Positions 1-64,000 of a stretch of 64,000 nt of DNA are shown one piece after another. The stretch lies in assembly GCA_021613535.1 (NCBI GenBank), contig CP075493.1:1612001-1676000 (forward strand), given 5' to 3'. How positions within the stretch are numbered: the first letter of the stretch is position 1; every line of letters begins with the position of its first letter. Under the pieces are notes generated by a model that was not told the origin of the DNA, ran no database searches, and saw only the letters and a list, made by a program, of their open reading frames with translations. The DNA is from Adineta vaga (Eukaryota > Animalia > Rotifera). The translations under genes were made by a program, and so were the position numbers.

Positions 1-3000
1 TCATTTTTGCTCTTTTCAAGTTGTTGTTGCATTTGATGCATATCACCTTTGATTGAATCACGTTTTTCACAAACTTTTTCATATTTTTCTTGTAATTCTT
101 GATAAAGCAATTGTTCATCTTGAAGTTGTTGTTCTAATTCTTTCTGACGAATTAATAAATCTTCACGTGCTTTTTTTATCGTATCATCACGTTCTACAAC
201 ACCCTAGAAAACAACAATTCAAATACAAGAAATTCAATTATGATTCAGAAAATACGAATTACATCTTTCAGTTTTTGAATTGTATCCAATTGACTTTCGA
301 TAATTGTTTGTTTAATTCGACATGTATCTACTTCTTTATCCCATTGTTTCTTCAGCGTGTTTACTTCACTTGTTAAAGTTTGTATAGTTGATTCTAAACG
401 ACCACGATCTTGAGCTAATGAAGCACCTATTGACGAAAAAAATAACTTTCATTGATTGATTTGTTTGGAAAAAAAGATGATTTACCTTGATGTGCTAATT
501 CATGACTCCATAGTTTCTTTTCTTCTCGTAGACCAGATAGAATTGATTCTTGTGCTACAAGACGTGCATCAATTTCTCGACGTTCTTTTTGTAAAATTAA
601 AATTTGTTCACGAATCTTTTTCAATTCATCAATAGCACGTTCAAATTTCGTTGTTAAATGTTTATTTTGATGAGTTAAATGTTCATTTGCTTTCGTTTTC
701 TCTTGTAAACGTTGTTTTTGTTCACGAACTAACTATGAAGATCGAATAGAAAACGAACAGAAATAGAAATATTAGTTTTGTCTTTGTGAAAATATTTACC
801 ATCATAAGATCATTGACCATCTTTCGATCAGATTCTTCACGTTGTTTAATGTTCGATGAAGACGAATGAAGAAGTTCATTTTCTTTTTGAAGAATTTCAT
901 TCGTTTTATATAACTAAAATTCAAAAATCAGTAAATATTTTCATTCGATTTGAATTCATAAGACAATCGTTATTAGAGAGTTTTGTATTTACCTCTTGAT
1001 ATCGACGTTCTTCAATTTTCAATGCATCACGAAATTCATCCTCGAGTTTTTTGTATTCAACAGCTAATGATTGTAATCTAAAATATAAATTGATTGTATT
1101 GAAGTCAACAGAATAGATTTCAAGAATGAAATGTGTTTTATCTTACTTTTCTTGTTGATGTGCTAATTCAGTTCGATGAATATCTTCTTTTCGTTGAATT
1201 TCTTGTTTAAGATATTGTTGTACTTCAGTTGCTTGTAAATCAATTCGACATTTTTCTAATTCTTGTTTATGTTGAACTTCTCGTGTTGTATACAATTCTT
1301 GACATTCTCGTAATTGTTGTTTGATTTTCTTTGATTCATTTTGTAATGATTCATTCTCTTGTTGTAAATTATTTGCTCGACGTTCCCAATTTCGACTTTT
1401 TTCATTCTGAAAACAAACAAAAATGTACCGTATATTTCCAAAGTCGAACAAATCATTTGATTCTTTTCATACCTCAGTTAAGCGTAGTTCACTTTTTTCA
1501 CTTTCTAATTTACTTAAATTACTTTCAAGAGTTTTAATCAATTGTAGATTTGTATCATGCGCTTTTTTATATGATGATAATTGATCTTCTGTACTTCGAA
1601 GACGAGTCTAAATCAAATCATGACAAATTCAATCGATTAATAAATTATTTCGACTTACTTTATAATCATCAACAATGGCTGCTAAATCTTGAAATTTTGA
1701 TTTTTCATCTGCTAACCTTTGTTTATGTTTTTCACTTATCTCTTGTATAATAGTTTCATTTGTTCGACCATCATTTGCTGAAAACAGAAAAAACAATCAC
1801 ATTATTGATTTCTTATGTCGAAAAAAAAACATTAACAAACTTCGTTTTTCTAATCCACTGATAATATCATTTAAATGTTTGATTTCTTGTTCTGAACGCC
1901 AACGTTTATCACGTTCATAATCGAGATCTCTTAATGTTGCTGTATAGATTTCATTTAAATCGTCATTTTCATTATCTCGACTCATTCGATAATGATATTC
2001 ATCACAATCACGTTCACGTGTTGTATTAAATAAGGATGGATGAGGTTCTATTGTGAATGGACGAGTATTTTCATCGATCATACTATGAGATTTCGTTTGA
2101 TTTGTTGTTGGAAGTGGATGAGGTGGTGGAGATGAGGAATTATTTAATGATATTTGAGTTTTAGTGGGTATTTTTTTACTAAAAACAAAGAAAATTAAAA
2201 GAAAGAAAGAAATGCTTTTCTCCTTACGTTGTGATTGGTTGTTGTCGAGGTGTTGATTGAATAACGGTATTACTAATCGTTGATCGCGGTTTCAATCGAG
2301 TAGTTTTTGTAGGCATTGAATCCGATTCGTTATCTGTAGACGGAGATCGAGCTGAAAAAGCAAAGAATAGAAAGAAAAACTTAATATTATAATAATCAAC
2401 AAACCCGAACGTTTATCATGATTCAGAGGACGTCGAGTAGAAGGTTTTGTATTTCGAGGTACATATTCACTTTCCATTCCCTAACACAACAAGAAAATCT
2501 CGACATATGATTTTCCAAAGAGACAACATACAGAAAGCGATCCATTTTGTATATCAGCACTTGTTGTTGTACTTGATTCCATAACTTTTGGATTATGTCG
2601 AAGTGCATTCAATGCTGCAGCTATTTTCGGATATTGTTGTGAGATCGAATTCGTGACATCGTGCTAAATTTTTCAATAAAATAAAATTCTTTTGAAATAA
2701 ATCAACATACTAATTGTTCTCGTGTTTCATTTGTTAAACCAACATACTGTTCGATACCTAAAGCAATTTTCTAACGAATGAAACTTTCTTTTTAATAAAA
2801 ACTTCATACCTGTAAGACCTTGACTGTTCATATCTTTCTTTCCATGTTTATCCATTCCATCAAGACTAATTAATGTTCGAAGACGATTGAATAATGTTAT
2901 TCGATATGCTATATGAATAGAAAATGAAATAATTCATTGAAGAAATAATGATTTTCTTACTATCTTTTCTTGCTATTGGATTTTCTCGAACAGTCAAATG

Positions 3001-3585
3001 TTGTAAACGAGAAATACCATTGAAATTTTTAATAATATCATCCAAAGAACTAATTAATAAGAGAATAAAAGATATTCTTTAGAGACAAACATTCTGTTTT
3101 CTTACTCGATTTGATTTCCATGTAATTGAACAATCGCTAAATTATATTCTGGTCCCCAGAGATCTTGAAAACCTTGTAAGAATTCAATTTTATTATAAGA
3201 TAAATTCAACCAAGATAATTTCCTAAAGACAAAAAAAAGAATAATCATTTTGTTTTTTTTTCTCATTTTATTGTTAATTTTACTTTAAGGAGAATAATCC
3301 TTCAACAATAACAATTTTATTTGAAGCTAAATTTAATGTATCTAATGAAACTAAACCTTCTAAACCTTGAATTCTTGTAATATTATTTGATGATAAATCA
3401 AGATGAGTTAAAAAATTTAAACCCGTTAAACCATTAATTCGTTCAATTTCATTCGAATGTAAATTAATTGAAAGTAAATTTTTATGCAATGGAATTTCAT
3501 CAATATTTCGAATTCCATGTGCCATAAGACTAAGATCAGTTGTTTTCACATTTAATTGATCATTATTATTCAATTCCAAATCCAT
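1..3585 (-). CDS. LRRCC1: Leucine-rich repeat and coiled-coil centriolar protein 1 (multi-exon; 3' end lies beyond window start)
   Basis: ATG at 3585. N-terminal SDS22-type LRRs (LLSINLHSNEIERINGL, LTHLDLSSNNITRIQGLEGL) followed by long coiled-coil exons. These include WSHELAHQGASLAQDRGRLE across the 427-485 intron region, matching the LRRCC1 WGHELAQQG...RGKLE motif. Many short GT-AG introns. Confidence 0.85.
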
Positions 3586-4195
3586 GAGAAGATCTTTTTA
3601 AATTATATATACAAACATGACATGTTACATGGATATTTGAAAAATAATAAATAGTAATAGTAGATTCATGCAAAGAGAAATGATGATTCAGTGAAGATAG
3701 TAACGACCTCTATGTGCATTCATGTGATGAATTTTGAAGAAGAAACATTGTTATGAAGGTGTTCTCAACGTAACAGAAAACATGAATGGCTGTTGTACAC
3801 TGTTTCTTTAGAGAATAACATTGGTTTAGATATAACGAACAAGAATGGTGGTCAGCGTTGAATCGATGCCAAATAGGTAGGGATATACAATGAATTAGCC
3901 AATCATGCTTATAGGAACATTAGAATCTACAAGAACCATTCTTTCGCTTTATAAAAAAAACATAAACTATTATGATTGATAAGAAAAATTGTAGGAATAG
4001 TTAACCTTCGCGAAATGATCATTGTTTAATAGATCTGGCAAATAAAAAAATGAATGAAGTGTAAGGAGAATAATCCTAGTCATTTTCACAGATGGCCTGA
4101 TGAAATTCCATTGAATTTATCTACTCAAGAGATACAGAATATAAACTAATCTATTCCACATCTTACCTTCACTTACAACATTCTCCTTCTAATGT

Positions 4196-4208
4196 GTTGC
4201 TAAGCAGA
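4196..4208. promoter_or_regulatory. Putative RFX X-box in the divergent LRRCC1 / EF-hand promoter
   Basis: GTTGCTAAGCAGA resembles the RFX consensus GTTGCYNRGCAAC. It lies between a centriolar gene and a probable ciliary gene. Confidence 0.35.
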
Positions 4209-4418
4209 ATATCATTATGAATCAAACTGATCTTTCCTTCTTTTATAACCGATGCAATGCAAATACATTTTTTAACAAAGTGTAATCGAGATCATATATT
4301 TTTTATTCAAACTTATAGATATGAATGATGTTGCGTACATAACGATGAACACTCTTTGTCATCAGTATGTAAATCTAATGATTTTGTATATTTTAGTTCG
4401 ACAAATGCGTACAATTCA

Positions 4419-7400
4419 ATGTCAGGAGAATCTGCATTGGATCCTCAAACAATAATTCGATTGGCAGAAGAAAAAATTCGTGTTAAAACAATTGCATTAG
4501 GTCTTCGTGTAACGGAATTTTTTCATGATTTCGATCGTCTACGGTCAGGTTATGTAACATCATCTCAATTTAAACGGTACTTATTTCAATAGAATTTTTG
4601 TTAATCTTCATTCTTTTTCTTTCGTAATCTAGATGTTTGGATACTAATCTTCGTCTTCAATTAACACCTGACGAAGAAAATTTACTCTTTCAAAAATATG
4701 ATCTTAAACGTGATGGAAGTATTTGTTATCGAGATTTTTGTGATGTGATCAATCGAAGTAAGTTTTTATGAAACAAACTAATCGAATTCTATTTCAAATA
4801 ATAATACCTTCTAGAATATCCTGAAACAACGATCACTGCTCATCCAGAAAGTTTAACAAATGCTGCTCCACCCTATCTGAATTCATGGCGTTCAACTCGT
4901 CATATTGGTACGCAAGATGAAAGTGAACGTTTAAAAGATGTTCTTCAACGTATTGCTATTTATTGTAAACAACGTCGTATTGATGTGTTAACTGCAATGG
5001 AACATTATGATAAACATCAAATGGGTGAAATCACTGATAGTCAATTCTATCGTGCTTATGTTGGACCAGAATTAAATGAAGCTGAAATGACACTTCTTCG
5101 TGATAAATATTCTGATCCAAGCAAACCAGGTTTAATGAATTATTTAAATTTCGTTCAAGATCTTAATCGAATTGCACGTGCTAATGAAACAACATCATTA
5201 TTTCCTACAACAAATAACGCTGATCAAACTCCATTCATTGGCGTTGAAGAACAAGTAAAAGTTCTTATAATTTTCTTTTTATCAATGTTAATTGAATTCA
5301 TATGTTTTCCTAGCCTGAACAACGTTCAATTCAAGAAATTTTAGATAAAATTCGTATAGCAACATTTAAATATGGCATTCGTATATCAGATTTTTTCAAA
5401 GATTATGATAAATTACGTAGTGGTGTGATTACAGAAACTCAATTTGAAAATGCACTGTCATTGAGTGTACAGAAACAAGCATTTTTAAATATCAATGATA
5501 TTAAGAAATTAACGGAATATTATCGAAGACCAGATGGTCGAGTTTATTATAAAGAATTTGTTGATTCAATGGAAAATGCTTTTAATATTCCTGAATTAGA
5601 AAAAAAACCTTTGACACAAGTTCATCGACCAGGACAAGGACTCTTATCAAGAGTATGACGATTTCTAGATCTCGTCATTCAATTCTTCATATCTTTCTTT
5701 TAGCCATTGAATACGAATTTATCACCTGATGAAGAAGATCGAGTAACAGAAATCTTAGGAACGATTATTGAAAAAGTAAAAAAACGTCGTCTAGTACTTT
5801 TTCCATTTTTTAAACCCTATGATCGAGTAAGAGTTTAATTCGAAACAAAAAACTTTTCAATTTCAATTCTTCTCTTGTAGAGTAAAGCATTTACACGTGC
5901 TTGTACAAAACATCAATTCGGACGTGTACTTCGAACATTGGATTTAATTCCATCACCGTATGATTTCAATATTTTATGTAAAAAATTTGAAGATCGAGAA
6001 AATGGAGATATTAATTATGCATTATTCTGTCAAATGACTGAACAAGGTAGGATCAGTACCGGTTTTGTTTTTCTTTATTTAGAATTACATTCATCTTAAT
6101 TGAGTAGATTTTGTGGCGATTAAAATTGAAGCGGAAGAAGAATATCCATGTGAACGTGCTCGAATGGATGAAGAACAAAAACGAGAAAAATTAAATATTA
6201 TTGTTGATACATCGAATATAAATCTGAATGATTTAATGGGTCGTATTCGGCATCATGTTTTAATCAATCGAATTCGTGTATGTATTTTTACACTGATGAA
6301 TTTATTTAAGTGTTCTTTTTTTCGTATAGGTAAAAGAATTTTTTGAAGATTTCGATCCTCTTCGTTTGGGAACCATTAGTCAAGCACGATTTATTCGTGT
6401 TTTGTCTAGTTTAGGTCTTACAGGTCTTGATGGTGTACCACTAACCGAAACACAAATGTTTGCTCTATGTAATCATTATCGTCATCCTGAACAACGTGAT
6501 CTTATTCAATGGAAACAATTCGAAAGTGATGTGGAATCAGGTTGAGAACTTTCATCTAAATCAATCAAGGATTTTGATTTTGTTTTTTTTTATTTAAATA
6601 GTTTTTACATTATCTGATTTGGAAAAAGCACCAACAGTTCAAGTTTCACCTCAAACAATCTATGAAATGCCAACAACTGGAACACCTGATTGGACAAATA
6701 TTGATCCATATAATAAAGAAGAATTACATCAAGCAATGGAAGCATGGAAAGCAAGTTGTGATCAACGACGACTCAATGTTTATCAACCATTGAAACAATT
6801 CGATAGGTAATTATTTGAATTCATATTCGATTGGAAAGTAAATCATCGTTTTTCTAGACATAATCGTGGTCATGTTACTCGAGGACAATTTCGTCAATGT
6901 TTAGCTATTGCTGGTTTACCTTATACTCCAAAACAATTAGAAGCAGTTGAAGCTGCTTTTATGGATGATGATGGTTTTGCTTATCGTCGTTTTCTTGAAT
7001 GGATTCAACCACGTCGTATCGATCCACTTCGTTACAATATTTTACAAAAAGAACTTCAAGATTTAAATAAACAAAAAGTTCTACCTGAAACAAAACCATT
7101 AAGAAGTATTCAAGATGTTTTACAGAAGATTAAAGGACAAGTAAATCGATTTATTATTATCTAATTAAGAAAAATTCTTTTTCCAAAAAACGAAAATAGG
7201 TATTTCGTCGTCGTATACGTCTCTATGAATGGTTAAAAGATCATGATAAACTAAATTGTGGTCGATTGCCATTTGATACATTTCGTCGTGCATAAACCCA
7301 TGTCAATTAGAATTAATGGAAAGTGAATTGTCTTTATTGGAAGATTAGTAAGTTGAATTTTGATTATTTTTTTGAGGAAAATTTCACTTCATTTTGTTCA

Positions 7401-9346
7401 TGAAGAGATTTACCATCGAAGAAATCCAGTAAACTTTGTACAGTTGTTTCAGCAATGTTTTTTAGAGCTTCTTCTGTAAGAAATGCTTGATGGGATGTAA
7501 TAATTGTATTAGGCATTGAGATTAAACGAGCTAATGTATCATCTTCCATGACCTTGAAACGAAAAGATTTTATAATAAGAGAATTTCTATCGATCAAAGT
7601 ATTTTACTTGTTGACTAAAATCATTGAAAAAGTATTTCTTCTCAAATTCATATACATCTAAAGCAGCACCTCGTAATTTTCCTGCTTTGAGACAATCAAC
7701 AAGTGCTTTTGCGTCAACTAATCCACCTCGACTTGTATTAACTAAAAGAGCTGTTGGTTTCATTTTTTCTAAAGATTCTTTATTAATCAAATGATAAGTT
7801 GATTCAAGTAATGGAGCATAAATAGATACTAGAAACAAAAAAAGAAATCTTAGAATTTTCTAAAGAAAAGATCTTATTCACATACCAATATCACTTTGTT
7901 GAAGTAATTCATCCTTTGTAACATAGGTAAAACCTTTTTCTTTGGCTGCTTTCTCATCCGGATAGATATCATGAGCTAAAACTTTGCAACCAAAACCCAA
8001 AAATATATTAATAGCACACATTCCAATACCACCCGTTCCAATAATACCGACAGTTTTACCAAAAAGATCGATACCAACAAGACCATCTAATGTAAAATTA
8101 TGTTGTTTCGTACGAAAGAATGCATGATGTAAATTTCGATTGAGAGAAAGTAAAAGAGCAACTGAATGTTCGGCAACTGCATAAGGTGAATAACGAGGTA
8201 CACGACATATTTTAAGTCCAAATTTATCAGCTGTTTCGAGATCAACATTATTAAAACCTGCACTTCGTAAAGCAATAAGTTTTACTGAATGACATTGTTT
8301 ATGTAATTGTTCGAGAATATTTGCATCGAGAATATCATTTACAAAGACACAAATAGCATCGAAACCTTGAGCTTCATCAACTGTTTCATCAGTTAATTTA
8401 CTTTCAAGAAATGTAAAACGAAGTTTTGTTTGACCATTTAATGCTTTGAGGGCTTGTTTGAAAGTTTTTTCATCATAAGTTTTCGAATCAAAAAATAGAA
8501 CTTTGTATTGTGACATTGATTTCTTGAGAAAACTAAAGATGAAAAATAAGAATATACATCTATTGACTGATGAATTCAATCTGAGTATTTTTATTTAGTT
8601 AAATGTACTTACAGTATAGAATCTTATTTCGTTATAGTAACAACGTTTGAGTCAGAGAGAAAGAGAAAAACAAACGGTAACGAAAACGTTGTCTCTCTCT
8701 CTTTTATAAACGAATAGAACGACAAAATCTAAAGAGCAGGAAAGAGAGAAAAAAAGAAACACATACGAATCGTAATGTTTTGTCGTGGTAACGATTGATG
8801 TATTCTTATATGTGAATTGATTTAGTTACCGATCACGTGTGGATGTCAATGCTATTGATTATAAGAAATTTTGTGAAGAAATTGAATCGATATTTACAAC
8901 AGATTTTCTGGAAAAAAATCCTTTGGTTGATTCTGAACAATATGTTCCGATAAAAGATGCAGCAAATATTCGAATGGATCCTGATAAAGAAGATCGAATT
9001 AAAGTTCTAATGGAAAAAATGGCAAAACGAGTTAGTCAAATAGTTTGTTCTATGTATATTACATCATTTCTATTTGTTTGTTTCTTTTGAAAAGGTTCAT
9101 GTTCGTCGTTTTCAATTATTTCCTTTATTCGAAGATTTTGATCGTGTCCGTAATGGTCATGTTACACAAAGTCAATTCTTACGTGTTCTAAATGATCTGG
9201 GCTTATTAACATTATTAAGTGGATTTGAAAAAGATAATTTATTGGAAAAATTTCGTGTTCGTATTGGTGGACGTGATGATATGGATTATTTGACATTCTG
9301 TCATGAACTTAATACTTTAGCTGGTTTTGAAGCTGGTATACCATAA
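4419..9346 (+). CDS. Multi-EF-hand repeat protein (EFCAB6-like, probably ciliary); apparent 1-nt frameshift near 7292
   Basis: Repeated degenerate EF-hand pairs (FFHDFDRLRSGYVTSSQFKR, FFKDYDKLRSGVITETQF, FFEDFDPLRLGTISQARF, LFEDFDRVRNGHVTQSQFLR) in exons joined by short introns. A 1478-nt intron (7348-8825) holds a nested gene. Stop at 9344-9346. The exact start codon is uncertain. Confidence 0.75.
7364..8516 (-). CDS. D-lactate dehydrogenase / D-2-hydroxyacid dehydrogenase (bacterial LdhA-like), nested antisense in the EF-hand gene intron
   Basis: Exons 8516-7886, 7828-7608, 7552-7364; GT-AG introns of 57 and 55 nt. Motifs LIALRSAGFNNVDL, YSPYAVAEH, Rossmann GIIGTGGIG, NTSRG (Arg), DVYEFE (Glu), TSHQAF (His). 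Confidence 0.92.
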
Positions 9347-9481
9347 ACAATTTTATTAATGAATTCTGTGCCTGAAATGAAGACATACATGCTTGCACAC
9401 ATTTTATTTTTTTTTCTTTCTTATTCTTTTCCGCAAAAAGAAAATAAAATCAATCAATCAAAGATATGTCTCAATGATAAT

Positions 9482-12400
9482 TTAAGAATAATGAATTTGT
9501 CGAAATGATGATCCTGTAGTCGTCGGCGCCGTTGATGAACGAAATCTTTAGAAAAGAAAGAAATAAAGATGAATGAGAAAGAATGTCAAGAACAATTACC
9601 GTTTTTGTTTTTTCATAAAACATTTAGCAGGTGCAAATGATTGACGATTTCGAAATCGACCAGATATAATTGTAATCGGCCGAGTACGAACACAATATTG
9701 TTCACTTTGAATTTCTAACCAAAGATGATATTTTCCATTGATCAGATCATAGACAACTGCCTGATAAGTATTTGTATCATATTCGCCATGTAAATGAATT
9801 GCATGTGTTAAAACATTTTCTGATAGCAACTACAAAGAAAAAACAAAAGAATTAAATTTCAATGTTATGTTATCTATTATACTCGAAATCCGATTAATTT
9901 ATCTGTTTCATCTTCTAAATGAGGATGTTCCCAATCAACTATAACAGTTCCTGTTTGTCCATTATCTATACGTCGAAATATTCCTGGTTTAATACCAGGC
10001 CAAGTGAATTTCACACCACGTGACAATGGACTAGCAATATTTTTATCATGACTCAATGCTTGAACATGAACTGTATATTCTTCACATGCTGAACCAGTCG
10101 TTAATGTATAAGTTAATTGATCATGTGAAAGAATTGCTAGGAGACGATTATTCAAATAAATCTTATAACCTATTATACTAAGTTCACCAGATGTTGGTGA
10201 TGGACGCCATTCAACTGTTACATGATCATGCATACGTTCTCTAAATAGAAATAAATAGAAATGAAAAAAATCAAAGATATCATCATTAGAAAGAAAAATG
10301 ATGTTACCGAATTGCAACAATTGGAGCATTGGGTGGAACACTCATTTGAATAGTTTTCTTTTCGGATGTATATAATATTTCACCATCTCTACCTGCAGCT
10401 AAAACCATAATTGTATAACTAAATCCAGGTTTCAAATCTCGCAAAGTCTTTAAAAATAGAAATGAAAATTAGAACAAAATCGATTTCCTTTTCTTTCTTC
10501 ATCTTACCACATGATGCTTTTGTTTGGATACTTGCATAGTTTGTATTTCATTATTATTTAAACAAGTCGAATGAATATAATATGAACGTATATCTCTCAT
10601 CGGTATAAATGATTGCCAATCAATGGAAAGTTTCTCTTCATTGATAGTTTCAATTTGTACGGGGATAAATCGATTTTCGTCATGACTATTACCAATAAAA
10701 CGTACTGTTGGTGTTGTTATAACTGATAATGTTTGTGACATAATAGAACGTGTACGTTGAGGATTATTTGTTAGAGCACAAATATTCACGTCATATGTTC
10801 GATTTATATTTGAAGAGATTTCTGCGCGACGTAAATGAACTTCAGCCATATTTCCTGCTTTTTTTCCCTCGATATATAATTGAAAACCCATTACTGGTAT
10901 TCCATAAGATTTCGGTTCAGACCATTCAACAGCAAAACTTGTCTCCGATGTTTTAACAAGCCATAGTTTCGGTGCATCGGGTTCACCTGGTATTGGCATT
11001 TTTAATTGTTTATAATAATGTTTGATATTATCATTTGTCATCAGAATTATTTCAATAATATAAAATTCTTTTTCATCAGATACATCTAAATACATTTATT
11101 ATAGATAATGATGAGATTTTTTTGGAAAGGGAAACTCACCTATTGTAAATGATGTTTCAGTAGGTTTGAATGTTTTCTGTTGAATACGTAGATCTTTGGA
11201 TGATTGCCATTGAAGAATAATATGTGAAATTGTTTTAATATCATCCAATATTGTCCAATGTACATTGATCTTTCCCAAAGGTTTCACTTCATTTCTTTGT
11301 TCAACAGTATTTTCTTTAGTCACATGATGATGAAATTCGAAATTCGCTTGAAAAGAACGAAGAAGATCTAAATACTCAACGGAAATTTAACAAAAAATCA
11401 AATGATATTTTTATTTTTACCTTCATCTGTTAGCATTTGAATACGTAATTTTTCTGACGGTGTTTCATCAACTTCATCACTTTGAACAAACTATTTCGAA
11501 AAGATAAACAAAAATTATGCTAGATAATTACGTTCTTTACCGTTTCATTTAAGTATTCATTTTGAATAGTCGTTCGTGCAACTAATCGTACTTTGTATTC
11601 TTCACCTGATTGACATTCTGTCAATGTACATTGATATTGATCATCATCTAAACTATTGTATTTTTCTCCATTAATTTCCACTCTATAACCAAGTAATTTT
11701 CGATGTATTGGAACTTTTTCATGTAATCTTTCCGGATGATTCATACTATTGAACATATTTGGTTTATTCCAGGTTAAATCAATTGTTGTTGTTGTATAAC
11801 CAGTTAAACAAATTTCTGGTCTTTCACATAAACCCGAAATATGATAACAGACAGAAGTTGTTTCACTGATTGTTAAACGAATTTCTTTTTCATTGGTTTC
11901 ATCGTCAAGATTAACTTTCGTACGAAATATGGAATCAAGTGATATTCTATATAAACCCAATTGTAAAATTCCAGGTATGACTGCATTCATAGTATTACAA
12001 TCAAGTTCTAAACTATGCTCATCACCGCCTTGTTCCAATTTCCATCGAAGTATTTGACTAATCAGTTCTGTTGAACCGTAAGCTTTCGGTAACATCCATT
12101 CAAGTTCGATAGATTCAATCGTTGCACTACGAATACAAAGTTGACTTGCTGGTTCGCAACCACTTGTTGTAAATGTTAAGCTTTGACTGATTAACCAAGT
12201 GGATGGTTCTAATGATTTTGGTAATTGTGAAAGATCAGAAAAATTCATTTCATTTAAATATTCATCTGTAATTGCATAAATTGTTACATGATATTCGGTA
12301 CGTTCATTTAGATTTGATAGTAAAAAGTCTGTAGTATCAGGTGTTAAGTCAAAAATAATATCTTTTGAATGTTTTCTGGTAGAAATTGATTCACAATGAA

Positions 12401-15400
12401 CACGAAGTGCAATAATTTCTGCATTCTGTTCCATAAATGGATCAAATCCTAGTCGAATGGCTGTATTCGTACACGAAGTAATACGTAGATCAGCAGGTGC
12501 TTTAGGTGGAGCACCTGTCTTAAATATTAAACTCTCCGAAATCGTCGAGACAATATATGTTTCTAAAAGAAAAGAAAAAAAACAACTGTCTTAGTAGAAT
12601 CAATGATAATAATAAAATACCATGAGTTGAGTATTCCTGACGCTCTTTATATGCTTCTAATTGAATTTCATAAGTTGTCGCAGATTGAAGTTCATTTAGT
12701 TTATGATTGAATTTATCCTCTAGAAAGACATAACGACAACTGAAAATATGTCAAGTTAATCTTACTTGATATTGAAATAATAGTTGCTTGATCTCGAGTT
12801 TGTTCTACAGGATTCCATAGATATAATTTATAATTATCTGGTGTTGTATTAATATTTGATGTATCATCAACTTGAATTTAATGAAGTTATTCTTTTGAAT
12901 ATCTATATATTTAAACTTACTTGGAGACCAACAAACTAATGCTGAATGACCGGAAATATTTTCAATCCAAAGTTTAGATGGAATTTGAATTAAATCAGTG
13001 AATTCAATATCTAATTTACATCCTGATATATAATCATCAGAATTGTCTTCTAAGAACAATAATAAATCAATTAGATTGCAAGAATTAAAGAAATAGAAAT
13101 ATGATTCTAACCGTTATTTGGTCTCGATTGATTTGTTACTGGTATTACTTGTAAAGAATATCGATTACCAACTTCCAGATCATGAATAGAAGCTCGTCGC
13201 TGATCTACAGGTATTGGTTTCCCTATTGGTCGACCATTTTTCAGTATTTGATATCCCTTACAAATCATAATTATATATTCTCAAAAAGAGAAAACATTCA
13301 ACATACAATTATTTTTGTATTATCATCTTCAATAGGTGTATCCCAAACAAGATCAATTCCATTTGGATGCATTCGTTCAATTCTAACGGATGAACGTTTC
13401 GATGCAGGTAGACATTTTAAGACTAATTCATTCGATGGATTTGATTCCATATCACATTGATAAATAGAATTATCAACTTTTTTTTGTCGGATACATGCTT
13501 TTACATATATTGAATAGGTTTGATTCTCTTGCAATTTAGTGAATATATATTCAAATGATTGATGTTCATTAGCATCGATTTCGCCATGAAGTTGATCATT
13601 GAGGAAAATTTTGAATGATGTTATTTTGTCGTGAGGAGTTTTAGTTATTTTCCATTTTATCCCTAGAGATAATGGTTCATTCGTTTGGTTCGTTTCGATG
13701 ATCGGTGTTTGTGGTTGTGATGGACAGATAATACGGATTGATTTGGACATATTGTTCTTAATAGAACTAGATCGGTATAAAACTAAGATTTGAACATCAT
13801 TCTCTGTGCCTTAAATTTAGAATTGACATTTTGTATAGAATTACGTGATTTGGTGTAGATGAAATACCTGATTGAAGATTTTGTAATTCATATTCTTGTT
13901 GATTTGAAGTCAATGTTTGAATTGATTTTTTGTTCAATAAAATCTCGTAACCATTAATCAAAGATCGATCAATGGAATTATCAATTTTCCATGATAAATT
14001 AACCTGAAAATGGTCACAAAAACTATAGAAATCTTTCTTTTTAATTCACAAATTAAATACCGTTTGTATTCCAATTCGTGTAACACTAAACATTGATACA
14101 GGCGAGAAATCACCTGTTGAACTATCCAATCTATATGCTGAAGAATCATTTCCTGGTGCCACGTTCGATTCGTAATCAGTAGTATATGGAATATCAAACT
14201 CCTACGAATAAAATTATGTTAATGAGTATGAAATTATACGATGATTATTTGCAATACATACAAGAATGTTTGATTCACAAATTTCTTGATCTTGATCTCT
14301 TGGTATAATGGATAAATAACATTCATGTTTACCAGGTGAGAGATTTAATTGAAAGTTTGATTCATCATCTGGCGAGATCAAATCGCCATATTGTTCTCCA
14401 TCAACGATAATCTAATTAAACACAAATGGAAGAAATGTGAGACATATCAATATCAATATTTGTCATACTCGATAGCTCTGAACAATACTTGAGAGTTTTT
14501 GTGAAGTTTTCTTCCAAAATAATCTGATTCCATTAGAAGTTTGTTGAAATGATATCTTTGGTATAGCACTTCGAACATCATTAGTCTTGAAAAAACGAAC
14601 GAACGACTATACTTTTTTTTGTCAAAAATATAGATACTAACGATATGAAGACTTTCGAATTTGCGTTGAGGTTCAGGACGTCGATGTGAAAAATGATCGA
14701 GATGGATAACTAATAAAATAGATGATAGATTATTTTCAAAAGGATTTTTAAACCTACTCTCGAGATGTATATCAGGTGGTGGAGTTTCACTATTGATTGT
14801 AATATATGCAAAATATCGATCAACTAATTGTTCTTTCAATGGCATTTCTAATGGTGGATTAACTGAAATAATATTTGATTTTCGAATTTCATCTGTATCT
14901 AAGATATTCACCATTTATTATAAGATTTATTTGTAAATAATAATATTTCTACATACTTTTTATCTTTGCTTCGACATGTAACAGATATCGTTGTCTTTGT
15001 TGAGCACCATGAAACTGAATTCCAAAAAATTCGTTGAAATCTTTTTCATAAATCTATCAAATCAATTGTACATTTTTCCAATAGAAGATTTACGTAATAC
15101 TTACAGTTGTTCTTTCAATATCATCAACATAAACAATATATTCACTGACATGATCACCAATATGTGCCCACATTAAAAAGATAGTACTATGTTCATTCGA
15201 AACAGCTAAACTAATCAATGGTGCACCATGAATTTCACGTTTGATTTCGAATGCCTATTGAAAAGAAGAAGATACGGATTTGAATCATTTCTCAAATAAA
15301 AAATTACTCGTTTATTTGATGGTTTTGGTGAGACATCGGTAATAGTTCGCTTTGGATAAGCAAGAATATGAATTTCATATTGTTCACCACCAGCAAAACC

Positions 15401-18400
15401 TTCTGCCGAAAATCGAGTATCTTTTGGTGATAAATTCACACTTTGTGCAACATCGTCTACATATAATTCAAAATGCTCAATAAGATCTATTGAACTCGTT
15501 GGTTCGACTTCAATTTTTCCATATAATTTATTCGGATATTGTATCGAAGCTGATAGAATAATCTTCGTAGTATTCCAAACAGATACAAGTTCCTATTCAA
15601 TATCGATCAGAACTAAAAAATCAAATCTTTAAAACTTACATTCATTGCTTCTAAATCTTCATTTTCCATTACAAATGTTGGACTAGAACAATAAATAATC
15701 TAGAATAAAGTCGAATATTCCGCATCAAAACAAACCTGCTTGTTATCACAGTACTTGAAAGTTTTTCATTTTCAATTGCATAAGCACGTAGAAGATGAAA
15801 ACCTGATTGATCAAAATATACACCATGATCGGGATTGTAAATCTAAATATTTCATATTCAATTGAATTTTTTCGATTAGAAAAATTTCTTTACATGAACA
15901 TTATCATAATGTCGTGTTGGAAGTGTTCCATCAAGTGTATAAAATATCTTCATATCGGAAGTGGAACATCGGAAATGGACTTGTGTTTGAAATGGACTTA
16001 ATGTTTCGATTTCTTCAATTATTTCAGGAGATTTTAGACATTTTTCTATTGAATGAATAGAAAACTATTGAATTTTATAGATCAATATTTACTTTCACTT
16101 TGAATAATACTATTTGAATAAACAATAACTGTTGCTGTAGTATTGAAATGATCAGATCGAATTGTAAATTGTCCACATTGATGAAATGTATATAAATAAT
16201 GAATATCATGAACATATTGTTCAATTGGTCGATCGAGACGATTGATTTCATCGAATTGTCGCTGATTCTCATTTGATTCTACTGAAATTCGATGGTATTG
16301 ATTATGATCTAATAAAATCCATGAAATTGTTTCATTCTAAAATAGATTTTTCCTCAAAAAACAAAGTCTTCAAAAAAAAAGAATAAAAATCAACTTGAGC
16401 GATATGTAAAACATTCGGAACAAATTGTCGATGTGTAACGAGAAAACAAGCTTGACTAAATGGTGGATCAATAACAATGGTTGATATTAAACGATCCTGT
16501 TATGAAAAGAAAGAAAACAATCATATTTTGCATTTTCTCTATAATATATTTACTTCTTCTGAACAAGTCACTCGTTCGAATTCTAAAACAACGAAAAGAA
16601 TTCACTTGAAATCGATATTATGAATTAAAATTTACCGGGATTAGCAAAATAGAATACTCCTGGCATGATACATTCAACAGCGAGACATTGTCGATTACGT
16701 CCTGATACGGCTCGATCATGACACGAACGTAAATCTTCTAAAGTTTCATTTGAACGTAATTGTATTAAACCAAATCGAATAATTTGTTCAAATTGCCATA
16801 TAATAAAATCATTGATATTCGTTATGATTGCTTGAGAATCAAAATTACTATAATGAATAAATTTATAATGAAAACGAATTTCTGGTACAACAATAATAGC
16901 TAATGGTGTTGAATTCATTGATATATTTCCATCGAGTTTATCACTAATTGTAGAAAAATAATAAATTCCTGTTCGATGAAATTGTTGCATGAAACAATTG
17001 ATACTATTTGTTTGTGGTTGAAATATTGGTTTATATAATTCTAAATGATTTCCATATTCATCTGTACGATAGATATTTGCAAAGATTTTTGACATGGATT
17101 CAAACCAAACTTGATCATTTTGATTAATAATTAATGTATTTGGTTCAAAGATATTTTCTTCGTTATATGAAACATGATGATTCTATTAATAAAAATCAGT
17201 GATTAAAATTTTAGTTTTATCGACATTTCCGCGCATTGTAAAGTCTACATTTATGATGGTCCTTGTTACGCGGAAATGTCGTATCAAGAAAATAGTGTAT
17301 TTGTTGTTTCTTACATGAGTACTACTTTCAACAATGACATTCAAAACTACATCATTTCGATTATCATTGTATGCAAAACTGTATAGGCCATGTTGTGGAA
17401 TATGAAGAAGAAATCCTTCACAATTATGGAAATAAGAACGAAAAAATGGTTCGACTCTGACACATTTATGCATCGCTAAAATATAAAGTTTAATAATATT
17501 TATACTTTTAGTATAAATTTAATCGTACAACAATCGAATATGCCAGTTAAACCACCAGCGACATCAGGTACAACAGATGAATTAGCATCAACAGTAATTA
17601 ATACTGGTTCTTCTTGAGAATCCGTTATTTTCCATTGAAATTCAACCAAATCATTCGTATTCATTTTTAAAACTAAACAAAATTTCTATGTTCGACTTCA
17701 TCATTCTTCATAACTCACTTAATTGATCACCAAAAACTGGAAATGAATGAATAGTTCTTTTTGGTTCAACAATAATTGTTCCGATATGATTTGTTGCTGT
17801 TTTAAAACAAAAAATACCTGTTTGAGTAAATTTATGAATCATATAACCACGATAGGATGGATCATATGGCCAAAAGAAATGTTCACCATTCGTTTTCAAC
17901 TAAAATAACGTCGATAAAATTTTCAAAAAAGAAAAAATGACATTTGAAAAACAAACTTCAATTGATTGTTTATTTTCATCGATAAAAAAAGGATCAATTT
18001 GTACAATTGTTTGTTTCTCTTTTGTATTCCATTCGAATATAATCGAATCATTTTGTTCAATTATAACTCGATTTGGTTGAATATTCATATCAGTAATTTC
18101 TATACATTCAATTTGATATTTTTCCTTAATTAGACATGTTATTATATCATGAATTTGATTTGTTTGTGTTAAACGAAAGAAAAATGATGTTCCATATTCA
18201 TAAAATGTTTTTCGAAAATTTCCTTTTGATAATGATGATTCAATTGTATAAAGACCACCAGATATTGGACAATATTTATTTTCTTCTATTCGATAATGTG
18301 TATTTGATCTTGATGTCCATTCAAATTCAATAGTATCACCTTGATGTAAAATTACTTTTTGACTTGCTTTAATATCAGTTAAAGTTAATTTTAATGGATT

Positions 18401-18793
18401 TTGATGAAGAATTAAACAATTGTTTTCACAACATTCGTTGGGATATTGACGTGATTTCGATAAAATTTCACGTTGTGATGATAAAATGATACAAAAATAG
18501 AATTTTTTTGTTGAACAATGAAGATTAAATGAAAGTTGAATACGTCTTTGATTTTTCGATGTTTTCCTATTGATATTAAGTAATTCAATTCCATTATTAA
18601 TTCGATAATATTCATTTCCATCTTTATAAACTTGAAAAACATCATATTCATCTTTATCATCATTCCGAAATTCAATCGTATCACTACAATGAATACGTTG
18701 AGATATCAGATCAGGAAATGAACCATTCCCTATATCAATGGTATGAATGACATCAAGTTCATCATCGGATGGATTATTTTCTGTTGAAATCAT
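9482..18793 (-). CDS. Large multi-exon protein: cupredoxin-like repeats, a CHB_HEX_C/Fn3-associated domain, then many fibronectin type III domains
   Basis: ATG 18793 (MISTENN). Repeats such as IQPNRVIIEQNDSIIFEW, HKFTQTGIFCF, QQFHRTGIYYFS, CIMPGVFYFANP. IFYTLDGTLPT near 15915-15945. FN3 signatures (VEWSEPKSYGIPVMGFQLY, LTWNKP...GYRVEING, VEWRPSP...GYKIYLNN). The last exon ends QIHYS-TAA at 9482. Confidence 0.7.
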
Positions 18794-18918
18794 TGAAAAC
18801 TGTAACTCGAAAGAGAAAGAATGTTTTATTACTGATTTGTTGAATATAGTTAACAAAAATAATGTTATTGAATTTCTTGAGGTTTCCGCATGTATAATGA
18901 CTTTTTTTTTCAATCAAA

Positions 18919-18931
18919 GTTGCTAGGCAAT
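18919..18931. promoter_or_regulatory. RFX X-box upstream of the cupredoxin/FN3 gene
   Basis: GTTGCTAGGCAAT matches GTTGCTAGGCAAC at 12 of 13 positions, about 125 nt upstream of ATG 18793. Confidence 0.55.
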
Positions 18932-19098
18932 AGACTAAGTTGTAATCAAGTACAATACATAACATCATGAATAATCTGCTCAGATCTTTGTTAATCGATC
19001 AAAAAGAAAACATTACAAACATTGATCATAATATTTTTGTTCTGATTTTTATTGATTTTGTCAAAAAATACTAAGGATGTATATATATATATATTGAA

Positions 19099-21190
19099 CT
19101 AAAGTTTTTTAAGTGAAAACTTTGATCTCGCTCGCATCTTTGAACGAGAGAGAAAAGATTTCGATTGTAGATCATATCGCTTTGAAGTATGACAAAAGGC
19201 AGCTGAATGATGCATTTCAATATTCTTTGAATGGAAACAAATCGAACAAATATGTCGCCGTGGACATGACTTCAATCGACATCTTTTCATACGATTATTA
19301 TAATTGCGACATATCGAATCGTTTGTTTGTAAGTTTTCAGTGATGTTCATTTGTTTTAAGTGATTGTTCATAAGAAAAGAAAAGTCGGAAAACAAACTAA
19401 GATGAGTCATTTGACTCACATGTTGACGAATAGTCGCTTCATAAACTAATATATGCTCCAGTAAACTAGGCTTTTGTCTATAAAGATGGGTTATACGATC
19501 GAAATGAGCATCAAGTTCAGGTCCACGATGTTTGAAAAGATATAGAATCGCTTTACGAAAAGAACTAAATGCAGTAGTCCAATCAACATACGATTCGATT
19601 TTCGTTATTTTTTTATGTAGACAACAATGTATGTTTTCTGGTAGAAAAGTACTCATGTCAATATTGTCACTGTTAATTAGTTTTTCCCATTGATGGATAC
19701 TGCCAATATACGGTTTGTTGACATCAGCAATAAGTCGAACCATACGTGTATCCTTGTCTTCTATCCATTTACGACGAATATATGCAGTTTGAGCTGCTAT
19801 ATCATCGTTTCCAATTGCTTGATCAGTTAACGAATCTTCTGTTGATGGTGAGAATGTACTAAGAAAAGAGTGTAACATGTTTTCATCATTGACTGAACAT
19901 GATGGTGTAGAAGGAAGACTCAACGAACATTCAGCAAAAAATGCATCGAGTTCTTCAGATGAAAGACTGTCTACTGTATGACATGGTGATATATGTTCTA
20001 AATAAGTTTTTAAGTTCTTGTAGTATTCAATAACTTATTTTAGTATAGACATACCTGAATCGAGCATCAGCATGTCGACAAGTGATGTCTGCATATCGAA
20101 ATGACTCATATCAATTTTGATAGAACTGTCATTCTTTTGACATGTACAAAAATGTGCTTGTTGACCAAAAGGAATCCAAGAAGGTAACGCGAAATTAACT
20201 GATTCTGCAATATTAAATCCACTATTGAAACCCCAATGATAAGCTCGAGGAAAAGTAACAATGATATCATTAGGACATTGTTCGATTCGATAAACAGGAA
20301 TATTATAGCTTTGAATAAGTTCATTTGGATTTGGAAAAAGAGTTTTATGTCGTAATGGTGCTTGACAATGAGATGTTTGAAGAATATCAGAGTCATGAAG
20401 ACATTGTTCAAGTTGATCAGCATTTGAAGATGGTATTATATACCAGAATTTTGATGATCCTTCATGCATATAATTCATTGAAAAGAGATCACTTTCTTCA
20501 GTATGTATGCTAAACATAGAAGCAAACATACCAACATGAAGAAAGGGTGTTGTAATCCCTAAAATAAAATTTAAGATAGAAACTGTAAAAATCTTTTCCT
20601 TCCATCTCATAGTAAATGCTGTCAACTAAGTGTAATCTTTTATCGTATATGATTCTGTAATTACCTTTAATCTGTTGATTAGTTAATGAAAGAAGAGATT
20701 TCGATGGTATATCATTGAGATTAAAGATTGTTTCTGTTGGTGGAAAGAGACTATGTTCAATTTCAGTAGCATATCGGATGACACGTTTCGCGATCGAATT
20801 CGACTTAATCATTTTCCAAAATTCAGATTCAACATCGACAACTCCTTGTGGAGCTCGATTCTGAGGACGATGTGCAAAATCAACGAATATTTTCATTTGC
20901 ATAGCTTCATTTTCATTGATAGTTTTCCGTTGTGAATTAGTAACACGCGAAACTAACGATGAAAGTGGAATAATACTTTGTCGACTAATTGAAAAGGTTG
21001 AATTGATAGATGATAGAGGGAGAGTTTTCATTTTAGTCCATTCTCGTGGTGGAATAATTTTACATGCACCATACGAAGCAATAAGCTTTTCATTGTTATG
21101 TATATATGATAGGAGATCGATAAACTCGGACATAGTTGGTATCAATACTGGAATAGATGGAATTGTTGCAGCTTCATTTACTTGACTCAT
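19099..21190 (-). CDS. KDM4: KDM4/JMJD2-type JmjN-JmjC histone demethylase fused to a DIRS/Ngaro Gag-like domain with a Cys/His zinc finger (642 aa)
   Basis: Exons 21190-20665, 20558-20055, 19997-19099 total 1929 nt and stay in frame; GT-AG introns of 106 and 57 nt. JmjN IPVLIPTMSEF...GACKIIPPREW. Fe ligands HTE...YHWGFN; 2OG Lys in KFWY; Zn ligands CQAPLRHK and CTC; NIAESVNFA. C-terminal DWTTAF...FKHRGPELDAH...YEATIR and CRNYNN...C...C...HICSIC...H...C. Confidence 0.85.
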
Positions 21191-22935
21191 TCTGTTTTAT
21201 CCAAGTACACTAAAGAGAAAAATTAACGTTTAAACGACTGTTCTAGTCAATATAGTTAAACTAATCATCGACAATTCTTTTAATCTAAGTTCAAACATCA
21301 TATACCTTATTACATAACAATTCGAGGACTGTGATTACGGTGTCAATCGTATCGTTCTTTATAAACATACACGACTTATCAATATATCAAAAATACATAT
21401 TCTAAATGCACGCAAACATACGAAGAATAAAGGTATTTAAGTTGTGCGTTTTTGTTTGGATCGTTTAATACACATGTAAGTTTATTTTCGATCGAAACAA
21501 GGTCAGTGATTAGTTTGTATGTAGGAGAGACGTATCTATAACGTTTGTCTTTTTCTAACATGTCACACATCAATCAATTTTTTTTGTACTCTTTATGTTG
21601 GAAGAAAACTATATTTTGATAAATGATTTTCGATAGTTATACATATAAGAAATGAAATTATGCGTATATACCTATGATGCGTTTTATTAACAAAATAAAA
21701 CTGTATACAAAAAATACTTATATCAAAATAACTATCGTATCTATTCGATGTAGATGAGAAAAGAATCATGACAAATACACATATTGTAAGCGAGGACTTT
21801 CTGACGTATGAAATCGGCGGTATTACATTTATTATCGTCCGTATCATTTTGATAATAATTATTTTCCCTTTAGAAATTCGATAAAAACAATATGAATATT
21901 CCATGTACTCAATTCCACTTTTTATAAGTTTTTGCTCTTTCAATTAAGTGAGATTTTAACTTCATAGATACCGGTAAACCTCTTGCATGTATATATAACA
22001 CGTGTATCTATACGAAAGAACGAAAAAACGTTTTTCGTTGTTTTTTTTTCGTTCTGCTAGCCTTCAGTCTAAAGACAGCGATGTTACCCACTTCTCCAGT
22101 CAAGCGATTTGAATAAAACAAAGAAACGATTTCAAGGTATTCGACAATCTGATTTGTAAATACATCTTCACTTACGTACCATCGAGTTATCTGTTTAAAT
22201 TAAAACTACCAATTATAGAAAAAGGTTTTCAAAAACATTATTTGTGATACGGTTCGCTTAGTGTATGACACAAATCAATGATCAACAAAATACAAATCAA
22301 AACAAACCCAATCGAGCAAAAAACTGTATAAAAATAAGAAAATTTCGTATATTATAATCAGAAATTGTTCCTCCCATAAGTTGACATGTACAAACGACGT
22401 TCAAGTTCATAAAGAGGAATATCCTATGTAATCTACTGTCATATTTTTTCAATTTATTATGTAGAACATTGATGTTTACAGTTACTATACTTGGACAAGT
22501 ACTGATCAAGCAGATTGTTATTAAATTTTCAGTACAGAAAATATCGTATCAAATGATGCTTGTCAAGACACCTGTCTTGTAGGAACTGACTATAAGAAGA
22601 TAAGCGAACGTTATGAATGAATGAGTTAAAAAGTATCTAAATATGTATGTTATTGATCAATTCAGAACATTTTACTTCATAGTTTATATAAATAGAAAGT
22701 CATATGAATAGTTCATGTATTCGATTCAATAAGTCGATTTACCTTCTTCTTGTATGTTTTTGTTCTTTGAATCAAATGAAATATTAAAAAGAATAACAAC
22801 AAAATTTAAAGTTGTTCTCCACTTATTCAATGAATCTAAATTTGTTTGTTTAATCATTAATTGATTTGAATACAACAAAGAGATATATATATATTTAGAA
22901 TTAATTAGTAAACGAAACAAAGATTTGAATTAAAA

Positions 22936-24169
22936 TTATTCTTCAATAAAATGCTCATTTTTGTCTATATCAGAATGATTTGTTTCATTGAGATTATCCA
23001 TTGAAGACGGAGAATAAGGTCGAATAAATTCATCTTTATCCTGACAATCATTGGATAATTCAATATTATTATGAATTGATTTTGTTGACATAAGCATTTC
23101 ACGTTCTTTCGTATTTCGCCATTTCATTCGACGATTTTGAAACCTGAATAATCAAAATAAATTCCTTCCAAGAATCATTTCATTAATAGTTTTTCTTACC
23201 AAATTTTCACCTGTGAATCTTTTAGATTAAGTCGTTGAGCTAATTTCTTTCTTTCGGGTTTATTGATATATTTTTGTTTTGAAAATGCTACTTCAAGACC
23301 TTTTCGTTGTTGATCCGAAAAGACTGCACGTCTTAACATTCGTGGTTGAGTTCTATTTCGAAGATCGATTGGCCAAAATGAATCTGTTGATGGTACATAG
23401 AGTCCATTGAACATTGTTGATGATGGATTAGTTCCAAAATAATGACCTTTGAAAAAACAAAGAATACATTTTCGTTTGTTTTGATAATAGATCGAATACA
23501 TTAATTGAATAAAAAGAAAAAATAATAATATATCTATACAATAGAAAATAAGCCTAAAGTGAAGAAATCAAAACAAACGACTAGATTGAATGAAATCATT
23601 CATTTAGAATTCGTTTTTCTTCAAATGAAATTCGAAAATATTGAATTATTTACCAAGTAATGGTCGAAGATTTGGACGCCAAAGTGGATTGGATGGTAAT
23701 GAAGAATGATGTGATCGATTTGTTGCCATTATTTGATGGAAAAGATGTTCATTGCTAATTCCTTGAGATAAATCATAGGATAGATTACTATTTGAACAAT
23801 TGGTTAATGATTGTTTGATAAGAGGAGATTGAACAAGCAATGGTTCACCTGAAGAAACAGATGAATTTGTTGAATTCGGTGATGTAACATGTATATCAAC
23901 TAAATAGAATCACTCTGTTATTTTTTATTCGTTTTATCAAAATATCTTTTACCTTTATGTTTCAAATCTTCATCTGATTCATTACCGATGTCAAATGATG
24001 AATCATTATCTGAATTTCCATGAACATTACCAAGTATAGTATCGACACCAAATTTGAGAATTCTTGATCTTGTTGGTTCATCAGTATTCTTTAATCCATT
24101 TCTCTTCATTTTGGTTAATAATGGTAATAAATTCGACGTTTGTTCACAACGACTATTATTCGTCATCAT
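22936..24169 (-). CDS. Dbx: Developing brain homeobox (Dbx) transcription factor
   Basis: Four exons (24169-23953, 23899-23654, 23446-23200, 23143-22936). eh1-like LKFGVDTIL. Homeodomain [62 protein letters not shown] matches the Dbx family. Confidence 0.92.
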
Positions 24170-25323
24170 TTTATATAAATGTCTGCGTTAGACAAACAAT
24201 GAAATTTTCAATTGAAACGAATATATGATCGGATCATTTTCCATTAGTGTCCAATCATTGTCGAGAGAGAGAGAGAAAGAGAAAAATATAAATGACGACA
24301 AACATCTACCATTCATAACGCTCGAAGGTAGCAAACGAACTGTTCTCTCTTCTTTCATTTGTCAATTGATTTGTTTAAGAGAGCAAACACATCATCATAT
24401 CAATGAATTAATTCATATAAAAGAAAAAATGAAGACGAAAATTCTGACTTTTTTTTGTAGGCATTTCATTTATACTTATTTATAAACAAAAAAAGCGAAA
24501 AGCTTTTTCGCTTTTTTTGCTCATGATCGTCAATAAAATGATTGATTTTTTTTCTTATAATCATTCAAATCGGTATGGATTTTCGTTTTACTCTCTTTTT
24601 CTCTGTCTTTTGATCAATCGAATAAGCGAAGAACACTTTGGATAGTTGAAGTGATTGACATAGAAAAAGAAAATTTGCTAAAAGGCAAATATACTCTTTC
24701 GAAATAAAATGAAATTTCTGTACAATAATAATGAATGATTAAATCCTCGTTCTTCTTTTGTTTCAAGTGAATTGAATCTATTTTTCTTGTCATTATCGAC
24801 GAGACTTTGTTTTTATAATGTATAATACAAGAAGAAAAAGAATTGATTAGTTAGATGTTTCAATTTATCTCATGTAAATTGTCTTAATATGTTCTTGAAC
24901 ATCAGTGGATACTTGAACGAGATATGCTCGATTACATTGAGTTCATTACTCTATGCCTATAAGTCACAAAGATACTTAACTATTTATTTCACCGCCTATT
25001 GTTAGAAGTTAATAGCAGAAACGGAAATCAACATTGTGTTAAAAGGAACGGAAATGAAATTTGTAGTACTTGAAGTACGTCTGTTTGGATGGTTTGAATG
25101 AAAAGAAGTATTTGAAAGCTGGTTGTTAAACTATGATAAACAAACATTTGATTTCTTTTTAGTTCTACGAAATATTTTTCATTTTCTGGCTGCCATTGAT
25201 TTGTGTCAAAGTATCAGACATAATTGAGAATATTTTTTTATAGTTTTTATTAAAAAGAATCAAACAAATCCAATCTTTTCATACGAAATCAAATGTGTTC
25301 AAATCGTTGTCATTCATTTTCTT

Positions 25324-25697
25324 TTATCTACTTAGACGTCGTTTTGTATCGATGTAAACATTGATAATTTTTGTTTCTAAGTCTGTTTGGGCTTGAGGTT
25401 CTTCATCTGAATCAACACTCATTTTAACGTAAACCGTTTCCGGTTCAGCTTCTTCTTGTTCAGGTGAAATAGGATAATTATTTCGTTGATGATATTGACC
25501 AGATGAATATCTCATTGCATTCCACAATGGATTTGCCTGACGAACAAGTCTTTGTTTATCATTTGCAAACCATGGTGCACTTTGATTGAATTCAATAAGA
25601 AAAATAACAAGTAGTATAATATATGAAAGTATCTAAACAAAAACTTGGACATAATTAAAAAACGAATTTATATCGTGTTTTTTTTTACTTTTGCCAT
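25324..25697 (-). CDS. Small secreted pro-peptide of unknown function
   Basis: 9-nt first exon (MAK), intron 25633-25688, then hydrophobic signal ILSYIILLVIFLIEFNQS. Furin-type RLVR followed by QANPLWNAMRYSSG, an acidic stretch and C-terminal KRRLSR. Confidence 0.6.
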
Positions 25698-26192
25698 GAA
25701 TCTTGAAAAAAAACGTGACGAATCTATAAGAAATTTTAAGATAAATGTAAGACTTAAATGATTGACATACCACTCGCTATTATTAATGATGTGGTTTTGA
25801 AAATCTGCACGTCACGAATGTGAAAAAGAAAGCCTTCACATATTTCTTTCTTCTTCTTCTTCTCTTTGCCACATGTGAATTTTATTTCAATTGTAAAAGA
25901 AAGAAAAAAAACGCAGTTTTGCTTTTATTTTTTTCGTCTGTTATTTGACCATGATGAAAATTTCTGTAGTCTCTTTATTACCTTGAAATAAAACAATGTG
26001 TGAGGCTGCTTATTTTATTTGATTAGGAGAAGTCGAAATGGATTTGATTTTTTAGGTTTTCTTTCTATTAATGAAGAACGTACATCAAGCATAGACAATA
26101 CTATTACAAAAAAAGATAGATCTATATCTAACGATGAAAAATTATTTTTTCTCTTCGGAACACGGATACTATTTCGTTCATTTTTCCATGCA

Positions 26193-26446
26193 TATATGGA
26201 ATAACTGGCATTTTTTTCTTGTCAATTTCTGCAAGTATCGGATCGACAGTACGCCATGCTTCTTCAATACTAAAACCCATTTCACCAGATCGTTTCGTAT
26301 TTAATTTTAAGTAAACAGCTTCATTTAGTTGAACACGTATAACAAGTTCATCACGAGCTAATTTACCATCTTTATCATTTTGACGAATCTCTTCGTCAAA
26401 CATTCCACCAGGTGCATCACGAAATTGAATACAAATTTCTGCTTTC
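26193..26446 (-). pseudogene. Partial G6PD duplicate with a 129-nt internal deletion
   Basis: Near-identical to about 29298-29680 of the G6PD last exon but lacks 29371-29499. It has no start and no true C-terminus. Confidence 0.9.
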
Positions 26447-27381
26447 CCTAATTAGTGAAAACAAACAACAAACAGGAAAAACTCATCCGTGTTCATATAC
26501 ATATCGGATCGCATATGACGAGGACCAATAGATTAAATCTGTATTACACATCAAAATTCTGGACGGGAACAGTGTCATCGAGAACGTTTCAAGATCTAAC
26601 ACCTTTTCTAATCTAAATAATGCAAATCAATATTGAAAACATTATAGTTTTTTTTCTTTAATTATATCTTTAAAAGATGAGATATTTCCATTCGAAAGCT
26701 CTGAAGGAAATAGTACTATCATAAGATGTTGAAAAGTGAAGAACATGTGCTATCGAATATAATCAAGAGAACTTCATATGCAAATAAAAATATTGTCTTA
26801 TGAATGTTATAAATTTTCAACCAAAGTTCATTAGACTTATTTCTTCTTATATATTCTTAAGTATTTTAGACGAAAAGTACCGCAAAAAGAAGCTATTCTA
26901 GAAATAAATACTTAAAATTATAATAAGATGTAGAGAAATACAATAAATAACTCGCATTTTTCGAAGATTTTGTCGCAACAAAATTTTGTATTTAATATAA
27001 AACTATACGATCAAGAATTGTTACTTTTACTATAGAACTGTTTTTAAAAGAATGGAGCTTATTTAAAAAATTTGATTCGACATGAATTTTTTATTTTGAA
27101 AATAAATTGTATGACAAACAGAAAATTTATTTCTATCGAGTTGTTCGTTTTTTTAGTTATTCAAAACTTATCACGTGGAGTTTTAAAAATGTTAACAACA
27201 GACTTTTTGTCTTTACTTGCGAAAAACATTTGATGTCTTTTTTTGCATATAAACAGAGATATTTATTAGTCATTATATATTTGATCAATTTCTTCAGAAA
27301 ATATATTCAAGTTACTGACTTTGTGTAAAGATTCCACTTGAATATACATGTATGTCAATTTTATTTATATTCTTTTAAATG

Positions 27382-27729
27382 AAAGTGTTGCTCTGGCAGA
27401 TCAGTGTTGCCACCGATCCACACGATTTCGTCATCGCAACATGTATTTTTTCGTAACAATATTTACCTCTTGGTAAGTTTTAATAAGCAATTTATCTACA
27501 CAGTGTATGGAGCACGACATCTACTCTGTCTCTACACTTTGCAATTTTTGTTCGCTTCTTTCAAAACAATAGCTGTAGGGACAAAGAAAACGTCTTGCTC
27601 CACACCTCATCTAGACAAGTTACTTATTACAACTTACCAAGAGGTAAATATCTTAACGGATAAAATACTTGTTGCGATGACGAAATCGTGCGGATTGGTG
27701 GCAACACTGATCTGCCAGAGCAACACTTT
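27382..27729. mobile_element. Foldback / MITE-like element (about 350-nt imperfect palindrome)
   Basis: AAAGTGTTGCTCTGGCAGATCAGTGTTGCCACC at the left is the exact reverse complement of the right end. Arms of about 165 nt pair with decreasing identity toward a short central spacer. No clear TSD. Confidence 0.75.
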
Positions 27730-28131
27730 TCTTTTAATGAAAAAAAAAATCATCACTTCTCTGCATTGTAAAATCAAAGAATAAAGATCAACTGAATTGA
27801 GTTTACTCGAATCTCTGCCATGGAGCAGTTCGAGAAAGAACTTTGATTAGAAAATCCTACTGAATCAAAATACATGGGTTTCGTTTCCTATTAACAATGA
27901 TAAAAAATATTGTAATGTACCATTCTCTCGAACATGTGAATTTAGCGACGTATCTCCACTACCATTGTATCTATCAAATCATGGCTATTTCTTAACTTTT
28001 ACTGTAGTTTCTTTACAGTCCCAGTGTATTCGGTTGATATTATTTTTTTTTTCGTTTTTTAAAAGAAGAGATATCAAAAGTATCTTTTCTTTTCAGTTAA
28101 TGATAAGATACAATGTAAGATAAAATTCAAA

Positions 28132-28896
28132 ATGAAATTTCTTATATTATTAATAATACTGTTGTTTATAAAAAAGAATGAATTGAAATGTTTCCAGGCA
28201 TGGAATGGTGGTGGAACAGGTGCTTGGTATCGTCTTGATACTTCTTGTGAATATTCATTTATATCAACAGAATTAATCAATTGTTTACCAAGTATTATTT
28301 TACCATCAAATTTAACATTATTTAACGATGGATTTTATATTAGTTTAGGAATATTTAATCGTTTTAATGGAATTTCTTTAGACATTGGTTTAACTTTTGA
28401 TTATAAAAAAAATCTTTGGTTCTCATATGGAAATGATCGATTAGGTTGGAAATCAGGAAATATTTCAATTGATTCAAAGCAATATCATTGTATTCATGTT
28501 TCTCTATCTATTTATAATGATTATATTCATTATATGATTAAAAATGAGAATAATTCAATTGTATTAGGTGAAGATAAATATTTTTCATATCAAATTGATC
28601 CATTATTAAATTTAACAAAAGATAATATAAATTCATTTGGATTTTATCGTTTTGATAGTATTGCTCAAAATAAAGAAACATTAAAAAGTGGCTCACAAAT
28701 GATTTATGCTTCGATGAAGAAATGGAATTTGAGATCTTTATCAGGAGAAATTCTTCCAGCTAATCAATATAATATTGCGACAAATGTTAGTGGTTATCCA
28801 CCAGGGCCATGTTGTACAAATCAAGAAAGAAATACAATTCATATTTATCAAGAAATTAAATGGAATCAATCGAATATATCTATTCAATATATTTAA
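28132..28896 (+). CDS. Intronless secreted protein, possibly YrpD-like beta-sandwich (HGT candidate)
   Basis: 254-aa single ORF with a signal peptide. GGGTGAWYRL...IILPS...FYISLG...LDIGLTF...W recalls Bacillus YrpD-type proteins. This similarity is recalled, not searched. Confidence 0.65.
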   Translation: MKFLILLIILLFIKKNELKCFQAWNGGGTGAWYRLDTSCEYSFISTELINCLPSIILPSNLTLFNDGFYISLGIFNRFNGISLDIGLTFDYKKNLWFSYGNDRLGWKSGNISIDSKQYHCIHVSLSIYNDYIHYMIKNENNSIVLGEDKYFSYQIDPLLNLTKDNINSFGFYRFDSIAQNKETLKSGSQMIYASMKKWNLRSLSGEILPANQYNIATNVSGYPPGPCCTNQERNTIHIYQEIKWNQSNISIQYI

Positions 28897-29154
28897 GAAA
28901 TATTTATTCGTTGCGAATGTAATACTAACACCCACACCCACCCTCAAGATGTATATCATTTACTTCCATTACTAAATAAAGTATCATGAATTGTTTTCCA
29001 TGTGTATTATTATATAGAAATAGTGATAGACAAATAACGTTAGTTGCGTTATTAAAAACAAAAAAAAAACAATACTAAATGCGAGTTATTACAAAAAAAG
29101 CCTCAGATCTACGTTCAATGAGAAAAGTTTGTTTTTGATTATTTTCGATGAGAA

Positions 29155-31084
29155 TTATTTTTTCTCTTCTGATTTTGGCGATTCTTTGGTTGGACTTGAT
29201 ACTGATCTTTCATCTTTCCATACATAAGTACCACGAAATATATAACCATGTTTAACAGCAGCATCAAATGCTTCACGTATTCCCACACTTCCAAATTTAT
29301 ATGGAATAACTGGCATTTTTTTCTTATCAATTTCTGCAAGTATCGGATCGACAATACGCCATGCTTCTTCTAATTCATCCGCACGTACGAAATTAATTTT
29401 TGACCCCATAAAAACATCAAGAATTAAACGTTCATATGCATCAGGTAATTTTACACCTTTATAACGATTACCATATGTTAAATCTAATTCTGTTTCTTCA
29501 ATACTAAAACCCATTTCACCAGGTCGTTTCGTATTTAATTTTAAATAAACAGCTTCATTTGGCTGAACACGTATAACAAGTTCATCACGAGCTAATTTAC
29601 CATCTTTATCATTTTGACGAATCTCTTCGTCAAACATTCCACCAGGTGCATCACGAAATTGAATACGAATTTCTGCTTTCTTTTCGTTTAATGCTTTGCC
29701 TGCTCGAAGTATAAATGGCACACCAGCCCAACGTTCATTATCAATTGAAAGAACAACTTGTGCATAGGTTGGTGTTGTTGAATCTTTCGGTACACCTTTA
29801 TCATCAAGATAGCCTTGTTGACGATCAGGATCTTTGGAATCTGGATCACCAAGGTATTGTCCAATTACTACATCTTCTGGTTTAATTGGTGGTATAGAAC
29901 GTAAAACTTTCACTTTTTCATCACGAATATCTTCACCTTTAGTTGAAAGTGGTTTTTCCATGGCTACAATTGATAATATTTGCATTAAATGATTTTGAAT
30001 TACATCTCTACAAAAAAAACGACATTTACAAATGTTGAGTGAAGAGAAAGGTTTCGATTCTATCCTTACCTAATGATTCCAAATTCATCGAAATAACCAC
30101 CTCGTCCTTGTGTACCAATATCTTCTTTAAAAATAATATTTACAGCTGCTATTGAATCTCTATTCCAAACTCGTGATAAAATTCGATTAGAAAATCGTAG
30201 AACAATGATATTTTGTACCATTTCTTTGCCAAGATAATGATCAATACGATAGATTTCTTCTTCCGTATAAAATTGACTTAAATGTTTCGATAATATATTT
30301 GAGCTTTCAAGATCTTTTCCAAACGGCTTTTCAACAATTAAACGTAACCAACCAGGTCTATTGAATATTCAAAAGTTATATGAAAAACTAATCTTTCAAG
30401 ATATTGTTTGTATCTTACGATTTTGGTCGACAATGTTTACTTATCAATTCTGACACACTTCCATAAACACTCGGTGGTAATGCTAAATAAAATAATCGAT
30501 GAGCACTTTCTTGTCCAGACAATTGATTAGCTTCATTTGTTAGATGTTCAAAATCTTCTCCTTTATCATATGAACCAGCAACATACGAATTAAGTTTTAT
30601 AAATTTTTCATAGATTTCACGTTCGTTCTCTTGAACCTGATTTATAAATATTTAAATTGAAGTTAATAAACATTTATCTAAACATTTACTTTCATATATT
30701 TCGCTGCATTTTCAAAGATTTTATCAATGGTAATTTGACTACGAGCATAACCAATAAAACGAGTGCCTTCTGGTAAGAATCCATCACGATATAACCACCT
30801 AAATCAATATCGTTTCTCTATAATTATATTTCTGTTTTTTTTTTACATACCAAAGCGTGGGATAAATCTTCTTTTTTGCTAAATCACCCTATGATAAATA
30901 ACAAGATTAGATTCAATAATATATTGACTCTAAAAACATACAGATGCACCGAAAACAAAGAATATATGTGAATTTGGTCCTTTAGCTGATCGAATTCGAT
31001 TGACTTGTGATCGTAAACGTTCATAGATACAATCAACTTTTCTCTACCGGCTTCATTAATCGATTGATTTTTGTTCGAAGTCAT
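29155..31084 (-). CDS. G6PD: Glucose-6-phosphate 1-dehydrogenase (apparent 1-nt frameshift near 31040)
   Basis: [90 protein letters not shown]. Multi-exon; stop at 29155-29157. Confidence 0.95.
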
Positions 31085-31539
31085 TATGATAGAAATACGA
31101 TCGTTGATCAAAGGTAAGAGTAATAAAAAACTCGAATAAATGTATAAATGCAATATGTCTGAGCAGATTCAATCTTTTTTTATAACGAGAAAAATATAAA
31201 TAGACATTTTTTTGCACCGAAAGCATGATATGTCAGAAAATATAAACGAACGAATAGGAGAAAAAGATTGAGAAAGATATTCAAAATCAATCGCCAATAA
31301 AGAAAATGAGACATTTTGCGACATCTGACGTAAAATTTATGTCAGGTTTCTAACAAAACAGAGTCTTCAGGGTGAGAATTTCAACCACCAGTCTCGGAAT
31401 GAACGGATGTTTTGTATCTGACAATTTAACACAATTAAGTTGCTTTTCAAGAGCTCAGAAGGATAAATACTTGATTTATTATTACTTGAAAAAGAAAAAT
31501 AATCACGTTAAACTTTGAAAATCATTCGTGGTAGTTTGA

Positions 31540-33043
31540 TTAATATAATTCTGCACTGTTTACTGGTCCATTATTACTTCCACCAGTAATTAATACTTTT
31601 CTATTGATTAATGCAAATGCGGTATGCCAACCACGTGCATTAATCATATCACTAGTACTTGTCCATATTCCTGTTAGTGGATTATATAATTCAGCACTAT
31701 TTAACGGATTATTGTTAAATCCACCAGTTACTAATACTTCTCCAGTTGATAATACAGTCGCAGTATGAATATAACGGCCATGATTCATTTTACCAGTTGA
31801 TATCCAACTTTCAGTTGATGGATCGTATAACATTGCACTATCAAGAATATCAGATTGACCAGTAATTCCACCAGCGATCAATACTTTTCCGTTTGTAAGT
31901 ACGGATGCTGTGTGGAGAGAGAATGCATTGTTCATTGCTTGTGTTGTAGTCCACATTCCTGTAGTTGGATCATATAATTCAGAAGTATTTAAATAATTAC
32001 CAATCCATCCACCAGTAACTAATACTTTTCCACTGGCTAAGACAGATGCTGTATGATGATATCGAGTGTATTTCATATCGCCAGTCGATGTCCATGTTTC
32101 AGTTGATGGATCATACAATTCAGCCGTATTTAAATATTCAACATGGCCATCTCCCCCAGTAACGAGTACTTTTCCATTTGTCAATACAGATGCTGTATGA
32201 CCAAAACGTGTATGACTCATATTACTAGTCAGTGTCCAAGTTCTTGTCGATGGATCGTATAATTCAGCCGTATTTAAAAAATAACCATTTCCATTACCAC
32301 CAGCAACTAATACTTTTCCATTTTTTAATACCGATGCTGTATGACCGAAACGTCCATAGGTCATATTTCGAGTAACCGTCCAAATTCCTATTGATCCATC
32401 ATATAATTCAGCAGTTTTAAGAGCAATAGCACGATCACCAAGTCCACCTACAACTAATACTTTTCCATCTGGTAAGAGAGCTGCTTTATGATAATAACGT
32501 GCATATTTCATAGTACCAGTATTAATCCAATCTAAATAGAAACTTGTACAATATGGATTAACAATCAAAGATGTACCTTTTGTTTGTGGACAGATTCGTT
32601 GATCAATCATTGATAGTGGATAACAAATAGGAACTTCGTTACATCGTGGATGTCGAATACAAATAGTATCTGATTGATCACATGCATTATTTGAAGGATT
32701 ACATGGAATAAATTGAGAACAAGTTATTTCAAGTAAACCACAAACATTAGTATCATTCGTATTGACTGTATGAAGACAACCGCAAGCATTATTTTTCGAA
32801 CATTGATCGTATTGTTCCATTCCATGACATACTTGAGATTTTACTTCTACTATTTACAAAAAAAAGCCTTACTATGTGAACATATGTGAAAGAATAGAAA
32901 TCCAACCTGTTACACTAAAATGAAAATTTTATGTATATGAAACGAAAGAATGAACAATGAGAATCAATATATATATATACATATATCTACCTGAAAAGAA
33001 TAATAACAACAACAATATAATAAAGTATTGATCGAATCATCAT
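31540..33043 (-). CDS. Secreted protein with a Cys-rich N-terminal module and seven kelch repeats
   Basis: Signal-peptide exon 33043-32991, 8-nt microexon 32914-32907, Cys-rich domain (CSKNNACGC...CIRHPRC...CYP...C). Probable in-frame 45-nt intron 32532-32576. Seven HTASVLxxGKVLVxGG...AELYDP...W repeats. Confidence 0.85.
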
Positions 33044-33800
33044 TCGTATTCAAACTAGACTAGAACGTGAGAATATCGTTTCTTTTTATTGATAACTCAC
33101 AGATGGTATGATGAAGCAGATTATTTTTTACTTAAAATGTGTACATTGAAATGCTGTAATGAATAGAAACCTTGCACAAGTATCTTTGTTATCTTCTTCT
33201 AAGATATACTTGAGCTATCAAATATAATAAACCTATAGACAGATTCATAACTTCTATTTCTTTCAATTATTTTTTTTCTACGACATAATGCATTGATTAC
33301 ATCATCAATTTTCTTTTTCTTTTTTTCGTCACCACAGTATACATTTTTCGATTATAATGGAAGCTAAAGAAATTTATCAAAGCCACAACTAACTCTTAAT
33401 TCTTTTTAAAATCATAATTTTCTTTAGCGGAATTCGGTACAATCCTTGAATATTATACTATTATCATTATTCTTAGAGAAGTTGTAGAAATTATTATTAA
33501 CATGCTGGCAATTGTACACACATAGCAAGTGAGAAGAAAAAGAAAAACCTAGACTAAATATAGCTGTTTATAAAATGAGCATGACCAAAACAAAAAAGTC
33601 TTAGTACATATACGTACATATAAAGTGTTTATCGAAAAAAACAGGCTTGTCTGAGTATAGGTGAAAAAATCTTTAGAAAAGAAAATCACACACACACGCA
33701 CACATATAGATAATAATGGAATAGTATACAGAGATAGAAAAAGCACATAGGAGCATTCTAGTGGAGGATAATCATGTGTCGTTATGAGCTTCTACAAAGC

Positions 33801-34922
33801 TCAAACAGTGACCCAACAGAAAACTAACATAAGTATTGAAGAAAGAAATACGGTAAATTTATTGATATTTTGCTTTTGTCCAGCATTCCAATAATATCCA
33901 CCATAATAATTACTACCTTGTGATGGATAATAATTTGAATAGCCAGGACGATTATAATTACTTCCACTATTATAACCTCCATAGAAACTACTAGAACCTG
34001 GATTTTGATTATAATAAGCACCATACTGTCCCATTCCTTGTTGTCCATATTGTCCATATTGTCCCTGTTGTCCATCTAAAGAAAGAATTTCAGTATTGAT
34101 CAACTTTTTCAATTTCGATAATCTTACATTGCCCATATCCGTATTGATAAGAACCAACACCTGCACCAGCATATGGATAGTTCAAACCTTGAATACTACC
34201 GTATCCAGTTTGTCCTTGATATGGATAGTAATACTGTCGGCCACCTTGTTTACCAGAGATGATTTCATTTTGACCACCCTGTTGCGAATGAGGTGATCCT
34301 TGAGGATTAAGTATTTGTGGATTAGGTGGTAAGGGAGGTTGATTAAGATTATTAATAGGTGGATTTGGATTGCCATTTAATATTGTTTGTCGTCGACGTC
34401 GACGAGCGCTACTTCCATCAATTGCTTAAAAAAAATAAAACAATGAAATAAAAATGGTTTATTATACATCAATGATACATTGATTCATTTATGTCAATAT
34501 ACTTGAAATAATATTTTTTTTATAGTTATATTCTTTCACGGAAAAGGTCATTGTCAATATGTTGTCATGAATATATACATGTATGTAGATGTATATCATT
34601 TCTTACTGATCCTCGACTAACCTTTTCTTCATCTTCTTTCGATGAAAGGGAATTTATTTAAAGACCATAAAATCGATGAAAATGTATCTTGGTTCTTTTT
34701 CATTTATTTTTAACTTTAAATTGAATATATTATTTAAAATTTAACGAATTCTCATATTTCAATTCTATTGATTTGATGTATATGTTTCTTATTGTCATAT
34801 ATATTCAAGGTTATCCACTTGGTTCACACCCTTTCTGTCTATAAAAAGGATAATAAACTATCACACTTACCGATAGTATAGATTACGAAGACAAATATGA
34901 TCGCTTTCCAGTAGACAACCAT
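33801..34922 (-). CDS. Secreted G/Q/Y/N/P-rich protein with a hydrophobic, GPI-signal-like C-terminus
   Basis: MVVYWKAIIFVFVIYTI signal exon; intron 34425-34870; RRRRR-Q site. Low-complexity GQY/YGG repeats. Ends YWNAGQKQNINKFTVFLSSILMLVFCWVTV. Confidence 0.75.
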
Positions 34923-37257
34923 TTTACTCAAATAATTTGTGTAGATTTTGTAAGGATATCAGAACTAATTTAAACGAACGAATGACAAGTCAGTAATAGT
35001 ATATAGATGCTGAGACGAATTATGCAAAAGTGTTAAAAAAAAAAGAAAAATGTTTGAGTTGACGAGTGCTCTGATTGAGGCTCTTTTTTTTTCTTCTCCA
35101 ATTTTTTCTTCTTCTTTTTTTTTCATTCTTTAGTTTAACAGCAACAGCAGTCATAAAACCGGTGACGATGAAAGGAAGAAGAAGAAGAAGCACGAGAAAT
35201 GACGAATGGCGCAAGTAGTAGGAGCTATTACGTATATGCGCTTTACCTGATGTAAACTTTTTTCTTCATCCTCTACTCTCTGGAGCGGTTACAGTTCTTT
35301 TATTATTATTCTTTCTTTCTTTCTTCTAACGAACTCACTCTACATCTCGTTTAGTCATAGGAATGATAAACTTGGTGACTCTTTCTCTCATTTCTTTAAA
35401 TCTCAACATAATAGAAATATACGATAGATCTCAGACCGTTTGTACTTGTCACACAAGTCACGGTCGACGAACAAATCCTGACATGTCATCATACACACAT
35501 AATTTCATTTCTGAATATTCACACAATCTTTCATTTGTCTACCTAGGCAAATGTAAATATAAAACGATGTAGCATTTATTCTATTTCGATATATATGTTA
35601 TGTTAATGGAATTTTTTTCTTCTTTATTTCTTGTCACTACTAAGGTGTACTTTTCTTTTCGTCAACTTTGTTCTCTTTCTCTCTCTCTCGTTTTATACGT
35701 AGAGTACATGAAATGCACATACATATCATCAAGGTACAACATACCAACGCAAACCATCACTCTTCTCAATACTGTAGCTATTGAAGGACAAAATAAATTC
35801 ATTTTCAAGCCATACATATATATATATATTCGAATAATGAAAAAAAAAGAAAGACTACCAACATCGTTGTATGTGTATATATACTTGTACAATAGAGTAC
35901 ATTGATGTGAAAGAGGAAGAAAAAAGAAAAAGATATAATTTTATTTATATTCTCTAAAAGTTGTATAACCAATTCATGATCACACTGTCGACCATAAGAA
36001 AAAACAAGAAAATGACAGAAATTTTTTTCTATTTCGACATCGAACTGCTGTTTTCAAAAGCTTTTTTTTTTATGTCGTATCCATATATGTTGAATAACGA
36101 TTAACATATATAAATATAACAAATCAACCTTTCACTCATATATCCTCAATCGGAATCGATTTATTTCGATGTACCATTTTCTCTATCTCACATTTCGAAC
36201 AAGTACAAATCGGATCAACAAAATAAAATATAGGTCGATAGAGATGACAATCTCTACATAAATACGATGTCAAACTGAATCATTTCTTGTTATTTATTCA
36301 TAGAAACATTTTCAATAGATAAACACTCAATATCAGTGACTCTCAGTATGATGAACGAAATTTTGAATCGGAAGTTATTGATCTACATTTAGCTTTACTA
36401 AATCTAATATTGATCCATAAACAGATTATTTAGATATCTAACCATGATTCGATACAAAATAAATATTGACAAGAATTATGAAAAACTTCTCGATTTTCAA
36501 AAACATTTTTATACAAGAAGTTTTTTTTTATGACTGCTTCGAGTTTGAGTTGTACTCGCTGGTTTAAAGAATGTTATCGAAATCAAACGAAACATTTATT
36601 TCTCATTATTTAAACAAGTTGTCTTAACTGCTTAGTCACAAAATTTAATCTATCAAATCGATAATTAATAATTTATTCATTGAAAGCATTGAAAAGAACG
36701 CAAATATCGATATAACATCTGAACTCGGCTTATATTTCTAATGAAGAATTTTTGTCCTTGATTTTGAACCTCTTTTTTTTATCAAAAACTATCTAATAGT
36801 ATCATAGTCAAGTTCATTTTAAAACGAATGAGAAAGATAAGTATATATATCTAATCATTTCTCTCTTTAAATATTGTAGATATTTAATTAACTAAACGTT
36901 GACAAATAGAATTATTTATCAAACATGTATTAAATGAAATAATAAACAAACACACACTTAAAAAACACTTATGCATATCTTTGTTTAGTAAAATATAGAT
37001 GACTTTCTTTATCGACAATAATATAGTATCATTTCGATTAATGAATGACATTTCTATATTTTAATACAAAAGAAGACAAGTATGAATTGAGGGTAAAAAA
37101 AGAGACACAACATAAAAGAGACAAAAAAAAACGAAACTGTAGAAATGAATGAATTGAACATAAATCTAGTCTAGTATTGTCAATAAACGCTAGATAGAAA
37201 ATAAAGTTCGCTTGGATGTTGTTTAATATTACTACTATTGCTAGATCGTTTTGTATA

Positions 37258-38477
37258 TTACTTTTCATTTTCTGTATAATCTTCGGGATATTCGCCTTCA
37301 TCTCCTGCATTGTTTTGATCATCGTCCTGAGCTTCAGGTGCAGGTGTTGTTTTAGCTGTTGCTGTTGTTGTATCACTTGCTGCTGCGGGACTTTGGTCAT
37401 CTTCACCACCAGCATCTTCATCGTCAATTCCTTCATCTTCACCTTCATCAACTGCAGGTGGTTGTGGCTGGGGTTGAGGTTGAGGTTGTGGTTGTGGTTG
37501 TGGTTGTGGTTGTGGTTGTGGCGAGGGTGGTTGTTGAGGTCGTGGTGGATAATAACTTGGTTGATTATATGGATATTGATTATATGGATCATATTGAGGA
37601 TATTGTGGTTGTGATGGAGGTTGTGGTCGAGGATAATAACCACCTTCAGTTACCTTAAAATAAAATGCTTAGAATTTGAATACAATCAAATAATCAAATA
37701 CTTGTAAATCAATAGATGCTTGATCATTTGGATTACCAGTACCACCATTACATTCATATCGCCCAGCATCACTTTGAGTGGCATCTGGAATTGTTAATCG
37801 AACAAGTTTACGACTACCAGGAAGAGATGTACTTTGCGCTTTATATGGTAATGGCTAAAATTACGACAAGAAAAAATAGAGGATGAACTATGCATATATA
37901 TATATATATGGCATCTACTTGATTGCCAGATCGTGTCCAACGTGGTTGTGCATATTGATTATAAGGTGAAACAACTTCACAATCAAAATAAATACTTTGT
38001 CCAGTTGATACACGTGCACCATCCTCCGGTCCAAATATGTAAACATCCACACGTTGTGGTTGATTGTATGAATATTGATTATATGAATAACCTTGTTGTA
38101 GTCGTGGATCATACGCTGGTTGTGGTGGAGATGGTGCTTGTGGATATTGAATACCTAAACTTGCTGCATATTCCCAAGGTACACATTTTTCGCAACATTC
38201 TCCTGGTAAAGCAGCAGCAACAAAATCTTTGCCACAATTTGGAACAATACAAGCTCGTCGATCACAATTTGGATCTGAATGAACAAAACAAATAAATAGA
38301 AAATGAGATGTATATTATTCATTTTTTCTTACCATTTGACACTTGTCGTTTGACTAATCGTTTGACTAGTTTTGTTTCTCGACGATTCATTTGTCGGGAG
38401 GATGATGCAAGTAATTTTAATCCCGAAGCGACAAAAATTGTCGCACAGAGGATAATTGTTAAAACGATAAATTTCAT
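37258..38477 (-). CDS. Secreted protein: partial VWC-like Cys module, one Ig domain, PQ/Y-rich region and acidic tail
   Basis: Signal MKFIVLTIILCATIFVASG, then KRLVKR-Q. CIVPNC...PGECCEKC. Ig motifs FDCEV...PRW...LTIPDATQSDAGRYEC. (PQ)n and a D/E-rich tail; stop at 37258-37260. Confidence 0.8.
37466..37520 (-). repeat. Coding hexanucleotide tandem repeat (CCACAA/CCTCAA)n encoding poly-PQ
   Basis: TTGTGG/TTGAGG units on the plus strand, within the last exon of the secreted Ig protein. Confidence 0.8.
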
Positions 38478-40169
38478 TCTATAAAATATCTTAAAACCTT
38501 GAACTTGTAAAGAGTTCAAAACAACTGAATCAAATATCTCGATTCATTTTAAATGCAACTAAAATGTTCGATGGGTTCTCTACTTTTATCTCGCTTATCG
38601 TACATTCATTCTCTGCAAATGTAAGCAATAGATGAAATCAAATCCTTTCGTCTTTTTTCTTCTTCTTCTCATATATGTTCGTTTTATCCTTTAGTTAAAG
38701 ATGGTATAACTCATTTTTGTTCTCTTCATCAAACTCAATTCAAGATAACTTTTCTTCCTCTTCTAATGTAACAAGGTTGAGCGTACGTGTTCTATCTTTT
38801 CTTTTTTTACTTTTTGCGGTCAGAGAAAAACTTACAGTCTCATGGACGAAAGAGAATGTAAAAAAAAGCGGAGAACTATTTCCTTTCTAAAAATCGATCA
38901 TACCTTTTCTTTTTTACTCTCTCCTCTTCTATATGAAAGGTCGAATGATTTATTCTTGAACAATAGGAGAGAGAGAGAGAGAAAATAAGCCCGCACGAAT
39001 GCACGAATAGAAGGACAATATGATGGTTATCTCTATAAGTCAGATTTCATTGCCATAATATAGAAATAAATGTGTAATTGCAAATGAAACCTTAGTTATG
39101 CAGGTCTTTATTATTATTAGTATTATTACTCATATGATTCTAAATTGTGAAAAGGGAAAAATTTGTTGGGAATAAATTTCTAATGAACTAAATGGTCTAT
39201 ACTTACTACTAATGAAACTGAAGAGACATACAAGGTACTTTCTTCTTTACAATTCAAGTAGAAACTAGAATCAAAATGATTCTTTCTTTCTTTTCTTTTT
39301 TTTGTGAATTTTACTTAAAAGAAATGACCGAATACATACGGGTTTATATAAATGACGGATCGTTAAGATGAGAAAAGAACGAATAACCACACACACACAC
39401 AAGTATATAATTCCTCTTTATGTATCGTTGGTGTGAACACATACAATCTGGTTGAGTCGTGTTTTACGACAGAGTGCATGCATGAGATTGCGTAATATTA
39501 AATGAAGAAGAAGAACAAGAACAAGAAAAGAGAGAGAGAGAGGGAAAGCGAAGGTGACCCTGAAAAAGAAAAACGTTAAGCAAGTCAGAGATGTGAGCAG
39601 GAAATTGAATCACTTGCGTGTCATTATCGGATCGCAGAACAATCGAATGGGTCTCGTTGATTTCTGAATCTATGTTCAAAAGAGAAAGAAAACGACTTCG
39701 ACAGAACGGAAAGAAATTTTCAGTCATGACAGCGAAGACCTTTTTTTACGTCAGATTTTGTTTATATACCTGAATGAGTTTATTTTAGACTAATCAAATA
39801 TGAGTATAATGGCAATAAATATATATACATGTACGCAGAATAAAGTTCTCGATCAATTTCTTTCTACTTATACTTGTTAAAGAATTGAAAAATGAATTCC
39901 TCAGAGAATGTAGTCTTTTCTTTTCGTCGACATTGCATTCAAGGATATTATAAGTTAAGAACTATTGCAGAGAAAATGTTTTCATATGACAAATTGAATA
40001 ATTTATTAATTCAACGATTATGTGACATATGAAATTGACAGAAAGAACTATCCGAATTCAATTCAACTAATTCATTCGACAATCAAATGACATTTAATCA
40101 ATATATCGATGAATTGACAGAGACAAAGAACAGTGTTTCTTAGTACATATGAACTTTATCATCTTCTCA

Positions 40170-41070
40170 AGAAACAATGTTCAAAATACATATATAAATA
40201 AACTATTGATAAAATCGACATTAAATACATGCATCAATGAACGAAAAAAAGTTATAAAAATCATCAACAATTTTGAAGGTCTATGTGAAAATTTACTATA
40301 TAGTGAAATGGCTTCTTTTTTTTATTGAATTCATCACATATTCGACACTGAAGTTAGATTTTTTGTTTGAAAATAGTTCAGAAAAACGAATCGGTTAGGT
40401 TTTGCGTGGATCTTTTCAACTTCTAGTTTTTTCTGCTAAAATAAAAAATTGACAACAAAATGATCTATCAGTTATCGTCTTACAGTGATCAATATAATAA
40501 ACACGACCATTAGTCATTGTTCGAGCTTTCCAAAAAGCATATTCAAGTTCTGTCTGAGAGTATTTAAGTTCACAGAACAATTAATCAGTGAGCTTTTCAG
40601 AATAATTAAGCAAAACATATATTTTCGCTTGATAATTAGGACTTTTCTTTCTAATATTATATAGAGATATTATACATATTCAATATTATAAACCTCTCTA
40701 ACCTTCCCATCCTCGTGGCAAAGATGTTTCGATTGATGATTGAAATACATTATGATGTTGATTCAGCTTCATTTGGGATTGTCAACAGAAAACGAAGTCT
40801 ATTGTACAGTTCTTGATAAAATATAGGCAACCATACTCTATCATAACTGACATAAGCTAATCTACTTATTACCATACGGCGAAGACGTTGAAGCAAACTA
40901 AGATCATAAGAAATGATATACGCTTTTCACACAGGAACAGAAACAAAACTTGATGGTACTTGCATCTTAACGGACGATAGCCTTTTGTTAAAATTGATTG
41001 TTAAATCCACATGAAACATTCGAAAAAGTCTATCGTCTGACTAGATATAAAACCAAGTAGTTTATTGGTC
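40170..41070. repeat. Old dispersed repeat, copy 1 (homologous to about 49270-50130)
   Basis: Colinear shared blocks, e.g. AAATAAACTATTGATAAAATCGACATTAAAT, AAGTTCACAGAA, ATATTCAATATTATAAA, CTCTATCAxAACTGACATA, AAGTCTATxGTCTGACTAGAT. Confidence 0.7.
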
Positions 41071-41447
41071 TGTTCAATTTTACCGTAAATTGCAAATTAT
41101 AGCCGATCTTTATTTGGAATAACGTAATAAGTGAGCGTTAGATTCGGATGTATCGATTCCATACATATTTTCCTTCTATACTTCAGATATTTTGATACAA
41201 AACGAACTATGAAAGACAGTAATTGAACACTTAGTCTGAATATCGCTTAGTTCTACAAAGAAATGATAATAAAAGATTCAACTTCCATTGATAGTGAGCT
41301 TATCTATACCAAGGAGAGAAGCAATCTCAGTGGATGCGTAGTGTGACCGTTACGAGAACCAATCACATTCTTTAGTATAAACTAAATCGAACTAGCATTT
41401 TGCTATATCTCTTTTCGAAAGTTAGAACACAGAAAATGTTTGTTTAA

Positions 41448-43505
41448 CCCTTTGAGTCCCAGTGGGACATATATGTCCCACCTAAAAAAATCTAAGGATT
41501 TTCAAAAAATTTCGAATATTTTTCAGGTTTTTGAGGCCTGAAAGTAATATTTATCGTTAACTACGCTAATATTCAGATTAATGGACCATATTAAAAGGTA
41601 TACTCTGCGTATGCTCATCGGATTTTAGGCGTTTTTCTCAAAAGTTCAAATTTCGAAAGTTTTGTGTTTTTGACTGATTAAGTTATAGTAAAAATTAATG
41701 CCGTATAGTATGATGGATTCGGATTCCGATGAAACTCGATCTGATAAAAGTGAAAGTTCGACTACTTCTGATGAACCAGATGCTAGTGATTCAGAAGATA
41801 ATGATTCATTTACCGAAGAACTCGACCAAATTTCGTTAGATGAATGGGAATGGGATGTCGACAACTCCAATTTTTCAAGTACCTTCGATTATTTTGATGG
41901 ACGTGCATTGGGCGATAATGTTGTTCGACCAATTGATGCATTTAGTAAATATATATCGCAAGATATTATTGAATTAATTGTTGATCAAACGAATATCTAT
42001 GGGAAAAATCGTTATGTTCAAAAAGGTAAAAAGTCAACAGATTGGAAAGAAATTGATACAGCTCAAATGCACGCTTTTCTTGGAATATTATTGATCATGG
42101 GATTTCACAAATTACCACGAATTCGTGATTATTGGAGCACGGACAGAAATTTATTTACACCAGCTGTCGCCAATGTAATGACAAGAAATGAATTTCAACG
42201 AATCTTCTCAAACATTCATCTTGTTGATAATACGAAAATGCCATCGAAAAACATTTCTAAGCGTGATAAACTGTATAAAGTTCATGATTTTCTTGTAATG
42301 TTGAAAAGAAATTTTCAGAAAAACTATTCTCTTGGGTCATGCGTATCCATAGATGAGGCTATGATTAAGTTCAAGGGAAGATCTTCTCTGAAACAGTTTC
42401 AACCGTTGAAACCAACTAAGAGAGGATATAAAGTGTGGGTTCTTGCCGAGTCAACCACTGGCTATGTATATAATTTCGAAATATATACTGGAAAGAGCAC
42501 AGAACGATCTGGACCACTTGGTGAACATGTGATTATGTCATTGATAAGTGGAATAAATCTGAAAAATCGTCAGTTATTTTTTGATAGTTTTTTCTCTTCA
42601 ATTACTCTACTTTACAATCTTAGAAGAAAACGAATTGGTGCTACATGTACCATTCGTTCCGATCGAAAAAACTTTCCAATTGAGTTGAAGAAAGACGAAC
42701 ACTTGGATAGAGGTGATTATCAGTATCTAGCATCTAATGGAATTTCTATAGTAAAATGGATGGATAAGAAGGAAGTGTTCGTTGCATCAAACTATTTTGA
42801 TCCAGAAGAATCAGAGGAAGTTACTAGAGGAAATAAGGATGGCACGAAGAGTCGAATTATTTGTCCGTTGCCAATAGTTCAGTACAACAAATATATGGGA
42901 GGAGTTGATTTATCCGACCAGAAGACAAAATATTATACAATTGATAGAAAATCGAAAAGAAACTGGATAAGAATTTTTTTCCGTTTTCTCGGTATAGCAT
43001 TGATAAATTCATTGATATACTATAAGAATCTTTCTCCTGACAATATTAATACAGTTGAATACATATCATCTATTAGTACTACACTGACAGGCGATTATTT
43101 TGGTCGGAAAAGGGCAGGAAGACCTTTAGCTTTGAGTAATCAAAAGAAAATACGTGTTGAAAAGAACATTAGTGAGACCAGAAACTATGAAACGCCAGAA
43201 CTACTAGCTCACATGCCAGAAGTTATTTCTACTCGTCGTAGATGCGTCTATTGTAGTACAAAAGAAAAAGAGAAAAGAACGGATGTGATGTGTACTTTTT
43301 GTGGTGTTTGTTTATGTGTGAAAAATTGTTTTTTGTTATATCATCAGAACTACGTGTGTCGACAGTGAGTTAAATAAACATATCAGCCTGAAATCAGATA
43401 CTTTTATGTTGTAACTTGGGTAAACATCTCGTAATATCATCTGAATGCTTAATATGATGTTTCTCTACACTTAAATTCGATAAAAAAAATTCGGGACTCA
43501 AAGGG
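41448..43505 (+). mobile_element. piggyBac DNA transposon, apparently complete
   Basis: 13-bp TIRs CCCTTTGAGTCCC (41448-41460) and GGGACTCAAAGGG (43493-43505). TTAA on the left, TTCA on the right. 20-bp perfect palindrome at 41462-41481. Single transposase ORF. Confidence 0.93.
41698..43368 (+). CDS. piggyBac transposase (DDD catalytic core and C-terminal Cys-rich domain)
   Basis: Uninterrupted 556-aa ORF with acidic N-terminus. SIDEAMI, KPTKRGYKVW, FFDSFFSS, YNKYMGGVDLSDQ, CVYC...CTFCGVCLC...C...YH. Confidence 0.93.
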   Translation: MPYSMMDSDSDETRSDKSESSTTSDEPDASDSEDNDSFTEELDQISLDEWEWDVDNSNFSSTFDYFDGRALGDNVVRPIDAFSKYISQDIIELIVDQTNIYGKNRYVQKGKKSTDWKEIDTAQMHAFLGILLIMGFHKLPRIRDYWSTDRNLFTPAVANVMTRNEFQRIFSNIHLVDNTKMPSKNISKRDKLYKVHDFLVMLKRNFQKNYSLGSCVSIDEAMIKFKGRSSLKQFQPLKPTKRGYKVWVLAESTTGYVYNFEIYTGKSTERSGPLGEHVIMSLISGINLKNRQLFFDSFFSSITLLYNLRRKRIGATCTIRSDRKNFPIELKKDEHLDRGDYQYLASNGISIVKWMDKKEVFVASNYFDPEESEEVTRGNKDGTKSRIICPLPIVQYNKYMGGVDLSDQKTKYYTIDRKSKRNWIRIFFRFLGIALINSLIYYKNLSPDNINTVEYISSISTTLTGDYFGRKRAGRPLALSNQKKIRVEKNISETRNYETPELLAHMPEVISTRRRCVYCSTKEKEKRTDVMCTFCGVCLCVKNCFLLYHQNYVCRQ

Positions 43506-44735
43506 TTCAAAAAAAGGATATTTTCCTATACAAAGATTTGTAATAAGCTTTAGGAAACATTGCATTCTCCTTTAATTAGATATAGGAATTCGATCTCGAT
43601 CAGAAAAACATCTCTCTTCTTGTCATTACATATCATTGATAAAAACAAATTTGGAAAACATATTTATTTAGTTCAATTTGATTAAAGTCACAGACGGAAA
43701 CATGTTACACGGCTGCATAAGGTTAGTTATTGATAAAAAAAGAACACCGGATCTCATTTATTCCAAGGCCCATTGCGTTTGTCTGAATTCATCGACATTT
43801 CAATTGAAGAAAACTTTTCATTTGAACATTTCCTTAAGAAATAATAGATACGATTTCTATCGTGACAATTGAGTCGACAAGAAATACAATTCTTTCAGTA
43901 AATTTCGTTTTTTTTCTTGTGTTATGAAAACTAATCTTGTCTAGCGAGTTATTATGATTTAAATAGAAGATAATCCATATTTATTTGAAACAAAAAAAAA
44001 CACAGAAAGTTTATTCACATGATGTTATGAAAGATAAATAATAATAATAAACATTTCATTGAGATTTTTTCTTTTCAATTCTTATTGATCACGCCATCGT
44101 AGATGAAATGACGCATTTGTTATTTTTCTTTCTTCAACTTGATTCATTTACTTCTTCATCGATCTTTTCCGCTTCTGCTTGAATGACATTGAAGACAGAT
44201 AGGATATATTCATCCTTCAATATGACAATTGTATCATGTCATATTTGTTATTTCAATGAATACAAAACTTCAGTTTGATTGTTTTCTTTTTTTTCAGAAT
44301 TCTATCTTTCTTCTCTTGTTTATGTTCTTTCTTCTACTTGGTTTTTTTTTGTCTTCCTACGTTATGTATTCTCTTCTTACATGTTTTTTATTGTTATCTA
44401 AATTAATACCTCGCTTACACGTTGCAGCGCATGCTTTTTTTTTTACTACTGATGTCATCGTTCCCCCCTGTCTTTTATTCGTCGTTTTCTTTTTTACAGT
44501 TGGAATTTAACGCGCACACACTCATACACGTCTTGTGTATTTCAAAAAGAAAGAAAGAAGAAGAAAAAAATACTGTCGACCTTGTTCTAACCATCAATTC
44601 TTCGTTTTTTTTTCTTCTTTTTATACAATTATTGTCATATTTATTGTCATTCTTTGATAAAAACTATTCAAGGTTATTCAACTATATTTAAGAATCGAGA
44701 TAATGATTATCTTTTAATTCTTCCATATTTAGAAT

Positions 44736-45624
44736 ATGAAATATAGCCTAAGGAAGTCATTTAGTTATCGTCGTCGGAAGGAGACACACGATGACGAATA
44801 TGTTTATCCTCGACTTGATGCTAATGGCTGTTCAAATTCAAATTTAAATTTAGTTAAACCAGTTAAATCAAAAAAATTCTTACAACGTCAACGTCGTTCT
44901 TCATCGCCTATTTCAACAAATCAAACAAAATCAAAAGTATTTGAACCACGTTATGATATTTATTCGAATGACGACAATGATGCAGATGATGATCCATTTA
45001 CATCAACAAAAACAACTCGTCCACGTCCATTCGATCGTCTAACGAATCAACTACGAAAATCATTTCGTAATACTTTAACACGACCACGTACAAGATTAGA
45101 AAGCAATACTTCTAATAAACGTTTAATATTCAATAAAAATGATACAGAAAATCATTTACAACATGCAACTCTTTATCCAACTTTATCAACGGGTTTAACA
45201 TCACCATTGATCATACCGAATGCAAATGAACAATCAAAAATTTCAACTAAACGACGCAAAGCACCATTAGCGCCAACACATATGAATCAATCGTAAGAAT
45301 TATTCATCGATTATTCTTGAAATTCAAAACATTTCTTCTTCTTTTTTGTCGTTTCACAGAATTTCTTGTCCAACAGAAATCAATCCTGATCGTCAACATT
45401 CATTTCTTACATCCGAAAAAACAACATTGAATCAATCTTTTCGTAAACGTTTTTCATTTCTTCACCGAAAAAAACCACAAGAAATTGTCCAATTAAATGA
45501 GATGAATGATGAACAACCAACAAATTCCAAACCAACACTTGGCCAAAGATTCGATACACTACGACGTTCATTTCGTCTTGGAAATCGACAAAAAGGTCAA
45601 CGTTCTTTACTTTCAAATGAATAG
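44736..45624 (+). CDS. Basic, probably disordered protein with repeated LR(K/R)SF(R/S) motifs
   Basis: Exons 44736-45292 and 45360-45624 joined in frame by a 67-nt GT-AG intron. A diverged but open copy of exon 2 at 55730-55992 supports coding status. Confidence 0.65.
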
Positions 45625-48600
45625 AAAACATTTTTAAATTGTCTTCTTCTTCGTCTTTTTCAAAAAACACAACAACAACATGTCTTTCGTTTCTTTGCAT
45701 ATATATACACATAACAAATATATTTCTGTACTCATATTATTCGTAACAGTTCTTCTTCTTCTTCTTTTTTTGTCAATCAATGACACGGAATGAATATTTA
45801 GTGAAATAATTCGAACAATAATAACATTTAACATCTTTTGTATGCACAAAAATTTCTTCGATAGTTTTCATCGATGGGTCAGTTATATAATACACAAGTT
45901 GAAGGATGAAACTATCGAGAAAATGTCAATATAGAATAGTAATATCCATTCCAATACACTTGTCATCAAATCAACAGAAAGGAAGAAAAAAAGGTATATG
46001 TATTATTAGAAAATTATTTGTAATATGTCAATCAAGACATGTTCATTTGATTAAATCTTTTGTTTCTATTCAATCATTACTCCACCCAAATTATCTTGAA
46101 TAAATTAAATCAAAGTGGTCGAACATATGTCTTGATTAGAAAATGAAATGATCTACTTATCAACAGACTATCATTGAATTAGAATGTCTGAAGATGTTAC
46201 ACAATTGACTAGATCTTTTTCATCGGAAAATAGAATCGATTCACGTTTTTCTTTCTCTTGGTCTCTCGAGAGATGGAATTAAATAACGAAACAAGTTCAT
46301 CATTGTTACACTTTCTTATTAGTTTAATTGATACATGTTTAAAAGAAGAAATGAATTCTATGACCGGCGTCACATGGTCAAAGGAAATGGACATTAAAAG
46401 TCTTGTCTTTATCACATTAATACCGGAATTCTGCTTACAAATTCATCACTTGTACATTACTGAAAATGATGATGTAAGGTACCAATGAAGAGATAGTAAC
46501 ATACATGTCATTTCTAACAAAACATAAATATTGAATTGTTTGATTGATTGATCAAATGAATGTTCAATCTATCGTTTTCTTCTTCAAGGTTTTCTTCTTC
46601 ACATTGACAATTATGATTAAGTTATGTTCAATTTTACAGATATAGTTTCAAAATACATAGTAACATTTCTTCTCTCTTCTGAACGGAGTGGGAGAGAGAG
46701 AAGAGAGAAGAGAGAAAGAGAGAAAAAGAATGCAGATAAACATCGTCTCTGTTCTTCTCATTAGAACACTGAGAATGAAACGCGAAAAGAGGGATAGACA
46801 AAGAAACCTTTGCGATTTAATAGATATATATGTAATCATCATTCGTAGTGATTTCTCCATCATCTGTCAATCTCTTTTATCTGATGAGAAAAGAAAGAAA
46901 AAATAACAGTATCATTCATTTTCAATCACAGACACACATCGAGTTCGAATTCTTCTTATACATTCTCCGTTGAAATAGAAATCGTAAGTTGATAGATCGA
47001 TTAGTAGTTGACCTTCCATAGATCATTTTAAGTGGATAGATGCTTGATTAATTCCAATGAACATTGTCAGATTGATAAATTCTCAGAAGAAGAAATTGAT
47101 TCGATAATTATCTTCGTATTTTCTAATAGATATTGGAAAAAACAGATCGGAATATTTCTTCTTCTCGCATTCTATGTCTTAGAAGTCTCTATAGAATCTA
47201 GCCGAGGTCGAATATTCCATTGGGTGTCACTTGTTTCATCGATAGATTCTCGTTATCTGAAGAAAAACACACAATGAGAAGGTATCGAGAGTGTCCTTGT
47301 TATGATGAATAGGAAATAAATCTTCTATTGAAATAAGAAAGAGATTCTTGTCGTAAGACGATCAATGAACATTAATTCATCGTTCCGATCACTGAATTTC
47401 TTTCTTAAGTTAAGTGAAAACTTTCCTTTTTCTTTTCTGTTCATCTTTAATGCGAATTAAAAGTGTAAAATCTGTTGCGATGTATCAGCTGGTATATCGA
47501 TAGCGTACAAAATCGGTCAGAGATCATTTCATTCTTCGATTAGCGGTAAAAGATCAAACGAGATCGGAAGAAGAATATACTTTCAAAATAAACAGACATA
47601 GTTCAAGCTGTTGATCTACAATCGATAATTTGATCTGATTTTTAGACGAAAAGATCATTGATGTCATAAACATGCTACTATGTCTTACTTTTGGTTATTT
47701 TATTTCTTAATCAATTCATCGATTATTTCTGCTCGATATATTCGTTTATCAACAGTAAATTGCAGTGAATTATCACCCATTGGTACATCGATTACTCAAT
47801 TTTTAGATGTTTTACCTCGATCCAATTGGGAATTTACATTTTTAACACAAACATTAATTAAATCTTATTTTCTATTAGATCATCTTAAAGGTACACTTAT
47901 TATACAACGTCTTCTTGATCGTGAAAATCTTTGTCAATTAAATTTATGTTCATGTTTAAATGAATGTTTAATTAAACTTGAAATCAATGCTATAAGTAAT
48001 ACATCAACACATATTTTCTCTTTACCTATTAATATTTTCGATGAAAATGATAATTATTGTTATTTTTCAAATGAAATCTTCTATTTAAATCTCAATGAAA
48101 ATATTCGTGTTAATACACGAATTATTCTACCAATTGCTTATGATCCAGATTTATCGCCTAATAATATTCAATCATATGATTTCTTACAGAATAATTTAAC
48201 AACAGAATTTCATCTAATAAATCATTTAACACCAACAATGATCATTCGTAAATCATTAGATCGAGAATTACAAAACAAATATCAATTAATTCTTTGTGCT
48301 TACGAAGGAATTCATGAACAACAACGTTCATGTTGTACAAAAATCATTATCAATATCATTGATATCAATGATAATTCACCCGAATTCGAATCTAATCAAC
48401 AATTTCCATTGAAAATTAATATCTCCGAATCAACTCCAATCAATACCGAACTCATTCAAATGAAAGCATTTGATCCTGATGAAGGTCTTAACGGACAAAT
48501 AAGATATAGTTTTTCCAAATGGGATAAAACAATCGATGAAATCTTTCACATTAATTCTGTAAATGGTTCAATTATTCTTCTAAAACAACTCGATTATGAA

Positions 48601-49260
48601 AAGAGAACTAATTATCAATTACATATACAAGCTAAAGACATGGGAATCAATACTTTACCAACATATGCAACAGTAATTATTCAAGTAAGTTGACAGTTCA
48701 TTTTCAAAATGTTAAAATCGATTAATTATTTTAGGTTATTGATGAGAATGATTGTATTCCTGAAATATTCATATTTTCACCACCGGATATTCAATTAGTT
48801 AATTCATCATCGATTTATATCTTTGAAAATACTTCACTCGACACTGCAATACTTTATGTGACAATTTCTGATGGTGATTCAGATGAGAATGGTCGTGTAA
48901 GTGTTGATTTCATTTCTACGTATTCATTTGTTCAATTAGAAAAAATCAATAATAATACTTATATGTTTTCAACAAAGAGTCTTTTCGATCGAGAAGAAAA
49001 ATCGTTCTCTTCGTTTTCTATTATTACTTATGATCATGGTCAACCAAGTCATTCAATTATAAATACTTTTAATTTATATCTGATGGATATTAATGATTGT
49101 TATCCATCTTTTGATTCATTAACAAACTATTCGTTTGTTATCGATGAGAATAATGAAGCAAATGTCATTCTTCATACTATTCAAACATTTGATTCAGATG
49201 AAAATGATCAAGTTACTTTAAATCTTGAATATTCACTTGAAAATGAAGAAAATCTTTTTT
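45360..49260 (+). repeat. Direct segmental duplication, copy 1 (about 3.9 kb; copy 2 at about 55730-59630)
   Basis: About 45533-48150 is near-identical to about 55892-58510, including non-coding DNA. The flanking parts align with many more substitutions and indels. Confidence 0.92.
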
Positions 49261-49262
49261 AT
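47680..49262 (+). pseudogene. Protocadherin copy 1, truncated in the ectodomain (no TM or cytoplasmic part)
   Basis: Exon 47680-48684, intron 48685-48734. Exon 2 loses homology to copy 2 near 49260 and runs into the old repeat, stopping at 49346. Confidence 0.8.
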
Positions 49263-49269
49263 ATCAGGA

Positions 49270-50130
49270 AGGAATATCGTTCAAAAGATATATATACAAA
49301 TAAACTATTGATAAAATCGACATTAAATGCATACACAAAGTTTTAAAAATCATCAACAGTTTCGAAGGCCTATGTGAAATTTATTCTGTATAGTAAAACG
49401 TCATTTTAAATAACGTTCTTTTTTAAATTGAATCCATCACATATTCTATGGTGAAGATAGATTCTCGGTTTGAAAATAGTTTTGAAAAATCAATTGGGTG
49501 TGCAAGTGTAATTATACAAATTGATTAAGTTTTGCATGGAAATTTCCAGATCGTAAATTATTTTACCTAAATAAAGAATGTAGAGCATTGTTACCATCAA
49601 TATTAATAACATGATATAGTTGAGATTTTGCAGTACTGAAAGTTAACATCGATAGATTCGAACTCAATTGGATAGTATCTAAGTTCACAGAATAATTGCT
49701 CTATGATTTTTTTAGAATTGTTATGTTTAACAACTTTCTTAGAAGAATTATGACCAACATAATACGTTCCAACCACTACGTGTTTTCTTTTTTTATAATA
49801 TAAAAAGATATTATATTATATTCAATATTATAAATATCTCGAACCTTTCCATCTAAGTAGTAAACATATTTTGATTGATGATTGATTTATGTCACAACGT
49901 TGATCCATTTTTGGTTGAGGCCATCAACAAAAAACAAAGCCTATTGTATATTTCTTAATCGAATATGTACAATCCTTCTCTATCAGAACTGACATATGCT
50001 GGTCCACTGATTGTCTTACAGTGGTATTACTGAAGCCAACTAAGACCACGGAAAATAACATGCTTTTCTGTACATAGACATTCCAAGAAGTCTATTGTCT
50101 GACTAGATGACAACAAGCAGGCGATTTTTA
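49270..50130. repeat. Old dispersed repeat, copy 2
   Basis: Colinear with 40170-41070; abuts the protocadherin truncation point. Confidence 0.7.
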
Positions 50131-50229
50131 AACAGTTGCATCTTTCAATGCAGTACTAATTATCATTTAAATCAGTCGATTAATTTCCATATTGATTGCT
50201 TAATCAATATCATTTTCGTTAAAAAAAAC

Positions 50230-50440
50230 GCTGATTTTGACTTACAAACCGTTGTTTCATCTAAAACAACAATTTTACTTTGCCGTAGAAGTGCTCGTGT
50301 CGCACATAATAATTGTTTTTGTCCTGCATTAAAATTAATCTTAAAACTAGATAAATCAAACCAATTCATTTCTTTTTAATTCAAATCATTTTCTTTATCG
50401 CTTAGTTCACTAGTTTATTAATCGTGTCCAGATTATTTAT
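50230..50440 (-). pseudogene. ABCC/MRP transporter NBD2 fragment
   Basis: NFNAGQKQLLCATRALLRQSKIVVLDETT is a degenerate ABC signature plus Walker B, followed by a GTAAG donor-like site. No other intact exons nearby. Confidence 0.75.
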
Positions 50441-50571
50441 CGATACAGAGAAAGAAAAATCCAGCATTAAGAGAGAACGATCAGAGAAACGTGTCCCTTA
50501 CTATTCGATATCTATTTTATTTCTTACGTGTATTTTCGTTTGATAGAAAGAACGAAAGAGAAAATCAACCC

Positions 50572-50579
50572 TATAAATA
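50572..50579 (+). promoter_or_regulatory. TATA box immediately upstream of the RTE insertion
   Basis: CTATAAATAG; the RTE begins 26 nt after the first T of the TATA. Confidence 0.4.
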
Positions 50580-50597
50580 GAGTGGTATTCATGAACT

Positions 50598-50671
50598 GTC
50601 CGGCAAAAACCCAACCCTTCACTTCCACGTAGTGTCGGATGGAAACGTCATCACATGACGGCTAAGATGGG
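50598..50671 (+). ncRNA. HDV-like self-cleaving ribozyme at the RTE 5' end
   Basis: P1 GUCCGGC/GUCGGAU with a G-U pair at position 1; P2 CCCUUC/GAUGGG (one mismatch); P3 ACU/AGU; L3 UCCACGU; P1.1 CC/GG; P4 CGUCAU/AUGACG; J4/2 GCUAA with catalytic C at 50662. Confidence 0.85.
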
Positions 50672-53600
50672 CTCTGGTAAGGACCTCAGGGCTAGTCACC
50701 CGAGGTTCCTATCTCACTGACACCGAAAATAACAATAGAAGAACCCATTCCGGGCAACAACTCTTCGTCTCGTCGTCAGCATGCAATGATTCCACAAGAA
50801 TCAAAGCATATGATTAGGCAGGCACCTGTCTTTGACAATGCAACGGCGATTCGAACCAAACCTATAAAACCTAAAACCTTACACAAAAATATCACAATAT
50901 CCACTTACAATGTGCGCACCCTCAAGCGCCTTGGAAAACTACATCAACTGATACATGGATGCAACGACAACAACATCGACTTAGTGGCTTTACAAGAACA
51001 TCCTTGGCAAACATTTGGGCAAGTCAACACCTACACCGAAATATTTAATGAGTCAACATGGCGTTTCGAATACTCTTCAGCAACATCAAAAGGGCGAGGT
51101 GGAGTTGGGTTACTCATGAATCCACGTTTTTCTTCATTACTCAGCTCAACTGAACAAATATCCGAGCGGATCTTAATGGCACACTTCAACGGCAATCCAG
51201 CAATAACAATCATCGTGGCTTATGAACCAACAGAAGATAAAAACGACGCAGTAAAAGACAAGTTTTACGAAGATTTACAAAAATGCACAAACGATGTCCC
51301 ATCACACAATGTGCTGATCCTTGCTGGTGATCTAAATGCCAGAATAGGATCAGACAGTTACATCACCAACCCACGATCAATCGGCAAATATACCTATCAC
51401 AGCGCAACAGACGACAACGGCAATTGATTAGTAAATTACTGCGACACATGTAATATGCGATCAACGCAAACTCGGCTCCCTCAACCCAAATCTAGATCTT
51501 GGACTTGGCAGCACCCAAATGGTAAATCTCATGCTCAATTGGACCATATACTCATCAATGGAAAATGGCTAAACTCAATTCGAAATGTCACAGCGTATAA
51601 CTCAGTCGAATTAAATTCTGACCATCGAATTGTGAGCGCAAATTTTTCAATCAGCTTGCGTGTACCCAAAAACAACAAATGTAAGCGTACCATATATGAT
51701 TGGAACAAACTTAAAAATAGCTGTAGCTTACAATCTCAATTTAACATACAAGTGCAAAATCGATACGATATACTTTGCACTGACAATCCTGATAACAACA
51801 ACATTCAAACCAAATACAACAACTACATAAAAAGCATACAAGACACCGCCGAAAACTTAATTGGACAATCAAAACCAAAACCCAAAAAGAGCTGGGTTTC
51901 AGATGACACTATCAAAATCTTAAAACAACAAAATCAAGCGAAAACAACATACAAACAAAACCCAGAATCAAACAGAAAAAATCAGTGGTCTCAACTCAAC
52001 AAACAACTCAACGCATCTTACCAAAATGATAAAATTAAATTTCTAGAAATCAAACTGGAACAACTAAAGCAAGCAAATATATCAAATCAATCAAGAACAA
52101 CATGGGCACTCGTCGATGAAATCAGTGGCAAACGTAGATACAATAGCGCAACAAAGATCAAACGAGCAAATGGAACCCGAATCAACTCAACTGTGGAACT
52201 TATGAGAGAGTGGAAAGATTATTTTGAAGATCTACTCAATGTCAAACTAAATAATTCTCAAACTACTCAAACAATCCCACCAGCTGAAGCTGATCTACCA
52301 ATCAACATCAACAATATCACAAACAACGAAGTATCACAAGCAGTTCAACAACTGAAAAATGGAAAAGCAACTGGACTCGACTGCGTGATGACTGCAGAAG
52401 TACTTAAATGTGGTGGTACATGGATAACTAATAAACTATGTGAAATATGCAACGAAATATTTGAAAACCAACAAACACCAAGACAATTCAGCACCAACAT
52501 TATTATTCCAATACCAAAAAAAGGTGATAAGACTCTGTTGACAAACTACAGAGGTATAAGCCTTATGTCAATAGCGGCCAAGGTGTACAATAGAATTCTG
52601 TTGAACAGAATACGTGAACCATTGGATTCCAATCTTCGAACAAACCAAGCAGGATTCAGGAGAGGAAGGAACTGTATCGATCAAATACATGTTCTGAGAA
52701 GACTTCTTGAAGGCGCCATTGATAAAAAAATACCAATCTATATTACATTTATCGATTTCGAAAAAGCCTTCGACTCTATCAACAGACAAACTATGTTCGA
52801 CATACTACGACACTATGGGGTACCAACAAAAATGGTCAATGCAATTCAAGCGATCTATCACAATTCTTAAAGCGTAGTTCTTCTCGATGGCCATTTTTCA
52901 GAAGAATTTCAGGTTACAACTGGTGTTTTATAAGGTGATACATTGGCCCCTTTTCTTTTTATCATCGTCATGGACTATGTTATGAAAAATGCAAAATTAA
53001 ATCACACAAACGAGAATGGTGAACTTGGTTTCATAACCAACTTGCGACAATCAACTCGGCAACCAGCAAAAATGGTACATGATCTGGATTTTGCAGACGA
53101 TATAGCTCTAATCGAAAGCAACTTCGACAGAGCTCAATCACAACTCATCACAACAGCTGAATGGGCTAGTAAAGTAGGCCTACAAGTCAATATCAAGAAA
53201 ACTCAATTAATAACCAATCAAAACACAAACAATAGATCAATACAACTCGATGGACAAGATATTCAATCGGTCGACAACTTTAAATACCTTGGCTCAATGA
53301 TGTTATCAAGTATCACAGACATCAAGATGCGAAAGCAACTAGCTTGGAAAGCTTTTTGGAAAATGAAAAATATATGGAAACCAACAACAATCCCAATCAA
53401 ACTCAAGGTTAGTATATTTAATGCTTCATGTGTTTCAATTCTGTTATACGGATGCGAAAGCTGGATCATTACTAAAACACTCGAAAACACCTTGAACAGC
53501 TTCACCACTAGTTGCTATCGTATCATGCTCAATATCAAACGCCTTGATAGAATAACAAATATTACAATATATGAAAAGGTGAGACAAGAACCATTAATAA

Positions 53601-53886
53601 ATACAATACAACAACGACAACTACGCTACATTGGACATTGTCTCCGTTAGAATCCAACTGAATTTATCAACATGTATGCTCTGTATTCTCCAAAAAACGG
53701 TCATGGAAAACGCAAACGTGGACGGCCACGTCTTAAATATGTTGATTACGACGCAAGACTGATCAACAACGATGAACCACCGACCTCCGACGAGATCGGA
53801 AAGGTTGCTGCAAACTGGAAGCGTTGGCACGATATTTTTATCGTCTGTAAACCACGCTTGTTGGCAGTCGACTGATGATGATGATG
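50598..53886 (+). mobile_element. Full-length RTE-clade non-LTR retrotransposon (APE endonuclease + RT), inactivated by nonsense codons
   Basis: TSD ATTCATGAACT (50587-50597) and ATTCGTGAACT (53887-53897); (TGA)n 3' tail. One reading frame 50786-53875 with TYNVRTL, LQE, GDLNARIG, LDHIL, SDHRIV, NYRGISL, QAGFR, DFEKAFDS, GVL*GDTLAP, FADD, FKYLGS, RGRP. Stops at 51425, 52868, 52931, 53648. Confidence 0.93.
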
Positions 53887-53978
53887 ATTCGTGAACTAAG
53901 ATAGTCCATGTACCCGAGAGAATATTTACCGATAGTCCATCGTACATGTAAATATGTAAATATTTTCTTTTCTTTTAG

Positions 53979-55143
53979 ATGTCAGACGACAACAACAACA
54001 ACCCGCTCCATCCTCCCATGCCGGACATAGGTCTACTTGCTCCGACCTATAATCGAAGCGTCCCCCCCCTCCAATTCCCACCCGGCCATGTAAGTTATTA
54101 TTTTTAAATCAATTTTATAAATTTGTTTTTTCAATTTTCGTATCTATTTAGATCCCCCTACCTCGTAAGTGACTTATCAGACGGAATTATTAAACATATA
54201 TTCATTTTTTACTTTAACTCTCCAACAACAACAACCCCAACCACAACCCCAGCAATAACAACCTCAACCCCCTCCCATCGTCTTTCACGTAAGTTTCATA
54301 TATTATTAAATCGAATTCGTCTCTTGGGTCATCTGTGAGATAAATAATGAAAAGAGAAAAAAAGAGAAAGCATGTCATATCCAGGGATAGAGACAGACAG
54401 ACAGAATAGAAAGAATTCGCTATTCTCTTATCTATCGATAGAGATGACTCGATCGATATCGATAGAAATTTCATAAAAAAGAAAAATGTTTTTCGATAAC
54501 AAGTCTTTCCTCTCCTCCTCTCTCCTCCTCTCTTCACCTCTCCTCCTCTCTCCTCCTCTCTTCACCTCTCCTCCTCTCTCCTCCTCTCTTCACCTCTCCT
54601 CCTCTCTTCACCTCTCCTCCTCTCTTCACCTCTCCTCCTCTCTTCACCTCTCCTCCATGTCTCTCCATTCTCTCTTCCTCGGTAGTTTTTTGTCTTTTCC
54701 TTCACTTTTGAGATTGATCACCTTGACAACGGGCATGTTGAGAAGGATATAAAAGAACAGCATTCGATAGATACAGCAGTTTTCTCATTTTGTTTTCGTC
54801 AAACAGAAAATTAATTTAGAAATGTCTAAAAAGTCGTATGAGTCATTATACAAGACGATTGACGTGAGTAGTAAATGAAAAGAGTATTGACGATAATAGG
54901 AAGAGTTCCAACCTAACATCGGCAGTGACTTTTGAGAATGATTTTGTTTTAATGTTTTCTGTTCATTTTAAAAATAATCTTTTTTTTCTGTTTTAGAATC
55001 CCAACAACGATCCATTTATTGTTCAGTTGAACACGATTCTCGTTCATCTTCAACATCAACAACAACAACAACAACAACAGCTGAACGAAATCATCGCTCG
55101 GCTGCAGCCACCACCATCACCACCACCACCACCTCAACACTGA
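53979..55143 (+). other. Possible small multi-exon P/Q/T-rich gene or exon remnants
   Basis: Several GC-richer, low-complexity blocks bounded by polypyrimidine-AG and GTAAG sites (about 53979-54089, 54152-54164, 54998-55143). The reading frame is ambiguous. Confidence 0.3.
54505..54680. repeat. Polypyrimidine minisatellite (about 18-nt unit CCTCTCCTCCTCTCTTCA)
   Basis: Nearly pure C/T tandem array on the plus strand. Confidence 0.85.
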
Positions 55144-55197
55144 CAGGTTCTTTTGTTTTTTTCCCCTTCTATTTGTTTTGGTTTTCTTGTTTTTGTT

Positions 55198-55535
55198 CCC
55201 AGGTCGACAAATCCGATATTGGATCCGATAGGACCCTATAGGATCCAACGTTCCTACGAAATCCTATCGGATTCCTGGTGACGGATCTATATTGGATTCC
55301 GTCAGTAAAATTTCCGTCGGAGGCTGCATATTTTATTACGGTCTTATGGCCACCTGTCGGATCCGTCGAAATCCGTTTTTTGGAAACTATAGGATCCTAT
55401 GTTGAATCCGCTACCGACAGAATCCGAAGTGGTTCCGTCACCAGGAATCCGATAGGATATTGTCGGATCATCGGATTCCGATAGAATCCGGCATGGGATC
55501 CGATCGGATCCGAGTCTCGGATTGGTCGACCTGGG
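55198..55535. mobile_element. Non-autonomous TIR element (MITE) with CCCAG termini
   Basis: TIRs CCCAGGTCGACAAATCCGA and TCGGATTGGTCGACCTGGG (one mismatch). TTGTT on both flanks. Interior packed with GGATCC/ATCCGAT/ATCGGAT short repeats. Confidence 0.85.
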
Positions 55536-55729
55536 TTGTTTTTTTTTTGTTGAAAGAAAAGAATAAGTTGTGAAAAAAAACTATTTCTTGTTTTAAGCTT
55601 TAAAAAGATGCAGAAGGAAACATGTTCCATACTTCCATAAGGTTTTAAATCATACAGATTTTAATCACAGAGAATTTTTCATCCATTTTGTTTCTTTCAA
55701 GAAAAATTTATTAATATTTTCATTTCTAA

Positions 55730-55992
55730 GGATTTCTTGTCCTACAGAAATCGAACCTGCTCGTCAACAATCAAAAACAAAATTCAATCAATATTTTCGC
55801 AAACGTTTTTCATTTCTTAAAAAAAAATCACCACCGCCACCACCACCACAAGAAATTGTCCAAACACATGATATTCCTGACGAACAACCAAATCCTAAAC
55901 TAACACTTGGTCAAAGATTGGATACACTTCGACGTTCATTTCGTCTTGGAAATCGACAAAAAGGTCAACGTTTTTTACTTTCAAATGAATAG
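55730..55992 (+). pseudogene. Orphan diverged copy of exon 2 of the 44736-45624 gene
   Basis: After an AG acceptor: ISCPTEIEPARQQ...FRKRFSFL...TLGQRLDTLRRSFRLGNRQKGQRFLLSNE*. No exon-1 equivalent upstream. Confidence 0.65.
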
Positions 55993-58900
55993 AAAACATT
56001 TTTAAATTGTCTTCTTCTTCGTCTTTTTGAAAAAACACAACAACAACATGTCTTTCGTTTCTTTGCATATATACACATAACAAATATATTTCTGTACTCA
56101 TATTATTCGTAACAGTTCTTCTTCTTCTTCTTTTTTTGTCAATCAATGACACGGAATGAATATTTAGTGAAATAATTCGAACAATAATAACATTTAACAT
56201 CTTTTATATGCACTAAAATTTCTTCAATAGTTTTCATCGATGGGTCAGTTATATAATACACAAGTTGAAGGATGAAGCTATAGAGAAAATGTCAATATAG
56301 AATAGTAATATCCATTCCAATACACTTGTCATCAAATCAACAGAAAGGAAGAAAAAAAAAGGTATATGTATTATTAGAAATATGTCAATCAAGACATGTT
56401 CATTTGATTAAATCTTTTGTTTCTATTCAATCATTACTCCACCCAAATTATCTTGAATAAATTAAATCAAAGTGGTCGAACATATGTCTTGATTAGAAAA
56501 TGAAATGATCTACTTATCAACAGACTATCATTGAATTAGAATGTCTGAAGATGTTACACAATTGACTAGATCTTTTTCATCGGAAAATAGAATCGATTCA
56601 CGTTTTTCTTTCTCTTGGTCTCTCGAGAGATGGAATTAAATAACGAAACAAGTTCATCATTGTTACACTTTCTTATTAGTTTAATTGATACATGTTTAAA
56701 AGAAGAAATGAATTCTATGACCGGCGTCACATGGTCAAAGGAAATGGACATTAAAAGTCTTGTCTTTATCACATTAATACCGGAATTCTGCTTACAAATT
56801 CATCACTTGTACATTACTGAAAATGATGATGTAAGGTACAAATGAAGAGATAGTAACATACATGTCATTTCTAACAAAACATAAATATTGAATTGTTTGA
56901 TTGATTGATCAAATGAATGTTCAATCTATCGTTTTCTTCTTCAAGGTTTTCTTCTTCACATTGACAATTATGATTAAGTTATGTTCAATTTTACAGATAT
57001 AGTTTCAAAATACATAGTAACATTTCTTCTCTCTTCTGAACGGAGAGAGAGAGAGAGAGAAAGGGAAAAGAGAGAAGAGAGAAAAAGAATGCAGATAAAC
57101 ATCGTCTCTGTTCTTCTCATTAGAACACTGAGAATGAAACGCGAAAAGAGGGATAGACAAAGAAACCTTTGCGATTTAATAGATATATATGTAATCATCA
57201 TTCGTAGTGATTTCTCCATCATCTGTCAATCTCTTTTATCTGATGAGAAAAGAAAGAAAAAATAACAGTATCATTCATTTTCAATCACAGACACACATCG
57301 AGTTCGAATTCTTCTTATACATTCTCCGTTGAAATAGAAATCGTAAGTTGATAGATCGATTAGTAGTTGACCTTCCATAGATCATTTTAAGTGGATAGAT
57401 GCTTGATTAATTCCAATGAACATTGTCAGATTGATAAATTCTCAGAAGAAGAAATTGATTCGATAATTATCTTCGTATTTTCTAATAGATATTGGAAAAA
57501 ACAGATCGGAATATTTCTTCTTCTCGCATTCTATGTCTTAGAAGTCTCTATAGAATCAAGCCGAGGTCGAATATTCCATTGGGTGTCACTTGTTTCATCG
57601 ATAGATTCTCGTTATCTGAAGAAAAACACACAATGAGAAGGTATCGAGAGTGTCCTTGTTATGATGAATAGGAAATAAATCTTCTATTGAAATAAGAAAG
57701 AGATTCTTGTCGTAAGACGATCACTGAACATTATTTCATCGTTCCGATCACTGAATTTCTTTCTTAAGTTAAGTGAAAACTTTCCTTTTTCTTTTCTGTT
57801 CATCTTTAATGCGAATTAAAAGTGTAAAATCTGTTGCGATGTATCAGCTGGTATATCGATAGCGTACAAAATCGGTCAGAGATCATTTCATTCTTCGATT
57901 AGCGGTAAAAGATCAAACAAGATCGGAAGAAGAATATACTTTCAAAATAAACAGACATAGTTCAAGCTGTTGATCTTCAATCGATTATTTGATCTGATTT
58001 TTAGACGAAAAGATCATTGATGTCATAAACATGCTACTATGTCTTACTTTTGGTTATTTTATTTCTTAATCAATTCATCGATTATTTCTGCTCGATATAT
58101 TCGTTTATCAACAGTAAATTGCAGTGAATTATCACCCATTGGTACATCGATTACTCAATTTTTAGATGTTTTACCTCGATCCAATTGGGAATTTACATTT
58201 TTAACACAAACATTAATTAAATCTTATTTTCTATTAGATCATCTTAAAAGTACACTTATTATACAGCGTCTTCTTGATCGTGAAAATCTTTGTCAATTAA
58301 ATTTATGTTCATGTTTAAATGAATGTCTAATTAAACTCGAAATCAATGCTATAAGTAATACATCAACACATATTTTCTCTTTACCTATTCATATTTTCGA
58401 TGAAAATGATAATTATTGTTATTTTTCAAATGAAATCTTCTATTTAAATCTCAATGAAAATATTCGTGTTAATACACGAATTATTCTACCAATTGCTTAT
58501 GATCCAGATTTACCACCAAATAATATTCAATCGTATGATTTCCTACAAAATAATTACACAGAATTTCATTTAATTAATCATTTAACACCAACAATGATTA
58601 TTCGGAAACAATTAGATCGAGAAACTCTCGAGAAATATCAATTGATTCTTTGTGCTTACGAAGGAATTCATCAACAACAACAACAACGTTCATGTTGTAC
58701 AAAAATCATTATCAATATCATTGATATCAATGATAATTCACCAAAATTCGAACATAATCAACAATTTCCATTGCTAATTAATGTTTCAGAATCTACTCCG
58801 ATTCGTACCGAACTTATTCAAATGAAAGCATCAGATTCAGATGAAGGTCTTAACGGACAAATAAGGTACAGGTTTTCAAAATGGGATCAAGCAACCAATG

Positions 58901-59630
58901 AAATATTTGAAATCAATTCAGAAAATGGTTCGATTATACTTATAAAACAATTAGATTATGAAAAAAGAACAAAGTATCAATTACATATACAAGCTAAAGA
59001 CATGGGAATCAATACTTTACCAACGTATGCAACAGTAATTATTCAAGTAAGTTCACAGTTCATTTTCAAAATGTTAAAATCGATTAATTATTTTAGGTTA
59101 TTGATGAGAATGTTTGTATTCCTGAAGTATTCATATTTTCACCACCGGATATTCAATTAGTTAATTCGTCATCGATATATATCTTTGAAAATATTTCTCT
59201 GAATACGTCAATACTTTATGTTACGGTTTCTGATGGCGATTCGGGTGAGAATGGTCGTATTACTGTTGGTTTTATTTCTACGTATTCATTTCTTTATTTA
59301 CAAAAAATCAATAATAATACTTATATGTTTTCAACAAAGAGTCTTTTCGATCGAGAAGAAAAATCATTCTATTCATTTTCAATTATTACTTATGATCATG
59401 GTCAACCAAGTCATTCAATTATAAATACTTTTAATTTATATTTGCTGGATATTAATGATTGTTATCCATATTTTGATTTATTAACAAATTATTCGTTTAC
59501 TATCGATGAGAATAATGAAGCAAATGTCATTCTTCATACTATTCAAACATTTGATTCAGATGAAAATGATCAAATAATTTTAAAACTTGAAAATGAAGAT
59601 AATAATCTGTTTGATATCAATGATCAAAAC
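55730..59630 (+). repeat. Direct segmental duplication, copy 2
   Basis: Aligns to 45360-49260 at an offset of about 10.36 kb. Confidence 0.92.
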
Positions 59631-60635
59631 CAATTGGTTATAAAAAAAAGACTCGATTATGAAATTCAATCATCCTATCATTTCAATCTTACTGCTGAAG
59701 ATCTCATTGGACATCGAACAACGATTCCTATTCATATTTATCTCAATGATATCAATGATAATCCTGTTAGATTCTTAACAAATTTCACTCAAATTACAAT
59801 TCATCCAAATCCATCTCCGGAAACTTTTCTCGGTCATGTTCACGTCGAAGATAAAGATTCAAATGCTCAAATAACGTATCATCTTCAACCAAATTCCATT
59901 GAAAATTTCATTGAATTGAAATCCAATGGTAGTTTTTATATCAAAAGAAAGTTCTCTCAAAAAGAACTTCGTCAATTCGATATTCTTGCGAACGATTCTT
60001 TCCATACAGATCTTATTCATATTGAAATTCTTATTGATGATCGACCAATATTAAAAACTTCATCACCTTATTGTTTTCCATTACGAACAAATGATCAAAT
60101 TCGTATTCAATTAGAAGCATCAAGTAATGTTACATTCGCTTTACAAAATTCATCATCATCATCTGATCTATTTCTTTTTCCTACTGGACTTTTGATTGTC
60201 AAATCTTTACAGAAAAATTATTCATTGGATATTTTTCTTCAAAATGAAAATTCATCGTCAATTTTTCGAAATTTTATTCTTCTAATTCAATCTGAATGTC
60301 ATACGAATGATTCAAATCAATCTTATCTATTCATTATAATCAGTTGTTTATTATGTTTAATAATAATCATTATTACAATGATTATTTATTTATGTTTTCA
60401 ACAAAAGAAATTTTTCGAAAAGAAAAATCGAAATTTAACACCATTATCATATTCATCTTCATTGAATGATACTTTATTTTTTTCATCTTCATCACCACAA
60501 TTTACTGCAATGACAATCATTTCTTCGAATTCATCGTCAACACATCCACCAACCAATCCATCATCATCTTTGTCAAGTTCATCATCATCAACTTACATTA
60601 AAATGAGTCGATCATTTGAAGATGAAATGATTTAA
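58039..60635 (+). CDS. Protocadherin-like membrane protein (complete copy)
   Basis: Exons 58039-59046 and 59097-60635, in frame. Signal peptide; DRENLC...C EC1 motif; repeated LDRE/LDYE, DxND and AxDxD cadherin motifs; TM LFIIISCLLCLIIIIITMIIYLCF; Ser-rich tail. Confidence 0.88.
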
Positions 60636-60733
60636 TTTGTTGTTTTCATACAATACGAGATCTTTTCTTTGTTAAACTATCCAATTCTTATAGTTTGATA
60701 AAAATTTTATTCAATGTATTCGAGAAAAACAAA

Positions 60734-61561
60734 CTATTTTAATATCCATCCTTCCCATAACATTGTAAAATGATATCTTATTTTATGTGTTCGTCGTAAT
60801 GCTTGTTGAATTTGACAATAAATACAAGTAGATTGACTGACAAGTGTTGTATGTGAACCAAATTGTATAATTCGAAAATATTGTATCATATTATTAAGAA
60901 TCAATGCAGGTAGAACTTCAAATTCACATCCTTCACAATTTATTGTCAACATATCGATAATTCCGTTTTGTGTTCTTGTTTTTCGAATATGATTAATCAC
61001 TTCAATAATATCAAGTATTTGAATTTGAACATATGTCGAATTTCTTCCGGACAATTCTCGAAACATACTTGTACCAGCATTTGAAGAATCGAATAATTCA
61101 ACTGTTAAATTTCTTGCTCGATTACCAAGTCCATACGGACGAATTTCGACTGTTGGATATGCTCTGAATCCTGCTTTTAGTCTCATAGCCATGCTTCTGA
61201 TTGGTTCAAAACTAATTATCGATGAATTATACAATCTCATGAATTCCATGATATCTGTTCCGATATTTCCACCGAGTTCAACGATGAGCGAAGAAGAATT
61301 TAATAAATTTTGATGGATTGTATGACGCATTCCTTGAATAGGCCAAAAACTTTCATCCGGTTTCCATGTTAAACATTTTCGATAATCTTCAATGTTAATA
61401 TAAGAGAATGCTTTCCAAGTTTCACATGTAAAATTTTCTTTTGAATCCAAAGGAGCGTAAGTGAATTCCATAGGATATTGATTTTGAGTGATAAACAAAA
61501 ATATTAATAAACCAAGTATAATACTGATTATGAAAAGACTTGATTTATTTCGAAAAATCAT
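60734..61561 (-). CDS. FkbM-family SAM-dependent methyltransferase with an N-terminal membrane anchor
   Basis: Intronless 275 aa; IVELGGNIG motif I, SFEPI, YGLG, IDMLTINCEGCEFEVL; type II TM segment at the N-terminus. Confidence 0.82.
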   Translation of the reverse strand: MIFRNKSSLFIISIILGLLIFLFITQNQYPMEFTYAPLDSKENFTCETWKAFSYINIEDYRKCLTWKPDESFWPIQGMRHTIHQNLLNSSSLIVELGGNIGTDIMEFMRLYNSSIISFEPIRSMAMRLKAGFRAYPTVEIRPYGLGNRARNLTVELFDSSNAGTSMFRELSGRNSTYVQIQILDIIEVINHIRKTRTQNGIIDMLTINCEGCEFEVLPALILNNMIQYFRIIQFGSHTTLVSQSTCIYCQIQQALRRTHKIRYHFTMLWEGWILK

Positions 61562-62174
61562 ATTGAATTATCGATCAATGTCCGAATTATGTGTAATATG
61601 TATAAAATTAGGAAAATTGAAAATTGTTTTTTTCGTGAATAAATGATTAGAATGAAAGTTTCGAGAGTGATTTGAATCTAAAAATTTGGATCTCCGAGTC
61701 AAACATATGTTGACCGGAGAAAAATGGAACAGATGGTTTTTCAATTATAAATCAAAATAACCATATTATTATTTTTTAGTTTCGTTTTACAGATAATGTC
61801 ATACGAGTCATTTGGCACAAAATAATTTCATCTTTTGAGTGATTTCTGAATTCTATTAACATATAAAGGCTATTCAGCAAAACCCCTTTGGGACTGAAAT
61901 GTAGAACTATCGCATAGTCCATTTGTGGTGATAAGCTGTGACTCCGCTTTTAACAGAAAGGCGAAGACGAGTCAAAAATTTCACACCTTAAAACTGACTC
62001 TTTCTTCAAAAAATCGATATGAGTGTATTTCATATTAGTTTATCTAAACAATCATTTCTTTTTTTGATCTTCTCTATCACCATTTTATTCTTGTTCTTTG
62101 ATGTCATGAAATAGTTTCAACGATTCATTTTATCTGAAACATTTGATATAAACGAGTGTCTTTGAAACTATCTC

Positions 62175-62900
62175 AGTCATCAACATGGCTCGATCGTGTG
62201 CCGACTGAAATTATTTTTCTCATATTCGATTATTTATCAAATGATGATATTTTTCATTCATACTTCTTCGTCAGTGAACGAACAAACTATCTACTAGTAC
62301 AAAATGCACATTATTAGAAAGATGCAGCATTATCTTTGATCAAGAACAGTACTTTTCTTCCATCGATTTGTTCTCAAATCGGTCCATTAAAAATAAATAT
62401 TCAAGATCTTTCAATTCCATTTTTATGCGAGATTACCAAGAGATATTCAAAAACTCAATTGTTTCTTATCAGATTTTCCAGATAATTATCGGTCTAGTTA
62501 CAACACATGCAGATTATGTCTATACATTACCATTTTATTTTGAAAATGTTTATAAATTTCCAAAGAATTTCAATGATGTCAAATGTATTATTCAAAAATG
62601 TTTGGAAACGATTCCTTCACTATGATATAAAATGAAATCAATTGAATTACAATGTTCAGAAGAAATTTTTACATCAAGTTTTTTTTCACGAACTCAAAAT
62701 CAAAATGCTAAAATTAGTTTTGATCAAATTTGATAAACTTAGCTCAGAAAGACATTCGCAGGAGACAACACCTCAATCCTATACTCATTTCAATATTCTA
62801 ATTCCATGGAACCATCGATGAGCGCTCTTCCGTACTTAAATTTTGTAATGCTGAAGATAAAATCACAACATGTGTAGATGAGAGTTTTAGACCTGACGAT
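62175..62900 (+). pseudogene. Degenerate F-box-domain gene
   Basis: TWLDRVPTEIIFLIFDYLSNDDIFHSYF (F-box) is followed by a stop and has no in-frame ATG. A downstream fragment YVYTLPFYF lies in broken frames. Confidence 0.6.
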
Positions 62901-63106
62901 TTAATCAAATATTCAATCCATTAATCTTCATATGGATTGTTTGGCAAGTGAATTCGAATGGTACGCGAATATTATTCTTCATTTCTGATGACTATGAAAG
63001 CAAATATTTGATTACTATAGTCGATGAATCACTGCCAATAGAAACAGAAAGAAAAACAAAACATATTTACTGTTAACTATACATCCATTTTTTCAACATC
63101 ATCATC

Positions 63107-63370
63107 ATGTTTGATGATATACAAAACCTGATTTTATTAATTGTATTTGTGGTAATCGGTGTTATTATATTTATATGTTGTATTTATTGTTGTGCTTGTA
63201 AACCAGCATGTGCGAATGCCCGTCGACGAATCATTCGTGGACAAATAGCACGTGATGAAGAAGCTATTGAACGTGAACGTGAAACAAGTCGAAATGAAAT
63301 ACGTGAAACATTATCAGCGAATGAACAAACAAGAAATGAAATTCGAAATAAATATAACCTCAGAAAATGA
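63107..63370 (+). CDS. Small single-pass membrane protein resembling the PTTG1IP C-terminal half
   Basis: TM helix, juxtamembrane CC..CC.C cluster, charged helix, terminal RNEIRNKYNL (compare PTTG1IP HDEIRKKYGL). Confidence 0.6.
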   Translation: MFDDIQNLILLIVFVVIGVIIFICCIYCCACKPACANARRRIIRGQIARDEEAIERERETSRNEIRETLSANEQTRNEIRNKYNLRK

Positions 63371-63524
63371 TAAAACAAAACGAGTTTGTCTTTTGTTAAA
63401 TTTCTTTTTTTTTTCCTTGTGCAAAAAATAAACACAGATTTTATTGTGTAATTATTCTGATAATTATGTCTGAGATGATTATTACCTTCAAAACTAAAAG
63501 AAACGTAAACATTCAAAATGAAAG

Positions 63525-64000
63525 TTAATATGAAGGTTTAAAGAATAACATTGATCTTCTATTTCGAATAATTGTGTTAGGAGAGGCGATAGGTTGTGTT
63601 TGTTGTTGTTTGGGGAAACTAAGTGTAATTGTTGGTATTAATGTTTGAGGTATAGGTTGTTTCATTGGTAGTTTAATATCGTATTTTAATTCTTTGATAA
63701 ATGGTTTTATGATTGTTGTTTTCGCTCGTTTAATCATTAGTGAATTTGTTTGGTATGGTTTAGATCGTTGCGATACTTGAGGATAGATCTTTGGTTTTGA
63801 AAGACGATTGATTGTTTCTATTGTGAATGTGGTAATACCATTTCGAGTGGATCGTCGTGGAATAGGGGAATGTTGAATGAGAAGTTTCGGTTTAATTTTT
63901 ATTGGTACTTTAATTTTCGATTCATTCGTTGTTGTTGTTGTTGTAATTGAAGCTCGCTGGGGTTCTGATAAATCAGTAACTATTGAAGATGTTCTGGATG
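63525..64000 (-). CDS. 3' end of an uncharacterised basic S/T/P/K-rich protein (continues beyond window)
   Basis: The frame is open from 63998 to the TAA at 63525 (SRTSSIVTD...TINRLSKPKIY...FFKPSY*). Confidence 0.55.
   Translation of the reverse strand, partial: SRTSSIVTDLSEPQRASITTTTTTNESKIKVPIKIKPKLLIQHSPIPRRSTRNGITTFTIETINRLSKPKIYPQVSQRSKPYQTNSLMIKRAKTTIIKPFIKELKYDIKLPMKQPIPQTLIPTITLSFPKQQQTQPIASPNTIIRNRRSMLFFKPSY

What the first reader, a model, noticed from the sequence alone, without database searches (positions are those of the whole stretch)
19099..21190. KDM4 histone demethylase spliced to a DIRS/Ngaro retrotransposon Gag-like domain
Seen: a canonical 57-nt intron (19998-20054) joins the JmjC exon in frame to an 899-nt exon, giving one 642-aa ORF. 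Fe, 2OG and structural Zn ligands are all present. Established: animal KDM4A-C carry PHD and Tudor readers after the JmjC domain. Recognised by eye: the C-terminal exon instead has QWEKLI...IDMSTFL, KIESYVDWTTAF...AILYLFKHRGPELDAHFDRITHLY, ILVYEATIRQHV and a C-x2-YN-x5-C-x4-C-x3-H-x-C-x2-C...H-x4-C finger. That is the layout of ORF1/Gag of tyrosine-recombinase (DIRS/Ngaro) retrotransposons, especially fungal-type ones. No RT, RNase H or recombinase is nearby, so this looks like a captured domain. Inference: an H3K9/H3K36 demethylase retargeted by a transposon nucleic-acid-binding module. It could be a transposon-derived anti-silencing factor or a domesticated host regulator of TE chromatin.
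Basis: partly seen in the sequence, partly recalled or inferred. Interest (0 to 1): 0.92.

Follow-up and report, generated by a model that had tools for sequence, protein, structure and literature searches.

The report
Histone demethylase fused to retrotransposon ORF1
A bdelloid rotifer (Adineta-type) gene joins an apparently active KDM4-type histone demethylase to a zinc-finger domain taken from the first ORF ("Gag-like") of a Ngaro tyrosine-recombinase retrotransposon; related rotifers keep the fusion under purifying selection, so it looks like a transposon domain recruited into a chromatin enzyme.

Summary
On the minus strand, three exons (21190-20665, 20558-20055, 19997-19099) are separated by GT..AG introns of 106 and 57 nt and give one 642-codon frame. 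Exons 1 and 2 encode JmjN and JmjC, with all Fe, 2OG and Zn ligands aligned to human KDM4.

A profile of the exon found 154 representatives (E<=1e-3), mostly C-terminal parts of ~400-aa ORFs from Basidiomycota and Glomeromycota. Four of these ORFs lie directly upstream of an RT/RNase H ORF and a tyrosine-recombinase ORF. One such element (L025) has the A1...B1-A2-B2 split direct repeats typical of Ngaro. Profile against profile, rotifer copies versus verified-element ORF1s gives 99.4% probability, E 1.6e-21 over 177 columns, covering a helical core and a CCCH+CCHC double zinc finger.

The exon is single-copy in its genome, and no Ngaro recombinase was found there. The order JmjC then ORF1-like exon, with the same donor site, recurs in three other Adineta-type contigs. 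Core dN/dS is 0.20-0.33.

Not shown: the spliced transcript (no RNA data could be obtained), any enzyme activity, or what the domain binds. "Gag" here means position only; no capsid-like fold was found. The scan had not followed this up before.

The parts
20665..21190 (-). Exon 1: start codon at 21190, JmjN domain (aa 14-47) and the mixed region up to the conserved 2OG-binding Tyr (Y140)
   Evidence: Pfam JmjN 4.6e-9. Aligns to KDM5A/KDM4 N-terminal parts. In-frame stop 9 nt upstream of the ATG.
20559..20664 (-). Intron 1, 106 nt, GTAATT...TTTTAG, phase 1
   Evidence: The exon-1 frame closes and the exon-2 frame opens only if this intron is removed.
20055..20558 (-). Exon 2: JmjC catalytic domain with Fe ligands H194/E196/H283, 2OG ligands N204/K212 and the structural Zn site C240/H246/C313/C315
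   Evidence: Pfam JmjC 3.9e-33. Best solved relatives are KDM4C/D/A at 1e-36, with all ligands aligned. Residue numbering.
19998..20054 (-). Intron 2, 57 nt, GTATGT...ATTTAG, phase 1; if retained, the frame stops after 6 more codons (stop codon at 20037-20035)
   Evidence: The donor CGATTC(A/G)G|GT lies at the same codon position in L020 and L018. L027 ends its JmjC frame at the equivalent Gly, but its DNA was not read.
19822..19997 (-). Start of exon 3: poorly conserved Ser/Thr-rich linker (aa 344-402)
   Evidence: Alignment of four rotifer copies. Linker identity is 22-31% and NG86 dN/dS 0.5-1.2. No conserved Met.
19342..19821 (-). Exon 3: helical core of the Ngaro-ORF1-derived domain (aa 403-562), with family-wide conserved W447, W483, R501, E504, L505, D530, R534
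   Evidence: Family alignment A4 gives the invariant and near-invariant columns. AF2 pLDDT is 93-98 over most of the region. hhalign to verified-element ORF1. tblastn of L016 ORF1 hits window 19677-19180 at E 8e-14.
19192..19311 (-). Exon 3: double zinc finger, CCCH (C573, C583, C588, H592) directly followed by CCHC (C594, C597, H607, C612)
   Evidence: All eight ligands are invariant or >=90% conserved across 72 family members. 125 of 155 retrieved proteins carry the CCCH pattern. UniProt labels P0001, P0015, P0016 and P0050 as C3H1-type.
19099..19191 (-). Exon 3: basic C-terminal tail and stop codon (19101-19099)
   Evidence: The tail is variable between rotifer copies.
19048..19053 (-). AATAAA polyadenylation signal downstream of the stop; a (TA)n run lies between the two

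Best explanation
This is a single three-exon host gene of an Adineta-type bdelloid rotifer. It encodes a KDM4-like JmjN/JmjC histone lysine demethylase with a complete catalytic centre. The PHD/Tudor readers of canonical KDM4A-C are replaced by a domain exapted from the C-terminal two-thirds of ORF1 (the positional 'Gag') of a Ngaro-type tyrosine-recombinase retrotransposon. That domain is a ~160-residue helical bundle followed by a CCCH+CCHC double zinc finger.

Shown here: the reading frame and ligands; the homology to ORF1 of complete Ngaro elements; the single-copy state without RT or YR; the same gene order in three other rotifer contigs; and purifying selection on the captured core.

Inferred, from what CCCH and CCHC knuckles do in other proteins: the module binds single-stranded nucleic acid, most likely RNA, and so brings H3K9me3/H3K36me3 demethylase activity to particular transcripts or loci instead of to methyl-lysine marks. 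I give roughly 0.85 to the fused, domesticated architecture and roughly 0.35 to this specific targeting mechanism.
For: - **Gene model:**
- **Catalytic domains and ligands:**
- **Homology of exon 3:** the profile search gave 154 hits; named ones are Basidiomycota and Glomeromycota. Two hits are fused to RVT_1.
- **Element context:** ORF1 is followed by RT/RH and YR in L014, L015, L016 and L025. The YR is confirmed by phrog_1 integrase at 1.3e-9 and by the HxxR / W / Y boxes. RT YMDD and RNase H DAS/TDN/ADALSR motifs are in the ORF2 consensus. L025 has A1/B1-A2-B2 split direct repeats.
- **Profile against profile:** hhalign of rotifer copies versus verified-element ORF1s gives 99.4%, E 1.6e-21.
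- **Conserved ligands:** invariant Zn ligands and core residues across 72 sequences.
- **Structure:** a confident model once the family alignment was used (pLDDT 86.7). The ESM-Atlas shape match is to a Basidiomycota 438-aa cluster (TM 0.60).
- **Copy number:** single copy, and no Ngaro-type YR in the 100.8-Mb genome.
- **Conserved fusion:** JmjC exon, then intron, then ORF1-like exon on one strand in L018, L020 and L027. The donor is conserved, phase-compatible acceptors exist, and there is no conserved Met in the downstream exon.
- **Selection:** core dN/dS is 0.20-0.33, against ~1 in the linker.
- **Canonical paralogues:** PHD-bearing KDM4 paralogues exist elsewhere in the genome, so this is an extra, re-tooled paralogue.
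- **Context:** H3K9me3 covers TEs in A. vaga (PMC8885841).
Against: - No transcript evidence. All public runs that hold the stretch are DNA contigs spanning the introns, so the 20055|19997 junction is a prediction. It is backed by a BRAKER model in A. steineri that used only cross-species RNA hints.
- Differences between the assembly and the 2013 DNA contigs are mostly non-synonymous: 10:4 in exon 3 and 16:5 overall. None falls on a conserved column.
- One related copy (L027) has Gln in place of the third Fe ligand, so catalysis is not maintained in every lineage.
- Nucleic-acid binding by the module, its target, and demethylase activity are all untested.
- The helical core has no solved structural relative, so its role is unknown.
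Confidence: 0.65

Rival explanations
1. There are two separate products. The JmjN/JmjC gene ends by intron retention a few codons after the donor, like the short KDM4D/E forms. The ORF1-derived exon is then an independent domesticated gene that merely lies downstream.
For: No RNA evidence for the junction. A. steineri P0001 and the metagenome ORF calls P0004 and P0156 are annotated as stand-alone proteins. Each intron carries an early stop.
Against: The stand-alone calls come from ORF callers that ignore splicing, or from a contig that ends 1 kb upstream. The downstream exon has no conserved start codon, and its frame stays open through a fast-evolving linker in all four copies. Same-strand adjacency, a conserved GT donor at the same phase and frame-compatible acceptors persist at dS around 1 or more. 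The A. steineri NCBI model P0002 joins the two parts.
Confidence: 0.12
2. The fusion is real, but the captured module works by protein-protein contact. As an ORF1 fragment it binds or poisons ORF1 assemblies of incoming Ngaro-like elements, as Gag-derived restriction factors such as Fv1 do, or it multimerises the demethylase. It would not act as a nucleic-acid reader.
For: The best-conserved part is a large helical bundle of unknown function. The genome holds no Ngaro-type element, which would fit successful exclusion. One lineage has lost an Fe ligand but keeps the ORF1-like exon.
Against: All eight zinc ligands are as strictly conserved as the helical core, which argues that the fingers are used. 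No partner element is present in the genome to restrict. There is no direct evidence either way.
Confidence: 0.12
3. The direction of capture is the reverse, or the ancestry is shared. The helical + CCCH/CCHC domain would be an old cellular domain that Ngaro elements acquired, and the rotifer exon descends from a cellular gene, not from a transposon.
For: The nearest outgroup in the quick tree is a Glomeromycota clade (P0020, P0050, P0056), for which no adjacent RT or YR was found. L023 also lacks them.
Against: Support for that sister grouping is weak (SH-aLRT 80, quick tree, long stem branch). The Gigaspora locus is flanked by unreadable or low-complexity stretches, and the same protein sits on 9 contigs in G. 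margarita, i.e. it is repeated. Full-length domain coverage also occurs in P0022, which is fused to an RT. No cellular multi-domain context other than the rotifer JmjC fusion was seen among 154 hits.
Confidence: 0.08
4. It is a decaying transposon remnant read through by chance, with no function.
For: There is an excess of non-synonymous differences between the assembly and the 2013 contigs.
Against: Four diverged copies keep intact frames, all zinc ligands and core dN/dS of 0.2-0.33. The exon is single-copy and has no element remains around it.
Confidence: 0.03

Closest known systems
KDM4/JMJD2 histone demethylases (human KDM4A-E, yeast Rph1)
   Same: JmjN and JmjC without an ARID/PHD insert. 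The Fe, 2OG and Cys3His Zn ligands are all present. The best solved-structure matches are KDM4C/D/A (1e-36).
   Different: There are no PHD or Tudor readers. Two canonical PHD-bearing paralogues lie elsewhere in the genome (L004, L005). The C-terminus is instead a transposon ORF1 domain. The preference for KDM4 over KDM5 is only about 4 orders of E-value, and activity is untested.
ORF1 ('Gag-like') of Ngaro tyrosine-recombinase retrotransposons (Goodwin and Poulter type; fungal Ngaro as surveyed in PMC3783388)
   Same: The helical core plus the CCCH+CCHC double finger are homologous (hhalign 99.4%, E 1.6e-21). The relatives sit in elements with RT/RH, YR and A1...B1-A2-B2 repeats.
   Different: Only the C-terminal ~180-240 residues are present. 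It is single-copy, has no RT, YR or repeats, is spliced to a host enzyme, and is under purifying selection in several rotifer lineages.
Host genes that fused a chromatin enzyme or regulator to a transposon-derived domain (SETMAR: SET + mariner transposase; SCAN domain of zinc-finger proteins from a Gypsy Gag). Recalled from my own knowledge, not tested here.
   Same: The same evolutionary logic: exonisation of a TE protein domain downstream of a host chromatin gene.
   Different: The donor is a tyrosine-recombinase retrotransposon ORF1, for which my literature searches found no reported domestication. The host partner is a demethylase.
Bdelloid-specific chromatin innovations: N4CMT-chromodomain and amplified SETDB1 (PMC8885841)
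   Same: The same organism group, and the same theme of re-tooled H3K9me3-linked machinery made from foreign or duplicated parts.
   Different: Those write or maintain silencing. This gene would erase H3K9me3/K36me3, and its added module comes from a retrotransposon, not a bacterium.

Membership tests
KDM4/JMJD2 demethylases | JmjN followed by JmjC with no ARID/PHD insertion between them | tested here: met
   Pfam JmjN at aa 14-47 and JmjC in exon 2; nothing else between them.
KDM4/JMJD2 demethylases | Fe(II) triad HxE...H and 2OG-binding Tyr/Asn/Lys | tested here: met
   H194, E196, H283, N204 and K212 align to the KDM4C ligands. Y140 aligns to the conserved Tyr. Numbering.
KDM4/JMJD2 demethylases | Structural Zn site Cys-His-Cys-Cys | tested here: met
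   C240, H246, C313 and C315 align to KDM4C.
KDM4/JMJD2 demethylases | Closer to KDM4 than to other JmjC subfamilies | tested here: inconclusive
   KDM4C/D/A at 1e-36, against KDM5A 1e-32 and Rph1 1e-29. No phylogeny was made.
KDM4/JMJD2 demethylases | C-terminal double PHD and double Tudor (KDM4A-C type) | tested here: not met
   No PHD or Tudor in exon 3. These domains are seen in paralogues L004/L005. KDM4D/E also lack them, so this does not exclude the subfamily.
KDM4/JMJD2 demethylases | H3K9me3/H3K36me3 demethylase activity | not testable with these tools
   Needs an enzyme assay.
Ngaro retrotransposon ORF1 | Sequence homology to ORF1 of elements that also carry RT/RNase H and a tyrosine recombinase | tested here: met
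   L016 ORF1 against the window, E 8e-14; 99.4%, E 1.6e-21. Element context.
Ngaro retrotransposon ORF1 | Conserved CCCH + CCHC double zinc finger at the C-terminus | tested here: met
   All eight ligands are conserved in 72 sequences, including the rotifer ones.
Ngaro retrotransposon ORF1 | Full-length ORF1 (~400-430 aa, including the N-terminal part) | tested here: not met
   Matches cover ORF1 residues ~214-416 of 427-455. The rotifer linker has no similarity to the N-terminal part.
Ngaro retrotransposon (as a mobile element) | RT/RH and YR ORFs downstream, split direct repeats, multiple copies | tested here: not met
   No RT or YR in the window. No Ngaro-type YR in the genome. One copy of the domain. 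The gene is therefore a derivative, not an element.
DIRS1-type elements | Methyltransferase domain, inverted terminal repeats, YR upstream of or overlapping RT | tested here: not met
   In the related elements, ORF2 is 566-650 aa with RT and RH motifs only, the order is ORF1-RT/RH-YR, and the repeats are direct and split with no inverted pairs.
Retroviral/LTR-retrotransposon Gag (capsid fold) | CA-like two-domain helical fold | tested here: inconclusive
   No match in PDB (Foldseek best E 2.3; VIA-align best Z 4.6) or in BFVD (best E 1.7). Absence of a match does not prove a different fold.

The most novel reading that the evidence does not exclude
An active H3K9me3/H3K36me3 eraser in bdelloid rotifers is guided by a retrotransposon ORF1 RNA-binding module to transposon or other nascent transcripts. 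This would be a transposon-derived counterweight to the bdelloid 4mC/SETDB1 silencing loop, for example limiting heterochromatin spread or licensing transcription of small-RNA precursor loci. The module may have been acquired horizontally from a fungal Ngaro-type element, because the genome has none of its own and the nearest relatives found are fungal.
Probability: 0.18. Interest if true: 0.85.

Novelty: new variant of a known kind. Interest (0 to 1): 0.64.

Why it matters
Domesticated transposon domains have repeatedly supplied new parts to chromatin proteins. However, I found no report of a co-opted ORF1 from a tyrosine-recombinase retrotransposon, nor of a JmjC demethylase carrying one (literature searches).

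ORF1 of these elements is called 'Gag-like' only by position and is almost uncharacterised (PMC6681497). This work defines a conserved helical + CCCH/CCHC module in it and provides a confident model.

In bdelloids, TE silencing by H3K9me3 has been rebuilt from foreign and amplified genes (PMC8885841). A KDM4 paralogue whose reader is a TE nucleic-acid-binding module is therefore a concrete, testable candidate for RNA-linked control of heterochromatin.

Tried and rejected
- **RNA evidence.** The look-up of sequencing runs listed no run on record as RNA. The four runs laid were Logan contigs that cross both introns (DNA), or covered only part of exon 2.
- **First structure model.** The AF2 model from a 3-sequence alignment was unusable (pLDDT 40.6) and was replaced by the 72-sequence run.
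- **Fold searches.** PDB by Foldseek, PDB by VIA-align wide and BFVD gave nothing above noise. No capsid, SAM-like or other known fold can be claimed.
- **PDB sequence searches.** Profile searches with the element recombinase and RT alignments gave no useful hit. The recombinase call rests on PHROGs/Pfam and catalytic motifs, and the RT/RH call on RVT_1 hits and motifs.
- **Word-indexed protein searches.** Searches with the family profile, and with P0002 restricted to the domain, returned only rotifer sequences plus P0065. No annotated full-length A. vaga protein was retrieved.
- **Own-genome searches.** No second ORF1-like copy and no Ngaro-type recombinase were found. The tool warns that an empty answer is weak.
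- **Other readers' JmjC-RRM notes.** I checked one paralogue locus (L028) and found no RRM among start-codon ORFs of 70 aa or more. This is inconclusive, because internal exons are not listed.
- **Joined protein.** No search, fold or complex prediction was run on the joined (spliced) protein. The joined frame was only counted inside scripts.
Full report
**Organism and locus.** The window is G000:C1:1612001-1676000 of a 100.8-Mb genome in six contigs. It is AT-rich (30.8% GC). The closest named proteins are from Adineta steineri, so this is an Adineta-type bdelloid rotifer. The size and six chromosomes fit the published A. vaga assembly, but that is my inference.

**Gene model.** On the minus strand, an ATG at 21190 is preceded by an in-frame TAA 9 nt upstream. 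It opens exon 1 (21190-20665).
- A 106-nt GT..AG intron (20664-20559) leads to exon 2 (20558-20055).
- A 57-nt GT..AG intron (20054-19998) leads to exon 3 (19997-19099).
- Both junctions are phase 1, and the frame is 642 codons plus a stop.
- AATAAA lies at 19053-19048.

No search or fold used the joined protein; the joined frame was only counted in scripts.

**Catalytic half.** Pfam gives JmjN (aa 14-47, 4.6e-9) and JmjC (3.9e-33). The JmjC exon's best solved relatives are human KDM4C, 4D and 4A (about 1e-36), ahead of KDM5A (1e-32) and yeast Rph1 (1e-29).

All ligands are in place in the printed alignments:
- Fe ligands: H194, E196, H283.
- 2OG contacts: N204 and K212, plus Y140 in exon 1.
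- Cys3His zinc site: C240, H246, C313, C315.

There is no ARID/PHD insert and no C5HC2 finger, so the layout is KDM4-like. The genome has at least 16 JmjC matches. Two of them (L004 on C4, L005 on C1) are followed by PHD and extended-PHD fingers; these are the canonical KDM4A-C-type genes. The window gene is therefore an additional, diverged paralogue (42% identity or less to any other copy in the JmjC exon).

**C-terminal exon, within rotifers.** Pfam finds nothing in exon 3. It is single-copy in its genome by protein search and by family-profile search. Close relatives (45-60% identity) are A. steineri P0001, P0002, P0005 and P0006, and unnamed metagenome proteins P0003, P0004, P0007 and P0156.

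In every contig with enough upstream sequence, the JmjC exon lies just upstream on the same strand:
- L020 (A. steineri): the NCBI model P0002 joins the two parts.
- L018 (ENA): this contig also holds the JmjN exon.
- L027 (JGI).

Further points support a single spliced gene:
- The donor CGATTC(A/G)G|GT sits at the same codon and phase in the window, L020 and L018. L027 ends its JmjC frame at the equivalent Gly, but I did not read its DNA.
- Introns differ in length (57, 312 and ~700 nt) and all carry early stops.
- Frame-compatible AG acceptors with pyrimidine tracts exist.
- The downstream exon has no conserved Met, and its frame stays open through a fast-evolving linker.

Nei-Gojobori dN/dS is 0.20-0.33 in the 200-codon core for all six pairs, with dS 0.7-1.7 (near saturation). 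It is 0.5-1.2 in the linker. So the captured core is under purifying selection, and the fusion predates the split of at least three Adineta-type lineages or paralogues (tree).

**C-terminal exon, outside rotifers.** A profile of three rotifer sequences, scored against 1.84 billion representatives, gave 154 proteins at E<=1e-3. After the rotifer ones, the hits (1e-13 downwards) are mostly ~400-aa proteins matched over their last ~130-220 residues.

Named examples are Agaricomycetes and Glomeromycota:
- Agaricomycetes: Cyclocybe, Peniophora, Fistulina, Jaapia, Sphaerobolus, Gymnopus, Schizopora.
- Glomeromycota: Funneliformis, Gigaspora, Racocetra, Cetraspora, Dentiscutata.

Two long hits carry RVT_1 downstream of the domain.

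**Genomic context of those hits.**
- L016: ORF1 (427 aa), ORF2 (566 aa), ORF3 (330 aa).
- L025: 416, 650 and 329 aa.
- L014 (Peniophora) and L015 (Cyclocybe) have the same order.
- ORF3 is a tyrosine recombinase. It matches PHROG integrase at 1.3e-9, has weak Pfam Phage_integrase and SAM-like hits, and shows the GHSxRxGGAT and GRW...Y boxes in the alignment.
- ORF2 has weak RVT_1 hits and, in its consensus, YMDD plus the RNase H DAS, TDN and ADALSR motifs. It has no methyltransferase.
- In L025 the ORFs are framed by repeats A1 (4419-4705), B1 (9262-9362), A2 (9356-9623) and B2 (9669-9769), at 98-100% identity, with no inverted repeats.

That repeat pattern is the split-direct-repeat layout described for Ngaro-type YR elements (compare the A1/B1-A2-B2 patterns tabulated in PMC6681497). 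It also fits the reported concentration of fungal Ngaro in Basidiomycota (PMC3783388).

**Strength of the homology.**
- tblastn of the L016 ORF1 hits window 19677-19180 at E 8e-14.
- hhalign of a rotifer-only profile (A5) against a profile of ORF1s from verified elements (A6) gives 99.4% probability, E 1.6e-21, over 177 columns.
- In a 72-sequence alignment, the invariant or >=90% columns include W447, W483, R501, E504, L505, D530 and R534 in the helical part, and all eight ligands of a CCCH finger (C573, C583, C588, H592) immediately followed by a CCHC finger (C594, C597, H607, C612).

So the similarity is not just a shared zinc-finger motif.

**Structure.** With the family alignment, AF2 gives pLDDT 86.7. 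The model is a bundle of long helices (residues 5-160 of the 240-aa piece) plus a small zinc-finger region.
- PDB (Foldseek best E 2.3; VIA-align best Z 4.6) and BFVD (best E 1.7) give only noise.
- In the ESM Atlas, the best shape matches are a Basidiomycota 438-aa cluster (TM 0.60 over 159 residues) and a mollusc C3H1-type cluster (TM 0.46).
- The feature search agrees with this.

Hence 'Gag-like' is positional, as the literature itself says, and no capsid fold is supported.

**Origin.**
- No RT or YR match lies in the window.
- No Ngaro-type YR was found in the genome, and there is no second copy of the domain.
- In a quick ML tree, the rotifer sequences form one clade (100) on a long branch. 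It is weakly sister (SH-aLRT 80) to a Glomeromycota clade, for which I could not show element context.
- The large Basidiomycota-type ORF1 clade is separate.

Horizontal acquisition from a fungal element is possible, since bdelloids are known for it. However, the mollusc cluster shows the family also exists in animals, so I leave origin open at about 40% for horizontal transfer.

**Mechanism.** Shown here: an intact demethylase centre, a conserved TE-derived helical + double-finger module, and a conserved fusion. Inferred from established knowledge: CCCH fingers (the TTP and Nab2 classes) and CCHC knuckles (retroviral nucleocapsid) bind single-stranded RNA or DNA. On that basis, the module most likely replaces histone-mark reading with nucleic-acid-based targeting of H3K9me3/K36me3 removal. 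In A. vaga, H3K9me3 covers TEs, and KDM4 has been invoked as the eraser that silencing must override (PMC8885841). That makes TE or repeat chromatin a plausible target, but nothing here tests it.

**Caveats.**
- No transcript evidence was obtained. The A. steineri model came from BRAKER with cross-species RNA hints.
- Differences between the assembly and the 2013 DNA contigs are 10 non-synonymous to 4 synonymous in exon 3, and 16:5 overall, none at conserved columns.
- The L027 copy reads Gln where the third Fe ligand should be.

**Verdict.** I rate it a new variant of a known kind (exaptation of a TE domain into a chromatin enzyme), of good interest, with the transcript and the biochemistry still to be shown.

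Noticed in passing
L027:827-1500 (JGI metagenome contig, rotifer-like): This related JmjC + ORF1-like locus reads TYQWG where the window has AYHWG, so the third Fe ligand His is Gln. This may be a catalytically dead paralogue or lineage that still keeps the ORF1-derived exon.
   Followed up: partly
G000:C4:7066346-7066747 (L004) and G000:C1:5971431-5971775 (L005): Two KDM4-like JmjC genes are followed by PHD and extended-PHD (zf-HC5HC2H) ORFs. They are probably the canonical KDM4A-C-type pair of this degenerate tetraploid.
   Followed up: partly
G000, about ten further JmjC loci, e.g. L008-L013: There is a family of ~340-357-aa single-ORF JmjC paralogues at 29-37% identity. Other first-stage notes call some of them catalytically dead and fused to RRMs. 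At one locus (L028) I saw no RRM among start-codon ORFs, which is inconclusive.
   Followed up: partly
P0050 cluster; L022:8001-9341 (Gigaspora rosea): An ORF1-like protein is >=90% identical across five Gigasporaceae genera and sits on 9 contigs in G. margarita. No RT or YR was found next to it in the one locus read. It is either a very recently spread element or a conserved derived gene.
   Followed up: partly
L025:4419-9769 (JGI metagenome contig): An apparently complete Ngaro-type element with three intact ORFs and 98-100% identical split direct repeats (A1, B1, A2, B2), so probably recently active.
   Followed up: yes
window 19079-19098: A (TA)n run lies just after the stop codon. Two insertion variants (TATATA, TGTATA) occur in the 2013 DNA contigs.
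   Followed up: no
window 23196-23501, minus strand: An ORF with a homeodomain-like stretch (helix-3-type ending KIW) lies about 2 kb upstream of the demethylase gene, and further ORFs of the same strand lie up to 24169.
   Followed up: no
window 17900-18913, minus strand: The next downstream ORF (337 aa), and further ORFs down to 16625 with repeated, similar-looking modules, are of unknown family and were not examined.
   Followed up: no
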